A DNA stretch of 64,000 nt from an uncultured cyanobacterium (GCA_963793265.1 CAWBZI010000002.1:288001-352000); one strand, 5' to 3'; positions 1 through 64,000 are shown, counted from the stretch's first letter. The notes: a model not told the origin generated them from the sequence alone. Made by a program: numbers and translations.

Positions 1-2
1 AA

Positions 3-3000
3 GGCTCCCAGTATTTCAACATGGGAAAGCAGCTTTACGAAACCCAACTCACCTTTAAGCAAGCCCTCGACCGCTGCGATGAAATCCTACAGCCGTTGCT
101 GAGAAAATCCCTACTGTCAGTTCTCTATGCGTCTGCCTCAGATTCTCTATTAGACCAAACCGCCTACACTCAACCCGCAATTTTTGCAGTTGAATACGCC
201 TTGGCGCAGCTTTGGAAATCTTGGGGCATCACACCCGATGTCGTTTTAGGTCATAGCGTGGGTGAGTATGCCGCCGCTTGCGTATCAGGCGTATTTAGCT
301 TAGAAGACGGCCTGACGTTAATCGCGGCTCGGAGCAAGTTGATGCAGGCTTTGCCCGCTGGTGGCGAGATGCTTTCTTTATTAGCGACGGTTGAGGATGT
401 GAGAAAGTGGATTGAGCCTTATGAAGGAGAGGTTGCGATCGCTGCTATTAATGGCCCCAAGAGCGTGGTAATTTCTGGCGTGGGAGAAGCGGTGAGTGCG
501 ATCGCTCAATCCTTACAGGCTAAAGGTATTAAGACCCAAAAACTCACGGTTTCTCATGCCTTTCATTCGCCGCTGATGGAGCCGATGTTGGGAGAGTTTA
601 ATGCGATCGCCCAACAAATCACATATAGCCTACCTAAAACGCCCTTCGTTTCCTGCGTTACTGGCAAGTTTATCACTGATGAAATTGCCACGTCTCAATA
701 CTGGGTTCGCCACGTACAGCAACCTGTTAACTTTGCTAAAGGCATCGCCACCCTACAGGCAAAAGACTACCGCATCTATTTAGAAATCGGGCCTAAGCCG
801 TTACTACTCGGCATGGCAAAGCAGTGTCTTCCATCCAACACCGAGATTCTTTGCTTACCCAGCCTCAGAGCAGAATCGTCTAGTCAAGGTGACTGGTATC
901 AGATACTTCAAACCCTCAGTCACTTATACATTAACGGCCTCGCTATTGAATGGAAGAAATTCGATCAAGACTATCCACGACAGAAAGTATCGCTGCCGAC
1001 TTATCCTTTTCAAAGACAGCGATACTGGTCTGAGAACAAATCTCAGCCGCAGATATCCCAACAGCTCAGCATCTCGACTGTCGGCTCCAACCATCCCCTC
1101 CTCGGACAGCAGTTTCAATCCCCCGTTTCCCCCACTCAATTTCAAGCTCAGCTCAGCCCTCAACAGCCTAGCTATCTGACGCATCATCGCGTATTCAGTC
1201 AGGCCATATTGCCAGCCGCCGCTTATCTAGAAACGGCCTTAGCAGCAGGCGTGACAAAACATGATTTTCCTATATCCCTGACAGACGTAGCTATTCAGCG
1301 AGGACTAATTCTACAAGAGGATAATCCGATAACGGTTCAAACCGTACTTGAGCCAGTAGAAAACGACGCTCATACATTTAAAGTATTTAGCCTAGCGCCT
1401 GCATCTAGCGACAAAGCGGCTCAATGGACACGCCATGCCGAAGGGAAAATACAACAAACTAAAAACAGCAGGCCGCTACCGATTGATTTAGAAGTCTGTA
1501 AAGCTAATTTTCTTCAGCAGGTTCCTGTCCAAGAGTATTATCAAAAGCTGCATCAGCAAGGCTTAGAATATGGCGCAGATTTTCAAGCGATTCAACAGCT
1601 ATGGGCTGCACCGAATCAGGCATTTGGAAAGATTGAACTGCCTACAACACTAGCAATTGAACCCTATCAAGTACATCCTGTATTGTTAGATGCCAGCTTT
1701 CAAATATTAGCTGCTGCGATTGGTGAAGTCCACGGATCAGAGACGTACTTACCCGCAGGCATAGAGCGAATCAGCCTGTACGACAAGGTTCCAGAAAGCC
1801 TCTGGGCGATTGGCTCGATATTACCTTCAGCAGAAAACGCTAGGCAACTTACCGCTGATGTAAAGCTGCTTGACGCTACCGGAGCCCTTATCGCTCACGT
1901 AGAAGGGCTGACGCTCAATCGCATCAATCGAGAGGTTTTACTGCGCTACCTTCAACCAGAAACTCCGCCTGCTTTGTACGCGGTGCAGTGGGAAAAGTCG
2001 TCTTTACCGCCCGCGCCTATTCTGCCAGTCACCGCTCAAACCTGGCTTATCTTTTCCTCTGATGCCGACAGCGTTAGCACACCACTTATAGAGGATCTTC
2101 AACAGCAAAACCATAGATGTATTCTTGTTTCTCCTGGCGAAACCTATCAGCAAATCGATGATCAGCACTATCTCATTAATTCAGCTAATCCAGAAGACTT
2201 TCAACAGTTGATTAGCACTGTTTTATCTGAGGACAATAGTTTGCAAGGCGTTGTTTGCCTATCTTTAGATTGTGTAGGCATTCTGCACCTTGTACAGACC
2301 GTTGTTGAGTCTAAAACGAAAACCTCTTTATGGCTATTGACGCAGGGTACGCAAAGTATACATACGATTAGCGCAGCGCCCCTTCAGTTTCAGCAAGCGT
2401 CGATTTGGGGCTTAGGGCGAGTGATTGCTTTAGAGCATCCTGAGCTAAGCTGTCGGCGCATTGATTGGGCGGAAGGTGAAAAGGTATCGCAGTTAGTAGA
2501 AGAGTTGTTGGTCGCTGACGTGGAAGATCAGATTGCCTATCGGGGGGGCGATCGCTACATCCCCCGACTCACGCCCTACAGCAAAGCCAAAAGCAGCTTT
2601 CTCCCAATCCCCGCAGGTCAATCCTTTCAGCTCAAGCTCACTGAGTATGGCCTAATAGATAATCTTGAGCTTCAGTCGGTGCAGAGGCGATCGCCTGCCC
2701 CCCAAGAAGTTGAAATTCAGGTCGCCGCCGCCGGACTTAACTTTAGAGACGTACTTAACACCCTGGGCCTGCTCAAAGACTACTATGCCACCCATCTTGG
2801 CATCACACACGCCAACCAGCTCACATTTGGCTTTGAATGCGCGGGCACCATCGTAGCTATTGGCGAGCAAGTCTCTCACCTCGAAGTCGGTGATGAAGTC
2901 ATTGCCACCATGCTTACCGATGGCGTGAGTCGATTCGTTACCACCCGCTCAGAATTCGTCATTCCTAAGCCCCAACAAATCACCTTTGCAGAAGCTGCCA

Positions 3001-4766
3001 CCTTGCCGCTTGCCTTCCTAACCGCCTACTACGGCCTTCACCATCTCGCCAAACTTCAGCCAGGCGACAAAGTTCTCATCCACTCAGCAGCCGGTGGCGT
3101 AGGTCAGGCCGCCGTACAAATTGCCCAAAAGGTAGGCGCTGAGATCTTCGCGACTGCCAGCCCGAGTAAATGGGACTTTCTCAAAGCTCAGGGCATTAGT
3201 CACGTTATGAACTCTCGTAGCTTAGACTTTGCTGACGAAATCGCGGAAACAACTGAGGGGAAAGGTGTCGATGTGGTTCTTAACAGCTTAAATGGTGACT
3301 TTATCGATAAAAGCTTTGAAGTACTATCTGATGAAGGTCGCTTTGTTGAGCTAGGGAAAATCGGTATCTGGAATGAAGAGAAGGTGCAGCAAGCCTACCC
3401 TCAAGCCCAATACTTTCCGTTTGACTTAGGCGAAGTAACCCGAGAAGATCCTGCCTTTATCCGCGACGTATGGAACGAGCTAAGCGACGCTTTCAACCAG
3501 GAGCACTTCCATCCGCTTCCTATTAAAACCTTTCCCATTCAAAATAGCGTCTCAGCCTTTCGCCATATGCAGCAGGCAAAGCACATTGGCAAAGTTGTTC
3601 TCACGCTACCTGCTACCGTTCCCGCCAATATTTCTATCAATGGCGACAGCACTTACTTAATCACAGGCGGGCTCGGTGCTTTGGGCCTACAGGTCGCTGA
3701 ATGGATTGCGAGTCAGGGCGGTGAGCATATTGTTCTAGTGGGGAGGCGATCGCCCAGCGAGCAAGCCCAAGCAACAATTAGCCAGCTAGAAGAGTTGGGA
3801 ATTGAAGTGCTAGTCATCTTAGGAGACATTTCACAGCAACAGTCGGTCGAAGAAATATTTGAGCAGCTAGCCGAAGCAGACGTACCACCACTCAAAGGTA
3901 TTATTCACGCGGCAGGCATTCTCGAAGACGGCTTACTATCGCAGCTCACAGCGCCACAGTTTGAAAAAGTATTTGCGCCTAAAGTCGCGGGCACCTGGCA
4001 CCTACATCAGGCTTGTCAGTCGCTGTCGCTGGACTTCTTTGTTTGTTTCTCTTCTATCGCGTCTCTGATCGGTTCACCCGGCCAAGCCAACTACGCCGCC
4101 GCCAATGCCTATATGGACGCGCTCATGCAGCACCGTCAAGCACAAGGTTTACCTGGACTGAGCATTAACTGGGGGCCGTGGGCAAATGCAGGCATGGCCG
4201 CACAGCTAGAGGCGATCGCGCAAGATCGTCTGAGCGCTCGGGGCGTTACCCCCATTCAGGCCGAGCAAGGATTGAAGCTATTAGGAGAGCTGCTAAGACA
4301 AGAAATCGCTCAGGTCGGTGTGTTCTCAATCGATTGGCCTAAATTTAGTGCGCAGTTGCCGCCCGGTGTGACGCTACCTATGCTGGCGTCGTTTAAGACC
4401 GTGGTGGTTGATGAAAATAGGCGCGATCGCCTCCAGGGTCTAGAAAAGTTAAAGCAGGTTCCGGCTCGCGATCGCCGCCACCATCTCATGCGACACATCC
4501 AAACCGAAATCGCTGACGTACTAGGCTACGACTCACCCGACGAAATCGCTCTAAACCAGCCCCTCGGAGACTTGGGCGTAGACTCCCTGATGGCCGTCGA
4601 ACTTGCCAATCAGCTTGAATACAACCTCGGCCCCACCATCCCAGCGAGCTTCCTATTCGAGCATCCTACGCTACAAGGCTTAGTCGGTTATCTAATCGAA
4701 CAAATGCCAGACGTTGAGTTTCTAGAAAACGAGCCTACAACAGATACACCCATAGCAGACCGCTAA
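3..4766 (+). CDS. Type I polyketide synthase, partial at 5' end (AT-DH-ER-KR-ACP)
   Basis: Frame is open from the window edge (GSQYFNMG, start of AT). Motifs: AT GHSVG and HAFHS (malonyl type); DH HPLLG...[10 protein letters not shown] and HPVLLDA; ER LNFRDV and [20 protein letters not shown] and [17 protein letters not shown]. No thioesterase follows the ACP. Confidence 0.95.
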
Positions 4767-4777
4767 CCTATCTTCTC

Positions 4778-5506
4778 ATGAAACTCTCTGTCGTCATTCC
4801 TGTTTACAACGAAATAAATACGATTGACGCTGTTCTAAAAATGGTGGCTAAGGCTTTACCTGACGTGCTAAAGGAGATTGTTATCGTTGACGACTTTTCC
4901 ACCGACGGCACCCGAGAATGGCTTGTCATTCAAAGCTCAAAGGAATGGATGGACTTTCTAGAGTATCCCTCTCTCAGTGGGGTAAATCTGTTGCTACAGC
5001 CACAAAATAGAGGGAAGGGTGCCGCCCTACGCGAAGGATTCAGCGCTGCAACGGGTGATGTCATTATCATTCAGGACGCCGATCTTGAATATGATCCTGA
5101 TGACTGGGCCGACATGTGGAAGCTCATTGCTGAAGACAAAGCAGATGTAGTCTATGGCTCTCGCTTCTATGGCAAGCCGCACCGTGTTCTCTATTTCCAT
5201 CATTCTCTCGGCAACAAAACTATTTCAACGCTGCTGAATGTTATCTGCAACACAACACTTTCTGATGTAGAAGTTTGTTATAAAATGTTTCGTAAACAAG
5301 TGCTCAAAGATATTGAGCTAACTTGTGATGGCTTTGGATTTGAGGTTGAGTTTTCGGTAAAAGTGGCGCGATCGCCGCATAGATGGCGGCTTTACGAAGT
5401 AGCCGTAGCCTATTACGGGCGTACCTACGAAGAAGGTAAAAAAATAAGCTGGAAAGATGGCGTTAAGGCGCTTTGGCTCATTGTTTGGTTTGCAATAAGA
5501 ACGTAG
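4778..5506 (+). CDS. Glycosyltransferase family 2, polyprenol-phosphate glycosyltransferase (DPM1-like)
   Basis: Motifs [50 protein letters not shown]; starts 11 bp after the PKS stop. Confidence 0.9.
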
Positions 5507-5563
5507 ATGATCGCTACGAATAAGACATACTTTGCATATTGTGAGTTGACGGAGGCTAGTTCA

Positions 5564-5804
5564 TAAAAGCTCAAGTAGATCAATGGGTAACTCTCTTGCC
5601 GTCCGAATTCCAAAGCACATCGTTCAAGCACTCAACCTTCAAGCCAACGATGCCATAGAATTTAGTGTAGTAGAGGGAAAGGCTGTCATAAAGCCCATTC
5701 GCATATTGCCTGAGTTTACGCTGGATGAACTGTTGGAACAGATCGTAGAAACGCCGGAGGCGGAAGTTAGTTGAGATCAACCTGTTGGTGAGAAAGTTTG
5801 ATAA
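5564..5804 (+). pseudogene. mazE: MazE/AbrB-family antitoxin, degraded
   Basis: GNSLAVRIPK...FTLDELL is MazE-like. After an RBS (GGAGG) the start reads ATA-AAA-GCT-CAA-GTA-GAT-CAA-TGG, then a 1-nt frameshift into GNSLAVR. The tail EVS*DQPVGEKV* has TGA where Trp is usual. Confidence 0.75.
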
Positions 5805-5886
5805 GTGTATATTCCTCAACGAGGCGATTTCATCTGGCTCAAATTCGATCCTCAATCTGGCCATGAACAGAATCGACACAGGCCGC
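5805..5886 (+). pseudogene. mazF: MazF/PemK toxin N-terminal fragment, truncated
   Basis: GTG-YIPQRGDFIWLKFDPQSGHEQNRHRP matches the MazF N-terminus; similarity ends where the transposase remnant begins. Confidence 0.8.
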
Positions 5887-6369
5887 GTCAACATAGTGTT
5901 CTTTCGGCGGTAGCTGCTTAGCAATTAGCGCGTCGTGAATGCTCTCGATACACTGTGATTCGTGACGCAGCGCATCTGTGGTCATCACCTGCGTAATCAA
6001 GTGAACGCTCTTGTCATCACAGGTTTCACTCAGGTGCGTGCGGTAGCCCGCCCAGCTAATGCCCTGGCGGCGACAGTAGCGCGCTTCGGTATCGTAGGGC
6101 GATGCGATATGAGGCGTCTGAACATTTAGCTCTCGACTGCTTTTCCAACGCAGGCAGCTGACAGCTTCCCCTTCGACGTAGCTGTAGTGATACTGCTACA
6201 GACCAGCGAGCGTTTGAACGCTGTCTAACGCCTGCCCTTCTGTCGCTACCTCCGAGCTGGCTAAGCACTTCAGTAAGGTGTCGCCGTCTTCGCCAATCTT
6301 AAAGGCGGCTTTGGCGGTGCGCCGTGTATTGGCAGGAACTGTGCGATGCGGTTTAGAACTCAAGGACAT
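5883..6369 (-). mobile_element. IS1182-family-like transposase remnant (internal deletion, in-frame stop, truncated)
   Basis: My minus-strand translation: MSLSSKPHRTVPANTRRTAKAAFK joined to IGEDG...VQTLAGL*QYHY...SPYDTEARYCRRQGISWAGYRTHLSETCDDKSVHLITQVMTT...EHYVDA. It is absent from the ORF track; family assigned from remembered motifs. Confidence 0.75.
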
Positions 6370-6493
6370 CGGCAATCTGACAGGTTAGCGGTTAGCGAAC
6401 TGGCAAGTCAGCGCTTCGCGATCTCGCTTCCTGTTAGCGATACATCAGCTACAGTTCTATGATTGTTGAAATGAATACCATCTTGTCTGCGGA

Positions 6494-7078
6494 TTAGGGT
6501 CGAATACCTTGCCAAAGACTTTCAATAATATCTTCTATATAGTCTTTAGGCTCTGGTAACGGCGCGGACAATTGGCTCAGAAATACGTAGCTTATACAGC
6601 TACCCATAAATTGCAGTGCAACCGTCCGAGGATCCACTGCTTTCATTCTTCCTAGCTTCATTTCTATTTTGAAAAAAAGAACAAGTGCCTTTAAATTTTG
6701 GATAGGTGGTGTACCTTCAGATTTAACCATGTCGGCGGGTGTGGTCAAACCTTTGGACATCAGCATGATGAGCTTTGGCATATGTTCCTGAAAATACTCA
6801 ATCACTTGCAGACTAATTAGCTTAAGATTTTCCTTGAGGTTTCCTTTTCCGACTAAAGACTTCAGTGAGGATCGCCACAAAGGAACACCAGGTAGTCCCA
6901 TCGCTTTGAGAAATAAATTTTCTTTCGTAGAGAATCGCTTGAAAATTGATGCTTCAGAAATACCTGCTCGCCTTGCGATATCGACTGTTGATGCGCCAAA
7001 TCCTTGCTCTAGAAACACCGCTAGCGCCGCATCTAAAATTTGTTTATCGGTAATTTTACGTGTTCTAGCCATATTCAC
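6494..7078 (-). CDS. TetR/AcrR family transcriptional regulator
   Basis: N-terminal HTH ILDAALAVFLEQGFGASTVDIARRAGISEASIFKRFSTKENLF. Confidence 0.93.
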   Translation of the reverse strand: MNMARTRKITDKQILDAALAVFLEQGFGASTVDIARRAGISEASIFKRFSTKENLFLKAMGLPGVPLWRSSLKSLVGKGNLKENLKLISLQVIEYFQEHMPKLIMLMSKGLTTPADMVKSEGTPPIQNLKALVLFFKIEMKLGRMKAVDPRTVALQFMGSCISYVFLSQLSAPLPEPKDYIEDIIESLWQGIRP

Positions 7079-7233
7079 GAGCAGACGTTTTTCTCACTAG
7101 TAAGAACATCTAATATATTTAGAGTCCTTATGTCTCACTGTATAGGATGATTTCGCTCAAAGGTAGAGCCGGTCGGTAATGGGTCAGTCGCTCGTAAGCC
7201 TACTAGCCACTATTGAAATGTTGACCAAGGGGG

Positions 7234-7283
7234 TTGACGCTGTAGAAATTTGCGCTATTAATAAGTAAGTAATTACTTATTAA
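7234..7283 (+). promoter_or_regulatory. Sigma70-type promoter with overlapping palindromic operator (probably TetR)
   Basis: TTGACG at 7234, TATTAA at 7256; perfect inverted repeat TTAATAAGTAA-gtaa-TTACTTATTAA at 7258-7283. Confidence 0.7.
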
Positions 7284-7341
7284 ACGCTGCGTGCCATGTC
7301 CAACCGATTAATAGTTTGATTACAAATTAGGGGATTGACTC

Positions 7342-7818
7342 ATGAGAATGACCATTTTTAATTCAAAGCTGCTTGTTGTAGGTATGCTGGCAATCGGGTT
7401 GTCTACGCTTAGTGAAAGATCCGCTCATGCTTTTTCTAACGCCGTATCCACATCAGAAGCAGCCTTGAATCAGTCTGATTTCGACGCTCAGATGCTGGCT
7501 CAGTTTCCGAGAGGTGGTTCTTTTCCTATGAGGAATGACCCCTTTTCAGATCGTCTGCGCAATGGTCGCAATAGCCGCGATGAGTGGGAAGATCGGCGTG
7601 AAGACTTCGAAGACGAACGGGAAGATCGGCGTGAAGACTTTAGGGATGAGCTTGAGGACTGCCGTGATGAAGACGGTGACGATCGGCGTGAGTGCCTTGA
7701 AGACCTCAGTGACGATTTTGAAGATAGCTCAGTGCGTGAGTCCAGTCCTTTTGGCGATCGCAGCTCGCGCGGAGGGGCTTTTCTCTTTCGGAAGGAATCT
7801 CCGAAACCTTCTCTCTGA
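7342..7818 (+). CDS. Hypothetical secreted protein with acidic R/E/D repeats
   Basis: RBS-like AGGGGA upstream; signal-peptide-like N-terminus ending AHA; EDRREDF repeated, then two Cys. Confidence 0.6.
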   Translation: MRMTIFNSKLLVVGMLAIGLSTLSERSAHAFSNAVSTSEAALNQSDFDAQMLAQFPRGGSFPMRNDPFSDRLRNGRNSRDEWEDRREDFEDEREDRREDFRDELEDCRDEDGDDRRECLEDLSDDFEDSSVRESSPFGDRSSRGGAFLFRKESPKPSL

Positions 7819-7870
7819 GGTTCTAGAGATGTATCAAAGAAAAATAGTTGAAAAATAACTACGATATATC

Positions 7871-7963
7871 ACTCCGGCAATTAAATAGATCCGAGAGGAT
7901 CGCTGTGCAAGCCTTATAAAAAGGAATTTTCCTAAATCTTTTCGCCTATTTAGACGCCGGAGT
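7871..7963. mobile_element. Small MITE-like element bounded by imperfect 18-bp inverted repeats
   Basis: Left ACTCCGGCAATTAAATAG (7871-7888); right reverse complement ACTCCGGCGTCTAAATAG (7946-7963); 15/18 match; noncoding interior. Confidence 0.45.
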
Positions 7964-8074
7964 CATACATAGAAACAGCAACTAACAGTATCGACAGGGG
8001 TCTTGATCGCAGCATCATTAGTGTTTGTAAGTGCTGGAATCTTTCAGAAAGTAAATTCGATCACTAGGCGATGT

Positions 8075-8442
8075 AGTTATGGCAGACGAGGGCTAGCGAG
8101 TAGCCGCGGGCCAGACGTTAGCAAGATTAGATATTCGGAATTTAGAGACGCAGCGACTTCAGGTTGAGGCGCAAAAGGCGCAGGCGATCGCCCGACTTAC
8201 CGAGCTGCAAAATGGTGCTAGAGCAGAAGATATTGCAGCCGCTGAAGCTGCGGTAAGAGATTTAGAGCAGCAGCTCACCCTACAAAGAACGCAGGAGCAG
8301 CGCCGAGAGTACCTTTATGAGAGAGGCGCGATCGCCAGAGAGCAGCTAGATGAATTTGCCTTCGGTGCTAATTCACTACAAGCTAAGCTAGAACAGGCTC
8401 GAAGCCGCCTAGAAGAGCTGCGTAACGGCACTCGCTTTGAGC
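8075..8442 (+). pseudogene. 368-bp duplicated internal fragment of the RND adaptor gene (copy of 13692-14059)
   Basis: Colinear with 13692-14059, no gaps, about 10 substitutions including CAG>TAG. Confidence 0.93.
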
Positions 8443-8450
8443 TAGCAATG

Positions 8451-8501
8451 TTGACTATATCTATTGAGTGAGCTATTAATGAGTGAGCAGTCACTCATTA
8501 A
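8451..8501 (+). promoter_or_regulatory. Promoter of the ABC efflux operon with palindromic operator
   Basis: TTGACT (8451), 17 bp, TATTAA (8474); perfect inverted repeat TTAATGAGTGA-gcag-TCACTCATTAA at 8476-8501. Confidence 0.75.
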
Positions 8502-8560
8502 CTATTTGCCTACGCGGTTACTCCGTATTAAGTCACCTTCACGGTTCACAAACTGATTCG

Positions 8561-10048
8561 ATGAAAGAAAATCAAATTTCTGACGTTTTGAACATTCGAG
8601 CTTCGCTGTCTAAGGTTGCCTTTTCACGCCGATGGCTCTGGGGCTTTCTGTCTGTATTCTTGCTGCTGACCTTAGGATTTGGCAGAAATCTGTTGACTAG
8701 CCGTCGTTCATCAGACTCTGATACGCTCACTCGACAAGTGGAGAGAGCAACGGTTCCGGTAGTCATCACTGCTAATGGCACGGTAGAAGCAGAACGCGCT
8801 ATCAACTTAAGCCCCAAAAATTCGGGTGTTGTGGAAACACTACTGGTGGAAGAGGGCGATCGCGTCACCCAAGGCCAAGTTGTTGCCCTCATGGACGACT
8901 CAAACCTGCGGGGCGAACTCCTTCAGGTACAAGGGCAGCTGGCACAACAGAAAGCAAACTTAGAACGGATAATAGCAGGCGATCGCCCCGAAGATATTGC
9001 CCGAGCCGAAGCTCAACTGGCTGAAGCCGAAGCCAACCTGCGAGAACTCCGCTCGGGCAACCGCAACCAAGAAATTTCGCAGGCCGAAGCGCGGTTGCAG
9101 CGGGCGCGCACAACCCTACAGCAGCGAGAAACCAACCTACAGCGCTACGAATCTCTTTTTAGCGCAGGTGCCATCTCACGAGAAGACGTCGAACAAAGAA
9201 GAGTTGATCGCGATGTGGCTATTGCTGACGTTAGAGAAGCTGAAGAAGCGCTGTCTCTCACTAATGCGGGTAGCCGTGATGAACAAATCGCGCAAGCTGA
9301 GGCTCGCGTAGAGCAGCAGCGGCAAAGTGTTGCCGCGATAAAATCTGGTAATCGCCCAGAAGATATCGAGCAGGCGCGCGCACAGGTACTTTCGGCTGAA
9401 GGGACACTGCAAACGACAGAAGCGAGACTTCAAGACACCGAAATCAGAGCCCCTTTCGACGGGGTGGTCAATCAAATTTACGCTGAGCTAGGGGCCTTTG
9501 TGAGTCCTTCGGTGTCGGGTGGTAATACAGAATCGGCTTCATCGTCGTCTATCCTACAGCTTTCAAGCGATCGCAACGAAGTAGTGGTCAATCTTCCCGA
9601 GGCGCAAATTGCTAAGGTTGAAGTGGGGCAGCCTGTTGTTATTCAAGCCGATGCTTTTTCTGGTGAAACCTTCACAGGACAGGTATCACAGATAGCGGCT
9701 CAGGCAAGTGTCAGTCAAAATGTCACCAGCTTTGAAGTAAGGCTTTCGCTGGATTTGCCTGAAGCCGAAAAGCTGAGAGTCGGCATGAATGTGGAAGCTC
9801 AGTTTGAGGTAGGCCAAATAGAAAATGCGCTGCTAGTGCCTAACGCCGCTGTTGTTAAAGGGCCAGAAGGTGAGGGCGTGTATGTGTTAGAGGGCGATGA
9901 GCCTGTGTTTCAATCCATTCAGTCTGGAGAGACTGTTCAAGGTCAAACGGAAGTAATTTCTGGGCTTGATGGCGACGAGCAAGTTCTAATCTCACCGCCT
10001 TCAGAAGCAGAATCTCCTGGCGGCTTTCAGCTTCCTTCTCCACCATAA
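8561..10048 (+). CDS. Efflux periplasmic adaptor (MacA/HlyD family)
   Basis: N-terminal TM, lipoyl halves (LLVEEGDRVTQGQVVA, IRAPFDGVV), long coiled coil. ATG 8561 chosen because the ORF-track GTG at 8483 lies inside the operator. Confidence 0.9.
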   Translation: MKENQISDVLNIRASLSKVAFSRRWLWGFLSVFLLLTLGFGRNLLTSRRSSDSDTLTRQVERATVPVVITANGTVEAERAINLSPKNSGVVETLLVEEGDRVTQGQVVALMDDSNLRGELLQVQGQLAQQKANLERIIAGDRPEDIARAEAQLAEAEANLRELRSGNRNQEISQAEARLQRARTTLQQRETNLQRYESLFSAGAISREDVEQRRVDRDVAIADVREAEEALSLTNAGSRDEQIAQAEARVEQQRQSVAAIKSGNRPEDIEQARAQVLSAEGTLQTTEARLQDTEIRAPFDGVVNQIYAELGAFVSPSVSGGNTESASSSSILQLSSDRNEVVVNLPEAQIAKVEVGQPVVIQADAFSGETFTGQVSQIAAQASVSQNVTSFEVRLSLDLPEAEKLRVGMNVEAQFEVGQIENALLVPNAAVVKGPEGEGVYVLEGDEPVFQSIQSGETVQGQTEVISGLDGDEQVLISPPSEAESPGGFQLPSPP

Positions 10049-10157
10049 AATTCGTCTAAAAACATTCACACTCAAGATTCACACTCAATATTCACGCTGC
10101 GTTCAGCGCGACTTTCAACGATGCTCACTCTCAGCAAGCACAATCAACGACAAGGTT

Positions 10158-11462
10158 ATGTCTCTACTTAACGCTGGTTCTTCTCAGCCGACGGTTTCAG
10201 TTTCGCCGTATAAAAAACGTGCTCACCGCGTCTCTCAGATCGAGATTGTGGAGATGGCGTGGGAAGCTCTATGGAGTAACAAGCTTCGCAGCGGGCTGAC
10301 AATGCTAGGCGTAATCATAGGCATTGGATCTGTTATCTCGATCACCTCTATCGGACAAGGGATTCAAAAGTCTACAGAAGAGAGTATTCGCGGTTTGGGC
10401 ACAGACACCTTACAAGTGGTTGCAGGCTCTGCCCAAAGCGATGGCATTAGCCAGGGGCAAGGATCGGTAACAACCCTCACCTGGGAAGATGCACAGGCTA
10501 TAGAACAACAAGCTCCTTCAGCAACAGTGGTGTCCGCTTATCTTCAGCGCAGTGTTCAGGCCGTCTATGGCGAAAACAACACTTCAACCACTGTATATGG
10601 GACTGATTTAGCCTATCCTAACGCTCGTAATACCTATCCAGCTCAGGGACGGTTTTTCACAGAAGAAGAGCTTTCAAGCTCAGCGTCCGTTGCTGTAATT
10701 GCACCGACCGTTCAAGCCGATTTATTTCCGCTAAATGTCAACCCGATTGGTGAGAAAATTCGTATTCAGAGCGAAATTTACGACGTCATTGGTGTGATGG
10801 AAGCCAAAGGTTCTCAGGGCCCGCTAGATCGCGATGATGCGATCTACATTCCGCTCACCACAATGTCAGCTCGGATTATTGGCAACAACTCGTTAATGGG
10901 TGTATCTGTCAATGGCATTTATGTGAAAGGGAGAACTGAAAGCGAGCTAGAGACGGTGAAATTTCAACTGGAGAACATACTGCGATTGCGTCACGATATT
11001 GCAACGCCCGAAGACGACGATTTTAGTATTATCAATCAGGCAGATATTTTAGAAACGCTCACAACCGTTTTAGGATTGCTGACGACTTTGATTGTAGCGA
11101 TCGCAGGCATTTCTTTAGTAGTCGGTGGCATTGGTATCGCCAATATCATGCTGGTTTCAGTCGTTGAGCGTACGCGCGAAATCGGTATTCGCAAGGCATT
11201 GGGCGCAACAGAAAGAACAATCTTGAGTCAATTTTTAACAGAATCCATCGTCATTTCCATCGCAGGTGGGGTTATTGGAATTGTACTTGGCACGGCTGTT
11301 ACCTTTGTCTCGGCAACAGCCTTTAGGTTCCCGTTTGTGATTTCCAGTAGCGCTGTTTTTGCGAGCTTCGGGCTCTCTACCGCAGTCGGGCTGGTTGCAG
11401 GCGTCATACCCGCAAGAAACGCTTCTAAGCTCGATCCGATTGTGGCCTTAAGAAGTGAATAG
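10158..11462 (+). CDS. ABC transporter permease (MacB/FtsX family)
   Basis: NKLRSGLTMLGVIIGI; GGIGIANIMLVSVVERTREIGIRKALGA; LDPIVALRSE. Confidence 0.95.
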   Translation: MSLLNAGSSQPTVSVSPYKKRAHRVSQIEIVEMAWEALWSNKLRSGLTMLGVIIGIGSVISITSIGQGIQKSTEESIRGLGTDTLQVVAGSAQSDGISQGQGSVTTLTWEDAQAIEQQAPSATVVSAYLQRSVQAVYGENNTSTTVYGTDLAYPNARNTYPAQGRFFTEEELSSSASVAVIAPTVQADLFPLNVNPIGEKIRIQSEIYDVIGVMEAKGSQGPLDRDDAIYIPLTTMSARIIGNNSLMGVSVNGIYVKGRTESELETVKFQLENILRLRHDIATPEDDDFSIINQADILETLTTVLGLLTTLIVAIAGISLVVGGIGIANIMLVSVVERTREIGIRKALGATERTILSQFLTESIVISIAGGVIGIVLGTAVTFVSATAFRFPFVISSSAVFASFGLSTAVGLVAGVIPARNASKLDPIVALRSE

Positions 11463-12153
11463 ATCTACAGTCAATTCATTCCAGAAAATTATGATCGAAA
11501 TGACAGGCATCACTAAGGTCTATCAGCTAGGCGACGTCGATGTGCCTATTTTGAAAGGCATTGATTTAACGATTAGTGCTAGTGAGTATGTTTCAGTGAT
11601 GGGTGCATCAGGGTCAGGCAAGTCTACCTTGATGAACATCATCGGCTGTCTGGATCAACCGACAGAAGGACACTATTCCCTGGAAGGGCGTGATTTGACG
11701 ACGCTAGATAAAGATGAACTCGCCTTCATTCGCAATCAAAAGATTGGCTTCATCTTCCAGCAGTTTAATCTGCTGCCACGATCGACAGCGGTGGAAAATG
11801 TCATGCTGCCGATGGTTTATGCCGGGATACCCAAAGATGAAAGACGCGATCGCGCTGAAATAGCCTTGCAGAAAGTTGGGTTGGGCGATCGCATCAACAA
11901 TCGACCCAGTCAGCTATCGGGTGGTCAGCAACAGCGGGTCGCGATCGCCCGTGCCCTGGTCAACGAACCCGCTCTCTTACTGGCAGATGAACCGACTGGC
12001 GCGCTAGATAGCCAAACCTCTCAAGAAGTGATGAGTCTATTTAATCAACTCAACAGCCAAGAAATTACAATTGTCATCATTACCCATGAGATTGAAGTAG
12101 CTGAGCAAGCCAAGCGACAAATTCGGATTCAAGACGGCTTGGTTGTAAGCTAA
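11455..12153 (+). CDS. ABC transporter ATP-binding protein (MacB/LolD type)
   Basis: Walker A GASGSGKST, signature LSGGQQQR, Walker B LLLADEPTG. The true start may be ATG 11491. Confidence 0.95.
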   Translation: MNRSTVNSFQKIMIEMTGITKVYQLGDVDVPILKGIDLTISASEYVSVMGASGSGKSTLMNIIGCLDQPTEGHYSLEGRDLTTLDKDELAFIRNQKIGFIFQQFNLLPRSTAVENVMLPMVYAGIPKDERRDRAEIALQKVGLGDRINNRPSQLSGGQQQRVAIARALVNEPALLLADEPTGALDSQTSQEVMSLFNQLNSQEITIVIITHEIEVAEQAKRQIRIQDGLVVS

Positions 12154-12249
12154 AGCTATAGGCGTTAGGTCACGCTGTATCATGAAATAGCGGCGCTGTT
12201 ACGGCAGGGCCAACTTCCTATCGCTATCACTTAATGCACGTATCGTTAC

Positions 12250-12840
12250 ATGGCTAGGCCCAGCAAAATCACCAATGAACAAATTTTGAAAGCGGCTCAG
12301 GCAGTTTTTTTAGAAAAAGGATTTGGCGCGTCAACTCAAGAAATTGCTACCAAAGCAGGTATCTCTGAAGGGTCTATCTTTAAGCGATTTCCCACAAAGG
12401 AAGCGTTATTTATTGCAGCAATGGGCATGTCAAAAGTCTCTTCTGTGACTTCATTGATAGAGACAGTGCCTGGGCAAGGTGATTTACAAGAGAACCTCAA
12501 TGAAATTGGGCTTAAAATGATTGATTTCATCCAACAGCTATTGCCCAAAATGATGATGGTGAGATCAAAAGGGCTACCGCTACCACCAATGCTCACCGAA
12601 TCTGGCACAGCGCCTCCTGTGCTTGTCATCCAAGCGTTGACAGCTTTATTTGAAAAAGAGATCGCTTTAGGGCGGATGCGTTGCCCCCATCCTCAAATTG
12701 TTGCCATGATGTTTTTAGGCAGCATGACAGAGTATGTTTTTCTCTCGCAGGCGTCTGCGCCGTTGCCCGACCCTAAAGCCTATGTGGGCTCTGTCGTAGA
12801 CGTTCTTTGGAAAAGCATTCAACCTGATGACGTGAACTAG
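12250..12840 (+). CDS. TetR/AcrR family regulator, paralog of 6494-7078
   Basis: HTH QILKAAQAVFLEKGFGASTQEIATKAGISEGSIFKRFPTKEALF. Confidence 0.93.
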   Translation: MARPSKITNEQILKAAQAVFLEKGFGASTQEIATKAGISEGSIFKRFPTKEALFIAAMGMSKVSSVTSLIETVPGQGDLQENLNEIGLKMIDFIQQLLPKMMMVRSKGLPLPPMLTESGTAPPVLVIQALTALFEKEIALGRMRCPHPQIVAMMFLGSMTEYVFLSQASAPLPDPKAYVGSVVDVLWKSIQPDDVN

Positions 12841-13209
12841 CCTGGCGCTGTTTGGCAAAAGTCATTGTCTGAGCCCAAACAGACGGCCTTGGCGTATCTT
12901 TATCTGTATACATACCATCTACAGAGAACGCAACAGAAAGTCTGTGTCTGCGATCGCACTGCTTGGCTAGTTGGATAAAAGCACTCCTAGACCCCATCAT
13001 TCGTAGTCGACCTTTGTTTGGCATTACATACGCATTCAATTCGAGCTGACTGAGGCACTGCGTCGGGCGGATAGGCTACGCACATTAGGCGGCTCATTTC
13101 GCCCTCTGTTATATGAGCTAACCTACCGATTGAATTATCTTCAATGCTGGCAATTAATTGCACAATCATTCGACTAGCGAGCAAGCTCTGCTTTTCTAAG
13201 AGATTTACC

Positions 13210-13296
13210 TTTCTGAGAATATTTTCTCAGAAATAAAAGGGGTTGCACTTTTTTAATTTGTACGCTCTAATAAGATTAAGTCAATCGACTGATTAA
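13210..13296 (+). promoter_or_regulatory. RND operon promoter/operator region
   Basis: Inverted repeat TTTCTGAGAA-tatt-TTCTCAGAAA (13210-13233); TTGCAC (13243) and TCTAAT boxes; near-palindrome AAGTCAATCGACTGATT (13278-13294). Confidence 0.55.
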
Positions 13297-13338
13297 CTTT
13301 ATTCTATTCTTACAGATTCTGGCAAGCAGGTAATCACT

Positions 13339-14817
13339 ATGAACTCTGAACCTCTCCAATCTCCAAGCGCTTTTCCAGCCAATTCCGCAGGTGCTGGTTC
13401 AGCTTCTAGTCCTAAGCAGTGGCCTAAGTCTCTGAGGCGTCAGCCACGCTGGGTTAGATACGCTTTGCTAGGTTCTGTTGGGCTTTTGGTTGCCGTCGGT
13501 GGCGTGGCTGGCTACCGGGCACTCGTGAGTACACCGCCCGAAACATCTGCTGAACGAAGTGCGGCGTTGCCTGTCGAAACAACGGCAGTAGAGAGGGTTT
13601 CGTCATATCAAGTGCCGCGAACTTATACCGGAGAAATCGTGGCGCTTCGTAGCAGCGAGCTGGGCTTTGAGCGGGGCGGCGAGCTTGTTCAAGTTATGGC
13701 AGACGAGGGCCAGCGAGTGGCCGCGGGCCAGACGTTAGCAAGATTAGATATTCGGAACTTAGAGACGCAGCGACTTCAGGTTGAGGCGCAAAAGGCGCAG
13801 GCGATCGCCCGACTTACCGAGCTGCAAAATGGTGCTAGAGCAGAAGATATTGCAGCCGCTGAAGCTGCGGTAAGAGATTTAGAGCAGCAGCTCACCTTAC
13901 AAAGAACGCAGGAGCAGCGCCGAGAGTACCTTTATGAGAGAGGTGCGATCGCCAGAGAGCAGTTAGATGAATTTGCCTTCGGTGCTAATTCACTACAAGC
14001 TAAGCTAGATCAGGCTCAGAGCCACCTAGAAGAGCTGCGTAACGGCACTCGCTTTGAGCAGACTGACGCGCAAGAAGCCGTGGTGAATCAGCTTGACGCA
14101 CAACTCAGAGATATTGACGTTAATATCTCAAAAAGCACGATCTCTGCGCCTTTTGATGGTATTGTCGCTGAGCGAAGATCTGACGAAGGCACCGTAATAG
14201 GCACAGGACAAGCTGTTATTGAGCTAGTAGAAGCTGCAACGCCGGAAGTTCGAATTGGCATTCCAGCGAGTGTTGTAAACCAAATACAAATTGGCGCATC
14301 GGAAACTATCCGTATTAACAATCAGCCGTATTCTGCTGAAGTCACCGCAATTCTACCTGAGGTTGATCAAAGTACAAGAACTCAAACGGTTGTGCTGGCG
14401 CTAGATACGGCTGCAATCGGAGAAGTAGAGCCGGGGCAGACAGCGAGGCTAACGATATCAGAGACAATTCAATCTGATGGCTTTTGGCTACCAAGAGGGG
14501 CATTGACTCAAGGCATTCGGGGGCTATGGACTTGCTATGTTGTGGTGCCTGCTGCTGAATATAAAGGTTTGGAAGCTCAAGAAGCTTTTGTTGAAAAGGC
14601 TAAGGCGAACAGCAGTCAGACAGCAGAACAGGAGAATTCTCTGGTCGTAGAACAGCGATCGGTAGAGATTATTCAGCAAGAAACAACAGGCGATGGGGCT
14701 AATACCAGTACTCGCGTTTTAGTGAGAGGTACTCTACAGCCTGGAGATCAGGTCGTGACCAGCGGTGTTCATCGTTTAGTCCCAAAGCAAAAAGTCACAG
14801 CGGTTTCATCTCGATGA
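13339..14817 (+). CDS. RND efflux periplasmic adaptor subunit
   Basis: N-terminal TM; ELGFERGGEL...DEGQRVAAGQTLARLD; coiled coil; ISAPFDGIV; directly upstream of the RND permease. Confidence 0.92.
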   Translation: MNSEPLQSPSAFPANSAGAGSASSPKQWPKSLRRQPRWVRYALLGSVGLLVAVGGVAGYRALVSTPPETSAERSAALPVETTAVERVSSYQVPRTYTGEIVALRSSELGFERGGELVQVMADEGQRVAAGQTLARLDIRNLETQRLQVEAQKAQAIARLTELQNGARAEDIAAAEAAVRDLEQQLTLQRTQEQRREYLYERGAIAREQLDEFAFGANSLQAKLDQAQSHLEELRNGTRFEQTDAQEAVVNQLDAQLRDIDVNISKSTISAPFDGIVAERRSDEGTVIGTGQAVIELVEAATPEVRIGIPASVVNQIQIGASETIRINNQPYSAEVTAILPEVDQSTRTQTVVLALDTAAIGEVEPGQTARLTISETIQSDGFWLPRGALTQGIRGLWTCYVVVPAAEYKGLEAQEAFVEKAKANSSQTAEQENSLVVEQRSVEIIQQETTGDGANTSTRVLVRGTLQPGDQVVTSGVHRLVPKQKVTAVSSR

Positions 14818-14884
14818 AGCTGCCAACGTTCAACGACTCTTTACTTGTTTAAATCAACCACAATACGCTCAACTTAGAACTCCC

Positions 14885-17800
14885 ATGGTTCGTCCTTTTT
14901 TCCGCAATATCCGGCTTCTCCTTTTAACGATTGTTATTGTCTTAGTTTGGGGGATTTCCGCTATGCAATCCCTACCAAGGCAAGAAGATCCGACCCAAGT
15001 TTCCCGAGTCGCTGTTATAAACACGCTGTTCCCAGGTGCTAGTGCTGAGCGAGTAGAAGCACTGGTCACCGAAGTTGTCGAATCTGAAGTCTCTGCGATT
15101 GAAGAAGTAAAAACAATTAGCTCAACCTCACGAGTCGGCTTTTCAACCGTCGTCGTTGAGCTAGAAGATTCGGTTGAAAATGCAGAGCCTATCTGGTCTC
15201 GGGTACGAGATAAGATGGAAGATGCCAATATTCTTTTCCCACCTGGCGCTTTTAAGCCTGAGCTTGAAGCCACGGAGACTCGGGCATACGCAATGATTGC
15301 AGCTATTACCTGGGATCAAAGTAGCGCGCCCAACTACGCTATACTTAGGCGCTTTGGAGAAGAGTTTGAAATTCAGATGCGGGGCGTTGCAGGCACCGAA
15401 GAGATCGAAGAGTTTGGTATTCCAGATGAAGAAATCAATGTAGAAATCAATGCGTCTGACTTAGCCGCTGTTGGGCTCAGTGCTCAGCAGCTAGCCCAGC
15501 AAGTGAGTCAGAGTGACGCGAAAGTAACCGCCGGACAGCTGCGCAATCCCAACGAAAACTTATCGATTGAAGTAGATAGTGAGCTAAGTTCCCTAGAACA
15601 AATCCGACAGATTCCGATTCGCTCAGCGAACGGCCAGTTTACTCGACTAGGCGATGTTGCTAAAGTTGACCGCGGCGTCAGAGAGCCTCCTACCGATATC
15701 TCATTCGTCAACGGCAAACCAGCAGTTGCCTATGGCATTTTGATGAGTTCTGGACAACGAATTGACCAGTGGGCGGAAAGCGCTTTTCAGCAGATGGAAG
15801 CCTTTCGCACTCAGCTACCGGGTGGGCTCTCTCTAACCGTTCTGCTCGATCAGAGTCAATATGTGGATGCTCGGCTAGGGACACTGGTATCTAACCTAGT
15901 GTTCGGTGCGGCTTTAGTTGTGATTGTCACGTTTATTACGATGGGCTGGCGCTGTTCGTTGATTGTGGGCGCGGCGCTGCCGTTGAGTATTTGCGCTGTG
16001 CTCGGCCTAATGAGCGTGCTGGGCATTCCGATTCATCAAATATCGGTGGCTGGACTGATTATTGCACTGGGTCTATTAATCGATAACGCAGTGGTTGCCG
16101 TTGATGAGATTCAGGTAGAGCTAAAGCATGGTGTTGCGCCTGAAAATGCGGTCGTTGATACGGTGAAGTACCTTCAGGGGCCGTTGTTTGCCTCTACGAT
16201 CACGACCATGATGACATTTCTACCGATTGCGCTGTTGCCAGGGGGTGCAGGAGAGTTTGTTGGTTCTATCGCGATGACTGTGATTCTTTCGATTGGCTCA
16301 TCGCTTGTCCTTTCGCTCACGGTTATTGCAGCGATCACCGGTAAAATTTTGGGCGAGAGTGAAGCTGATATTGAGAAATTACAGAATCAGGATTCTCTCA
16401 GTATTTTTCAACGACTGTTTCGCATTCTGATGAAGCCGGGTGCCTGGTGGAACGACGGGTGGAGCCCCAAGCGACTGGGCAACTTCTATCGGTGGACGGT
16501 AAAGCGAGCAATGGCGAAACCTGTCTTTGCCATTGTATTGACAATGGTAATACCGGCTGTTGGTTTTATTCAAGCGGGCAGCTTGGACACTCAGTTTTTC
16601 CCCTCGTTAGATCGCGATCAGTTTCAGATAGAGGTTGAGTTTTCTCAGGAAAACGCGATCGCTAACTCTCAAGAGCAGGTAATGCGCGCCCGAGATTTGC
16701 TTTTGGAGTATGAACAGATAACCGAAGTTCACTGGTTTGTAGGTGAAAGCGCGCCTAAGTTCTACTACAACATTGGTGCGACCCGAGAAAATTCGCCTTA
16801 CTACGCGCAGGCGCTAGTGCAGCTTAACTCTTCAGAAGCGGTGACGCCCCTCATTCAAGAGATTCAGTCAGACCTAGATGTCGCACTTCCTGAAGCGCGA
16901 GTGCTGGTACGACAGCTAGAGCAAGGGCCGCCTTTTGATGCGCCGGTAGAGCTAAGGATATATGGGCCCAATATCGAAGAGCTAAGAGCGCTAGGCGCAA
17001 GAGCCAGAGAGATTCTGACGACAGTCCCTGATGTGGTACATGTCCGAGATGATTTGACCGCGACTGTTCCTAAATTAGTGCTGGAGATCGATGAAGAGCA
17101 GGCGCAGCAAGCAGGCGTTTCTAATCAAGAAGTTGCGCAGCAGCTACAGGCAACGCTAGAAGGTACCGTTGGAGGTTCTATTCTGGAATCGACTGAGAAC
17201 TTGCCTGTGCGCGTGCAAATTTCAGATGGTGATCGCGGCGATCTCTCTCAAATCGAGGCACTAAACCTACAGCCTGGACAAAACGGACAAGGACAAAATG
17301 CACAAGGGCAAGGCGACAGCTTTAGAACAGTGTCTGCACTCGGAGCGTTTAAGATAGTGCCACAGCTTTCGCAAATTGCACATCGCAATGAACAGCGTGT
17401 AAACACGGTACAAGGCTTTATCACAGCAGGTACACTGCCTTCTAAAGTGCTGGCCGATTTTCAGGCGGCGATGGAAGAACAGGGCTTTGAGCTACCTCCG
17501 GGCTACTACACAGAGATTGGAGGTGAGCAGGCCGAAAGCAGCGATGCAACAGGCGACTTATTAGGATCGGTTGGCCTACTGCTAGTTGCAATGGCCGCTG
17601 CCCTTGTGCTCTCGCTTCAGAGCTTTCGCTCGGCGGGTATTGTTGCAGCCGTTGGCGTTGGTTCTGTGGGTATGGCGTTATTCTCACTGTGGGCTTTTGG
17701 TTCGTTGCTAGGTTTTATGGCCATTGTGGGTGCGATGGGCCTAATCGGCATTGCTATTAACGGCAGCATTATTGTGCTCTCAGCTATCAATGAAGACAAG

Positions 17801-18109
17801 CCAGCTAGAGCAGGCGATCGCAAAGCCATACAAGAGGTGGTGATGCGCGCGACCCGTCACGTAGTGACGACAACGGTAACGACCATGGTTGGGTTTGCAC
17901 CGCTGCTGCTTTCGGGCGATCCCTTTTGGAACCCGCTCGCAGTTGCGATCGCAGGCGGCATTGGTGGCTCTCCTTTCCTGGCACTATATTTCACACCCGC
18001 AGCGTATTTGATGATGCATAGACGAGATCGTCGAGATGCTCACAATAACAATCACGACCAGACGACACGCCAGTCCAAACAATCCACACAAGCGCTACCT
18101 TCGACGTAG
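14885..18109 (+). CDS. RND efflux permease (AcrB/AcrD/AcrF family)
   Basis: 1074 aa; LPRQEDP, FPGASAERVEALVT, GLLIDNAVV, FFPSLDRDQF, two TM bundles. Confidence 0.95.
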   Translation: MVRPFFRNIRLLLLTIVIVLVWGISAMQSLPRQEDPTQVSRVAVINTLFPGASAERVEALVTEVVESEVSAIEEVKTISSTSRVGFSTVVVELEDSVENAEPIWSRVRDKMEDANILFPPGAFKPELEATETRAYAMIAAITWDQSSAPNYAILRRFGEEFEIQMRGVAGTEEIEEFGIPDEEINVEINASDLAAVGLSAQQLAQQVSQSDAKVTAGQLRNPNENLSIEVDSELSSLEQIRQIPIRSANGQFTRLGDVAKVDRGVREPPTDISFVNGKPAVAYGILMSSGQRIDQWAESAFQQMEAFRTQLPGGLSLTVLLDQSQYVDARLGTLVSNLVFGAALVVIVTFITMGWRCSLIVGAALPLSICAVLGLMSVLGIPIHQISVAGLIIALGLLIDNAVVAVDEIQVELKHGVAPENAVVDTVKYLQGPLFASTITTMMTFLPIALLPGGAGEFVGSIAMTVILSIGSSLVLSLTVIAAITGKILGESEADIEKLQNQDSLSIFQRLFRILMKPGAWWNDGWSPKRLGNFYRWTVKRAMAKPVFAIVLTMVIPAVGFIQAGSLDTQFFPSLDRDQFQIEVEFSQENAIANSQEQVMRARDLLLEYEQITEVHWFVGESAPKFYYNIGATRENSPYYAQALVQLNSSEAVTPLIQEIQSDLDVALPEARVLVRQLEQGPPFDAPVELRIYGPNIEELRALGARAREILTTVPDVVHVRDDLTATVPKLVLEIDEEQAQQAGVSNQEVAQQLQATLEGTVGGSILESTENLPVRVQISDGDRGDLSQIEALNLQPGQNGQGQNAQGQGDSFRTVSALGAFKIVPQLSQIAHRNEQRVNTVQGFITAGTLPSKVLADFQAAMEEQGFELPPGYYTEIGGEQAESSDATGDLLGSVGLLLVAMAAALVLSLQSFRSAGIVAAVGVGSVGMALFSLWAFGSLLGFMAIVGAMGLIGIAINGSIIVLSAINEDKPARAGDRKAIQEVVMRATRHVVTTTVTTMVGFAPLLLSGDPFWNPLAVAIAGGIGGSPFLALYFTPAAYLMMHRRDRRDAHNNNHDQTTRQSKQSTQALPST

Positions 18110-18117
18110 CTATAGCA

Positions 18118-18441
18118 ATGATAAAGTTTCCCGTCTTACAGTATCTCAATCAACTATTTTTCGATAACGGTAGAGCACTGGTTCTCAGCCCGAAAGCGTA
18201 CTGGAAAATTCACTGCGTTTTACAGTGCGAGCGCTGCTATCAGAGCCAGCCGCTAGAACGCTCTTGGCGGTTAGATTACAGTGATTTTATAATAAGAAAC
18301 TGGGCGATAGCAGACCGGCATCTCTTAGAAGAAGAAAGTGGCGACTTTCTAGAGCACTGCTGGCGGCTGAATTTTAAAGAACACAGCCTTCACGGCCATT
18401 TTGAAGAACCGCCATCAGACTCTTTTGAGAATGATGTTTGA
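18118..18441 (+). CDS. Small hypothetical protein
   Basis: Starts 8 bp after the RND stop; repeated motif CERCY/LERSWRL/LEHCWRL. Confidence 0.55.
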   Translation: MIKFPVLQYLNQLFFDNGRALVLSPKAYWKIHCVLQCERCYQSQPLERSWRLDYSDFIIRNWAIADRHLLEEESGDFLEHCWRLNFKEHSLHGHFEEPPSDSFENDV

Positions 18442-18489
18442 TAGCGCTATAGCAACAGAATTTAAGGCTATCTAATCTTAACCAGCAGC

Positions 18490-19107
18490 ATGAACAGATC
18501 AATTTTTTACATTCCAGACTCAAGTAAACCCGCGGAAGTGACTGCCTCTTTGTCAGCGGCCTTACAGGTCTTTGAGGCATACGGATATTCAATGGCCAGC
18601 ATGGCTCGCATCGCTGAGGTCTCAAATATCAGTGAGCGTAAGCTGTATAGCTATTTCGATAGTAAGCAGGCGTTGTTCGAGGTGCTCGTCAAGCATTTGA
18701 TAGAGAGCACCTACCAAACACTTTTTAGCATCATTAGGGAATACGACTTTAATCTTCCGCCAAAACAAGTGCTAGCGCAGGTCGCTACTGTAACGCTTGA
18801 AAGCGTCTCTAGAGACCAGTCATTTTTAACGTTAATACGGCTGATTGTAGAAGAATCTAGCCGATTTCCTGAGCTAGCTAAGATATTCGTCTTGGAAATA
18901 GAGAAACCACTGCTTGAACAGCTCTCCTCTTATCTACGATTCCATCCAAACGTTCAGGTCAAAGATCCGATGGCTTCAGCACGAATTTTCGTGGGTGCAC
19001 TAGCGCACTATCTGCTTATACAAGAAATGTTCAACGGGAAAGCAGATCTGCCCTTTGACTCAGAAAGAATGATTGCTGTTCTCGTTTCTCAGATTATAGG
19101 TGCCTAA
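18490..19107 (+). CDS. TetR/AcrR family regulator
   Basis: AALQVFEAYGYSMASMARIAEVSNISERKLYSYFDSKQALF; C-terminal ESSRFPELA. Confidence 0.88.
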   Translation: MNRSIFYIPDSSKPAEVTASLSAALQVFEAYGYSMASMARIAEVSNISERKLYSYFDSKQALFEVLVKHLIESTYQTLFSIIREYDFNLPPKQVLAQVATVTLESVSRDQSFLTLIRLIVEESSRFPELAKIFVLEIEKPLLEQLSSYLRFHPNVQVKDPMASARIFVGALAHYLLIQEMFNGKADLPFDSERMIAVLVSQIIGA

Positions 19108-19201
19108 GCTGATAGTGCATACATAGTGCATAAGTGACTAATCGCTTAGGCATCATCAAATTTTTGTTGAAAACTTTCAATCATTATCGCAGGAGTACGC
19201 T

Positions 19202-19564
19202 ATGTTTGTTTTAAGTGGGTATGAGTATTTTTTAGGCTTTTTATTGCTTAGCAGCTTAGTCCCTGTTGTGGCCTTGGTCGCGGCCAAACTGTTGCGCCCA
19301 CCCACTGCTGGGCCAGCTAGCCGAACAACCTACGAATCAGGCTGTGAACCTATCGGTGGCGCATGGATTCAGTTCAATGTTCGATACTACATGTACGGTT
19401 TAGTTTTTCTGATATTTGATATAGAGACAGTCTTTTTGTATCCTTGGGCGGTTGCCTTCCACTCTCTAGGTCTTTTCGCTTTTTTAGAAGCCTTAATATT
19501 TATTGGAATTCTAGTGGTTGGCCTAGTCTATGCTTGGCGTAAAGGTGCCTTGGAATGGTCATAG
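19202..19564 (+). CDS. ndhC: NAD(P)H-quinone oxidoreductase subunit 3 (NdhC), not followed by ndhK/ndhJ
   Basis: [13 protein letters not shown]...[24 protein letters not shown]...[13 protein letters not shown]...RKGALEWS, 120 aa. Confidence 0.95.
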
Positions 19565-19680
19565 TGTTGAAGAGGTCATCTTACATATGCCACATAGAAG
19601 ATTGCTATGCTTTTAGCTCAACACAATGCATTGTCACTCTGCCAGCCGCTCGAACGTATTTTTATCAACAATTAAACCTG

Positions 19681-19737
19681 TTGACAACAGCTAGTCTTTC
19701 ATCTATCTTTTAATAAATCACTCGACTGACTTGTTAA
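19681..19737 (+). promoter_or_regulatory. Promoter with operator-like site upstream of the Grx-AhpD genes
   Basis: TTGACA (19681), 17 bp, TATCTT (19704); AATCACTCGACTGACTT (19716-19732), whose reverse complement matches 13278-13294 at 15/17. Confidence 0.6.
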
Positions 19738-19871
19738 AAGCACAATAGAATCATCCGCTAAGCGCTTGCGCAGATGATGAAAAGCCTTATCCCGCCAGTT
19801 ATTTAGACTTCTCGACCCGTATCAAAAAATGTTGCTTTCCTATCTCTTTAAGGATTAAGGAGGATTAAGAC

Positions 19872-21581
19872 ATGTCACAACCGAGTATCACTATATTTAC
19901 TCAGCCTAATTGCCCTTACTGTGCAAGTTCTAAGCTGCTGCTAAGCAAGAATGGCTATGCCTACATCGAACACAACGTAAACGCTTCAAAGCGTGCGGCA
20001 GCAGCAAGTATCTACTTTTCGGGAAGTACGTCTGTGCCGCAAGTGTTTTTAGGAAGCTATGCTCTTGGCAACTGGGAGACGCTAGAAAAGCTAATAAATA
20101 CCGGCTATCTTGAGGTGCTCGTCACTATGTTCGATCTAGATTCCGTTTGTTCTACCTTGAATTTTGATGGCCTCTCGGATGCCAAGCTGTTTGAGGGCGC
20201 TAAAGATATTTCAATGGCCAGTGCGATTCTAGAAAGTGACTTTACCTATGAACCCGATGAAGATCTCGAAGAACGAGCGCTTTTACACTTTTACAAAGAT
20301 CTCATAGGCTTTTTACCCACTTCGCAGCTCTATTTCTATCACTGGCAACGGGCCTATAAGCTGGTTAATCTGTTGCAGTTTGTGCCATCGGCATCTTTCA
20401 ATATAGCAACCTACGGCCCTGCCATGATGAACGCTGTTGCCTATACGGCTTCAAGTACTCACGGGCAATCGCCACGTAAAGCTCATGCTGCGGCAATAGA
20501 GAATGAAAGCGCTCTGAAGATAATTGAAGCTTTACAGAAAGCTCGAAAGCAACCGGCAGCAGACAATCCCTTTGGCCCTTACGAGCTGGCGCTAGCTGAC
20601 TTGGCAGGCCGAGCGGCCCTTAATAATGTATCAACCCATTTCTTATCTTACCTAGAAGCGCTAGCACCGCAAGCTCGAAATCAGCTAGAGGGAATGGATA
20701 GCGATAGGCCGAGAGATGCAAAGGCCGATATTGATGCTGTTGCTACAATGTCTGCTACGTTTGGCTTTCTTAATGTCTTTAACGATCTGCTCGGACAAAC
20801 GGGAGAAGGGAGCCGCGCCTTTCAAACGGATACACGCTTGGGCATGAAGGCTAGAAGGCGTGCTGCTTCAAAAAACAACAAAGCCAGCGCTAGTGCCAAA
20901 CTTGACTATCCGCTACCTATCGCGCCACCTTACAAGCTCATCGCAGCACAATACGCCTCAGATATAGGTGATATCGATAAATTCATTAAGAGAGAACTTG
21001 GGTTATTCCCGAACTGGATGCTTGCTTGGCCGCAAGGGTCTGCGCCTGCTTTACAGGCTTATCTCTACACCGAATTAATGGGCAACCGTTTGAACGAGCG
21101 GATTACCCCAGAGCTTCGCCACCTGATGGCTCGGGTCAGCGCGATCGCTAAAGGGCATAGCTATCTAGCGGCACTTGAAGGCTTTTTGGCATACCGATTC
21201 TCAGGGTCTTCTGGCTTCGGTCAGTGCGCGATCACGCGAATTCGCAGCTGCTTTAAAGTCGCAACGAGCTGGACAGACAGTGAGAATGTTTTTTCATATG
21301 AAGAGATCGCCGCGCTAAGACTTGCCTGGATTTCAGCACAGGTGCCACTGGCTACGCCAAAACGATTTGTTCAAGCGGCGCTCGATGCGTTTGATTCTGT
21401 TGAGCTGATCCATCTTATTACAACCTGTGCGATCGCCTCAATGGTTCAGCGCTTTGTTGCGATCGCTAGGCCAGAAATGGAGCCTCAGGTCATTGCCTTT
21501 ATCGCAGAGCACAACATTGAATATAAAACGCTGGTGCTTCGCTATCCCATTACTACATCTAATGTAGCCAAAGCTGCTTAA
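19872..21581 (+). CDS. Glutaredoxin + tandem AhpD/CMD-like fusion protein, AhpD cysteines absent
   Basis: Grx CPYC and SVPQVF; aligns over its length with 21665-23281; HGQSPRKAH where the paralog has HGCSYCQVH; RBS AAGGAGG. Confidence 0.8.
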   Translation: MSQPSITIFTQPNCPYCASSKLLLSKNGYAYIEHNVNASKRAAAASIYFSGSTSVPQVFLGSYALGNWETLEKLINTGYLEVLVTMFDLDSVCSTLNFDGLSDAKLFEGAKDISMASAILESDFTYEPDEDLEERALLHFYKDLIGFLPTSQLYFYHWQRAYKLVNLLQFVPSASFNIATYGPAMMNAVAYTASSTHGQSPRKAHAAAIENESALKIIEALQKARKQPAADNPFGPYELALADLAGRAALNNVSTHFLSYLEALAPQARNQLEGMDSDRPRDAKADIDAVATMSATFGFLNVFNDLLGQTGEGSRAFQTDTRLGMKARRRAASKNNKASASAKLDYPLPIAPPYKLIAAQYASDIGDIDKFIKRELGLFPNWMLAWPQGSAPALQAYLYTELMGNRLNERITPELRHLMARVSAIAKGHSYLAALEGFLAYRFSGSSGFGQCAITRIRSCFKVATSWTDSENVFSYEEIAALRLAWISAQVPLATPKRFVQAALDAFDSVELIHLITTCAIASMVQRFVAIARPEMEPQVIAFIAEHNIEYKTLVLRYPITTSNVAKAA

Positions 21582-21664
21582 GTAAGCTATCGCGCACGCT
21601 ATCTGTTTCAGGATTCTCAAAGATTTTGTTCATCTATAAACTCCATCTATAAACTCTAAGTCTC

Positions 21665-23281
21665 ATGACACAACCTCAGATCGCAATATTCACCAAACCA
21701 AGCTGCCCGTACTGCGAGAAAGCTAAACATGTTTTACGAAGCTACAACTATACAGAGTACGACATTACCTACCTGCGTAATGCTGAGGCAACCCTATACT
21801 TCAGTGGCGTTGCTACAGTGCCACAGATCTTCATCGGCAGCTATCATATCAACGGGGCAGATGATCTCGAACGGCTAGAGATGTCAGGAAAACTGTTAGA
21901 GATCATTAGCGCTGTCCAGAGCCCGCCGCTTCTTATTGATGCTGTCTCTGACCAGACGCTGAAGGAAGGTGCAGAAGATCGGATTTTGAGAACTGTTATC
22001 ACCAAGCTAGACGGCTCGCGTAGTGACGACCCAGAGATCTGGCCGCTTTTGCACTTTAGCAAAGATTTCTTTGGCTTTTGGCCAAACACTTACGACTATC
22101 TCTATTATTGGCCAGAGCTATTTAAGCTCTTCGCCTATTGCCACTACATTCCTGCGATTGACTGCGCTAAACAAAGCCTTGGCGTGCTCAATATGCTGGC
22201 TGTGGGCTATGCAACCTCTAAAGCGCACGGCTGCTCTTATTGTCAGGTGCATAGCGTAGCTGCAGAGGGAGATAGCTCTCTTCAGGTCGAACAGAAGCTG
22301 GCGCAAGTGAAGGAAGGCAATATAGATGATGGAAATCCCTACGATGAGCTATCAGTCGTCATCACCGATTTTGCAGCTAAAGCAACGCACAATCAGGTGA
22401 ACAAAGATTTTCTCAACTATACTGTTAACCGGCTCAAAGAGTTCGCAACAGCTTCAACAACCGTATATGACTACGTTGAAGCCGTCGAAATGATGGTTGC
22501 CAATCTTGGCTTTCTTAATGTCTTCAACGATCTTATCGGAACTGAGATAGAAGGAGACTGGGCCAAGCAAGCTGAAGAACACAGCGGTATTGAGTCAGGT
22601 CGTCACGTAGCAGCGCAAAAAAATCCGTCGAACTTAGACTACGCACTGCCGACGGGTGGGCCATCTATGCTAGAAATAATGGCAAAGTATGATAGATCCA
22701 TTGAGGATTTGATGGCTTATACAGAAGTTAACTTTGGGCTGATGCCTGACTGGATAAGACTTTGGCCTACTGCTCTGCAAAAAAGGCAGGCCTATTGGTA
22801 TGGAGAAGTGATGGGCAGCGGCGATCGCACGTCGGTATCAGCAGAGCTAAAACACCTTATGGCTAGAGTCTCAGCGATCGCAAAAGGCCATGCCTATCTA
22901 TCAGCGGTTGAGGGCTTTATGGCCCATCATACAGGCGCTGGTAACCCCCACGTTGTTGATAGAATTCGGCACTGCTTCGCGGTTGCAAGCGGAAAGAGAT
23001 CTGCTCAAAACTTATTTACCGCTCGTGAGGAAGCTGCCTTAAGATTCGCCTGGCTCTCTGCTCAAGTGCCGCTAAAGACACCTAACAAGTTTGTTCAACC
23101 GGCTATATCGCTGTATACAGCCAAGGAATTGGTTTATTTGAGTATTGTTTGCGCGATCGCCTCTTCGCTACAGCGATTTGCGGCCATTACAAAACCTGAA
23201 GTAGAGCCAGAGGTTTCTCAGTTCTTAGAAGAGCACCAGCTTATTACTGATACGCTACTGCTGCGTTATCCAGAGCTTTGA
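21665..23281 (+). CDS. Glutaredoxin + tandem AhpD/CMD-like fusion protein, CxxC intact
   Basis: Grx CPYC and TVPQIFIG; first AhpD-like unit FGFWPN...SKAHGCSYCQVH; second unit FGLMP...ELKHLMARVSAIAKGHAY...FTAREEAALRFA. Confidence 0.82.
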   Translation: MTQPQIAIFTKPSCPYCEKAKHVLRSYNYTEYDITYLRNAEATLYFSGVATVPQIFIGSYHINGADDLERLEMSGKLLEIISAVQSPPLLIDAVSDQTLKEGAEDRILRTVITKLDGSRSDDPEIWPLLHFSKDFFGFWPNTYDYLYYWPELFKLFAYCHYIPAIDCAKQSLGVLNMLAVGYATSKAHGCSYCQVHSVAAEGDSSLQVEQKLAQVKEGNIDDGNPYDELSVVITDFAAKATHNQVNKDFLNYTVNRLKEFATASTTVYDYVEAVEMMVANLGFLNVFNDLIGTEIEGDWAKQAEEHSGIESGRHVAAQKNPSNLDYALPTGGPSMLEIMAKYDRSIEDLMAYTEVNFGLMPDWIRLWPTALQKRQAYWYGEVMGSGDRTSVSAELKHLMARVSAIAKGHAYLSAVEGFMAHHTGAGNPHVVDRIRHCFAVASGKRSAQNLFTAREEAALRFAWLSAQVPLKTPNKFVQPAISLYTAKELVYLSIVCAIASSLQRFAAITKPEVEPEVSQFLEEHQLITDTLLLRYPEL

Positions 23282-23318
23282 CAAAGATTAGCGCTTTAAG
23301 AGAGATTCCATCGCGCCG

Positions 23319-23359
23319 ATATCAAATCAGCAATATCAAATCAGTAATATCGAATCAGT
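23319..23359. repeat. 14-bp tandem repeat, about 3 copies
   Basis: ATATCAAATCAGCA ATATCAAATCAGTA ATATCGAATCAGT. Confidence 0.75.
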
Positions 23360-23392
23360 CAGGTGCTTCTTCACCAATTTATACAGCAGCAG

Positions 23393-25084
23393 ATGTCAGT
23401 CACTAAACCCTCAGGCAACAGTCTACAAGTTGAGTCAACAAGAGCCTCTGATATAGCGTTAGTGAGAAGCTCTGCTAAAACAGTCATAGCAGAGCTTTTT
23501 CCCATTGTTGGAATAGCGACACTGCTGCGCTTTTGGAAGTTAGAGGCTAAGCCCCTCTGGGGTGACGAACTCCATACTGCTTTTTACAGTCTGGGCAAAA
23601 ATCTATCGGAGATACCGGTAGATGTGCTCTCACCTGTGAGCAGATATTGGACATTACTGGATTATCCATTCGATAGCACCGTTTGGCAGGCCGCCTATAC
23701 CGTGACGACGTATAGCAATCATCCTCCGCTCTTTTTTATGCTGATGAACCAGTGGCTCAGATGGTGCGGCAGTTCTATCTGGAGCTTAAGAGCGCTCCCT
23801 GTTTTCTTTGGCATACTGTCTGTTGTGGGCAGCTATTGTTTAGGGTGTATTGCGGGTGGAAACAAGGTTGGCCGCTACACAGCTTTACTCATGGCCGTCT
23901 CACCCTATAGCCTCTATCTATCGCAAGAGGCGCGGCACTATAGCTTAGCAGTTGCGATCGCAACGTTCTCTCTCACCCTCTGGCTATCGCTACTCAAAGA
24001 CAATCAGCAAAAACAAGCAAAGGCTCACTGGGCCGCATGGATATTACTCAACAGCTTTGGCTTTTGGGTTCACTATTTTTATAGTTTCTGTATTGCTGCT
24101 CAGTGGGGCGTTGTTTTAGCTCGCCTATGGCAGCAGCGTTCAAATGCTAATAGCAAGGTGCTGGCAAGAAGATGGCGATGGGCGATGGGCTTTACCTTGT
24201 TGTTGTGCTCACCTCTGTTAGCAACAGCGCTCACACATTTTCAGGGCGAAGGCGGTATTAGCTGGCTCAGCCGTTCCTTGCCTTGGTGGCAAACGATTTT
24301 ACTCCCGTGGGTTCAGTCTATAGCAGCGGGTGTTTTTACGCTGATTCTGTTGCCTGTAGAAGAGAGCCCCCTTTGGATTACTGTCCCCTCTGCAATCGTA
24401 ATGTGGGGCGTGTTTTGGCTGATTATTCAGCAGGGAGTTGTAGGCTGGAAGTCAGCGTCACTCTCTTTAAGAAGTCAGCCGCTAGTCGGCTATAGTCTTG
24501 GCGTGTTCGCTCTTATGCTGAGCGTCACCTATGGACTAGGAAAAGACGTAACCCTAGCGCCACGCTACTTTTTTGCGGTATATCCGGCGGTAACAGCGAT
24601 TATTGCCGTTGGACTGGCTCGCCGCCATCAGCGGATTCTAGGACTGGCAATCGCTGCCGGACTGCTCAGTCAAGTTTTCATCGCTCACGACTTAGCGCTG
24701 TTTAAGCCTTATCTTCCAGGGCAAATAGGAATGCACCTAGCGGCAAACCATCAGCCTACTGTTGTACTCATGAGCCCCCAGCCACCTCATTACGATTCTC
24801 GCGTCCTTAGCTACATCCTCGCGATTCCTCCCGATAGCGATACTTTAGTCGGCATCGTCGAGCCTACTTCCTCAGAGGACTGGGTGCTCAATCTATCAGG
24901 TGTAGAAACCTTCGCTGATGATTCCTTTACCCTTTGGCTCGTTGAAGTGCATCGGCAAGTTCCCTTCGCCCCAGAGGTAACGCTGCCCCGACACAGCTGC
25001 ACACGGCAAGGCGAAGCGTTAACAACCAAAGGCACTCAGCAGCAAAAGTACCAGTGCGATGCTCTGCCCACTAAGAGAGTCTAG
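23393..25084 (+). CDS. GT-C fold membrane glycosyltransferase (GT39/PMT/ArnT-like)
   Basis: LRFWKL...LWGDE, NHPPLFF, SQEARHYSL, HYF, many TM segments; start position uncertain. Confidence 0.85.
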   Translation: MSVTKPSGNSLQVESTRASDIALVRSSAKTVIAELFPIVGIATLLRFWKLEAKPLWGDELHTAFYSLGKNLSEIPVDVLSPVSRYWTLLDYPFDSTVWQAAYTVTTYSNHPPLFFMLMNQWLRWCGSSIWSLRALPVFFGILSVVGSYCLGCIAGGNKVGRYTALLMAVSPYSLYLSQEARHYSLAVAIATFSLTLWLSLLKDNQQKQAKAHWAAWILLNSFGFWVHYFYSFCIAAQWGVVLARLWQQRSNANSKVLARRWRWAMGFTLLLCSPLLATALTHFQGEGGISWLSRSLPWWQTILLPWVQSIAAGVFTLILLPVEESPLWITVPSAIVMWGVFWLIIQQGVVGWKSASLSLRSQPLVGYSLGVFALMLSVTYGLGKDVTLAPRYFFAVYPAVTAIIAVGLARRHQRILGLAIAAGLLSQVFIAHDLALFKPYLPGQIGMHLAANHQPTVVLMSPQPPHYDSRVLSYILAIPPDSDTLVGIVEPTSSEDWVLNLSGVETFADDSFTLWLVEVHRQVPFAPEVTLPRHSCTRQGEALTTKGTQQQKYQCDALPTKRV

Positions 25085-25296
25085 TCAGGCTAAACTCATT
25101 CCCAGCGAACTTCCCACAGCGCACCCATAGCGCACCCATAACACAAAGGTGTTCTTGTATACTGATCTATGCAAGCGACGCGATGTCAACCTCGCTATTG
25201 GGCATCGGGCCTCACTGTCGGGACAATCCGATAGGGTGCCTGCGCTCTGAGCAGTATCTTGCTTACGTTTGTTTAAATTACTTATATATGCCCGTG

Positions 25297-25983
25297 ATGA
25301 AATCAAATTCTCTTCAGTCCAACGGCAGCCAGCGCGGTGAAGAAGCTCGTCGTAGCTTAATAGAAGCGGGCATTGAAGCTTTTGGCACGCACGGGTATGA
25401 AGCTGCAAGCACTCGTAGCATCGTCGAAAAAGCAGGCGTGAACCTGGGCGCTATTCCCTATTACTTTAAAAATAAGGAAGGGCTTTATCACGCAGTTGCC
25501 GAGCACATTGCCTTTTATCTTGACGATCCAGAAATAAACGATGCGATCGCACACATTGATCATCAAACAAAAAGCTCATCGCTGTCGAAAGAGCAAGCCT
25601 TAGAACTTATACACAAGCTCTTTGATGCTTTCGTAACGACGCTCATATCCTCCAACAAGCCCGATCTGTGGATACGGTTCATCTTCCGCGAGCTGATGGA
25701 GCCCTCCTCTGTCTTCGAAATCCTCAACAAAAGAGTAGTCAAAAAGACAATCGATCCCTGCACTGCTTTGATTAGCAAGATATTAGACAAGCCGATTGAC
25801 GATCCAGAATGTACCATTCGAGCCTTTTCACTATTTGGCCAGGTGCTAATTTTTCGTTCAATACGACAGGTCACTTTGAAAAGCCTGGGCTGGGACTCTT
25901 TAGAAGGCGATCGCCTCGATCTAGTTCGCAGCGTCATTCATCAGCAGGTTGACGGTGCCCTACGCGCTCAAGTTAAAGGCTAG
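25297..25983 (+). CDS. TetR family regulator, CecR/YbiH-like
   Basis: RGEEARRSLIEAGIEAFGTHGYEAASTR...NLGAIPYYFKNKEGLY; RELMEPS; FGQVLIFR. Start moved to ATG 25297. Confidence 0.88.
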   Translation: MKSNSLQSNGSQRGEEARRSLIEAGIEAFGTHGYEAASTRSIVEKAGVNLGAIPYYFKNKEGLYHAVAEHIAFYLDDPEINDAIAHIDHQTKSSSLSKEQALELIHKLFDAFVTTLISSNKPDLWIRFIFRELMEPSSVFEILNKRVVKKTIDPCTALISKILDKPIDDPECTIRAFSLFGQVLIFRSIRQVTLKSLGWDSLEGDRLDLVRSVIHQQVDGALRAQVKG

Positions 25984-26208
25984 AGAGTAGGCTTCTGTCA
26001 GCCGCTGACAATAGATCTTGCAAATATACGACTCAAGACAGATTTGTTGACATTTTGAAGAACTCTTTGTCAAATTCAATCTTCCTGGCAGCTCATTTTG
26101 AACAGGCTCTGTATGATGTTTCAGAGCCCAATGCAGCCATAAATGCTGCTAGGCATGAACGAACGATGGCATACTAGAGAGCGATCGCACCTGTCAGGTT
26201 ACTTCATC

Positions 26209-27378
26209 ATGCCGCTCAACCGTCGTCGCTTTGTTCTCTTAAGTGGATTAGCCATCGGAGCTGCGAGCACAACCGCCTTATCCTGCACTCAGTCTGGATC
26301 TAAAGCCACTGCTCAAACCTCTGCTCAACCGTCAGATTCGGCCTTAGATCCAGCACCCGATCAAGCTCTCAATACTGCACCTGCCCCGGCTGGCCTTTTT
26401 GCCCCTCAGCGTGGCGATATTCGGCTAGCTATCATTAGCGATCTCAACAGCGCCTACGGCTCCACCGACTATCGCCCTGAGGTGATCAAAGGCATTGGCC
26501 TTCTCCCCGACTGGCAGCCTGATATGGTGCTTTGCGGCGGTGACATGGTAGCAGGCCAAAAGCTTACGCTTTCAGAAGGCGAAATCGAAGCCATGTGGTC
26601 TGCTTTCGATGAAAAAATTCTCTCCCCTATTCGCTCAGCAGGGCTACCTTTCGCCCTCACAATAGGCAACCACGACGCCTCTAGCTTTCAACAAAATGGC
26701 GAGTTCGTTTACGTTTTAGACCGGCAAGAATCTTCTCAATATTGGGAAGGTCATCAAACCGATACTGACCTCAACTTTGTTGATGCCAGCGGATTTCCCT
26801 TTTACTATAGCTTCACTCACCGCGATATCTTCTATCTCACCTGGGACGCTTCTTCTGCTGATGTTCCACCTGAGCAAGTTGCTTGGGCCGATCGCGCCTT
26901 AGCTAGCCCAGAAGCACAGCAGGCAAAGCTGCGAATAGTAATGGGCCATTTGCCTTTGTATGCGGTTTCTCAAAGACGCGATCGCCCCGGTGAATATCTC
27001 AATCAGGCCGATGAGCTTCGCCAGCTTCTCGAACGTCACAACGTTCACACCTATATTAGCGGCCACCATCACGCCTATTTTCCAGGCAAAGCAGGTAACC
27101 TCAACATGCTTCATGCAGGCGCACTCGGCAGTGGCCCAAAATCTCTTTTAGCTACTAACACTGCGCCTTTTCAAACGCTTACTATCATGGATATGTTTTT
27201 AGACACCGCCAGTACTGCCTACACTACCTACAACATGAATACGATGGAAGTTGTTGATCCGCAAGCGCTGCCCCGGCAAATTGTTGGCCCGAATGGCCGA
27301 GAGCTTCGTCAAGACGTTGCAATGAGCGATTTAACGCAGGCTGAGAAATCACAGCCATATGTGCCCAGCGATACGTAA
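26209..27378 (+). CDS. Tat-exported calcineurin-like metallophosphoesterase, possible lipoprotein
   Basis: Twin-arginine signal NRRRFVLL with ALSC; motifs SDLN, GGDMV, GNHD, GHLP, SGHHH. Confidence 0.9.
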   Translation: MPLNRRRFVLLSGLAIGAASTTALSCTQSGSKATAQTSAQPSDSALDPAPDQALNTAPAPAGLFAPQRGDIRLAIISDLNSAYGSTDYRPEVIKGIGLLPDWQPDMVLCGGDMVAGQKLTLSEGEIEAMWSAFDEKILSPIRSAGLPFALTIGNHDASSFQQNGEFVYVLDRQESSQYWEGHQTDTDLNFVDASGFPFYYSFTHRDIFYLTWDASSADVPPEQVAWADRALASPEAQQAKLRIVMGHLPLYAVSQRRDRPGEYLNQADELRQLLERHNVHTYISGHHHAYFPGKAGNLNMLHAGALGSGPKSLLATNTAPFQTLTIMDMFLDTASTAYTTYNMNTMEVVDPQALPRQIVGPNGRELRQDVAMSDLTQAEKSQPYVPSDT

Positions 27379-27879
27379 CGCACAGCAAGCCCTCATCGAC
27401 GTAGCCACAGCTGGTCTGCTTTATGCAGAACAATTTATGCTGTGACTTTTCATGATACGTTTTCAAGCAAACCATCACAGCCGTACCGTGAGCTTTGCGT
27501 AGCCACATATCAAATAGAATTGATTAGACAAAATTAGTTCCCAAAGAGCCGAAGAATTTGGGGAAATAGCTGCTAAATCAGTATTTTTAAGCCAAAAGGC
27601 TTAACTTTTTCGCTTGCAAAGACGCGTTGCTGAAAAGTCTTGTAGACTCTTGGAGAGTACTTTTTAAGACACGGCAACGCCCGTGAAATTAACTAAGCAC
27701 TCAAGGCAATTTTGTGTTTATTGCTACCGCATCAAATTAAGTAAGTTGATACTTCTTAAACACACTCAACTCCTGATAAATCTCGCTACAAAAGTTTGAG
27801 CTGTTGTTCGCTCAAACCTATCTAAAAAATCTCTCCTTAGAGTTCTTTTTAGCTCGATTGGCAGATCCATAGAGGCCCT

Positions 27880-29121
27880 ATGAGGCAACTTTCACTGACT
27901 ATTTTCTATCAGTTCGATCCCTGGCATTCTTCAATAGGCGGCGTTCAAACCGTAATCCGAAACTTCATCAAATTTGCACCCCCTGAGTTTATTGTGCGGC
28001 TAGTAGGTATAGAGGCTACGCCTGATGGCGAGGTGGGTAAGTGGCAGCGGCGCAAGCTGGCTGGGCGTGCGGTTAGTTTTTTCCCTCTGTTTCGCCTGAT
28101 CGAAGACGACTCTAGAAGGCGGATACCCACGTCGCTACGCTATGCTCTAAGCCTGCGAGGCAAAAACTTTGCCTCCGACTTTATGCACTTTCATCGCTTA
28201 GAACCTAGCCTTTTTACAGGCCACTGGTCGGGGCAAAAAACGCTGTTTGTGCATAACGATATTCATCAGCAGATGAGATCGAGCGACGTTAAAGGCATCT
28301 TATGGCGGCGGTTTCCGCAGCTTTACTTTTCACTAGAGCGGCGGCTGATGCCCCAGTTTACGCGGGTGCTTTCGTGCAATTCTGAGTCTACAGCGCTCTA
28401 CCGGCAACAGTATCCGCAGCTTGCCAAACGAATTTCTTTTGTTCGTAACTGCTTTGACGGAGATGTTTTTTATCCACTGACGGCGCAGGCAAAAGAGCAG
28501 CAGCGGCAACAGCTAGCTGCTCAAATGGGACTCAACGAAAACACCCGCTTTTTACTGTTTGCGGGAAGACTACATCCTCAAAAAGATCCCCTGCTCCTAC
28601 TGGAGGCTTTTTCGCACGTTTCTCAAGCGATCGCTGAGCAGCCAGTGCACTTGCTGATTGCTGGCAGCGGCGAACTGATGGCGGCGATGCGCAATAAGGC
28701 CGCGCAGCTAGATCTCTCTCGGCACGTTACGTTTCTAGGCTCGGTGCCGTATCAGCAGCTTGCTGATCTTCAGCGCTTAGCCAGTGTGTTTGTGCTAACG
28801 AGCGCCTACGAGGGCTTACCGCTAGTGGTGCTAGAGGCGCTAGCCTGTGGAACGCCTGTGGTGACTACTCAAGCCGGAGAGACACCCCGCTTGCTTGGGG
28901 CCCAAAGCGGTATTGTGTGTGACGAGCGATCGCCCCAGTCAATCGCCCAAGCTATACAAACTGTTCTACAAAACCCCAACCAGTTCACCGCTCAAGCCTG
29001 TATTCAAAACGCCGATCTCTATAGCGCTAAAACGGTTGTAGAAGAAGTATACGAAGACATGCGGCAGCAGCGTCAGCCCGCTGCGAACCCATCGCCAATG
29101 CTCGCAGGCGTTTACCGCTAA
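27880..29121 (+). CDS. Glycosyltransferase family 4
   Basis: FAGRLHPQKDP; SAYEGLPLVVLEALACGTPVV. Confidence 0.92.
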   Translation: MRQLSLTIFYQFDPWHSSIGGVQTVIRNFIKFAPPEFIVRLVGIEATPDGEVGKWQRRKLAGRAVSFFPLFRLIEDDSRRRIPTSLRYALSLRGKNFASDFMHFHRLEPSLFTGHWSGQKTLFVHNDIHQQMRSSDVKGILWRRFPQLYFSLERRLMPQFTRVLSCNSESTALYRQQYPQLAKRISFVRNCFDGDVFYPLTAQAKEQQRQQLAAQMGLNENTRFLLFAGRLHPQKDPLLLLEAFSHVSQAIAEQPVHLLIAGSGELMAAMRNKAAQLDLSRHVTFLGSVPYQQLADLQRLASVFVLTSAYEGLPLVVLEALACGTPVVTTQAGETPRLLGAQSGIVCDERSPQSIAQAIQTVLQNPNQFTAQACIQNADLYSAKTVVEEVYEDMRQQRQPAANPSPMLAGVYR

Positions 29122-29137
29122 GGAGTCCTTTTAAAAA

Positions 29138-30298
29138 ATGAAAATTGCCGTTGTTGGCTCCAAAGGGCTCCCGCCACGTCAGGGAGGAATAGAGCACCAC
29201 TGTGCAGAAATCTATTCTCGCATAGCCAGTAGAGGGCACGCCGTCGAGCTATTTGCGCGGTCTTCTTACCACCATCTAGCGTGGAACAAACGCTATACCT
29301 ACAAAGAGATTCGGGTAAATAACTTACCCTCTATTCCGCTAAGAGGCGTTGATGCTTTTGTAAATTCGGGTCTAGCCGCTACTCTCTCTAGTTTGCAACA
29401 GTTCGATATTATTCACTTCCACGCTTTAGGCCCGGCTATATTTAGCTGGATTCCTCGCTGGCTATCACCTAAAACGAAGGTGGTGGTGACCTGTCACGGG
29501 CTTGACTGGCAGCGAGCAAAGTGGGGCCGGTTTTCGACTAAGCTGCTCAAGCTAGGAGAGGAATTTGCGGTGCATAATGCTCACGGCATTGGGGTTGTTT
29601 CTGAAGACCTCCAGCGTTATTTTTTGGAGTACTATTGCTGCCAAACAACCTGTATCGGCAACGCACCGGCGGGCTATCAGCCTTCTGATCCTGCGTTTAA
29701 TTTTGTGCGATCGCAAGGTTTAGAAAAAGGCCGCTATATCCTATTTTTAGGTCGCCTTGTACCTGAAAAAAGGCCCGATTTACTGGTGAAAGCCTTTAAC
29801 AAGCTGCGTTCACAGCATTGGAAATTAGTGTTTGTCGGCGGCGCTAGCGATACCTCAACCTATCGTGAAAGTCTCAAAGATTTGGCGCACGCTAATTCTA
29901 ATATTCTCTTTAGCGGAGAGCTACAGGGAGAATTGCTTGCTGAAATGGTTAGAGGCGCAGGGCTATTTGTATTACCGTCTGAAATGGAGGGTCTGCCGTT
30001 GGCATTACTAGAAGCCATGCGTGAAGGGATTCCGGTGGTTACCAGCGACATTCCGGCGCACCGGCAGCTCTTAGGTGTCGATCGCGGGCTGTGGTTTGAA
30101 GAGGGAAATATCGACGCCTGCCGCGCTACGTTAGCTTGGGCTATGCAAAACCCTGACTTTATGAAACAAGCCGCTCAAAGAGCCCAATATTACGTTCAAA
30201 AAAACTATACCTGGGATGCAATCGCTGCCCACTGGCTCACCTTTTATGACGAGATACTGGGCATTCCCTCACCTATCAAAACGCCCGTGCCGTTCTAA
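29138..30298 (+). CDS. Glycosyltransferase family 4
   Basis: GLPPRQGGIE; LGRLVPEKRPD; EGLPLALLEAM. Confidence 0.92.
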   Translation: MKIAVVGSKGLPPRQGGIEHHCAEIYSRIASRGHAVELFARSSYHHLAWNKRYTYKEIRVNNLPSIPLRGVDAFVNSGLAATLSSLQQFDIIHFHALGPAIFSWIPRWLSPKTKVVVTCHGLDWQRAKWGRFSTKLLKLGEEFAVHNAHGIGVVSEDLQRYFLEYYCCQTTCIGNAPAGYQPSDPAFNFVRSQGLEKGRYILFLGRLVPEKRPDLLVKAFNKLRSQHWKLVFVGGASDTSTYRESLKDLAHANSNILFSGELQGELLAEMVRGAGLFVLPSEMEGLPLALLEAMREGIPVVTSDIPAHRQLLGVDRGLWFEEGNIDACRATLAWAMQNPDFMKQAAQRAQYYVQKNYTWDAIAAHWLTFYDEILGIPSPIKTPVPF

Positions 30299-30529
30299 AA
30301 AGGTAAACAATGCGCCCCTAATGACGTTTTTCAAAAGCTTTAGTTCCGCTTTTTCCAACAATCTTTTGCTCATCGTCTTTAGCGTTTTTTTGAGCGTTTT
30401 TATATATGATTGGAGCAATCGTCATCAGCATCTATCCACCCGTTCTACGCTATGCAGACATCTCTCGACCTTATGCATTTCAGGAAAATCCTGAAGTTCT
30501 TTTGGAGTTGACGCATCCAGCGAATATGA

Positions 30530-32827
30530 ATGAATAACCTATCATCGCTACCCTCTATACTAAAACGCAGGGCGATTCCTGCGGCGATCACGGTGCTTTG
30601 TGCGATCGCGCTTGGCGTCATTCACGGTCTGTTTTCAAAGCCTATCTACGAAGCCTCTACCCGGCTAATTGTAGGCGCGCAAACCGTTAGCCTCTCTGAA
30701 ATTGGCCAGGATATTAACGAAAGTCGGCGCAACATCCCCACCGGAGCTACTTTACTTGCGACCCAATCAGAACTTATTAAGTCAGAGCGAGTGCTAGCAG
30801 GTGCTCTAGCGTCTCTATCGCCGGAATTTGCTGAACTAGGTGTTTTAGAAGAGCCGCTTACGATCGAAGCGATTAAAGAGAATTTGACGGTTTCTATTAT
30901 TCCAGCGACTAATATCCTCGAATTAACGTTTGTTCACGCCGATCCGGCGGTTGCAGCAGCGGTGCTGAATCAAGTTGCCGAAGCCGTTGTTGCTGAGGGA
31001 GCCGAGTCTATTCGTGCTCAAGCAGCCTCAGCGCGTCGCTTTTTAGAAGAGAAAATTCCTGAGCAGCGATCTAAGCTTTTGGAAATTGAAGCAGCCGAAA
31101 CGCTGTACCGTCAGGAAACCGGCATTGTCTCTTTAGACGTGCAAACGCAGAACTGGATTGAAAGCCTCACTCAGGTACGGGCTCAAGAGCTAAGTCTGGC
31201 AACGCAGCTTCAAGAGGCGCAGGTTCGAGATGACGCTTTGAGAAACGTGACCGGCGTCAATAGCTTAGAGCGGGCTTATTCTAGCGTTCGAGTCGGCCAG
31301 AATGAAACTATCAATCAGCTCGAAGCGCAGCTTGTAGAAATAGAGAGTGTCGTTGCCGAAACCGAGTCTTTGATTGGGCCAAGGCACCCGGATATGGTTG
31401 AACTTTTGGCCCGCAGAGATAAGCTGCGTAATTTTTATCAGCAGACAGTCGCAGGCTTAATTCCAGGGTCAGCCGTCGCTTCACCCGCTAGTCAGGGGGC
31501 CGCAGAGGAGATCAGCCAGGATTTGATCTCTCAATATATTCTGGGACAGATTGAGCGTAATGCTCTAGCAGAAACGCTATCAACCGTTCAGTCAGAAAGA
31601 GAGCAGCTTGAGGGTAATCTGTCGCGGGTGCCTGAGTATCAGCAGCCGCTGTTTGCTTTGGTGCGTGATCGCGAAGAAGCCGCTAGCACGCTCTCTTTGC
31701 TGCGTAACAAACTAGAAGAAGCTCGAATTGCCGAAGCGCAGGTGACGGATATCATTCGGATCTCAGATTCGGCGCAAGTCCCGACTGAGCCGAGCAGCTC
31801 AGGACTGGTGAGCCTAGCTGTTTCAGGTTTTGCGGGGCTGCTTTTAGCAGTAGGCGTGGTTTTGCTACTCGAAACGATAGACGACCGGCTGCATACCGTA
31901 GAAGAGTTGGAAGCGGCTGTTGATCTGCCAGTACTGGGGCTTTTGCCTAAAGGGTTACCGGCTGACTTTGGGCCTGGCAGTATGAGAGAATTTTTACAGA
32001 ATAATCAGTGGACTGAAGCCTATCGGCTGCTTTTTAAGGCGCTGGTTGCTTCTAGCTATCAGAGTGTTCATCAGAACGGCAATCAGAACGATAGTAAGAA
32101 CGATAGTAAGAATAGCTCTCGCACGCCAGCACTAAAGCCCGATGTGTTCGTACTAAGCGGCCTGCGAGATCAAGAGGGACAAACCCTGGCCGTCGCAAAT
32201 TTAGCAGCAGTTGCTTCGTGGCTATCTCAAAAAACGCTCATCATTGACGCCAACGTGCAGCAGCCCTTTCAACACCTTTTCTTCGATGTTTCGAGCCAAC
32301 CGGGCCTCAGCAATCTTTTAGAGAATCGAACGCTCAGCGATCCTCACGCTATTCTCAAATCTGCTCAAATCAGTCCTATTTTAAACGTGAACGTGCTTCC
32401 CTATAGCGGTTCTGTTGGTGAGGCAAACGGAAATGACTACGGAAATGACTTAGGCAAAAACGTTTCAGAAAATCCCAGAATGCGGGCTCTTTTGGCGGCG
32501 GCTTCAGAACAGTACGACTTTACAGTTGTTGCTGCGCCTGCGGTCGCAGACTGTGCGGATGCGGCCACGTTGAGTAGCTACGGCGCAGGTCTGGTGCTGG
32601 TAGTGCAGGCTAATGTTACAACCAAATCGCTGCTAAAGCAGTCGCTCAAAAAGTTGAGCCAAAGCGGCACGCCAGTTATTGGCCTTGTTATGGCGCAAAC
32701 GCTTGATGATAGAGAGCCTGACTACTCCTTGAGCTATCCCTACGAGCAAGCCGCTAACCACACTGCGTTTCCTGTGAGTCTATTGCCCCGAAGAAAATCT
32801 TCTCAGGGAAAAGTCTATACCGAATAA
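30530..32827 (+). CDS. Wzc/GumC-like polysaccharide co-polymerase with degenerate kinase domain
   Basis: Two TMs flanking a coiled-coil region (YEASTRL, HPDMVEL, LEEARIAEA) and a C-terminal P-loop-like domain. Confidence 0.88.
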   Translation: MNNLSSLPSILKRRAIPAAITVLCAIALGVIHGLFSKPIYEASTRLIVGAQTVSLSEIGQDINESRRNIPTGATLLATQSELIKSERVLAGALASLSPEFAELGVLEEPLTIEAIKENLTVSIIPATNILELTFVHADPAVAAAVLNQVAEAVVAEGAESIRAQAASARRFLEEKIPEQRSKLLEIEAAETLYRQETGIVSLDVQTQNWIESLTQVRAQELSLATQLQEAQVRDDALRNVTGVNSLERAYSSVRVGQNETINQLEAQLVEIESVVAETESLIGPRHPDMVELLARRDKLRNFYQQTVAGLIPGSAVASPASQGAAEEISQDLISQYILGQIERNALAETLSTVQSEREQLEGNLSRVPEYQQPLFALVRDREEAASTLSLLRNKLEEARIAEAQVTDIIRISDSAQVPTEPSSSGLVSLAVSGFAGLLLAVGVVLLLETIDDRLHTVEELEAAVDLPVLGLLPKGLPADFGPGSMREFLQNNQWTEAYRLLFKALVASSYQSVHQNGNQNDSKNDSKNSSRTPALKPDVFVLSGLRDQEGQTLAVANLAAVASWLSQKTLIIDANVQQPFQHLFFDVSSQPGLSNLLENRTLSDPHAILKSAQISPILNVNVLPYSGSVGEANGNDYGNDLGKNVSENPRMRALLAAASEQYDFTVVAAPAVADCADAATLSSYGAGLVLVVQANVTTKSLLKQSLKKLSQSGTPVIGLVMAQTLDDREPDYSLSYPYEQAANHTAFPVSLLPRRKSSQGKVYTE

Positions 32828-34275
32828 TGCCTATGCTCTTGCCTACAGTCATGCAGAACAAAATAGCGCGATCGCCCGTTTTCTTAGGAACAGCAAGCGC
32901 ATCAATCGGTATAGTAGGCGGCGGACTGGCAATCTATGAGCCCAAACTTTTCTTTGCAGGCGCGATCACCCTAATGGTTGGCGGCTGCTTTTTCGCCTTC
33001 TCACAACAAACCATCATCTTTCTTTTAATCTTACGCAGCGGCCTAGATGCCTTTTCAGCCCAAAGCCTCCCTGCCGCTTTCGCCCTTGGGCTGGATGCTT
33101 TAGTCATCACTTATGTTTTAGTCGCCATTCTCACCCATCAAAAAATACAGGTTGATAGAGCTTGGTGCCTGTTCGCCGGATGGATCGCTATTCAGAGTTT
33201 ATGGCCCGTACTCACCGCTATTGGCGGCCTGCCTCTAGGCAGCGCATTTTTAACTGAGAGCATTCGCGAATGGGTCAGAGTTTTCTCCTGGCTGATGGTT
33301 TATTTAATTATTAATCAGCTAAAAGACAAGCTGCATCCCGAGCAAGTGATTAATCGTCTCTTTTGGGCCTTAGCCATTCCACTGACTGCCGCCGCTCTAC
33401 AGCTTGCTGTTCCGCTCCACTTACTACCTAGCTTTTTACAGCCGATTTCTGCCACCGTATTTAAAGTAGGCTCCCGCATTAATGGCACGCTAGGGCACCC
33501 GAACACGTTTGCCTCTTTTTTGGTGTTGTTTGTAGCGCTCACGTATTGGAAGCTGGGGCGATCGCATCAAAAAGTCCTCTGGATTCTACTCTTAGGCGCA
33601 GAAATCTTCTTTTTAGTCAATACAAAAGCCTTGGTCGGCCTATCCATGTTAGGCGTTCTACTTTTAGTGCTCACCCTACCGCAGCTTAGCGTTCGGCGTT
33701 TAGTAGGGGCCATATTAATCATCGCTGTGCTGCTAGCTTTTTTCGCCAGCACAGAATTTGGCAGAGAACGGCTCGCCTCCGTACTCGAAACGCCGATTCT
33801 CAATCCTGACATCTCGATCAACCGAGCTGTTTTACTCTCCTGGTTTGACGGCAACAGCTTTAACTGGCGGCTGGCTCAGTGGACTTTTTTGATTGAAGAA
33901 TGGAAGCGATCGCCTATTTTCGGATACGGCTTAGGGCTAGCAACCTACTTAGGGCCGATCCAAGCCTACGCGCACAATGATTACATTCGAGCTTTGGTAG
34001 AAGGCGGTATCGTAGGCTTCTGCGCATTTCTACTATTACAGCTTGGGCAGCTCATCTACCTAGTTCGGCTGTGGTTCGGCAGCCAAAACCTAGCCCAAAA
34101 GAATTTTTGTCTAGGACTAATTGCTGTTCTTATCGCCGCTCTAGTCGGCATGGCTACCGAAAATATTTGGAGCCACACCACATTCTTCTTCTACTGGTGG
34201 ACGCTGTTTGCCATAGCCGGTTGGGACTGGAATCAGTCTGCTGTTGAACAATCGCCCTCACTTAAAAAATTATGA
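32827..34275 (+). CDS. O-antigen ligase / Wzy-like polymerase
   Basis: Multi-TM; RINGTLGHPN, NSFNWR, SPIFGYGLG, AHNDY. Confidence 0.88.
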   Translation: MPMLLPTVMQNKIARSPVFLGTASASIGIVGGGLAIYEPKLFFAGAITLMVGGCFFAFSQQTIIFLLILRSGLDAFSAQSLPAAFALGLDALVITYVLVAILTHQKIQVDRAWCLFAGWIAIQSLWPVLTAIGGLPLGSAFLTESIREWVRVFSWLMVYLIINQLKDKLHPEQVINRLFWALAIPLTAAALQLAVPLHLLPSFLQPISATVFKVGSRINGTLGHPNTFASFLVLFVALTYWKLGRSHQKVLWILLLGAEIFFLVNTKALVGLSMLGVLLLVLTLPQLSVRRLVGAILIIAVLLAFFASTEFGRERLASVLETPILNPDISINRAVLLSWFDGNSFNWRLAQWTFLIEEWKRSPIFGYGLGLATYLGPIQAYAHNDYIRALVEGGIVGFCAFLLLQLGQLIYLVRLWFGSQNLAQKNFCLGLIAVLIAALVGMATENIWSHTTFFFYWWTLFAIAGWDWNQSAVEQSPSLKKL

Positions 34276-35273
34276 AAACTCTGTCTTCTTACGATCTGTC
34301 GCCCAAAGTCTCTGTGCTGATTCCGGCTTACAATGCCATGGAATTTTTGCCTGCGACTGTTGACAGCGTTCTTGCTCAAACCTATCAAAACTTTGAAGTT
34401 ATTGTTGTTAATGATGGCAGTATTGATCACGTTGAAGACTGGGTAAATGAACTGTCCGATCAGCGCGTTAAGCTTGTTTCTCAGCCTAATCAAGGTTTGG
34501 CGAGCGCCCGCAATACTGGACTCGCGAACGCAAAAGGAGACTATATTGCTTTTATTGATGCCGACGATCTTTGGCTACCTGACAAGCTAGAGAAACAGGT
34601 GCAGCTATTAGATACTCAGCCAGATTTAGGGTTGGTGTATACCTGGATCGCTTTAATTGATGAAACAGGAAAGCCACAGGGGAAACTTCGTAAAAACCAC
34701 GCTCAGGGCGATGTGTGGGTGCAGCTTACCACCCACAATATTGTAGAGTGCGGCAGCGTGGCGCTAGTGCGGCGAGAATGCTTTGATAAAGTGGGTCTGT
34801 TTGACGAAACGCTGCCATTTTCTTGCTCTGAAGACTGGGATATGTGGCTAAGAATTGCCGCTCACTATAGCTTTGGCCTGGTAGCTGAACCCTTAGTACA
34901 GTATCGATGCCACTCAAATAATCTTTCTAGTCGGTGGCAGGCAATGGAAGAAAGCTTTCAAATTGTTTTAAAGAAGACTTTTGATGCGGCTCCAGAGGCA
35001 ATGCAGGCTTATAAGAACAGAAGCTACGGTGCTGCTAAGCTGCGAGTGGCGTGGAAGGCACTGCAAAACTCAAACGGCGACTATCAAACGGCTGTGCGAT
35101 TTGAGCGAGAGGCGATCGCCGACTACCCACCTATCCGAGGCACCCGCGAGTACCTACGATTCAAAACAGCGCTGTTGTTTGTTCAGCTATTTGGTCTAGA
35201 GCCTTACACTCGCTGTCGCCAGATTGTTTACCGGCTTAAAGATACGACTGCTCAGCTAGCAAACCGAACTTAA
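34272..35273 (+). CDS. Glycosyltransferase family 2
   Basis: VSVLIPAYN, VNDGS, ARNTG, FIDADD, EDWDMWLR. Confidence 0.93.
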   Translation: MKTLSSYDLSPKVSVLIPAYNAMEFLPATVDSVLAQTYQNFEVIVVNDGSIDHVEDWVNELSDQRVKLVSQPNQGLASARNTGLANAKGDYIAFIDADDLWLPDKLEKQVQLLDTQPDLGLVYTWIALIDETGKPQGKLRKNHAQGDVWVQLTTHNIVECGSVALVRRECFDKVGLFDETLPFSCSEDWDMWLRIAAHYSFGLVAEPLVQYRCHSNNLSSRWQAMEESFQIVLKKTFDAAPEAMQAYKNRSYGAAKLRVAWKALQNSNGDYQTAVRFEREAIADYPPIRGTREYLRFKTALLFVQLFGLEPYTRCRQIVYRLKDTTAQLANRT

Positions 35274-35293
35274 GCTCTCTTTTCTTTCAAACT

Positions 35294-36727
35294 ATGCCTA
35301 CGCCTCAAAACATCAAAAACAAAGTCCTTAGAGGGGGCATTTTTCTTACGCTCCGGCAGCTCTTATCTTCTGGGCTCTCTCTGGTTAGCGTATTGGTCAT
35401 CGCCCGCACGCTAGGCCCTGAGAAATATGGGCTAGTCGCCAGTTCGCTAGGTATCTTTTACTTTTTGGCCTGGACAGGACAAATGGGCCTGAACATGTAC
35501 ATCGTCAGACAGCCTGATTTAGACAATCGCGAAGCCGAGCAGCTTTTGGCCTTTTATAGTACGGCGGGCTTAGTTTTTTGCGTAGGCGTGTGGGCGATCG
35601 CACCTTTGTTCGGTCAGTGGACAGGCGTATCAGAAGTCTCTAACATCTTGCGATGGCTCGTACCTGCGATTTGGCTCCATATGCTCGGCGGCGTTTCGTT
35701 TGGAATGCTTACCCGCGAGCTAGCTTTCGATCGCGTCAGCTTGGTAGAAAGCCTCTCGCAGATTGCAAACTATCTTCTCTCGGTTCCCCTGGTGCTGATT
35801 TATAAGAGCTATTGGGGGCCAATTGCAGGCACGCTGCTACAGTTTGTAATAGCAGCAGGCTTAGCGTTTGCCCTTTACCCAGTGCGGCTCACCCTACGGT
35901 GGAAATGGTCATCACTTAAAAAAATGATGGCTTACGGTATCACCTATTTTATGGCGACCTGGGTTCAAAGCCTGCGGGTGCTGACGATTCCGATGGTCGT
36001 GACGCCTTTAGCAGGCATAGAAGCCGCCGGGATTGTCGGCATTACCGTTCGTATGTTAGAGCAGCTTTCGCTTTTAAGAAATGTGATTCGCAGTATGTCT
36101 ATTAGCGTAATGGCGAAGCTAATGGACAATTCAGCCGCCGTTCAACGCGCGTTAAATAGAGGCATGAGCTATATGTCTTTACTCATGATCTCGGTATGCG
36201 CAACGTTTGCCTGCCTGTCGCCTTGGGCAATTCCGCTGCTATTTGGCGCAGAATGGGTTGAAAGCACTCGAATCTTTCCGCCAATCGCTTTTGCAGCCTC
36301 AGTGGTCGCTATTTTTGATCTGCATTTAGCAACCCTACATGCCATTGGTAAAAATACCGCCGTTACGCTGCAAAACCTGGCGTATATGGGTTTACTGTGG
36401 CTAAGCTGCTGGCTTTTAATTCCGCCATTGGGACTGTGGGGATACGCGATCGCTGAAGTCGTTGCCCTCCCCACCTTTTATGTCTCTCATCGAGCATTTA
36501 GCACACTCTACGGCCCCCCCAACTATTGGAATGCAGCTTTAATTCTAACGACTGCTATTCCTGCTCTTATCGCTAGCGTCTTGTTTTTACCTACTGTCAG
36601 CGTTGCTGTTTTAGGATTTAGCTATGCTGCTTTAATTGCTGCCAACTCAAGCGTGAGAAAGGTGCTGCTAGAACTTTTTCAGATTATCAGATCGATGAAA
36701 TCCGAGAATAAGCTAGATGTTGTTTAG
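35294..36727 (+). CDS. Wzx-type oligosaccharide flippase
   Basis: Hydrophobic multi-TM protein; IARTLGPEKYG, LLFGAEW; inside the EPS cluster. Confidence 0.87.
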   Translation: MPTPQNIKNKVLRGGIFLTLRQLLSSGLSLVSVLVIARTLGPEKYGLVASSLGIFYFLAWTGQMGLNMYIVRQPDLDNREAEQLLAFYSTAGLVFCVGVWAIAPLFGQWTGVSEVSNILRWLVPAIWLHMLGGVSFGMLTRELAFDRVSLVESLSQIANYLLSVPLVLIYKSYWGPIAGTLLQFVIAAGLAFALYPVRLTLRWKWSSLKKMMAYGITYFMATWVQSLRVLTIPMVVTPLAGIEAAGIVGITVRMLEQLSLLRNVIRSMSISVMAKLMDNSAAVQRALNRGMSYMSLLMISVCATFACLSPWAIPLLFGAEWVESTRIFPPIAFAASVVAIFDLHLATLHAIGKNTAVTLQNLAYMGLLWLSCWLLIPPLGLWGYAIAEVVALPTFYVSHRAFSTLYGPPNYWNAALILTTAIPALIASVLFLPTVSVAVLGFSYAALIAANSSVRKVLLELFQIIRSMKSENKLDVV

Positions 36728-36772
36728 CTCACCTGCCTAGTTAATTATTCAGTTAACCATTAGTAGCTCACA

Positions 36773-37708
36773 ATGAAAATTCATAGCATTTGCCTGGCTA
36801 AAAACGAAGCAGACATTATCGCTCAGACGTTATCTAAAGCTGTTGAGTGGTGTGACTATATCTATGTAGTTGATAACAACAGCAGTGACCCCACCTGGGA
36901 GATCGTTCAAGACTTAGCCAGCACACATCCCCAAATTATCCCACACAAGCGAGACGCCAGAGCTTTCTTTGATAGTATGCGAGGTGAAGTATTTAATGAT
37001 TTCCGCCATCTCACTCAGCCTGGCGACTGGTGGTGTAAGCTCGATGCTGACGAATTTTATATCGACAATCCACGTACCTTCTTAAGCGATATCCCAATTC
37101 AATATCAGGCTGTGTGGGCTGCTAGCTTTCAGTATTATTTTACAGACAAAGACCTAGCGCGCTACGAGCAAGATCCGACTGCTTTTGCAGACGATATTCC
37201 AGTTGAAAAGAAGTGTCGGTACTATCGCAATGACTGGTCAGAAAATAGATTTTTTCGATACGACAAGAAGATAGTGTGGGATACCCAAGATAAAGTTCGG
37301 AGCTGGCCTTTTTTTGGAGCTGTTTATCCTAAAAGAATTCGACTCAAACATTTTCAGTATCGATCGCCACAGCAGATCAAACAGCGGCTTGCAACACGCT
37401 TTGAGGCCGCGTTATCAGGGTGCTCGCCATCTTTATTTTCACATGAGAGGCAGCTTTTCTCAGACCAAGCTGACAGCCAAACCCAATCGCTCGAAAGCAG
37501 CCTGGACAGCCTCTGGGAAAAACGCATTGTTAAAGCTTCCGAACTAAGTTTTGATCTTCTAGACAACCGCTACTTGATGAGAGAAGATTTGATGCCTCCG
37601 ATCCCCAAGTCTTATTTTCCATCCGTTGAGAATAAAGTAAGGTACCTAAAAAAGTACGTCAATAGAACAACGCTTAGTAAGATTCCGCTTTTAGGTAGAC
37701 GTGCGTGA
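36773..37708 (+). CDS. Glycosyltransferase family 2-like
   Basis: AKNEADII, VDNNSSD, WWCKLDADEF, HFQYRS. Confidence 0.85.
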   Translation: MKIHSICLAKNEADIIAQTLSKAVEWCDYIYVVDNNSSDPTWEIVQDLASTHPQIIPHKRDARAFFDSMRGEVFNDFRHLTQPGDWWCKLDADEFYIDNPRTFLSDIPIQYQAVWAASFQYYFTDKDLARYEQDPTAFADDIPVEKKCRYYRNDWSENRFFRYDKKIVWDTQDKVRSWPFFGAVYPKRIRLKHFQYRSPQQIKQRLATRFEAALSGCSPSLFSHERQLFSDQADSQTQSLESSLDSLWEKRIVKASELSFDLLDNRYLMREDLMPPIPKSYFPSVENKVRYLKKYVNRTTLSKIPLLGRRA

Positions 37709-37739
37709 ACACTCTGAAGGCTTAGCCGCTAATTTTCCT

Positions 37740-38780
37740 ATGTCTCTGGTATCTGTTATTATTCCGTGCTATAACGCAATGCAGTTTTTGCCTAGCGCAA
37801 TATCGAGCGTTCTAGCACAAACGTATCAAAATTTTGAAATTGTTATAGTTAACGATGGTAGCTCCGACAATATTGAAGCTTGGGTTAGCACACTCAAAGA
37901 CGATCGCATTCGCTTGATTTCTCAGGTCAATAAAGGGCTAGCCGAAGCTCGTAATACGGGCCTCCAGAACGCGATTGGAGACTACATAGCCTTCTTGGAT
38001 GCTGATGATGTATGGCATTCTCAAAAGCTAGAGAAGCAAGTGCTAGTTTTAGATACTCATGCTGAGGTTGGATTGGTGTATAGCTGGATTTTGCTGATTG
38101 ATAAGTATAATCGCCCGCTGAAAAAGGTCTGGACAATTAGTGCAGAAGGAAACGTTTGGAAGAAGATTACTGAAGGCAATATCATCGCCTGTGGCAGCGT
38201 ACCGATGATTCGCCGCACCTGCATAGAAACTGTGGGTTTATTTTCAGATTTCCCTCTTTGTGAAGACTGGGATTTTTGGCTACGCATTGCTGCTCACTAC
38301 CCTTTTAAAGTCATTAGAGAAATATTAGTCTTCTACAGAGAGACACCCAATAGCGCATCGCGCATTCAGGCCAACGGCACTGAAGGTAAGCTTCAGGAGA
38401 TGGACAAAAATTTTCATTTATTAATAAAAAGAGCTTTTGCAAACGTTTCTTCAGACCTCAAACAGTTAGAGGCGCGCAGTCATGCTTTGATCGATCTTCA
38501 GATCGCCTGGATCGCACTAAAAAGCCATGGAAACAGCTACAAACACTTTGAATATTACAAGGCTCAAGCGCTCCTATGCGATCCTCAGATAGCTTCTCTT
38601 TCGGCGTATAAAAAGATTGTCTGGGCTGAGCGATTTATCCGGCTTTTGGGCCCTCAATCCTACAACGGCCTAAAAGCACTGCCACTTAAGCCTTTAAGCA
38701 ATTACAGGCTGATTATCGATGCTGATATAGAACTTAGGCGTATCGTAGGACGAGAACCTAAGAACGTTGTAGGATATTAG
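37740..38780 (+). CDS. Glycosyltransferase family 2, paralog of 34272-35273
   Basis: VSVIIPCYN, FLDADD, EDWDFWLR; ATG 37740 preferred over GTG 37701. Confidence 0.9.
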   Translation: MSLVSVIIPCYNAMQFLPSAISSVLAQTYQNFEIVIVNDGSSDNIEAWVSTLKDDRIRLISQVNKGLAEARNTGLQNAIGDYIAFLDADDVWHSQKLEKQVLVLDTHAEVGLVYSWILLIDKYNRPLKKVWTISAEGNVWKKITEGNIIACGSVPMIRRTCIETVGLFSDFPLCEDWDFWLRIAAHYPFKVIREILVFYRETPNSASRIQANGTEGKLQEMDKNFHLLIKRAFANVSSDLKQLEARSHALIDLQIAWIALKSHGNSYKHFEYYKAQALLCDPQIASLSAYKKIVWAERFIRLLGPQSYNGLKALPLKPLSNYRLIIDADIELRRIVGREPKNVVGY

Positions 38781-38785
38781 AACAG

Positions 38786-40945
38786 ATGAGAAAATTATAT
38801 CCTCTCTCACCTTTTGCAGCTTTCTTCACGGCTGCATTTTACGCTATGACCCTTGCTGATTCGCTTCTGCCAGCAACCTCTCTAGCATGGCAGCCTCTCA
38901 ATGAACCAGGCGTCGGTGGACGCATCGATAGTATTGCTGTAAGTCCCCACAGCACAAACCATGTTTTAGCGGGCGGCGACATTCTGGGGGCCTATCTTTC
39001 TACCAATAACGGCGATAGTTGGTCGGCTACATCAGGCTGGCTAAACTACGAAATATCTGACTTTACCTGGCACCCTGAAAATTCAGATATCGTGTGGGCG
39101 GGCTCGCTTAGCGGGCCTCATTTGAGCACAGACGGCGGAAGAACTTGGGACGTAAAGCGCTCTGGTATGCCCGCAGTTGACGACGGGCAATATACCGCCC
39201 CGGTCGAAAAGGTTCTGTTTGATCCTGATAGCAGTCGGATGCTTGCGTTTGGTGGCGACCATCGGCAGCTAAAGTACGAAAGAGATATTCTCAACTACGG
39301 CACTGTTTGGGTGACTTATGACGAGGGTGAGAATTGGAGTCGCCTGTCTGAGATTGTTAAGGGTGCCAATATTATGGCAGCGAGCTATGCGGGTGGCTCT
39401 AGCCATGAAATTTATACGGCCGTATGGAATCGCGGTGCTTTCTATAGTAGCGATGACGGTGCTACTTGGACGCAGCGTAGCGGCGGGCTACCAACTGATG
39501 GGAATGGAAATATCCCAATTTCTGATCTGGCGGTTCATCCTGCTGATTCTAATACGCTTTGGGCGACGGTGAAAGGCTTTGGCGTTTACAAGTCAGCTAA
39601 TGCCGGGCAGTCCTGGCAGTTGTTGAATCAGGGCATTCCTTCAGGCGGCAGTGAGTTTTGGTCTGTTGAGGTAAGCCCAGACGGACAGACTTTGTATGCG
39701 GGGAATAAGAATTTTAGCGATCGCCCCGGCGTTTATAAGAGCAAAGACGGCGGCAGCAGTTGGCAGCATCAGTTTCACAACAAAAATCAAATTCAAGGCA
39801 GCCAAAAGCCCTATCCTGGCGGCATTGTGCCCTGGTGGATCGAAGTCTCACCGAAGACTAACCAGACCGTTGCCCAGACGGTCTTTGTCGGCACAGACAA
39901 TGCTATCTATCGCAGTGATGATGGCGGTGTAAACTGGGCAATTTTGGGTGCACAAAAGACTGCTCAGGGCTGGCGGGGCAGTGGATTCAGTGGACTGGTA
40001 GCGAGAAATGTAGAATGGAATCCCTACGATCAAAATCATGTTGTGCTTCAGGGAATGGACGGTGCAAAAGCAATTCAGTCGTGGGATGGCGGAAATAACT
40101 GGCGCGTGAACAACAGCGGGCTACCGTCCTACCAGGGTGGGCACGACGTTGCCTTTGCCCCCGGTTCAGTATTTAGCGTGTTCGGACAAAGGGATAAGGG
40201 TGCTCAAAGCTCAAGTTTGATTGGTCGCAGTCAAGATGCGGGCCGCAGTTGGACGCTGTTGCCGCCCCCAGTGAACGCGGCTGAGGCAACTCAGATCCAT
40301 GTTGATCCCAACAATTCCAATCGGCTGTGGGTGGTGATCGATCAACAGCTTTGGTATAGCAACAATGCCAATCAGAGCGCAACGCCCGCATGGACTCAGT
40401 TAAATGTGGGGTTTGGTAGCAATGCGGTGGGTGAGATAGAAGCGATTCCAGGGTCGGAAGATATGTTTTATATCGCGACGGGTAACGGCGTTTATCGTAC
40501 AAACAATGGCATTGACTTTAATCCTATTGGGGGGCCGACAGGCGCTGTTGATGCGGAGCTAGCCATTTCTGCTGCTAACCCCAACGTTCTCTATACCGCC
40601 CAAACAAATGCAAATCAAAATGGCATCTGGCGCTACAGCACGCTTGAAAATAGCTGGTCGCCCCTATGGACAAATCCGCCTGTGACTTCCAAAGTTGGTG
40701 ACATCGCTGTCCATCCCACCAATCCCAACGTGCTCGCGCTCATCACTCACGATCAGCCCTTTCATGACAAAACTTGGGCAACAGGCGTTTGGCTAAGTCA
40801 GGATGCGGGGACAACCTGGCGACAGGAGAATCAGGGACTACCGATGCTGCGAGGAGAGGCGATCGCCTTTCATCCTAACGGCCAGTCGCTGGCTGTTGGC
40901 TTAGGCGGCGCTGGCTTCTACACTACAAACTTAGACGGCACATAG
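38786..40945 (+). CDS. Secreted Asp-box (BNR/VPS10, GH74-like) beta-propeller protein
   Basis: Signal-peptide-like N-terminus; about 10 SxDGGxxW-type boxes (STDGGRTW, SSDDGATW, SKDGGSSW, SQDAGTTW and others). Confidence 0.82.
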   Translation: MRKLYPLSPFAAFFTAAFYAMTLADSLLPATSLAWQPLNEPGVGGRIDSIAVSPHSTNHVLAGGDILGAYLSTNNGDSWSATSGWLNYEISDFTWHPENSDIVWAGSLSGPHLSTDGGRTWDVKRSGMPAVDDGQYTAPVEKVLFDPDSSRMLAFGGDHRQLKYERDILNYGTVWVTYDEGENWSRLSEIVKGANIMAASYAGGSSHEIYTAVWNRGAFYSSDDGATWTQRSGGLPTDGNGNIPISDLAVHPADSNTLWATVKGFGVYKSANAGQSWQLLNQGIPSGGSEFWSVEVSPDGQTLYAGNKNFSDRPGVYKSKDGGSSWQHQFHNKNQIQGSQKPYPGGIVPWWIEVSPKTNQTVAQTVFVGTDNAIYRSDDGGVNWAILGAQKTAQGWRGSGFSGLVARNVEWNPYDQNHVVLQGMDGAKAIQSWDGGNNWRVNNSGLPSYQGGHDVAFAPGSVFSVFGQRDKGAQSSSLIGRSQDAGRSWTLLPPPVNAAEATQIHVDPNNSNRLWVVIDQQLWYSNNANQSATPAWTQLNVGFGSNAVGEIEAIPGSEDMFYIATGNGVYRTNNGIDFNPIGGPTGAVDAELAISAANPNVLYTAQTNANQNGIWRYSTLENSWSPLWTNPPVTSKVGDIAVHPTNPNVLALITHDQPFHDKTWATGVWLSQDAGTTWRQENQGLPMLRGEAIAFHPNGQSLAVGLGGAGFYTTNLDGT

Positions 40946-41004
40946 CCGAGAATAACGTCAAAGCTGTCATACTTGAAAAAGTCGTTCGTTCAAAGGCTTG
41001 ACTG

Positions 41005-41637
41005 ATGGTTGCTACCTTGAATCGCGCTGATTGTGTTGTGTTACACGGAATTTCATGGGAGCAGTTTGAGCGGCTGCTAGAGGATTTGGGCGATCGCCCT
41101 GCCGCACGCCTTACCTACGATAATGGAACCCTAGAGATAATGGCTCCACTGCCAGAGCACGAGCATTTCAAAGAAGTCATCGGTGATGCGGTGAAAGATA
41201 TCGCGGATGAGCTAGACGTAGACTATGAAAGTTACGGCTCTACAACTTGGCGCAAGCGAGCGGCGATGGCGGGTCTTGAGCCTGACAACTGCTTTTACTT
41301 TCAAAACGAAAAGGCTGTCAGAGGGCGAATAGACCTCGACCTGAGTCAGGGCGATCCACCCCCTGATCTTGCTTTAGAGATTGACGTTACCAGCAAATCT
41401 CTCAACCGCTTTCCTCTCTATGCCCGTTTGCAAGTGCCTGAAATTTGGTGCTACGACAGCGGCACACTGAAGGTATATCACCTTCAGCAAAACGCCTACA
41501 TAGAAGCAACAACAAGCTTAGCCTTACCCCAACTTCCTATTCAAGAACTGCCCCAGATTATTGAAGCCAACCGGAATGCAGGAAGACGAACTATTCGAAG
41601 AGCAGTACGAGAATGGGTCAGAACACGAGTTGACTAG
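41005..41637 (+). CDS. Uma2 family endonuclease-like protein
   Basis: LHGISWEQF, RLTYDNGTLEIM, EPDNCFY, PPDLALEIDVTS, VPEIW. Confidence 0.93.
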   Translation: MVATLNRADCVVLHGISWEQFERLLEDLGDRPAARLTYDNGTLEIMAPLPEHEHFKEVIGDAVKDIADELDVDYESYGSTTWRKRAAMAGLEPDNCFYFQNEKAVRGRIDLDLSQGDPPPDLALEIDVTSKSLNRFPLYARLQVPEIWCYDSGTLKVYHLQQNAYIEATTSLALPQLPIQELPQIIEANRNAGRRTIRRAVREWVRTRVD

Positions 41638-41706
41638 CCGTTTAGAGCCTTTCAACTTCGTGAGTTTTTCCCTTAAAGGTGGAAGAAAACCCACAAAAAT
41701 ATGCTG

Positions 41707-42678
41707 CTAGATCGCCATGATCACAGACTCATCATAAACGCGACTGTTTTTATCGATGGCCTTGACCATTAACCGATCGAGATAAACGTCTAGCGTCGTA
41801 AAGCCTAGCCGAGACTCAGCACGTGCTGACCAGTCTTCACGACGACCGATTCTTCGTAGTTTAGCTCCGTTCCCAATGGTGATGTAGGTGACGCCTTTAA
41901 TAGATTCTGTTCTCTCATAGTTGTGATCGTGGCCGTTGAGATAAAGCTGTACGCCATAGTCTTCGAGAATAGGAGAAAGATCTTTCGCAAGATTTGGATC
42001 AGAGCCGTGATGCCCGGACGAGTATATAGGATGATGCGCGAATACGACTTTTAGAGGAGCTATGGACTCTTCTAGCTCATGACGCAGCCATTGCAGTTGC
42101 TCGTTCCATAGGGGTTCTCTGCGGCTGTCTCTCAGATAAAACTGATTGGTGTCTAAAGCAAAGAACTGAACGGGCTGCTGGGTGAAGGTGTAGTACCTTG
42201 CAGGCATGTTGTAGCCAGGGTAGGCAATTTCATCTTCTCCCTCTTTTGTCAGAAAGTCGTGATTGCCTAAAGATGCGTAAAACTTAACCCCGTGGCGTAG
42301 CAAATCGGCATATGGCTTTTCAAATGCCTCGCTAACCTTTTCTATTTCGCCCTTTTCGTAGATGTTATCGCCTGTCATTAGCACTGTTGAAAAAGGAGAA
42401 GATTCCCAGTGCCGCAACATGGCTTTGGCGACATCGTATTGCTTTTGGCTGCCTGTGCCTACGTCGCCTATCGCTACAAACTGGAATAGCGGGGTGTCTT
42501 CGGGAGGTGCGATCGCCTCTAATCCAATATCTAAGATAGCTTCAGAACGCTTGCTTACTGCGAAGCGGCCACGTTGACCCGCTACGGCAGCAAAGCCACC
42601 TAGCCCATACAAAATCAGTTTTCGCCGTTTCAAAAAAATGACCTCAACGCAGTTTAAGCTGTCTGTCATAGCAGACAT
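41707..42678 (-). CDS. Purple acid phosphatase-like metallophosphoesterase
   Basis: GDVG, GDNIY, LGNHD, HHPIYSSG, NGHDHNYER; RR-containing N-terminus; start uncertain. Confidence 0.88.
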   Translation of the reverse strand: MSAMTDSLNCVEVIFLKRRKLILYGLGGFAAVAGQRGRFAVSKRSEAILDIGLEAIAPPEDTPLFQFVAIGDVGTGSQKQYDVAKAMLRHWESSPFSTVLMTGDNIYEKGEIEKVSEAFEKPYADLLRHGVKFYASLGNHDFLTKEGEDEIAYPGYNMPARYYTFTQQPVQFFALDTNQFYLRDSRREPLWNEQLQWLRHELEESIAPLKVVFAHHPIYSSGHHGSDPNLAKDLSPILEDYGVQLYLNGHDHNYERTESIKGVTYITIGNGAKLRRIGRREDWSARAESRLGFTTLDVYLDRLMVKAIDKNSRVYDESVIMAI

Positions 42679-42740
42679 CCCAATCAGTGTAGGACGAGAA
42701 GATTAAAAATCAGCTCGAAACGGCTAAAGATTGAATTATT

Positions 42741-44246
42741 CTAGCTTCCGCTTCGATAGCTGCGGGTTAGCTCGCCTAAGCGATCGCTCACACTTTCAGT
42801 CAGCATATCCGAACTCTGATACCGCCAGCGCCAGTTCCCAGGAATTTTACTCGGGTCATTCATCCTCGCCTCGTGGCCTAGCCCCAGCAGATCTTGCAAA
42901 GGCACAATCGCGAGATCTGCCTTAGACTTCAGAGCGGTATCAATTAGCACCCAGTTAATCTCTTCTATCTGCTCGGGACTGTCATACCCAAGATATTGCG
43001 CTAAGAACTGCTTCTCTCCACCGTCCAAAGTTTCCCACCAGCCAATCGCCGTATCGTTGTCGTGAGTGCCTGAATATACAATGCAGTTCGTGGGGTAGTT
43101 GTGAGGCAGGTGCGTGTTGTTCGGATCGCCGTTGAAGGCAAACATGAGAATTTTCATGCCGGGGAACTCGAAGCGATCGCGCAGCGCCTCAACCTCAGGC
43201 GTAATAATCCCCAAATCCTCTGCCAGCACTGGCAAATCGCCCAGCTTCTCTGCCAGCGTCTCAAAGAACGCATCGCCAGGAGCTTTTACCCATTCACCAT
43301 TCATCGCGGTTTCTTCACTCGCAGGCACCTGCCAGTAAGCTTCAAACCCTCTAAAGTGGTCTACTCTCACCCAGTCCACATACTGCAATGTCGCCTTAAA
43401 GCGAGAAATCCACCATTCAAAGCCTGATTCTTGGCACTTATCCCAGTCGTAGACAGGATTACCCCATAGCTGCCCCGTTTCACTGAAATAGTCAGGCGGT
43501 ACGCCCGCAATATAGGCTGACTCTAGCGTCTCTGGATTCAGCTTAAAGAGCTGAGGATGCGCCCACACATCTGAGCTGTTGTGGCACACATAAATAGACA
43601 CGTCACCAATAATTTGAATGCCTTTACCGTTGGCGTACTCACGCAGCGCCATCCACTGCTGAAAGAATTTAAATTGCACAAACCGCTGAAAGGCCACGCT
43701 GTCTTTCAATTCCTCAGCCTTGGCGCGCATTGCCGCTGGCTCGCGACGGGCAATGCTGGCCTCCCACTGGCTCCAAGGCTTACCGTCATTTGCCTCCAGC
43801 AGCGCCATAAAGAGTACAAAATCTTCTAGCCACCAGCCTTGCTCCTCAGAGAACTTGTCCAGATCAGCATTAGCTCCTTTTGCTTTAAAGCGCTCAAACG
43901 CCTGCCGTAGCATCTTCGTTTTGTGTGGAATCACGCGGCTAAACTCAACCCGATCCGGCTTAGCGTTCTCTAGTGGTGAAACCTCATCAGCTTTAAGCAA
44001 GCCTTCTTCCACCAGCTTTTCTAAGCTCACCATCAGCGGATTGCCTGCAAAGGCGCTGAAGTTCATGGTGTAGGGAGAGTGGTCGTAGCCGGTAGGGCCT
44101 AAGGGTAAAACCTGCCACAGCGTTTGGCCGCTGCGCGTCATAAAATCAATAAATTCGTAGGCTGAGCGGCCTAAATCACCAATGCCGTGAGGGCTTGGGA
44201 GGCTAGTGGGCTGCAAAAGAATACCGCTGGCGCGCTCAAATTTCAT
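42741..44246 (-). CDS. malQ: 4-alpha-glucanotransferase (amylomaltase, GH77)
   Basis: RASGILLQPTSLP, GQLWGNP, RVDHFRGF, AEDLG, GTHDNDT. Confidence 0.96.
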   Translation of the reverse strand: MKFERASGILLQPTSLPSPHGIGDLGRSAYEFIDFMTRSGQTLWQVLPLGPTGYDHSPYTMNFSAFAGNPLMVSLEKLVEEGLLKADEVSPLENAKPDRVEFSRVIPHKTKMLRQAFERFKAKGANADLDKFSEEQGWWLEDFVLFMALLEANDGKPWSQWEASIARREPAAMRAKAEELKDSVAFQRFVQFKFFQQWMALREYANGKGIQIIGDVSIYVCHNSSDVWAHPQLFKLNPETLESAYIAGVPPDYFSETGQLWGNPVYDWDKCQESGFEWWISRFKATLQYVDWVRVDHFRGFEAYWQVPASEETAMNGEWVKAPGDAFFETLAEKLGDLPVLAEDLGIITPEVEALRDRFEFPGMKILMFAFNGDPNNTHLPHNYPTNCIVYSGTHDNDTAIGWWETLDGGEKQFLAQYLGYDSPEQIEEINWVLIDTALKSKADLAIVPLQDLLGLGHEARMNDPSKIPGNWRWRYQSSDMLTESVSDRLGELTRSYRSGS

Positions 44247-44421
44247 AGTTTAATGACTAATAGGTAGAACTTGTTTGTAAGGCGATGTAGCTTCGTGCGA
44301 AACTATCACGTCAGCGATCCTATCGGAAGGACGATCCCATAAAATCTATCTTCCGCTAGAAGAAAGCGCCGATCACTTGCCCTACCTTGGCAAAATTGCG
44401 TCCTCTCCTTCCCTAATTTAC

Positions 44422-47400
44422 ATGGTCTTAGACAACAACCCGCTCTGGTTCAAAAATGCCGTCATTTACGAAGTGCCAGTAAAGGCGTTTGCCGATAGTA
44501 ACGGTGATGGTATTGGCGACTTTCGCGGGCTGACTGAAAAGCTAGACTATCTAAAAGAGCTAGGCGTAACAGCCCTGTGGATTCTGCCGTTTTTCCCTTC
44601 GCCACTGCGGGACGATGGCTACGACATTTCCGACTATATGTCGGTTAATCCAATTTACGGTACGCTTGACGACTTCAAAGAGTTTATGGCGGCAGCTCAC
44701 GAGCGTGATTTACGCGTGATTATTGAGCTAATTGTCAACCACACTTCCGACCAGCACCCCTGGTTCAAAAGGGCGCGCCTGGCCCCAGCCGGTAGCTCTG
44801 AGCGTGACTTTTACGTGTGGAGCGATTCGACTGAAAAGTACAAGGGCACGCGGATTATCTTCCAGGACTTTGAAACCTCTAACTGGACATGGGATCCGGT
44901 GGCAAAGTCTTACTACTGGCATCGCTTTTACGGCCACCAGCCCGATTTAAACTACGACAACCCTGCCGTACAGCAGGCGGTGTTTGACGTACTCGACTTT
45001 TGGCTAGAGATGGGGGTAGACGGGCTGCGGATGGACGCGGTGCCCTACCTGTATGAGCGGGAGAATACAAACTGCGAGAATTTGGACGAAACGCATGACT
45101 TCTTGAAGAAGATGCGGAAGTATGTGGACGATCGGCATGAGGGGCGGATGCTACTCGCGGAGGCGAACCAGTGGCCTGAAGATGCGGCGGCTTACTATGG
45201 CGATGGCGATGAGTGCCATATGAACTTCCACTTTCCGCTGATGCCGCGTTTGTTTATGTCGCTGCGGATGGAAGACAACTTTCCAATTATCGATATCCTG
45301 CAACAGACGCCCGAGATTCCTGAGAACTGTCAGTGGGGCCTATTTTTACGGAACCACGACGAGCTGACGCTGGAAATGGTGACCGATGAAGACCGGGACT
45401 ATATGTACCGCATGTACGCACAAGATGACGAGATGCGGATTAATTTGGGAATTCGGCGGCGGCTGGTGCCTTTGCTAGAGAATGACCGTCGGCAGATTGA
45501 GCTATTGAACGGGCTGTTGCTGTCGCTGCCGGGTACGCCTGTGCTGTATTACGGCGATGAGATTGGCATGGGCGATAACGTGTATTTGGGCGATCGCGAT
45601 GGTGTTCGCACCCCGATGCAGTGGAGCCCTGATCGCAACGCAGGCTTTAGCCCGGCTAACCCGCACAAGCTGTTTCTACCGCTGATTGTAGATTCGGAGT
45701 ACCACTACACGACCATTAACGTAGAAGCGCAGCGGGCAGCGCCTAACTCGCTGCTCAACTGGACAAAGCGACTGCTAACCACGCGCAAGCGCTATCAGGC
45801 GTTCGGCTGGGGAGACTTTCATCTGGTTAGCGTAGATAACCGTAAGGTAATTGCCTATACGCGCACTTACAAAGCAGAAGGGAAAGAAGATGAAGAGATT
45901 TTGGTGGTGGCTAATCTCTCTCGGTTTGTGCAGGGCGTACATCTAGATTTGTCTTTGTTTAAGGGGCGATCGCTCATAGAAATCTTTGGCCGCACAGAGT
46001 TCCCGCCAGTGGATGATGAGGGCAGCTATTTTATTAGCTTGGGGCCTTATTCTTTTTATTGGTTCGCGCTTAAGCCCGCTGCGGTACCTGCGTTAGAACC
46101 GACTAAAGTACCGACTTTCAACCTCACGCAATGGGAGGCGATGTTCTCTACTTCGCAAAGAGAGAGCCTGACCAAGCTGACGACCAGCTATTTGATTGAG
46201 CGAGACTGGCTAGGCAGTGAGCCTGAGAAAGTGCGCTCATCTGAGCTGATTGAGTGTATGGCTATTCCTGATAGCGATACGTATATGGTGTTCTTGCGGG
46301 TTGACTACAAGCAGGGCGATCCGGCGACCTATCCTCTGTTTATTAGCTGCGCTTTTGGCGAGGCGGCTGAGCATTTGCTGAGTGAGTCTTCGCCAATGGT
46401 CATGGCTCAGCTAAAGGCTCCCCAAAAGAGTGGCCAGAAAGATGACCAGAAGGATGCCGGAAGTGAATCAAGCTTGGTAGGTGTGCTTTATGACGCGATC
46501 GCCGATGAAGACTTTTTGACGACGCTATTAGAAACAACGGGTCGCAGTGGAACCTATGAAGGGGCCGCAGGTAAGCTCGTGACGCGCGCGCTGCTGTTGG
46601 ATAAAGCCGGTAAGCTGCCGACAGACGTGGAGCCGCTGATCGGCGAATACAACAACAGCTCGGTCATTTACTCTGGAGATGAGGCAGACAATAGCCCCGA
46701 TCTTATTCTTAAGTTCTTCCGCCGGTTGGAGTCAGGCGTTAACGCTGATATCGAAATCCGTCAGTTCTTAAGTAAGCATCAAACGTTTAGCAACTTTAGT
46801 CAGGTCGCAGGCTATTTGAGCTATCAGGGCAAGCGATCGCGCACTGATTCTGCGACGGTTGGCGTTTTGCAAGAGTATCTGCCGGATGCTCAAAGCACCT
46901 GGGACTATTCTCTCGATAAAATCCGCAGCTACTTCGATCAGGTGGTGGTGGAGCTAGCCGAAGATGATAAAGAGCCGCCTGAGTTAGCGCCATTGCTAGC
47001 TTTGCAGGCTGTCTATGCTGAAGACAGTGAGGCTAAGCATCTTGCGAATCATTTGATGGGGCCGTATTTGGCGAATATGCAGCTTTTGGGTCAAACGACG
47101 GCTGAGTTCCATATTGCGATCGCAGCCGATCCAACCGATAGTGCGTTTGCCCCAGAGCCTTTCAGCGGCTTTTATCAGCGATCGCTCTATCAGCAAAACC
47201 GCAACCAAACCGGCCAGGTATTTCGCCTGCTCAAAGATGATTTGAGTAAGCACGAAGGCTTGCTGAGTCCAGACGAGTATCCTTTGGCGCGATCGCTCAT
47301 GGACTACCAGGACGTTTACCTCGATAGGTTTAAGCAAATCTTAGACTACCAAATCACCGCCCTGCGCACGCGCTATCACGGTGACTATCACTTAGGCCAG

Positions 47401-47838
47401 GTGCTCTATACCGGCAAAGACTTTGTGCTAATTGACTTTGAAGGTGAGACAAATCGGACGGTGAGTGAAAGGAGAATTAAGCGATCGCCCCTGTGTGATG
47501 TGGCCTACATGCTGCAATCGATTCACTATGCAGCCGTCACCGGCTTTGAAAACGAAGTTGAAAGCGGCATTATTCGGCCCGAGCAAACCGAGATTATGCA
47601 GCGCTGGGCAGACTTTTGGGAGCAGTGGGTTAGCGCGGCTTTTCTCTCTGCTTATCTAAAAACTGCAAGTACTGCTGACTTTTTGCCGAAAACAGAGCAA
47701 GAGCTGCAAATCTTGTTGAACAACTACCTGCTATCAACGGCTATTCATGACTTAGGCTACAAGCTTGCTCACCGTGCGCCGCAGATAAGCGTACCGATGC
47801 AGCGTTTGATCAAAGCCGTTGACGAACAGCTAGCGTAG
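44422..47838 (+). CDS. treS: Trehalose synthase TreS fused to a maltokinase-like domain
   Basis: GH13 motifs SPLRDDGYD, NHTSDQHPWF, RMDAVPY, FLRNHDELTLE; C-terminal kinase-like EYNNSSV, HGDYHLGQVL, IDFEGE. Confidence 0.95.
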   Translation: MVLDNNPLWFKNAVIYEVPVKAFADSNGDGIGDFRGLTEKLDYLKELGVTALWILPFFPSPLRDDGYDISDYMSVNPIYGTLDDFKEFMAAAHERDLRVIIELIVNHTSDQHPWFKRARLAPAGSSERDFYVWSDSTEKYKGTRIIFQDFETSNWTWDPVAKSYYWHRFYGHQPDLNYDNPAVQQAVFDVLDFWLEMGVDGLRMDAVPYLYERENTNCENLDETHDFLKKMRKYVDDRHEGRMLLAEANQWPEDAAAYYGDGDECHMNFHFPLMPRLFMSLRMEDNFPIIDILQQTPEIPENCQWGLFLRNHDELTLEMVTDEDRDYMYRMYAQDDEMRINLGIRRRLVPLLENDRRQIELLNGLLLSLPGTPVLYYGDEIGMGDNVYLGDRDGVRTPMQWSPDRNAGFSPANPHKLFLPLIVDSEYHYTTINVEAQRAAPNSLLNWTKRLLTTRKRYQAFGWGDFHLVSVDNRKVIAYTRTYKAEGKEDEEILVVANLSRFVQGVHLDLSLFKGRSLIEIFGRTEFPPVDDEGSYFISLGPYSFYWFALKPAAVPALEPTKVPTFNLTQWEAMFSTSQRESLTKLTTSYLIERDWLGSEPEKVRSSELIECMAIPDSDTYMVFLRVDYKQGDPATYPLFISCAFGEAAEHLLSESSPMVMAQLKAPQKSGQKDDQKDAGSESSLVGVLYDAIADEDFLTTLLETTGRSGTYEGAAGKLVTRALLLDKAGKLPTDVEPLIGEYNNSSVIYSGDEADNSPDLILKFFRRLESGVNADIEIRQFLSKHQTFSNFSQVAGYLSYQGKRSRTDSATVGVLQEYLPDAQSTWDYSLDKIRSYFDQVVVELAEDDKEPPELAPLLALQAVYAEDSEAKHLANHLMGPYLANMQLLGQTTAEFHIAIAADPTDSAFAPEPFSGFYQRSLYQQNRNQTGQVFRLLKDDLSKHEGLLSPDEYPLARSLMDYQDVYLDRFKQILDYQITALRTRYHGDYHLGQVLYTGKDFVLIDFEGETNRTVSERRIKRSPLCDVAYMLQSIHYAAVTGFENEVESGIIRPEQTEIMQRWADFWEQWVSAAFLSAYLKTASTADFLPKTEQELQILLNNYLLSTAIHDLGYKLAHRAPQISVPMQRLIKAVDEQLA

Positions 47839-47863
47839 GCCGCTCACGGGCTTATTTATAGGT

Positions 47864-47901
47864 CTTTTCAGTGGGCCTCTTCACAAAGGCCCACTGAAAA
47901 G
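47864..47901. terminator. Stem-loop downstream of treS
   Basis: Perfect 15-bp inverted repeat CTTTTCAGTGGGCCT / AGGCCCACTGAAAAG with an 8-nt loop. Confidence 0.7.
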
Positions 47902-48001
47902 TTCACTTTAGAGAGGAAAGAGCCCTCCTTTTTGCATACTCAAGATAGAGAGAAATAAGGTAGTATCCTTAACTGTAAGCGAAACATTTTTATACCTGCA
48001 C

Positions 48002-48595
48002 ATGTCAACTACTGTATTGCCTCAACTGCGTGAAATAGAGGCCGACCTATCTGCCCAGGAAGAAGCCCTCTCTACTCAGCTAGAAGAACTGCGTGAAAAG
48101 CTCAACGGCCTACGCGCAGTGCTGCCGATGTTTGATGGAACAACAGGTGAGATAACGGCTCCTGCGAAATCGGTCGTCTCGGAAGAAACAGACGATTCAG
48201 ATGAAGAAGAGACGGAAGAATCTATTGAGACGGAAGAGTCTATCGAGACGGCGGCCTTAGAAGAACCAGAAGAAGAGCCTGAAAGCAAACCTGCAAAGGC
48301 TAAACGGAAGTCAACTTCTTCTAAAAAGAAAGATGGCAGAACGGCCTCATGGCAAAAGTACACTCGACCGGGCGTACGGAACGAGTCGATTCCTGATGCA
48401 GTAAAGCTGATCTTAGAGACGCAGCCTGATAAGGAGTTCAAAATTGCCGAGGTGATGGAGGCGCTGTTCTTAGAAGACATGCCCAAATCACAATATTTAA
48501 AGGCACGCAACCGCATCTCGAACGTACTCTCGGGTGGCGTTCGCGCAGGCGACTGGTATCGCGGTGGGCGGAGTACCTACAAACTGACTAAATAG
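48002..48595 (+). CDS. Hypothetical protein (coiled coil, acidic linker, basic C-terminal domain)
   Basis: Clean 197-aa ORF with an in-frame 18-bp repeat encoding TEESIE twice. Confidence 0.75.
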   Translation: MSTTVLPQLREIEADLSAQEEALSTQLEELREKLNGLRAVLPMFDGTTGEITAPAKSVVSEETDDSDEEETEESIETEESIETAALEEPEEEPESKPAKAKRKSTSSKKKDGRTASWQKYTRPGVRNESIPDAVKLILETQPDKEFKIAEVMEALFLEDMPKSQYLKARNRISNVLSGGVRAGDWYRGGRSTYKLTK

Positions 48596-48624
48596 CCAGT
48601 TTGCTTTGACGGCAGAGGCTTAGT

Positions 48625-49098
48625 CTATTCGACAGTGATGCTGATTTTTTCAGAGAGCACTGGCTTATCGTGAGGCACGTGGGTGTAGTTACCTAGCAGT
48701 AGCTGCAACGTATGCTCGCCGGGTGGCAGGCTGATGTTGGCTTCAGTTTGGCCGCCGCCAAAGTGTCTGATTTTGGTGGTGGCTGCTAGGGGCTCGGTGA
48801 GCACTGGCAGCTCATCTACATCAATCAGCAGGTGATGGTGGCCAGTGCCGACTTTATCAAAGCCCGCAGGCGCAACGCCCATACCTGATAAGCCAAATTT
48901 GACCGTAAAGTCTTCGGGAACCGTCGCGCCATCTTTGGGCGAAATGATGTAGGTTCGCGCACCTTCAGCAGCAGGCGAAAGCGTTACGGCGAGTGCGGGC
49001 GAGACAGCTACGAATAAAGTAAATATCAGGGCGAAAAGCAGGCGGGCTATGGGCTTTAGCCTGCTAAGCGTAATGGATGTCATAAATAGATAGTCCAA
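48625..49098 (-). CDS. DUF4399-like exported protein
   Basis: Signal peptide; IISPKDGATV, TGHHHLLID, HFGGGQTE, LPPGEHTLQL. Confidence 0.85.
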   Translation of the reverse strand: MDYLFMTSITLSRLKPIARLLFALIFTLFVAVSPALAVTLSPAAEGARTYIISPKDGATVPEDFTVKFGLSGMGVAPAGFDKVGTGHHHLLIDVDELPVLTEPLAATTKIRHFGGGQTEANISLPPGEHTLQLLLGNYTHVPHDKPVLSEKISITVE

Positions 49099-49126
49099 AA
49101 AGACACGGCGTCTATCTATCTTAGAG

Positions 49127-49168
49127 AAAAACTGCGCACTAAAAACTGCGCACTAAAAACCGCGCACT
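49127..49168. repeat. 14-bp tandem repeat, 3 copies
   Basis: AAAAACTGCGCACT AAAAACTGCGCACT AAAAACCGCGCACT. Confidence 0.85.
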
Positions 49169-49691
49169 ATTGACTGACGGTTGCTCTGGTGTCCGAATCT
49201 CTGAGGTAGTACAGCGCAAAGCAGGCCGCCAGCATGGGCCAAGAGGCATAGAACAATATATTAGCGCTCTCAAATGGGGCGAGATATTTAGGGAACGAAA
49301 CCAGGGTAGAAGCGGTGTGCATTAAGAGTACGATGCCGTAAGTGATCTTTTTTTGGTAGCCCACCAAAAAGCTCAGCATGATGACGAGCTGCACGGCCCC
49401 TAGTAGATAGGAAACTGCGCTACCAATGCCGCCGATGCCGTAGAAAGCTTGAAACACGGCTGCTGTGTGTTCGGGCCTAGTAAATTTATCGATCACCCAG
49501 ATAATCATGGCGATGAAGATACTAATGCGGGTGAGTAAGAGCACCAACGACACCCTTTGCGCCAGCGGGCTATGGGTCAGCTCGCTGGTATTTACGTTGG
49601 CTTGTTCGTAGATTTGGCTCATATTGCTCTTGGGGATAGCGTTTTTAGCTGTTTCGGATAGGTATGCCTTTATTTTCTCGCGATGGTTCAT
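49167..49691 (-). CDS. DoxX-like small membrane protein
   Basis: About four TM segments; WVIDKF...PEH; family call tentative. Confidence 0.6.
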   Translation of the reverse strand: MNHREKIKAYLSETAKNAIPKSNMSQIYEQANVNTSELTHSPLAQRVSLVLLLTRISIFIAMIIWVIDKFTRPEHTAAVFQAFYGIGGIGSAVSYLLGAVQLVIMLSFLVGYQKKITYGIVLLMHTASTLVSFPKYLAPFESANILFYASWPMLAACFALYYLRDSDTRATVSQ

Positions 49692-49725
49692 ACTCGAATG
49701 AGAAATTGCTTAGAGTTTAAGGCTC

Positions 49726-50256
49726 ATGTTTCACGATTTGCTGGCCACTCAAAATAGAGCCCTTGTCCTTCAGTTTTATAAATCTTTCGATCGCCGCTGT
49801 CTGCCTGAGGGGTTAAGGCTGCTCTCTCCTCAGCTCGTTGCGCATATGGCAGGTATAGACAGGCCGATGAGCAAGGCTGAATTTAGCGCGATGGGCACTG
49901 ACGTTTATAATGCTTTTCCCGATGGCAGGCATACGTTTACGCAGGTCGTGGCCCATCGCAATATGGTCACCACCTGCGGCTTTTTTACGGGCACTCACTT
50001 GGATACGTTTCAAGGCATTCCGGCGACGGGGAAGACGGTTCGTTTTGCGGTAATGCATATCGACCGGGTGAGCCACAGTCAAATTGTTGAGCACTGGGGA
50101 CAGGGCGATAGTTTGGGGCTGGTGCAACAGCTCGGGGTGAGGCTGGTGCCTGGGCCTCGCGTTTTGTTTAAGCTAGGGATTAAGGCGAGCGGACAGCTCA
50201 GAAAGGGCGTTTTTGAACGACTGACGGCGATCGCAAGGCCAGACTATCCCACTTAG
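49726..50256 (+). CDS. SnoaL-like ester cyclase family protein
   Basis: AFPD, FTGTH...FQGIPATGKTV, IVEHW...DSLGLVQQLG. Confidence 0.88.
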   Translation: MFHDLLATQNRALVLQFYKSFDRRCLPEGLRLLSPQLVAHMAGIDRPMSKAEFSAMGTDVYNAFPDGRHTFTQVVAHRNMVTTCGFFTGTHLDTFQGIPATGKTVRFAVMHIDRVSHSQIVEHWGQGDSLGLVQQLGVRLVPGPRVLFKLGIKASGQLRKGVFERLTAIARPDYPT

Positions 50257-50383
50257 GTGCGGTAATCTTTGGCGATTATCTTTCTGAAGATGGAGGAGAC
50301 TCATTGAAGATCGCGGAATGATGGTGAGAGTACATAGAGTTTTGAAACTTTAAGAAACTCTCGATTGGAGATAATCACAAATA

Positions 50384-50938
50384 ATGGCTGATACAACAAA
50401 TATCGCTACAAAGCTAGGCGATCTGAAGCTTTTTCAAAATGTGTTGCTGAAAAGCGAGAAAAAGCTGCTAACCGAAACGAACGATGAAACGATTCGTGAG
50501 CGCCTAGAAAAAATCATCAACCAGGACGCTGAAAACCTGGGCACCATTGAGCAGGCGATCGCTAAGCTCGGCGGCAGCGTAGAGCCCCGCGACATCACTC
50601 AAAAGCACGCTGAGAAAGTGGGCGAAATGATGGAAGGCTCTGAGCTAACATCTTACGACAAGTTCTTTCAGCTAGAGCTACTAAAGCACCAGCAAACGAT
50701 GACGGGTCTGGTACTTCACAAAGCAGCGCAGTCTTTAGATGACGATCTTCAAGATGCGATGGAGCCTTTAAACAAGGTCAACTTTGAGAACCGGGCGCAT
50801 CAGGAAGTGCTTAAGGGCGTGCTTTACTTTGTCGGTACTCGTGAGCTGGCTGGCAAAGAGCCTGACATGGGCCTATGGGCTAGCGTAGAGCAGGGAATTG
50901 CAGCGCTCAAGGGTGCTGTGGGTAGTGCGGCTAGCTAG
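50384..50938 (+). CDS. Ferritin/hemerythrin-like helical protein
   Basis: RBS GGAG; helical sequence with ELLKHQQ and NFENRAHQE His/Glu motifs. Confidence 0.7.
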   Translation: MADTTNIATKLGDLKLFQNVLLKSEKKLLTETNDETIRERLEKIINQDAENLGTIEQAIAKLGGSVEPRDITQKHAEKVGEMMEGSELTSYDKFFQLELLKHQQTMTGLVLHKAAQSLDDDLQDAMEPLNKVNFENRAHQEVLKGVLYFVGTRELAGKEPDMGLWASVEQGIAALKGAVGSAAS

Positions 50939-50944
50939 TTGTTG

Positions 50945-50974
50945 AAAAAGGGGTCGTACAGCCGTACGACCCCT
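50945..50974 (-). terminator. Intrinsic terminator between convergent genes, U-tract on the leuA strand
   Basis: AAAAA-GGGGTCGTAC-agcc-GTACGACCCC. Confidence 0.75.
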
Positions 50975-51003
50975 ACTGTATTCTCACGCCTATTTTTGAT
51001 CGT

Positions 51004-52656
51004 CTATAAAATTGTCCCGACTGGAACCTTATCGCGCTGCGGATGAATAGACGCACCTGCCTGCATCGATGCATACAGCCGGTTTAACGCATTAACATAA
51101 GCATAGGCAGAGGCAACAACAATATCTGTATTAGCAGCGTGGCCTGAATAAATATTCTCTCCATTGCGAACGCGAATAGTGACTTCTCCCATCGCATCAA
51201 TCCCAGCGGTAACGGACTGCACAGAATATTCAATCAAATCGTTTTCAATATCAACAATGCGGTTGATCGCACGGTAGATAGCATCAACAGGGCCAGTGCC
51301 CACAGAAGCGTCGGTAAGTTCTTGACCGTCTGGCATTCGGACAGTGATAGTAGCAGTGGGCTGCGCGTTGCTGCCGCAGGAGACTTGAATCAGATCTAGC
51401 TTGAAGTGCTCGGCAACCTGCAAAATTTCGTCGTTGACGATGGCTTCAAGATCGCGATCGCTAATCTCTTTTTTCTTATCTGCAACTTCTTTAAACCGCA
51501 AAAAAGCCTTATTCAACTCCTGATCGCTCAGCTCAAACCCTAGCTCAGTGAGCCGAGTCCGAAACGCATTGCGCCCCGAGTGCTTACCCAGCACAATCAA
51601 GTTGTCATTGAGCCCGATAAGCTGGGCGTCCATAATCTCATAGGTCAGCCGGTTCTTGAGCACGCCATCTTGGTGAATGCCCGACTCATGCGCAAACGCA
51701 TTGGCACCCACAATTGCTTTGTTGGGCTGCACCAGCATTCCGGTCATATTAGAGACTAATCGCGATGACTTGTAGATCTCTTTTGTGTTGATATTAGTCA
51801 GCGGTGCTTCTGAGGCAGGCGGCAGTCCAAAAAACGGATTGTAGTACTGACGGCGGACATGCAGTGCCATCACTAACTCTTCTAATGCGGCATTTCCTGC
51901 TCGCTCACCAATGCCGTTAATCGTACACTCTAGCTGCCTGGCACCGGCTTTAACGGCTTCTAAAAAGTTGGCGACAGCTAGCCCTAAATCGTTGTGGCCG
52001 TGTACCGATATGATGGCCCGATCGATGCTAGGAACGTTGCTTTTAATGCCTCGAATTAAGTCTCCGCACTCGGTCGGCGTCAGGTAGCCTACGGTATCAG
52101 GAATGTTGAGCGTTGTTGCGCCTGCTTTAATGGCCGTCTCTAGCACTTCATACAAAAACTCGGGCTCACTGCGCCCGGCATCTTCAGGAGAAAACTCAAT
52201 GTCGTCTGTGAAGCTTTTCGCGTAGCCCACCATCTCTTCCGTCATCGCTAGCACTTCAGGCCGAGACTTTCTGAGCTTGTACTTCATGTGAATATCTGAA
52301 GTTGCCAAGAAGGTGTGAATGCGCCCTTTGCTAGCAGGCGTGATCGCCTTTGCAGCAGATTCAATATCGCCTTTGGTGGCGCGAGCTAGGGCGCAGATGA
52401 CAGGGCCGCTATCGGTGCCGACTTCTGAGGCGATCGCCTTAACCGCTTCAAAGTCACCGGGGCTCGCAAACGGAAAGCCCGCTTCAATAATGTCTACATT
52501 CAGCCGGGCAAGCTGCCGCGCTACTGCTAGTTTTTCACTGGCATTCATCGTCGCGCCGGGTGACTGCTCGCCGTCGCGCAGCGTGGTGTCAAAAATGAGG
52601 ACGCGATCTAGAGCCTTAGCGGCTGAGGGGTTGGCTGAAGGGGTTGGCTGAGTCAT
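51004..52656 (-). CDS. leuA: 2-isopropylmalate synthase
   Basis: [47 protein letters not shown]-terminal regulatory domain GTGPVDA. Confidence 0.97.
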
Positions 52657-52810
52657 TGTAAGGGATTACCTGCTGTTTGCCCGCTGTAGTCAGGCCATGA
52701 CAAATATGAAGCTTACTTCATTATTTCTATTTTATGTGCGTGTGCCAATCGTGGCGATAGTTTTTTGACCTACAGTGGTGTGAGTACAAAAGAACGTAGG
52801 AAGTAGTGTC

Positions 52811-53497
52811 ATGTATCGTTGTGCCTGGATAGAGCACGCGCTAGTAGCGGGACTGATGATTGGCTTGCCGCTAGGAACAGGCGTTGTAGCTCAGCCCACT
52901 GGCGATGCTGTTATGACCGAGGCGGCTGAGGCTGACACTGCCTGGATTACTTTTTTAAGCGAAGAGAGCCGGTTTAGCGTGGCGATGCCGAGTGAGCCTG
53001 CTGCCTACACGCTGGCTTCTGAGACGAATACAGAAGACTCGCGGGTGTATATGCAGATGCAGCTCGCTGAGGCTGACCGGCTGGAAATATATGCGGTGGC
53101 GCTGGTAGAGTCGGCTGACTCGATGGAGCCTGAGCGCGATCGCTTCCAAACGCTATTAAGCTGCGTGAGCGGTTTAGGTAATAGTGCGCCGATTTCTTCT
53201 ACTCAAACTGAGGCGCTTAACGGCTACCAGGGAATTGAGGCTGAGTTTCAGACGGCAGACGGCGGCTTGCAAATTTCTCGCTGCTATATTTCAGAAGGCT
53301 ATTTAGAGGCCAATGATGATGACGACGTGCCGTTTCGGGCGTATATGCTGACGGTTAATAGCGAGCCTTTTTCGGCGGGGCCAGGACTGCAGCCAGTGGG
53401 TTCGGATGAGGTGGCTTTGAGTGAGGTAGCTTTGAGTGAGGGGGTGCGATCGCCTACGATTGACACCTTCTTTAGCTCATTCCAAATTTTAGACTAG
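52811..53497 (+). CDS. Hypothetical exported protein
   Basis: Signal-like N-terminus; W..F.S...RFSVAMP start and FFSSFQIL end. Confidence 0.65.
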   Translation: MYRCAWIEHALVAGLMIGLPLGTGVVAQPTGDAVMTEAAEADTAWITFLSEESRFSVAMPSEPAAYTLASETNTEDSRVYMQMQLAEADRLEIYAVALVESADSMEPERDRFQTLLSCVSGLGNSAPISSTQTEALNGYQGIEAEFQTADGGLQISRCYISEGYLEANDDDDVPFRAYMLTVNSEPFSAGPGLQPVGSDEVALSEVALSEGVRSPTIDTFFSSFQILD

Positions 53498-53528
53498 GCT
53501 TTACAGAAAATCCAAAGCACACAATAGT

Positions 53529-54212
53529 TTATACAGATACTTCTCCTTTCTTTTTCGTAACATCATCTGCAACAACTTCTGGCTCTACTTTTTGAAAAAG
53601 CAACAAAGTTAAAATACCAGAGACAACGATTAAGGCAATGTTTATTCCTAGCAAGGCCATGCCGCCCCAGCCCCTAATCGGATCTTCAGAGAGGAAAGCG
53701 ATCGCACCTGCGACCCCAGCGGGCACCAGCGCCAAAGCCGCCACTACGCCCACTAATGTATCGGTCTTACGTTCTGTGAGGGCCACCATGCCTGCAATGC
53801 CAGCAGCGATCGCAGTTACTACGCTATACCATCCAGGGCTAACTCGCTCTTGCAATAGCGTTCTATCTAGCAGCGCGGCTTCTTCGGGCAGTACGCCAGT
53901 GATATTTAGCAGCCAGGTGATCACTAGCGCTGCGGCCATGGATATGCACAGGCCCAAGGTTGCTGAGATGGCACCCTCACGGGCTAGGTCTGGGCGGCGG
54001 TTGACTGCGCCAAAGGAAATTAGGGCTAGCGGCGGTAGGGCGGGGGCGATGACCATAGAGCCGATGAGGACGGGGACGGAGTTGGTGAGCAGGGCGATCG
54101 CTGAGAGTACGCCAGAGGTTGCCATCAGTACGATATAAGAGGCATTGAACTCGCTTTGCTGAGTGATGCGCTGGACAATTTGAGGATCGACGGCTGGGAG
54201 GCGAGGGGCCAT
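53529..54212 (-). CDS. DUF389-like membrane protein
   Basis: LLTNSVPVLIGSMVIAP; LVGVVAALALVP; multi-TM. Confidence 0.82.
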   Translation of the reverse strand: MAPRLPAVDPQIVQRITQQSEFNASYIVLMATSGVLSAIALLTNSVPVLIGSMVIAPALPPLALISFGAVNRRPDLAREGAISATLGLCISMAAALVITWLLNITGVLPEEAALLDRTLLQERVSPGWYSVVTAIAAGIAGMVALTERKTDTLVGVVAALALVPAGVAGAIAFLSEDPIRGWGGMALLGINIALIVVSGILTLLLFQKVEPEVVADDVTKKKGEVSV

Positions 54213-54421
54213 AAAAGATAGGAGCTAAAAAGGACTGGCACTATCACTATACGGTTTGATGAGTGTTCAATAAAGACACTATCAAGAGCTGATTAGGTTT
54301 TGCCGCGCTGTTATTGATTGTGCAGAGCAACAGATATTATCAACAAAGCATCTTCCGTTTCTATATTTTTCATTGTTATATAAACTATTTATAAGGCTTT
54401 GTCAGCCGAATAAAGAACAAA

Positions 54422-57400
54422 ATGCTGCATATTTTTGATACAGGTAATTCTTCTCTACTATTGCCTGAGGCTGATATTCATTCGAGCGGTTCAACAGATC
54501 TGCTGACGCCAGATGTTGCGATCGCCAGTTCTCTAGCTCTAAACGATCCTCTAGCTACAGCGCTTGATGCCACGTATCTTCTTGAACCGGCAGCACTAAC
54601 AGAGAACGATTCGGCACAGACAACTAATCAAAATAAGCCAACAGCAGACGCGCTGACAGGAGAGCCGCTAGTATCAAATAATCAAGCATTTACCTTCTCA
54701 AATTTTACCAATGTTCAAGATCTACAGCTAAACGGTAGCGCTGCTCAGCTCGAAGATGCCCTTCAGCTCACCTCAAACGGCAACTATCAAGCGGGAAGCA
54801 CTTTCTTTGCGCGGCCGATCGCGCTTGATGCTGATGCCTCTTTTCAAACGCAGTTTCAATTTCAGCTTAAGGGTGGAAGTGGCGGTGCAGATGGCTTTGC
54901 CTTTGTACTTCAAAATAGTGCTGCCGGGTCTGCGGCGCTAGGTGAGCAGGGCGGCAGTATCGGCTACGATATCCGCGAAATGGGACAGGGCACGCGGGTA
55001 GATAAAAGCCTAGCAATAGAATTTGATACGTATAGAAACGGCTGGGATGCTAATAACAATCATATTTCTATTCTTAAAAATGGCGACGTTACGACAGCTT
55101 TAGCGATGGCTAGTGATGGTCTTGTTGATCTTAACAGCGGCCAACTGCTGACGGCTTGGATTGACTATGACGGCAGCAGCGACAGGTTGGATGTCTCGGT
55201 TTCTAATAGCGATCGCAAGCCTGCTACTGCCGCGCTTTCCTACACTATTGATCTCACCAATATTCTTGGATCACAGGCTTTTGTTGGATTTAGTGGGGGT
55301 ACAGGTGGCCTGACAAATCAACAGCTCATTAAAAACTGGACATTTAGCGCTGAGGATGCAACGCCGACTTTTTCTCAAATCTCCAGGGCTCCTGAAATCT
55401 CTAGGGCTCCTGAAATCTCTGAAGTTCAAGAACCCGCTGCGGCACCGTTCATTCCGCCGCTTTCTTCGTCTAGCGGCAATGGCACTGGTCTTCTAGCCGA
55501 ATACTACAACAGTCTTGACTTTACTGATTTAGCGCTTACCCGTACTGACGCCACAGTTAACTTCTACTGGAACCGAAGCTCTCCCGATCCGGCTGTTAAC
55601 GCTGATTACTTCTCTGCTCGATGGACGGGCAAGGTAGAGGCGCAGTTTACCGAAGACTATACTTTCTACACCACTTCAGATGACGGTGTTCGTCTTTGGG
55701 TCAATAATACCCTGATCATTGATAGATTTTTTGATCAGTCTCCTACCGAATATAGCGGCACGCTGCCTCTGGTCGCGGGCCAAAAGTACGATATTCGGAT
55801 GGAATACTATGAAAGGCGTGATGGTGCAGCAGCACTTTTATCCTGGTCGAGCGCGTCTCAAAGCAAACAGATTATTCCACAGTCTCAGCTCTTTTTGCCG
55901 TCGTCAGATCCGGGCATTACGCTCCTACAGACCAATGACAGTACAGCCGTAGCGGAAGGTGGAGCTACAGATACCTATAGCCTATCGCTTGATGCTCAGC
56001 CTACTGATGATGTGGTGATTGCGATCGCTCATCCCGATGGTCAAACAACAGCTAACTTCAACACGCTCACCTTTACGCCTCAAAACTGGGATCAGCCCAG
56101 AATAATTACCATCACAGCCGTTGACGATGCTGAGGCCGAAAGCTTTCAGAACCGTACGATTATTCATACAGTTTCTAGCGATGATGATCGGTACAATGGG
56201 TTTGCAGTTGAGCCTCTGGGAGTTGCGATCGCTGACAACGACACGCCGCCTGAAGTTTCACTTTACGAAACCGCCCCACTTTTCACTGAAACCTATACCT
56301 TCCATACGGCGGCGACCAATAGCGTTCGCGTTTGGGTAAACAACATGCTAATTATTGATGGTCTGGTGAATCAGGCATCTGTTGCCGAATACACGGCTGC
56401 AATTGAGCTAGTCGCGGGGCAAAAGTACGAGATTGTCACTGAGCAATACGACAATGGCAGCGGCGAAATTGCTCAGGTTGAATGGTCTAGCGATTCTCAA
56501 AGCAGGCAGGCGCTGCCGCCCTATCAGCCATTTTTACCCAAGGCTCCTGCGCCAAATCCTGGCGTGCGGCTAACGCAAACGGATGGCAGTACCGCTGTAA
56601 AAGAAGGTCAGATTACGGACACCTACACGCTGGCGCTCGTGACTCAGCCAACTGATGATGTCACCGTTACCGTTGCAGTAGATAACAATCAGGTGACGAC
56701 TGACTTTAATACGCTTGTCTTTACGCCTCAAAACTGGAATCAGGCGCAGACGGTTACGGTTACGGCGACTGATGACGATGCGATAGAAGATATTCACGGG
56801 AGCACGATTACACATGCTGTTGTGAGTGCAGATGGTCAGTATGAGGGACAGGCAATCACGCCAATTGCCGTCACGATTACCGACAATGATGCCAATCTTC
56901 CTGATGCGCCTCGCCTGTTTTTAGATGCCGCTGAACTCGATGAAACGCGAGCGGCTGTTGCGGTACCCGGCTCTCACCATCAGGTCGCCTTTAACGCGAT
57001 TAAGGCTCGTGTGGATCAAAACGACTGGCGCGTCTATGACGAGAATTTGAATGATAATAACTGGAACTATGCCCGAGCCTGGCACGCTCGCGAAGCTGCC
57101 TTTGTGTATCTAATTACGGGCGAAGAAGTGTACGCCCAAAATGCTTACGATACGCTCTACGCGATTCATAACGACCCCGATCCTGACCGTCGCCTGCCTG
57201 AGTCTGGTCGGGGACTGGCGCGAGCAGCAACTGGGATGGGATTTGCGCTGGCCTACGACTGGGCAGGCGCGGGCTGGACGCAGGCTCAAAAAGACTACAT
57301 ACGTGGCAAGCTCAACACCGCGCTAGACGCCTGGCCTAGCTACGGACATCCTAACTTCGCAAGTCCCTATGGCTCTAACTGGGTAGCGGTTTCGCGCGGC

Positions 57401-58696
57401 GCTGAGCTGGTGATGATGCTGGCGGCTGGGGAGGAGACTAATCGCGCTGACCGCTTTACTAGCCTTAAGTTTTGGCTAAGAGAGCACCTGCAAACGGCCT
57501 ATGGTGATACGGGGATGACGCAAGAGGGTCAGGGCTATTTGGCCTATGCAGGCGGCTTTTTGATGCCTGCCGTTTACGCGCTGCGTAGCGTTGGCGATAG
57601 CTCTTTAGAGAATGCTTTTTCAGAGATTGACTTTGAACAGCTTCCGCTTTACACAGGTGCTTTTGACGCCGATCAGTCTTCTCTTCAGTTTGGCGTTGCG
57701 GGCATTGGCTTTGACGCCGAAGGGTTTACTAGCTTTTTGCTGGACAGCGCCGATCCTGAAGTGCAGCCTTACTATCAATATTTTTATGACCGCCACCGTG
57801 GCTTAGAGAACGCTGCTGAGCCTGGTGATAAGTTCGACTACCGCCGGGCTGGCGCGGTTTGGTCGGTGCTTTACTACCCGACGAATACTACCGCGCTCGA
57901 TCCTTCTGGGGTGCTGCCTGCTGCAATTCAAGATAGCGAGAAAGGAGTTTATTTGTTCCGCGATCGCTGGCAAGATCAGGACGACGTTTTAATCTCTCTA
58001 ATGGGTGACTTCACACAGCATCGTCGCAGTTGGGATCAGCCCGAAGCGTTCTCACTCGGGCTCCATGCCTACGATACTCTCTACTTTGGTGGCCCTATTC
58101 AAAGCGAGAACGCTAGCGACTATAGCAAGCTAATTGTAGATGGCAAAGCGGGTAACCGCTCTCTTACAGGGGCACCAGAATTCTTTGAAGCCCGAAATCA
58201 GGGCGGCTATGCCATTGTTGACGGTGGCGCGCTCTACGATAGCTTAGGAATTGACGAGGCGCAGCGGCATTTGCTGGTAGATTTTTCGGGCGAGGCAGGT
58301 GGTGCGCTCCTTTCTACGCTGGATCGGTTAGAAGATTTGGAGAGCCATATCTACACCTGGCAGGCAAATTTAGGGACGGTTGGTAATGACGGTGGCATTG
58401 TGGCGACGGCTGGCCAAGAGGGCGATATTAAAACGTTTTTGCTGGAAGGTAATCGCGATAGCTACCTGAAAGGGTGGATTCTGAATCCTTCAGATGCCAT
58501 TGTTAGAACAGGCGATCCGTTGCAAATTGAAACAACAGATGACAATGCTGATATTTGGGTGGTGATGCTGGTGGGTACGGGCGTAGCACCGACGGCTAGC
58601 GTTACGGGGTCAGGATTAGAGAGTGAAATGCAGGTGGGGAATGCCCGTGTTTATTTTGATGCTGGGCTTAATCGGATTGTGACTGAAGGGCTGTAG
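54422..58696 (+). CDS. Large multidomain protein: legume-lectin, PA14, Calx-beta/Ig-like repeats, C-terminal polysaccharide lyase-like domain
   Basis: Lectin GADGFAF, AIEFDT, FVGFSGGTG; PA14 FSARWTG, SDDGVRLWVN; two LxFTPQNW repeats; C-terminal ALAYDW, NW, EGQGY motifs recall heparinase II/III-type lyases (tentative). Confidence 0.8.
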   Translation: MLHIFDTGNSSLLLPEADIHSSGSTDLLTPDVAIASSLALNDPLATALDATYLLEPAALTENDSAQTTNQNKPTADALTGEPLVSNNQAFTFSNFTNVQDLQLNGSAAQLEDALQLTSNGNYQAGSTFFARPIALDADASFQTQFQFQLKGGSGGADGFAFVLQNSAAGSAALGEQGGSIGYDIREMGQGTRVDKSLAIEFDTYRNGWDANNNHISILKNGDVTTALAMASDGLVDLNSGQLLTAWIDYDGSSDRLDVSVSNSDRKPATAALSYTIDLTNILGSQAFVGFSGGTGGLTNQQLIKNWTFSAEDATPTFSQISRAPEISRAPEISEVQEPAAAPFIPPLSSSSGNGTGLLAEYYNSLDFTDLALTRTDATVNFYWNRSSPDPAVNADYFSARWTGKVEAQFTEDYTFYTTSDDGVRLWVNNTLIIDRFFDQSPTEYSGTLPLVAGQKYDIRMEYYERRDGAAALLSWSSASQSKQIIPQSQLFLPSSDPGITLLQTNDSTAVAEGGATDTYSLSLDAQPTDDVVIAIAHPDGQTTANFNTLTFTPQNWDQPRIITITAVDDAEAESFQNRTIIHTVSSDDDRYNGFAVEPLGVAIADNDTPPEVSLYETAPLFTETYTFHTAATNSVRVWVNNMLIIDGLVNQASVAEYTAAIELVAGQKYEIVTEQYDNGSGEIAQVEWSSDSQSRQALPPYQPFLPKAPAPNPGVRLTQTDGSTAVKEGQITDTYTLALVTQPTDDVTVTVAVDNNQVTTDFNTLVFTPQNWNQAQTVTVTATDDDAIEDIHGSTITHAVVSADGQYEGQAITPIAVTITDNDANLPDAPRLFLDAAELDETRAAVAVPGSHHQVAFNAIKARVDQNDWRVYDENLNDNNWNYARAWHAREAAFVYLITGEEVYAQNAYDTLYAIHNDPDPDRRLPESGRGLARAATGMGFALAYDWAGAGWTQAQKDYIRGKLNTALDAWPSYGHPNFASPYGSNWVAVSRGAELVMMLAAGEETNRADRFTSLKFWLREHLQTAYGDTGMTQEGQGYLAYAGGFLMPAVYALRSVGDSSLENAFSEIDFEQLPLYTGAFDADQSSLQFGVAGIGFDAEGFTSFLLDSADPEVQPYYQYFYDRHRGLENAAEPGDKFDYRRAGAVWSVLYYPTNTTALDPSGVLPAAIQDSEKGVYLFRDRWQDQDDVLISLMGDFTQHRRSWDQPEAFSLGLHAYDTLYFGGPIQSENASDYSKLIVDGKAGNRSLTGAPEFFEARNQGGYAIVDGGALYDSLGIDEAQRHLLVDFSGEAGGALLSTLDRLEDLESHIYTWQANLGTVGNDGGIVATAGQEGDIKTFLLEGNRDSYLKGWILNPSDAIVRTGDPLQIETTDDNADIWVVMLVGTGVAPTASVTGSGLESEMQVGNARVYFDAGLNRIVTEGL

Positions 58697-59183
58697 GGTC
58701 TGCGGGTGTGGGGCGATCGCTCATTTGCACAATCGCCCATCCACCGATAAAAAGACCTAGACCCAGAGCTAAAAATCCCATATCCCAAGCAAACTCATTT
58801 GGCCCTGGCTTTACGTGGTGAATGCCCAGAATTTGGTGATCGATGAGTCCTTCAACAAAATCAAATAGTCCTGCGCCCATAAGTAGGGAGCCGATAAAAA
58901 CAGAGGTAGAGTGCGAAACGTCTTCTTTTATGCTCACTCGCCAAAGCAGCCCGATACCTGTGATCGTCAAAAGATAGTCCAACAGATGAAACAGCCCGTC
59001 GCCTAGCGTGTTTAGCTCAAGCCCTGCGACCGTGCGATCTGTCTCAACGCTTGTAAACATGTGATGCCACTGCAAAAGCTGGTGAATCACAATGCCGTCA
59101 AAAAAGCCTGCCTGGCCCAGACCCAACACAATGCCCGCTACAATGAGCGGCTTGCGGTTTGAGCGGACAGGTGAATCGACCAT
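58668..59183 (-). CDS. DUF2243-like membrane protein
   Basis: FFDGIVIHQLLQWHHM, DGLFH, EGLIDHQILGIHHV. Confidence 0.88.
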   Translation of the reverse strand: MVDSPVRSNRKPLIVAGIVLGLGQAGFFDGIVIHQLLQWHHMFTSVETDRTVAGLELNTLGDGLFHLLDYLLTITGIGLLWRVSIKEDVSHSTSVFIGSLLMGAGLFDFVEGLIDHQILGIHHVKPGPNEFAWDMGFLALGLGLFIGGWAIVQMSDRPTPADPTALQSQSD

Positions 59184-59337
59184 GGTTTTCTAGGGTATCG
59201 TACAGTTTTACTACCTTGATGGGTTGCGTTCTTGGGTTCATCTTCCTTTTGGCATGTAACCGGGCTGAATCTTACAGAAGGATGAGGTGTGAAGGAGAGC
59301 GGCGATCGCACAATAAATCTGGTTTACTTTCGAGCCT

Positions 59338-60627
59338 ATGCCAGTCACCCCAATTTCTCTCCCTCAGTTCAAAACCGACAGCGCCCAAACTCACAGTGCC
59401 CGAACTGACAGTACTCAAAAAATACTCTCTCCTGATCGACTTCTTGACGCTGCAAAAGACATTGCAGACAGCGCTGCTATAGGCGCAGCTGATGTTGATA
59501 GGGTCGGCGCATTTCCAGCAGAAGGGTTCAAACAGCTCGGCGCGGCTGGTTTTCTCTCGGCACCCTTGCAGCCGAAATACGGTGGCGCAGGTCTTGGCAT
59601 TGCCTCTGATAAAACCTCGCTGACGCTAGAAATTCTTAAACATATCGGTCGCGGTAATCTGTCTATGGGCCGAGTGTACGAAGGCCACGTTAATGCCCTT
59701 CAGCTTGTGCAAACGTTTGGGACGCCTGCGCAGGTAGAAAGATACGCTCAAGACGCTCGCAACAACAAAGTGTTTGGCGTATGGAATGCTGAGGCTGAGG
59801 ATGGCGTAAAGCTTATTCCTATTCAAAATGGCGGCTATCGTATTGAGGGGAGCAAAACGTTTTGCTCGGGCTGCGGCTACGTGGAACGGCCTTTTGTGAA
59901 CGGTGTTGTTGTCGGGGGGCCCTCGGACGGGCAGTGGCAAATGTGTATTGTGCCGATGGAGAAAGTAACTGTGGATATTGATCCTAGCTGGTGGCAGCCT
60001 TCAGGAATGCGGGCTTCAGCTAGCTATAAGGTTGATTTTACAGGCGTAGAGCTAACGGCTGCTGATATTATTGCCGGGCCCGGTGATTATTTCCGTCAGC
60101 CCTGGCTTACCACTGGCGTTGTTCGCTTTGCGGCTGTTCAGCTTGGCGGCGCTGAGGCACTATTCGATGCTACCCGCACTTATTTGCAGGGGATGGGGCG
60201 AATCGATCATCCTCATCAGCAGGCCCGACTGGGGAAGATGGCGATCGCACTCGAACAAGGCAACCTCTGGCTTCACAGTAGCGCCCGGCGGGTAGAAAAC
60301 TACGCGCCTACTTTTGGGGGTGCTTTTGTGGATGAGTCCGTGGATAGCGATCGCGCCAACCCTCTAGAAGCACATCAGCCTAGCGCTTCACAGCTCGTCA
60401 GCTATGCCAACATGGTGCGGACGGCTATCGAACAAATTTGTATCGACATGATGCAGCTTACAGAGCGCTGTGTGGGCACTCGCGGCCTGCTTCCTCCTCA
60501 CCCAATGGAGCGAATCATTCGAGATCTGACGCTCTATCTTCGCCAGCCTGCCTTTGATATCTCACTCACAAGCGTGGGTAAATATGTGCTTGAACAAACA
60601 GAACCTGCTAGCGAATTGTGGTCTTGA
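59338..60627 (+). CDS. Acyl-CoA dehydrogenase-like flavoprotein
   Basis: GRVYEGHVNA, GSKTFCSG, GMRASAS, ERIIRDLTLYLRQP. Confidence 0.87.
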   Translation: MPVTPISLPQFKTDSAQTHSARTDSTQKILSPDRLLDAAKDIADSAAIGAADVDRVGAFPAEGFKQLGAAGFLSAPLQPKYGGAGLGIASDKTSLTLEILKHIGRGNLSMGRVYEGHVNALQLVQTFGTPAQVERYAQDARNNKVFGVWNAEAEDGVKLIPIQNGGYRIEGSKTFCSGCGYVERPFVNGVVVGGPSDGQWQMCIVPMEKVTVDIDPSWWQPSGMRASASYKVDFTGVELTAADIIAGPGDYFRQPWLTTGVVRFAAVQLGGAEALFDATRTYLQGMGRIDHPHQQARLGKMAIALEQGNLWLHSSARRVENYAPTFGGAFVDESVDSDRANPLEAHQPSASQLVSYANMVRTAIEQICIDMMQLTERCVGTRGLLPPHPMERIIRDLTLYLRQPAFDISLTSVGKYVLEQTEPASELWS

Positions 60628-60630
60628 GAG

Positions 60631-61386
60631 ATGGCTATGGAAACAACAGTGAAAACAATTGTCGAAACTTCTATAGACTCTCTTGTGCTACATACGGCTG
60701 ATGAAGTCTTTGCAGATTGCAAGGGTGCAATAGTGCTTGCGCCTCATCCTGACGATGAGACTTTAGGCTGTGGGGGTGCGATCGCGCTTCTCCGCCAGCG
60801 CTCTATCCCCGTCCACGTGATAATCCTAAGCGACGGCACGAAATCTCACCCCGACTCTCAAACCCATCCCGCGCCCGTTCTGAAGGCGCTCAGAGAAACT
60901 GAAACCTATACTGCCTTAGCCCAGCTTGGGGTCACCAAAGAATTTGTCACCTTTCTCAACTGGCCCGACACAGCCGTTCCTCACCCTGCGCACCCAGACT
61001 TTTCGACCGCCGTCAGCCAGTGCGCCTACTACCTCCGCAAATACTCACCATCGCTCCTCTTTGTGCCCTGGCAAAACGACCGGCACTGCGACCACCGCGC
61101 TACCTGGCAAATCGCTCAGCAGTGCCTAGAACACCTCTCTAATCCCCCCAAACAAGTGGTCTACGCCGTTTGGGGAACGCCCTCAGCCGGTCTACCTTCT
61201 TTGCCACCAGGCGAAACTGGCTGGCGGCTCGATATTCGCTCAGTCCAACAGCTCAAACGCTCCGCGGCGATGGCGCATCAGTCCCAAACGACCGATCTTA
61301 TCCAAGACGATCCAACTGCCTTTCGCCTCACGCCAACGATGTTGAACAACCTCATTCAGCCCTGGGAAACTTACCTGAACGCATAG
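60631..61386 (+). CDS. PIG-L/LmbE family deacetylase
   Basis: LAPHPDDETLGCGG, SDGTKSHP, DRHCDH, AHQSQ. Confidence 0.92.
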   Translation: MAMETTVKTIVETSIDSLVLHTADEVFADCKGAIVLAPHPDDETLGCGGAIALLRQRSIPVHVIILSDGTKSHPDSQTHPAPVLKALRETETYTALAQLGVTKEFVTFLNWPDTAVPHPAHPDFSTAVSQCAYYLRKYSPSLLFVPWQNDRHCDHRATWQIAQQCLEHLSNPPKQVVYAVWGTPSAGLPSLPPGETGWRLDIRSVQQLKRSAAMAHQSQTTDLIQDDPTAFRLTPTMLNNLIQPWETYLNA

Positions 61387-61389
61387 CTT

Positions 61390-61977
61390 ATGACCTCTCA
61401 AAAAGAATCACTGCCGCCAAGCTATTTCGAGAAAATGTACGCGGCTGATATAGATCCCTGGGAATTTGAAACCAGCGAGTACGAAGCGAAAAAGTATGCC
61501 GCAAGTGTTGCTGCGCTGCCTAAAGAACAGTACCGCTCAGCTTTTGAGATTGGCGGGTCTATTGGCGTGTTAACTGAGAAATTGAGCGATCGCACTCAGT
61601 CTCTTCTCTCTATAGACGTATCTGAAACTGCCCAGACCCGCGCTAAAGAACGCTGCAAACACCTGAGCCACGTTGAGTTTGACATTCTCCAAATCCCCCG
61701 CGACTACCCCGATCGCATGTTCGATCTAACCGTTGTCTCTGAAGTTGGCTACTACTGGAGCGCCACAGACCTGCCGACTGCCCAACAGCAGATCGCCAGC
61801 CATCTAGAACCGGGCGGTCACCTACTGCTTGTTCACTGGACGCCCTACGTCGCAGAATATCCGCTGACAGGCGATCAGGTTCACGAAGCCTTTCTCTCAC
61901 AGGTCGGCACCCTTTGGCGATCGCTACACTCTCAGCGCGAAGATCGGTATCGCCTCGACCTGCTTGAGCGCCTGTAA
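61390..61977 (+). CDS. NodS-like SAM-dependent methyltransferase
   Basis: YFEKMY..DIDPW..ETSEYEAKKY, FEIGGSIG, SEVGYY, LLVHW, GDQVH. Confidence 0.9.
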   Translation: MTSQKESLPPSYFEKMYAADIDPWEFETSEYEAKKYAASVAALPKEQYRSAFEIGGSIGVLTEKLSDRTQSLLSIDVSETAQTRAKERCKHLSHVEFDILQIPRDYPDRMFDLTVVSEVGYYWSATDLPTAQQQIASHLEPGGHLLLVHWTPYVAEYPLTGDQVHEAFLSQVGTLWRSLHSQREDRYRLDLLERL

Positions 61978-63264
61978 TACGCACCGTAGATAGCGCATGT
62001 TTGAAGAATCTGTACTTTGATGAACGTCAGCCTGATGTCGTAGCGTCTGCAATAGCTGCCGCAGATGCATGTTTGCTAAGCTAACCTCTGTATTCATCCA
62101 CGCCGAGGTTGAAAAATCGATTTGTTGCTTTTGATGATTTTCAATGGCCTCTATCAGCTTGCCAAAAGTAGGCGCGCTTTCAATTTCATTTCGTAACAAC
62201 TCAGCCGAGATTCCTAAACTTCTGCCCAAGAGATCCGCTCGCCTGGCATATTCACATACTCTAAATCCTGCTGTGCGATCGCCGTTCACATCCATCCAAA
62301 ACTGCCGAAGCTGCTCTCTCACTAAAATCCGCGCTTCTGTCAATATTGGCGATTCTACTAAAACGGCTTGCTTTTGACGGCTGCGCTTAGTCAATCGCTC
62401 CAACAGCTCAGCAAGCCCACCTGTGGCCCGACCCACCTGCCGCGCGCTTGTAAATACCTGTACCTCTGGGCTATGCCGAATCTTTGCATCTACCTGCTGA
62501 AGGCGGCGGTATAGCGCTACGTCTTCTTCCTGGCGCATAGGGGGGAGTCCGCCTACTTTGCCATATAGCTCAGCTAGCAGCGCCATATTAGCGCCGTAAT
62601 ATTGAAAGTGTCTGGGCCAGCAGTCATGAGGCTGTGGGTCTAAAAAAGTCTCTATTTGCGCCGCAATATACTGGTGGGCTAGCAGTCGTAAAAAATAAAG
62701 AGAAGCCTCTGGTGCTAGCCCTGAATCTGCCTCTCGCCGCGTTAAAATGCGCCCACCGACCGCATCTACGCCCCTGTCAAACTCTCGAATTAGACTATTT
62801 ACCCAGGTGGGAGAGACTTCTGTATCTCCATCAGTAGAGGCGATAATTCTGCCTGCTAGTCCGATGATAGACAGTCTTCTGTAGGCTTCGTTCATGACTA
62901 AGCGACGAGCCGTGCCGACGTGGGCGATCGCTTCAGGCAACGAAACCTCTATCACATGCAAGTTGAGATTTAGGTAAGATTGCGAAAGCGATCGCCCTAC
63001 TGCTGCTGACTCATCGCTACAGTTATTCGCTAAGATCAACACTTCATAGCTGTTCGGGTCAATTGCTTGTCCTTCGTCGTCTACCTGCTTAGAAAAGCTG
63101 CGAATAGTTGCGCTTAAACGACTGGCTTCATTTCTTACAGGTGCGATAATACAAACGCGACAGTCTTTGTGAGGAGAAGCTGTTGTTAAAGGGATGAGAT
63201 TGCCTATTTTCAGAGGGCCTAACGCTTCTGTCGCGGCAATTTCCGGTTCAATTGAAAGGAGCAA
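61924..63264 (-). CDS. Glycosyltransferase family 2
   Basis: PVRNE, LANNCSD, HVGTARR, STDGDT, RHFQYYGAN, EEDVAL, TSARQVGRA; start uncertain. Confidence 0.87.
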   Translation of the reverse strand: MLLSIEPEIAATEALGPLKIGNLIPLTTASPHKDCRVCIIAPVRNEASRLSATIRSFSKQVDDEGQAIDPNSYEVLILANNCSDESAAVGRSLSQSYLNLNLHVIEVSLPEAIAHVGTARRLVMNEAYRRLSIIGLAGRIIASTDGDTEVSPTWVNSLIREFDRGVDAVGGRILTRREADSGLAPEASLYFLRLLAHQYIAAQIETFLDPQPHDCWPRHFQYYGANMALLAELYGKVGGLPPMRQEEDVALYRRLQQVDAKIRHSPEVQVFTSARQVGRATGGLAELLERLTKRSRQKQAVLVESPILTEARILVREQLRQFWMDVNGDRTAGFRVCEYARRADLLGRSLGISAELLRNEIESAPTFGKLIEAIENHQKQQIDFSTSAWMNTEVSLANMHLRQLLQTLRHQADVHQSTDSSNMRYLRCVLQALKQVEAIPIFALRV

Positions 63265-63392
63265 AAGAAAGCTATCCTTGAAGATAAAGACAGCTTAAAT
63301 TCTTACAACTCTCCTTTGTTTATTCCTCTTTACTTAGATGTATCTTACGTGACCGTTTAGCTCTGATGGCATACAACTATAGGCACTTCCTG

Positions 63393-64000
63393 CTATTCTG
63401 GCAGCGCCCACATCAGCATCTTATCGCCGTCAAATCCCACTGCTATAAGAGAGTCATTGAGACGAACGATGTTGGGTGGAAAGTCCAAAAAAGGGCCATG
63501 GGCAAAGTCTTTGACCTGTTGGATACCTGCTGCTGTGCCATCGGTACGATAGACAATGCCAGCCGAGAAGAAGTAGAGATGGTCGCCATGCGGGGTGAGC
63601 GATCGCACAAGAGCCCCCCTTGGAGAAATAAGATCAGAACAGTCTTCCTCAAACCGTTCGCCCGGATGAGACGGCGGGCAGTACCGAGACTGTCTCACGA
63701 CGCCTGGGGCAAAATCTATCACCTGCCGCGTTCCTGCTGCTGTGCCATCGGTTACCCACAGCTCTTGCCCGTCGCCTGCTGTGCCGCCAAAAAAGAGCTG
63801 TCCTTTAAAGGCCGTAAATCCTTCCTCCAAGACTTCTACAGCGGCTAAGCGCTCAGTGCCCGCAGCCGTGCCATCTGTTACCCATAGCTCATCTTCATAA
63901 TCACTTTCGCCGCTGTCGCTCTCTTGAGGCACTAGCACTTTAAAGTACAGCTTGCCTTGATGAACAATGAACGAATTTGTGGGGTTTGGATTGATAAAAG
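63393..64000 (-). CDS. ELWxxDGT repeat protein, 3' part (runs off the window edge)
   Basis: ELWVTDGTAAGT twice and YRTDGTAAG. Confidence 0.8.
   Translation of the reverse strand, partial: FINPNPTNSFIVHQGKLYFKVLVPQESDSGESDYEDELWVTDGTAAGTERLAAVEVLEEGFTAFKGQLFFGGTAGDGQELWVTDGTAAGTRQVIDFAPGVVRQSRYCPPSHPGERFEEDCSDLISPRGALVRSLTPHGDHLYFFSAGIVYRTDGTAAGIQQVKDFAHGPFLDFPPNIVRLNDSLIAVGFDGDKMLMWALPE

What the first reader, a model, noticed from the sequence alone, without database searches (positions are those of the whole stretch)
19872..23281. Tandem glutaredoxin-AhpD-AhpD fusion proteins, one with the CxxC motif and one without: candidate new thiol-redox system
Seen: two adjacent full-length paralogs, each with an N-terminal Grx (CPYC, S/TVP) and two AhpD/CMD-like repeats. 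The second has SKAHGCSYCQVH in repeat 1. The first has SSTHGQSPRKAH, lacking both Cys, yet keeps its Grx CPYC and an intact 569-aa frame. Repeat 2 lacks CxxC in both (ELxHLMARVSAIAKGHxYL) but is well conserved between them. Known: AhpD uses CxxC plus His and is recycled by lipoamide-dependent partners; sestrins have one active and one degenerate AhpD-like domain. I do not recognise this fusion as characterised. Inference: a self-contained glutathione-driven reductase, possibly paired with a pseudo-enzyme or sensor subunit.
Basis: partly seen in the sequence, partly recalled or inferred. Interest (0 to 1): 0.8.

Follow-up and report, generated by a model that had tools for sequence, protein, structure and literature searches.

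The report
Glutaredoxin-fused debrominase-like enzyme with pseudoenzyme
One gene here belongs to a widespread, apparently undescribed family of enzymes that carry their own recycling unit and most resemble a marine enzyme that strips bromine from toxic aromatic molecules, and the gene beside it is an old copy that lost its catalytic centre but kept its other half.

Summary
Observation confirmed. ORF A (19872-21581) and ORF B (21665-23281) are 40% identical glutaredoxin + double AhpD-fold proteins; B has CSYCQVH, A has QSPRKAH. B belongs to a family of at least 208 proteins in Cyanobacteria, Proteobacteria, Actinobacteria and Bacillota. Both repeats have the debrominase Bmp8 as best solved relative by sequence (E 3e-9 each). 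Repeat 1 shares Bmp8's CxYCxxH spacing, not AhpD's CxxCxxxH. The two-repeat fold matches Sestrin2 (Z 21). Neighbours are RND efflux, TetR/LysR, FAD oxygenases, glutathione-reductase-like genes (4 of 63 loci) and, in Actinomadura, a phenazine-halogenase cluster. Best reading: B is an inducible, glutathione-recycled thiol reductase that detoxifies small aromatic toxins, most likely by reductive dehalogenation. The substrate is inferred, not shown. A has no close ortholog and is not a recent copy of B. It keeps 57 of 60 conserved repeat-2 positions but only 37 of 52 non-catalytic repeat-1 positions, an asymmetry none of 148 intact members reaches. Other cysteine-deficient copies show the same pattern near intact genes, so repeat 2 probably has its own function. 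A's glutaredoxin domain also lost three family-conserved residues.

The parts
19872..21581 (+). ORF A, 569 aa: Grx + two Bmp8/AhpD-fold repeats; repeat-1 redox site lost (pseudoenzyme)
   Evidence: conservation test
19872..20126 (+). Grx domain of A (about residues 1-85): CPYC and SVP kept; K11Q, G64N, D67T in B numbering
20466..20486 (+). Degenerate repeat-1 motif of A, QSPRKAH (residues 199-205), aligned to CSYCQVH of B
   Evidence: unchanged in an X2 contig
20922..21551 (+). Repeat 2 of A (about residues 351-560), no CxxC, 57 of 60 family-conserved positions kept
   Evidence: boundaries approximate,
21665..23281 (+). ORF B, 538 aa: intact family member, Grx + catalytic repeat 1 + non-catalytic repeat 2
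21665..21919 (+). Grx domain of B (about residues 1-85), CPYC/TVP, all 25 family-conserved Grx positions kept
22232..22252 (+). Catalytic motif of B, C190-S-Y192-C193-Q-V-H196; aligns without gaps to Bmp8 CMYCKSH, and C190 is the position mutated in the Bmp8 C82A structure
22508..22531 (+). GFLNVFND motif of B (282-289), aligned to Bmp8 GFLNRWN
22655..23278 (+). Repeat 2 of B (about residues 331-538), Bmp8-like fold without cysteine motif
13339..18109 (+). RND efflux pair (membrane-fusion protein 13339-14817, AcrB-type transporter 14885-18109); part of the cassette that travels with the family
   Evidence: RND within 4.5 kb of the family gene in 19 of 63 loci
18118..18441 (+). 107-aa ORF without Pfam match; similar-looking 102-116 aa ORFs lie in 6 cyanobacterial family loci
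   Evidence: likeness to the window ORF judged by eye, not aligned
18490..19107 (+). TetR regulator with AefR-like C-terminal domain, same Pfam pair as the TetR cluster next to the family gene in 15 of 63 loci
19202..19564 (+). Second ndhC copy (87% identical to another copy in this genome), lying between the TetR and A; probably unrelated

Best explanation
B is a self-recycling thiol reductase built like a single-chain Bmp8 dimer with its own glutaredoxin. Shown: domain order, fold and motifs. Inferred by analogy to Bmp8: the C190 thiolate attacks the substrate, most likely the halogen of an electron-rich brominated or chlorinated aromatic, releasing halide and the dehalogenated ring. C193 resolves it to a C190-C193 disulfide. 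The fused Grx CPYC reduces that disulfide and is itself reduced by glutathione, glutathione reductase and NADPH. Repeat 2 stands in for the second subunit and never had catalytic cysteines in this family. The gene is part of an inducible small-toxin defence cassette (TetR/LysR, RND efflux, FAD oxygenases). A is an old, folded pseudoenzyme: it lost the repeat-1 redox site, several neighbouring conserved residues and the probable glutathione site, but selection keeps repeat 2. It therefore most likely keeps a non-catalytic function of repeat 2 (ligand binding or a docking surface), as the C-terminal domain of Sestrin2 does. Rough odds: GSH-recycled thiol reductase 0.85; organohalide substrate about 0.45; A kept for a non-catalytic role about 0.55.
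For: Bmp8 is the best PDB match of each repeat separately: repeat 1 E 3.3e-9 (next non-Bmp8, 2prr, 1.8e-5), repeat 2 E 3.2e-9. It is also the top Foldseek hit of B (E 1.6e-4) and the best single-domain fold match (Z 13.4 for B, only 1.3 above 2prr; Z 14.8, rmsd 2.3 over 183 residues for A). CxYCxxH is present in 117 of 119 listed homologs. In the 155 of 163 rows with the motif, none has His at +7 and no Glu is among the eight commonest residues at -12; AhpD uses Glu118, Cys130, Cys133, His137 (PMC3141380 passages). Bmp8 is proposed to dehalogenate by oxidising its cysteines to a disulfide plus HBr (PMC5577590 passage), so it needs a recycler. A glutathione-reductase-like gene follows the family gene directly in L045, L050, L053, L056 (best hits NF004776/TIGR01424, below cut-off). 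This genome has gshB and gor. Both Bacillota members lost the Grx CxxC but keep CNYCQVH, fitting their lack of glutathione (recalled). Of 63 genome loci: RND 19, TetR or LysR 32 (24 divergent and directly upstream), FAD oxygenase/halogenase cluster 13. In 3 Actinomadura loci and 1 of 21 metagenome loci the gene directly follows a flavin halogenase in a phenazine gene cluster that also has a vanadium-haloperoxidase-like gene. The window's DNA occurs in macroalgae and sediment metagenomes. For A: 57 of 60 repeat-2 versus 37 of 52 non-catalytic repeat-1 positions kept (Fisher p 7e-4; 0 of 148 intact members as asymmetric); 0 of 300 neutral simulations of B's DNA reach 60% identity without a stop; A+B as one clade is rejected (AU p 0.009); P0148, P0037 and the L117 protein show the same asymmetry, and P0154, P0158, P0161 keep Grx and repeat 2 while repeat 1 has decayed.
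Against: No activity was measured. [quoted passage not shown] The primary Bmp8 papers could not be read, so whether CxYCxxH predicts dehalogenation was not tested against a published rule. The halogenase-cluster cases are one genus plus one metagenome contig, so they are not independent, and phenazines also cause redox stress, which a peroxidase would explain equally well. The window's own locus has no halogenase. No background rate was computed for the neighbour counts, and related genomes share cassettes. For A: no ortholog was found; a near-identical strain differs at 6 sites in A (4 non-synonymous, 2 synonymous) and 0 in B, which fits relaxed constraint, though the numbers are tiny and the sites may be one recombined tract. 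The AU test used a quick tree with long branches. Repeat-2 positions may be mostly structural, so the asymmetry could reflect folding alone. In G029 the second copy is simply truncated.
Confidence: 0.42

Rival explanations
1. B is a glutathione-driven alkyl hydroperoxidase, a bacterial sestrin/AhpD analogue with a built-in recycler, like the Prx5-Grx hybrid of Haemophilus. It removes organic peroxides made by redox-cycling toxins such as phenazines.
For: The whole two-repeat core matches Sestrin2 best (Z 21.4, rmsd 3.3 over 275 residues). Sestrin2 reduces cumene hydroperoxide with Cys125/Tyr127/His132 (PMC4674687 passages). 23 of 52 repeat-1 rows weakly match TIGR01926 'peroxidase-related enzyme'. 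No PF02627 match was found in this 99% complete genome, so B could fill that role. The phenazine-cluster context fits.
Against: AhpD's Glu(-12) and His(+7) are absent. The Sestrin Z is inflated by covering two domains, at 12-13% identity. The neighbours are efflux pumps and TetR/LysR regulators; no AhpC, catalase or other peroxide gene was among the recurring neighbour clusters scanned. The family is patchy (19 of 173 genomes in the window's family), unlike housekeeping peroxide defence.
Confidence: 0.22
2. B reduces reactive halogen species (HOBr, HOCl, haloamines) made by algal or bacterial haloperoxidases, like the AhpD-family proteins RcsA/RclX, and is recycled by its Grx.
For: AhpD-like RcsA and RclX protect Pseudomonas from HOCl (passages of PMC9751292; PMC7950407). 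A vanadium-haloperoxidase-like gene lies in the same cluster in L076, L080, L082, L096. The habitat is macroalgae and sediment. The chemistry (thiolate attack on electrophilic halogen) is close to Bmp8's.
Against: RclX keeps 4 of 5 AhpD catalytic residues; this family uses Bmp8 spacing. The adjacent flavoproteins score better as glutathione reductase than as RclA. RND pumps and FAD oxygenases point to organic compounds.
Confidence: 0.18
3. A is only a slowly decaying spare copy. After it joined B, catalysis was released and repeat 2 persists because a misfolded product is costly or because decay is recent; it has no role of its own.
For: No ortholog above 44-45% identity among 5.8 billion proteins or 173 related genomes. 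Long terminal branch of 0.9. 4 non-synonymous versus 2 synonymous differences in a sister strain, none in B. The degenerate forms are not shown to be one clade, most are singletons, and one second copy is truncated.
Against: A 569-codon frame open at about 40% identity is not compatible with long neutrality (0 of 300 simulations, substitutions only). The losses are concentrated in repeat 1 and the Grx site, not spread evenly. The CSYG form is kept in two proteins 93% identical to each other. All 4 cysteine-deficient copies with a known genome lie on the same contig as an intact copy (83 bp, about 4.5, 5.6 and 37 kb), though decaying duplicates would do so too.
Confidence: 0.35
4. A and B form an obligate heteromer in which A is a regulatory or electron-donor subunit: A's Grx CPYC serves B's active site in trans, docked through repeat 2.
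For: Adjacent, co-oriented genes 83 bp apart. AhpD-fold proteins are usually oligomers (PMC3141380 passages). The first Grx cysteine is kept in A, P0037, the L117 protein, P0154, P0158 and P0161, and lost only in P0148.
Against: The four B-like relatives at 74% identity include L028, which has no A-like gene within 10 kb, and most members stand alone. A lost the probable glutathione-binding residues.
Confidence: 0.12

Closest known systems
Bmp8 tetrabromopyrrole debrominase (PDB 6OHI/6OHJ)
   Same: Best PDB match of both repeats by sequence profile; same CxYCxxH spacing and GFLNxxN helix; C190 aligns with C82.
   Different: Bmp8 is a 195-aa single domain. Here two copies are fused, only one is catalytic, and a Grx is added. 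Identity is 18-20%. Most members are in efflux/regulator cassettes, not bmp clusters.
Human Sestrin2 (PDB 5DJ4, 5CUF)
   Same: Same two-domain core, with an N-terminal redox domain and a C-terminal domain that lost its catalytic residues (Z 20-21; PMC4674687 passages).
   Different: 12-13% identity, no sestrin Pfam hit, cysteine dyad rather than single Cys, His at +6 rather than +7, fused Grx. Probably an independent duplication (inference).
AhpD-like peroxidases (M. tuberculosis AhpD, PA0269, YP_296737/2PRR, RcsA/RclX)
   Same: All-helical fold and CxYC motif.
   Different: Lacks Glu(-12) and His(+7) of the proton relay; under all curated cut-offs; carries its own Grx.
Hybrid Prx5-Grx (HI0572, PDB 1NM3)
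   Same: Same logic of a thiol enzyme fused to its glutaredoxin recycler; the Grx parts are alike (E 1.4e-11).
   Different: The catalytic domain there is a peroxiredoxin (recalled), a different fold, and the Grx is C-terminal.

Membership tests
Dithiol glutaredoxin domain (PF00462) | Score above the Pfam cut-off, CxxC and cis-Pro loop | tested here: met
   A 45.2 and B 48.2 bits against a cut-off of 22.9; CPYC and S/TVP in both
Dithiol glutaredoxin domain (PF00462) | Glutathione-site residues (Lys before CxxC, Gly and Asp of the GGxDD-type stretch; roles recalled) in B | tested here: met
   K11, T51, G64, D67 present
Dithiol glutaredoxin domain (PF00462) | The same residues in A | tested here: not met
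   Q, S, N, T at these columns
AhpD-like peroxidase | AhpD-type all-helical fold | tested here: met
   2prr Z 12.1, 6e8l Z 11.6 for B; 2pfx Z 11.2, 1gu9 Z 7.6 for A
AhpD-like peroxidase | CxxC in the helix hairpin, in B | tested here: met
   C190/C193
AhpD-like peroxidase | CxxC in the helix hairpin, in A | tested here: not met
   QSPR; A's cysteines are 14, 17, 93, 452, 460, 519
AhpD-like peroxidase | Proton relay Glu at -12 and His at +7 from the first Cys (PMC3141380) | tested here: not met
   0 of 155 rows have His at +7; no Glu among the eight commonest residues at -12 (140 of 155 rows); B has Leu178
AhpD-like peroxidase | Score above the PF02627, TIGR01926 or TIGR04030 cut-off | tested here: not met
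   No PF02627 hit; TIGR01926 15.7 bits against 81.8
AhpD-like peroxidase | Peroxidase activity | not testable with these tools
   needs assay
Bmp8-type reductive dehalogenase | Bmp8 is the nearest solved relative | tested here: met
Bmp8-type reductive dehalogenase | C-x-Y-C-x-x-H and GFLNxxN as in the Bmp8 chain, in B | tested here: met
   Ungapped alignment at both motifs. The role of C82 comes from the 6OHJ title; the roles of the other residues are recalled.
Bmp8-type reductive dehalogenase | The same cysteine motif in A | tested here: not met
   Both Cys and the Tyr lost; His and GFLNVFND kept
Bmp8-type reductive dehalogenase | Substrate-pocket residues | tested here: inconclusive
   The alignment is gapped in the pocket helix; no coordinates; primary papers not held
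Bmp8-type reductive dehalogenase | Location in a halogenated-metabolite gene cluster | tested here: inconclusive
   Not in the window's locus; yes in 3 of 63 genome loci and 1 of 21 metagenome loci; only 10 high-GC loci were re-picked for genes, in part
Bmp8-type reductive dehalogenase | Thiol-dependent removal of halogen | not testable with these tools
   needs assay
Sestrin | Duplicated AhpD-like fold, first domain redox-active, second degenerate | tested here: met
   Z 21.4 over residues 114-511 of B
Sestrin | Sequence homology and single-Cys site (Cys125/Tyr127/His132) | tested here: not met
   12-13% identity, no sestrin Pfam hit at E up to 1, Cys dyad with His at +6
Sestrin | Leucine-binding and GATOR2 (DD motif) sites in the second domain | not tested
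   no residue-level structural alignment available

The most novel reading that the evidence does not exclude
This is a widespread family of oxygen-tolerant, cofactor-free, self-recycling reductive dehalogenases that use glutathione to disarm natural brominated and chlorinated aromatics in marine biofilms. It also independently evolved the sestrin split: repeat 2 is a small-molecule sensor or docking domain important enough that, in several lineages including this window, a copy is kept as a pure repeat-2 pseudoenzyme beside the working enzyme.
Probability: 0.22. Interest if true: 0.88.

Novelty: new variant of a known kind. Interest (0 to 1): 0.66.

Why it matters
Databases label these proteins only 'glutaredoxin domain-containing protein'; the 450-residue core has no Pfam name. 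If the Bmp8 analogy holds, this is a one-gene aerobic route to remove halogens from natural marine organohalides, of use for the marine bromine cycle and for bioremediation, and it would supply a physiological recycler for Bmp8-type chemistry. It is also a compact bacterial model of the sestrin design. The natural repeat-1-dead copies make the question 'what does the degenerate AhpD domain do?' directly testable.

Tried and rejected
Complex prediction of B(86-538) with A(95-562): score 0.00 against a mark of 0.32, verdict 'no answer'; no evidence either way. No RNA holder was listed for the stretch; this says nothing on expression. Orthologs of A: not found by protein search (best 44%), cluster look-up (2 members differing by one residue) or 173 related genomes (one search returned the same set). 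A profile of five degenerate forms returned only two of its own members (a weak search), and the metagenome scan with it gave 21 loci, none with a new full-length degenerate form. Profile-profile comparison of repeat 1 with repeat 2 was not significant (probability 2.6%, E 0.018); the duplication rests on both matching Bmp8 and on the fold. No match in plasmids. Promoter and terminator scan at chance level (9 sites against 6.5 +/- 2.4). No shared operator emerged from a crude motif look. No clear composition shift at the locus. The PF22778 search of this genome was uninformative because no control rang. ESM Atlas gave only unnamed or CMD-type clusters (0.92-0.94). Ten literature searches listed no paper on this fusion; one search was swamped by bone morphogenetic protein papers, and the library lacks most subscription journals. 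Three Bmp8 papers were not held. No supplements were read; homolog lists in the Bmp8 papers could include members of this family. Earlier scan findings: none. Rejected: frameshift or assembly error for A; A as a recent duplicate of B; a selenocysteine or recoded stop at the motif (the codons are sense codons).
Full report
Observation. The two ORFs are as described: A (19872-21581, 569 aa) and B (21665-23281, 538 aa), 83 bp apart, 40% identical. Pfam sees only the N-terminal glutaredoxin. B has C190-S-Y-C193-Q-V-H196; A has QSPRKAH, encoded by ordinary sense codons several changes away from cysteine. Contigs from two studies bridge the A-B junction (X2 of P1, the study of the possible source sample; X3 and X4 of P2), and an X2 contig covers A's motif unchanged.

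The family. B found 208 full-length relatives, of which the best 120 were listed. Of the 119 listed homologs, 117 have CxYCxxH; one has CSYG and one has Tyr for His. A scan of species genomes gave 63 loci: 26 Cyanobacteriota, 25 Pseudomonadota, 7 Actinomycetota, 2 Bacillota, 3 unassigned. Many named hosts are marine or salt-loving by their names and my recall; Actinomadura is an exception. The family is patchy: 19 of 173 genomes in the window's own family. A profile search of cluster representatives added a distant Grx-fused subfamily and Grx-less double-repeat proteins. Sources name these proteins only as glutaredoxin or alkylhydroperoxidase-family proteins. Ten literature searches (listings only) showed no paper on the fusion, in a library that lacks most subscription journals.

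Fold and nearest enzyme. AlphaFold models are confident (B: pLDDT 96.0, pTM 0.95; A: 92.6, 0.94). The two-repeat core matches human Sestrin2 (Z 21.4, rmsd 3.3, 275 residues, 13% identity). In Sestrin2 the first domain is a peroxidase and the second has lost its catalytic residues and gained a separate function (PMC4674687, passages). The best single-domain relative is the debrominase Bmp8: top Foldseek hit and best hit of each repeat's profile, E 3.3e-9 and 3.2e-9 (52 and 51 rows chosen from the loci). Repeat 1 aligns without gaps to Bmp8's CMYCKSH and GFLNRWN, and C190 falls on the residue mutated in the C82A structure. 2PRR and PA0269 have one more residue before the His. AhpD's relay is Glu118, Cys130, His132, Cys133, His137 (PMC3141380, passages). 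In 155 of 163 rows with the motif none has His at +7, and Glu is not among the eight commonest residues at -12 (the pattern itself asked for His or Tyr at +6, and the 8 misses are 7 degenerate forms and one truncated row). So B works like Bmp8 more than like AhpD, but at 18-20% identity and without an assay it is not filed as a debrominase. [quoted passage not shown] The primary papers were not held, so finer residue roles are recalled.

Context. Within 4.5 kb of the gene in 63 loci: RND transporter 19, TetR or LysR 32 (24 divergent and directly upstream), FAD oxygenase/halogenase cluster 13. Many contigs are short, genes were picked by ORF length, no background was computed, and kin share cassettes. 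The window has the same cassette: membrane-fusion protein, RND, a 107-aa ORF, TetR, then a stray second ndhC, A and B. In L045, L050, L053 and L056 a glutathione-reductase-like gene follows directly (best hits below cut-off). This genome has gshB and gor. Both Bacillota members lost the Grx CxxC. In three Actinomadura loci and metagenome locus L096 the gene follows a flavin halogenase at the end of a phenazine cluster that includes a vanadium-haloperoxidase-like gene. This fits a dehalogenase, but also a defence against reactive halogen (as for RcsA/RclX; PMC9751292 and PMC7950407, passages) or against phenazine-made peroxides.

The cysteine-less copy. A has no relative above 44-45% identity and is not a recent duplicate of B (AU p 0.009 on a quick tree of 43 rows chosen from 163, long branches present). 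It is not neutral junk: 0 of 300 substitution-only simulations of B's DNA reached 60% identity without a stop. Its losses are uneven. It keeps 57 of 60 conserved repeat-2 positions but 37 of 52 repeat-1 positions with the four catalytic columns left out (p 7e-4), and none of 148 intact members is as asymmetric (7 degenerate and 8 distant rows were left out of the 148). Its Grx lost K11, G64 and D67, residues I recall as binding glutathione. P0148, P0037 and the L117 protein, each missing a motif cysteine, also exceed all 148. P0154, P0158 and P0161 keep Grx and repeat 2 but have lost much of repeat 1. All four deficient copies with a known genome share a contig with an intact copy: 83 bp (here), about 4.5 kb (L041), 5.6 kb (L056) and 37 kb (G173). 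Against a function for A: such pairs are rare (3 of 63 loci hold two genes, one pair with both intact), most degenerate forms are singletons, the second copy in G029 is truncated, and a sister strain differs from A at 4 non-synonymous and 2 synonymous sites but at none in B. Repeat-2 conservation could also be purely structural.

Mechanism, marked by basis. Shown: architecture, fold, motifs, conservation pattern, neighbours. From known families: cysteine attack and disulfide formation in AhpD-fold enzymes; glutaredoxin recycling by glutathione. Inferred: Grx recycles repeat 1; the substrate is a halogenated aromatic (about 0.45; peroxide about 0.22; reactive halogen about 0.18); the cassette is induced by small toxins; A is kept for a non-catalytic role of repeat 2 (about 0.55; slow decay about 0.35; obligate subunit about 0.12).

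Verdict. A real and apparently undescribed fusion family, a new variant of the AhpD/Bmp8 kind with sestrin-like anatomy. The nearest enzyme is a dehalogenase, and the A+B pair is a recurring side branch, not the family's normal form. Interest 0.66.

Noticed in passing
L076:248-11602, L080:2-11620, L082:1-11635, L096:2-8540: Phenazine gene cluster (PhzE-, PhzF-, PhzG-like genes, FMO-like, FAD monooxygenase) with a DUF6851/VCPO-like gene and a flavin halogenase in three Actinomadura genomes and one metagenome contig; a candidate pathway for halogenated phenazines. One literature search listed nothing on it.
   Followed up: partly
window 19202-19564: Second ndhC copy with no ndhK/J ORF after it, 87% identical to another copy on contig C1, inside the efflux cassette.
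   Followed up: partly
window 18118-18441: 107-aa ORF without Pfam match right after the RND gene; similar small ORFs (FPxWQYLNQ-type start) occur in 6 family loci.
   Followed up: no
L049:11720-12205, L059, L062, L079, L086: 156-162 aa membrane protein with no Pfam or NCBIfam match directly downstream of the family gene in 5 of 63 loci.
   Followed up: no
L071:9986-11626, L073:9995-11626: Bacillota members lost the Grx CxxC but keep the catalytic motif, so they must use another reductant.
   Followed up: partly
L019-L022; P0151, P0152, P0162, P0164, P0165, P0167, P0176: Distant Grx + double-repeat subfamily, mostly with CxYCxAH and GFF/LNRFND, closer to Bmp8's GFLNRWN; and Grx-less double-repeat proteins P0193, P0250, P0262, P0274, P0225.
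   Followed up: partly
L107:7692-8276, L110:2247-2822 (also L108, L109): Single-domain Bmp8-like proteins of about 190 aa with CxYCQAH and LNRW in metagenome contigs.
   Followed up: no
window 19594-21317: All 11 differences of the X2 strain fall in this tract (5 upstream, 6 in A), none in B; possibly a recombined segment.
   Followed up: partly
L051, L072: The family gene sits among relaxase, TraG-like coupling-protein and lytic transglycosylase genes, which suggests spread on conjugative elements.
   Followed up: no
window 8483-12840 and 25183-25983: A second efflux module (membrane-fusion protein, MacB-type permease, ABC ATPase, TetR) and a CecR-type TetR flank the cassette, making the region rich in efflux and TetR genes.
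   Followed up: no
L055:12420-13892, L075:4243-5790: Unrelated neighbours with Pfam labels 'papain fold toxin / T7SS signal' and 'Clostridium P-47 protein'.
   Followed up: no
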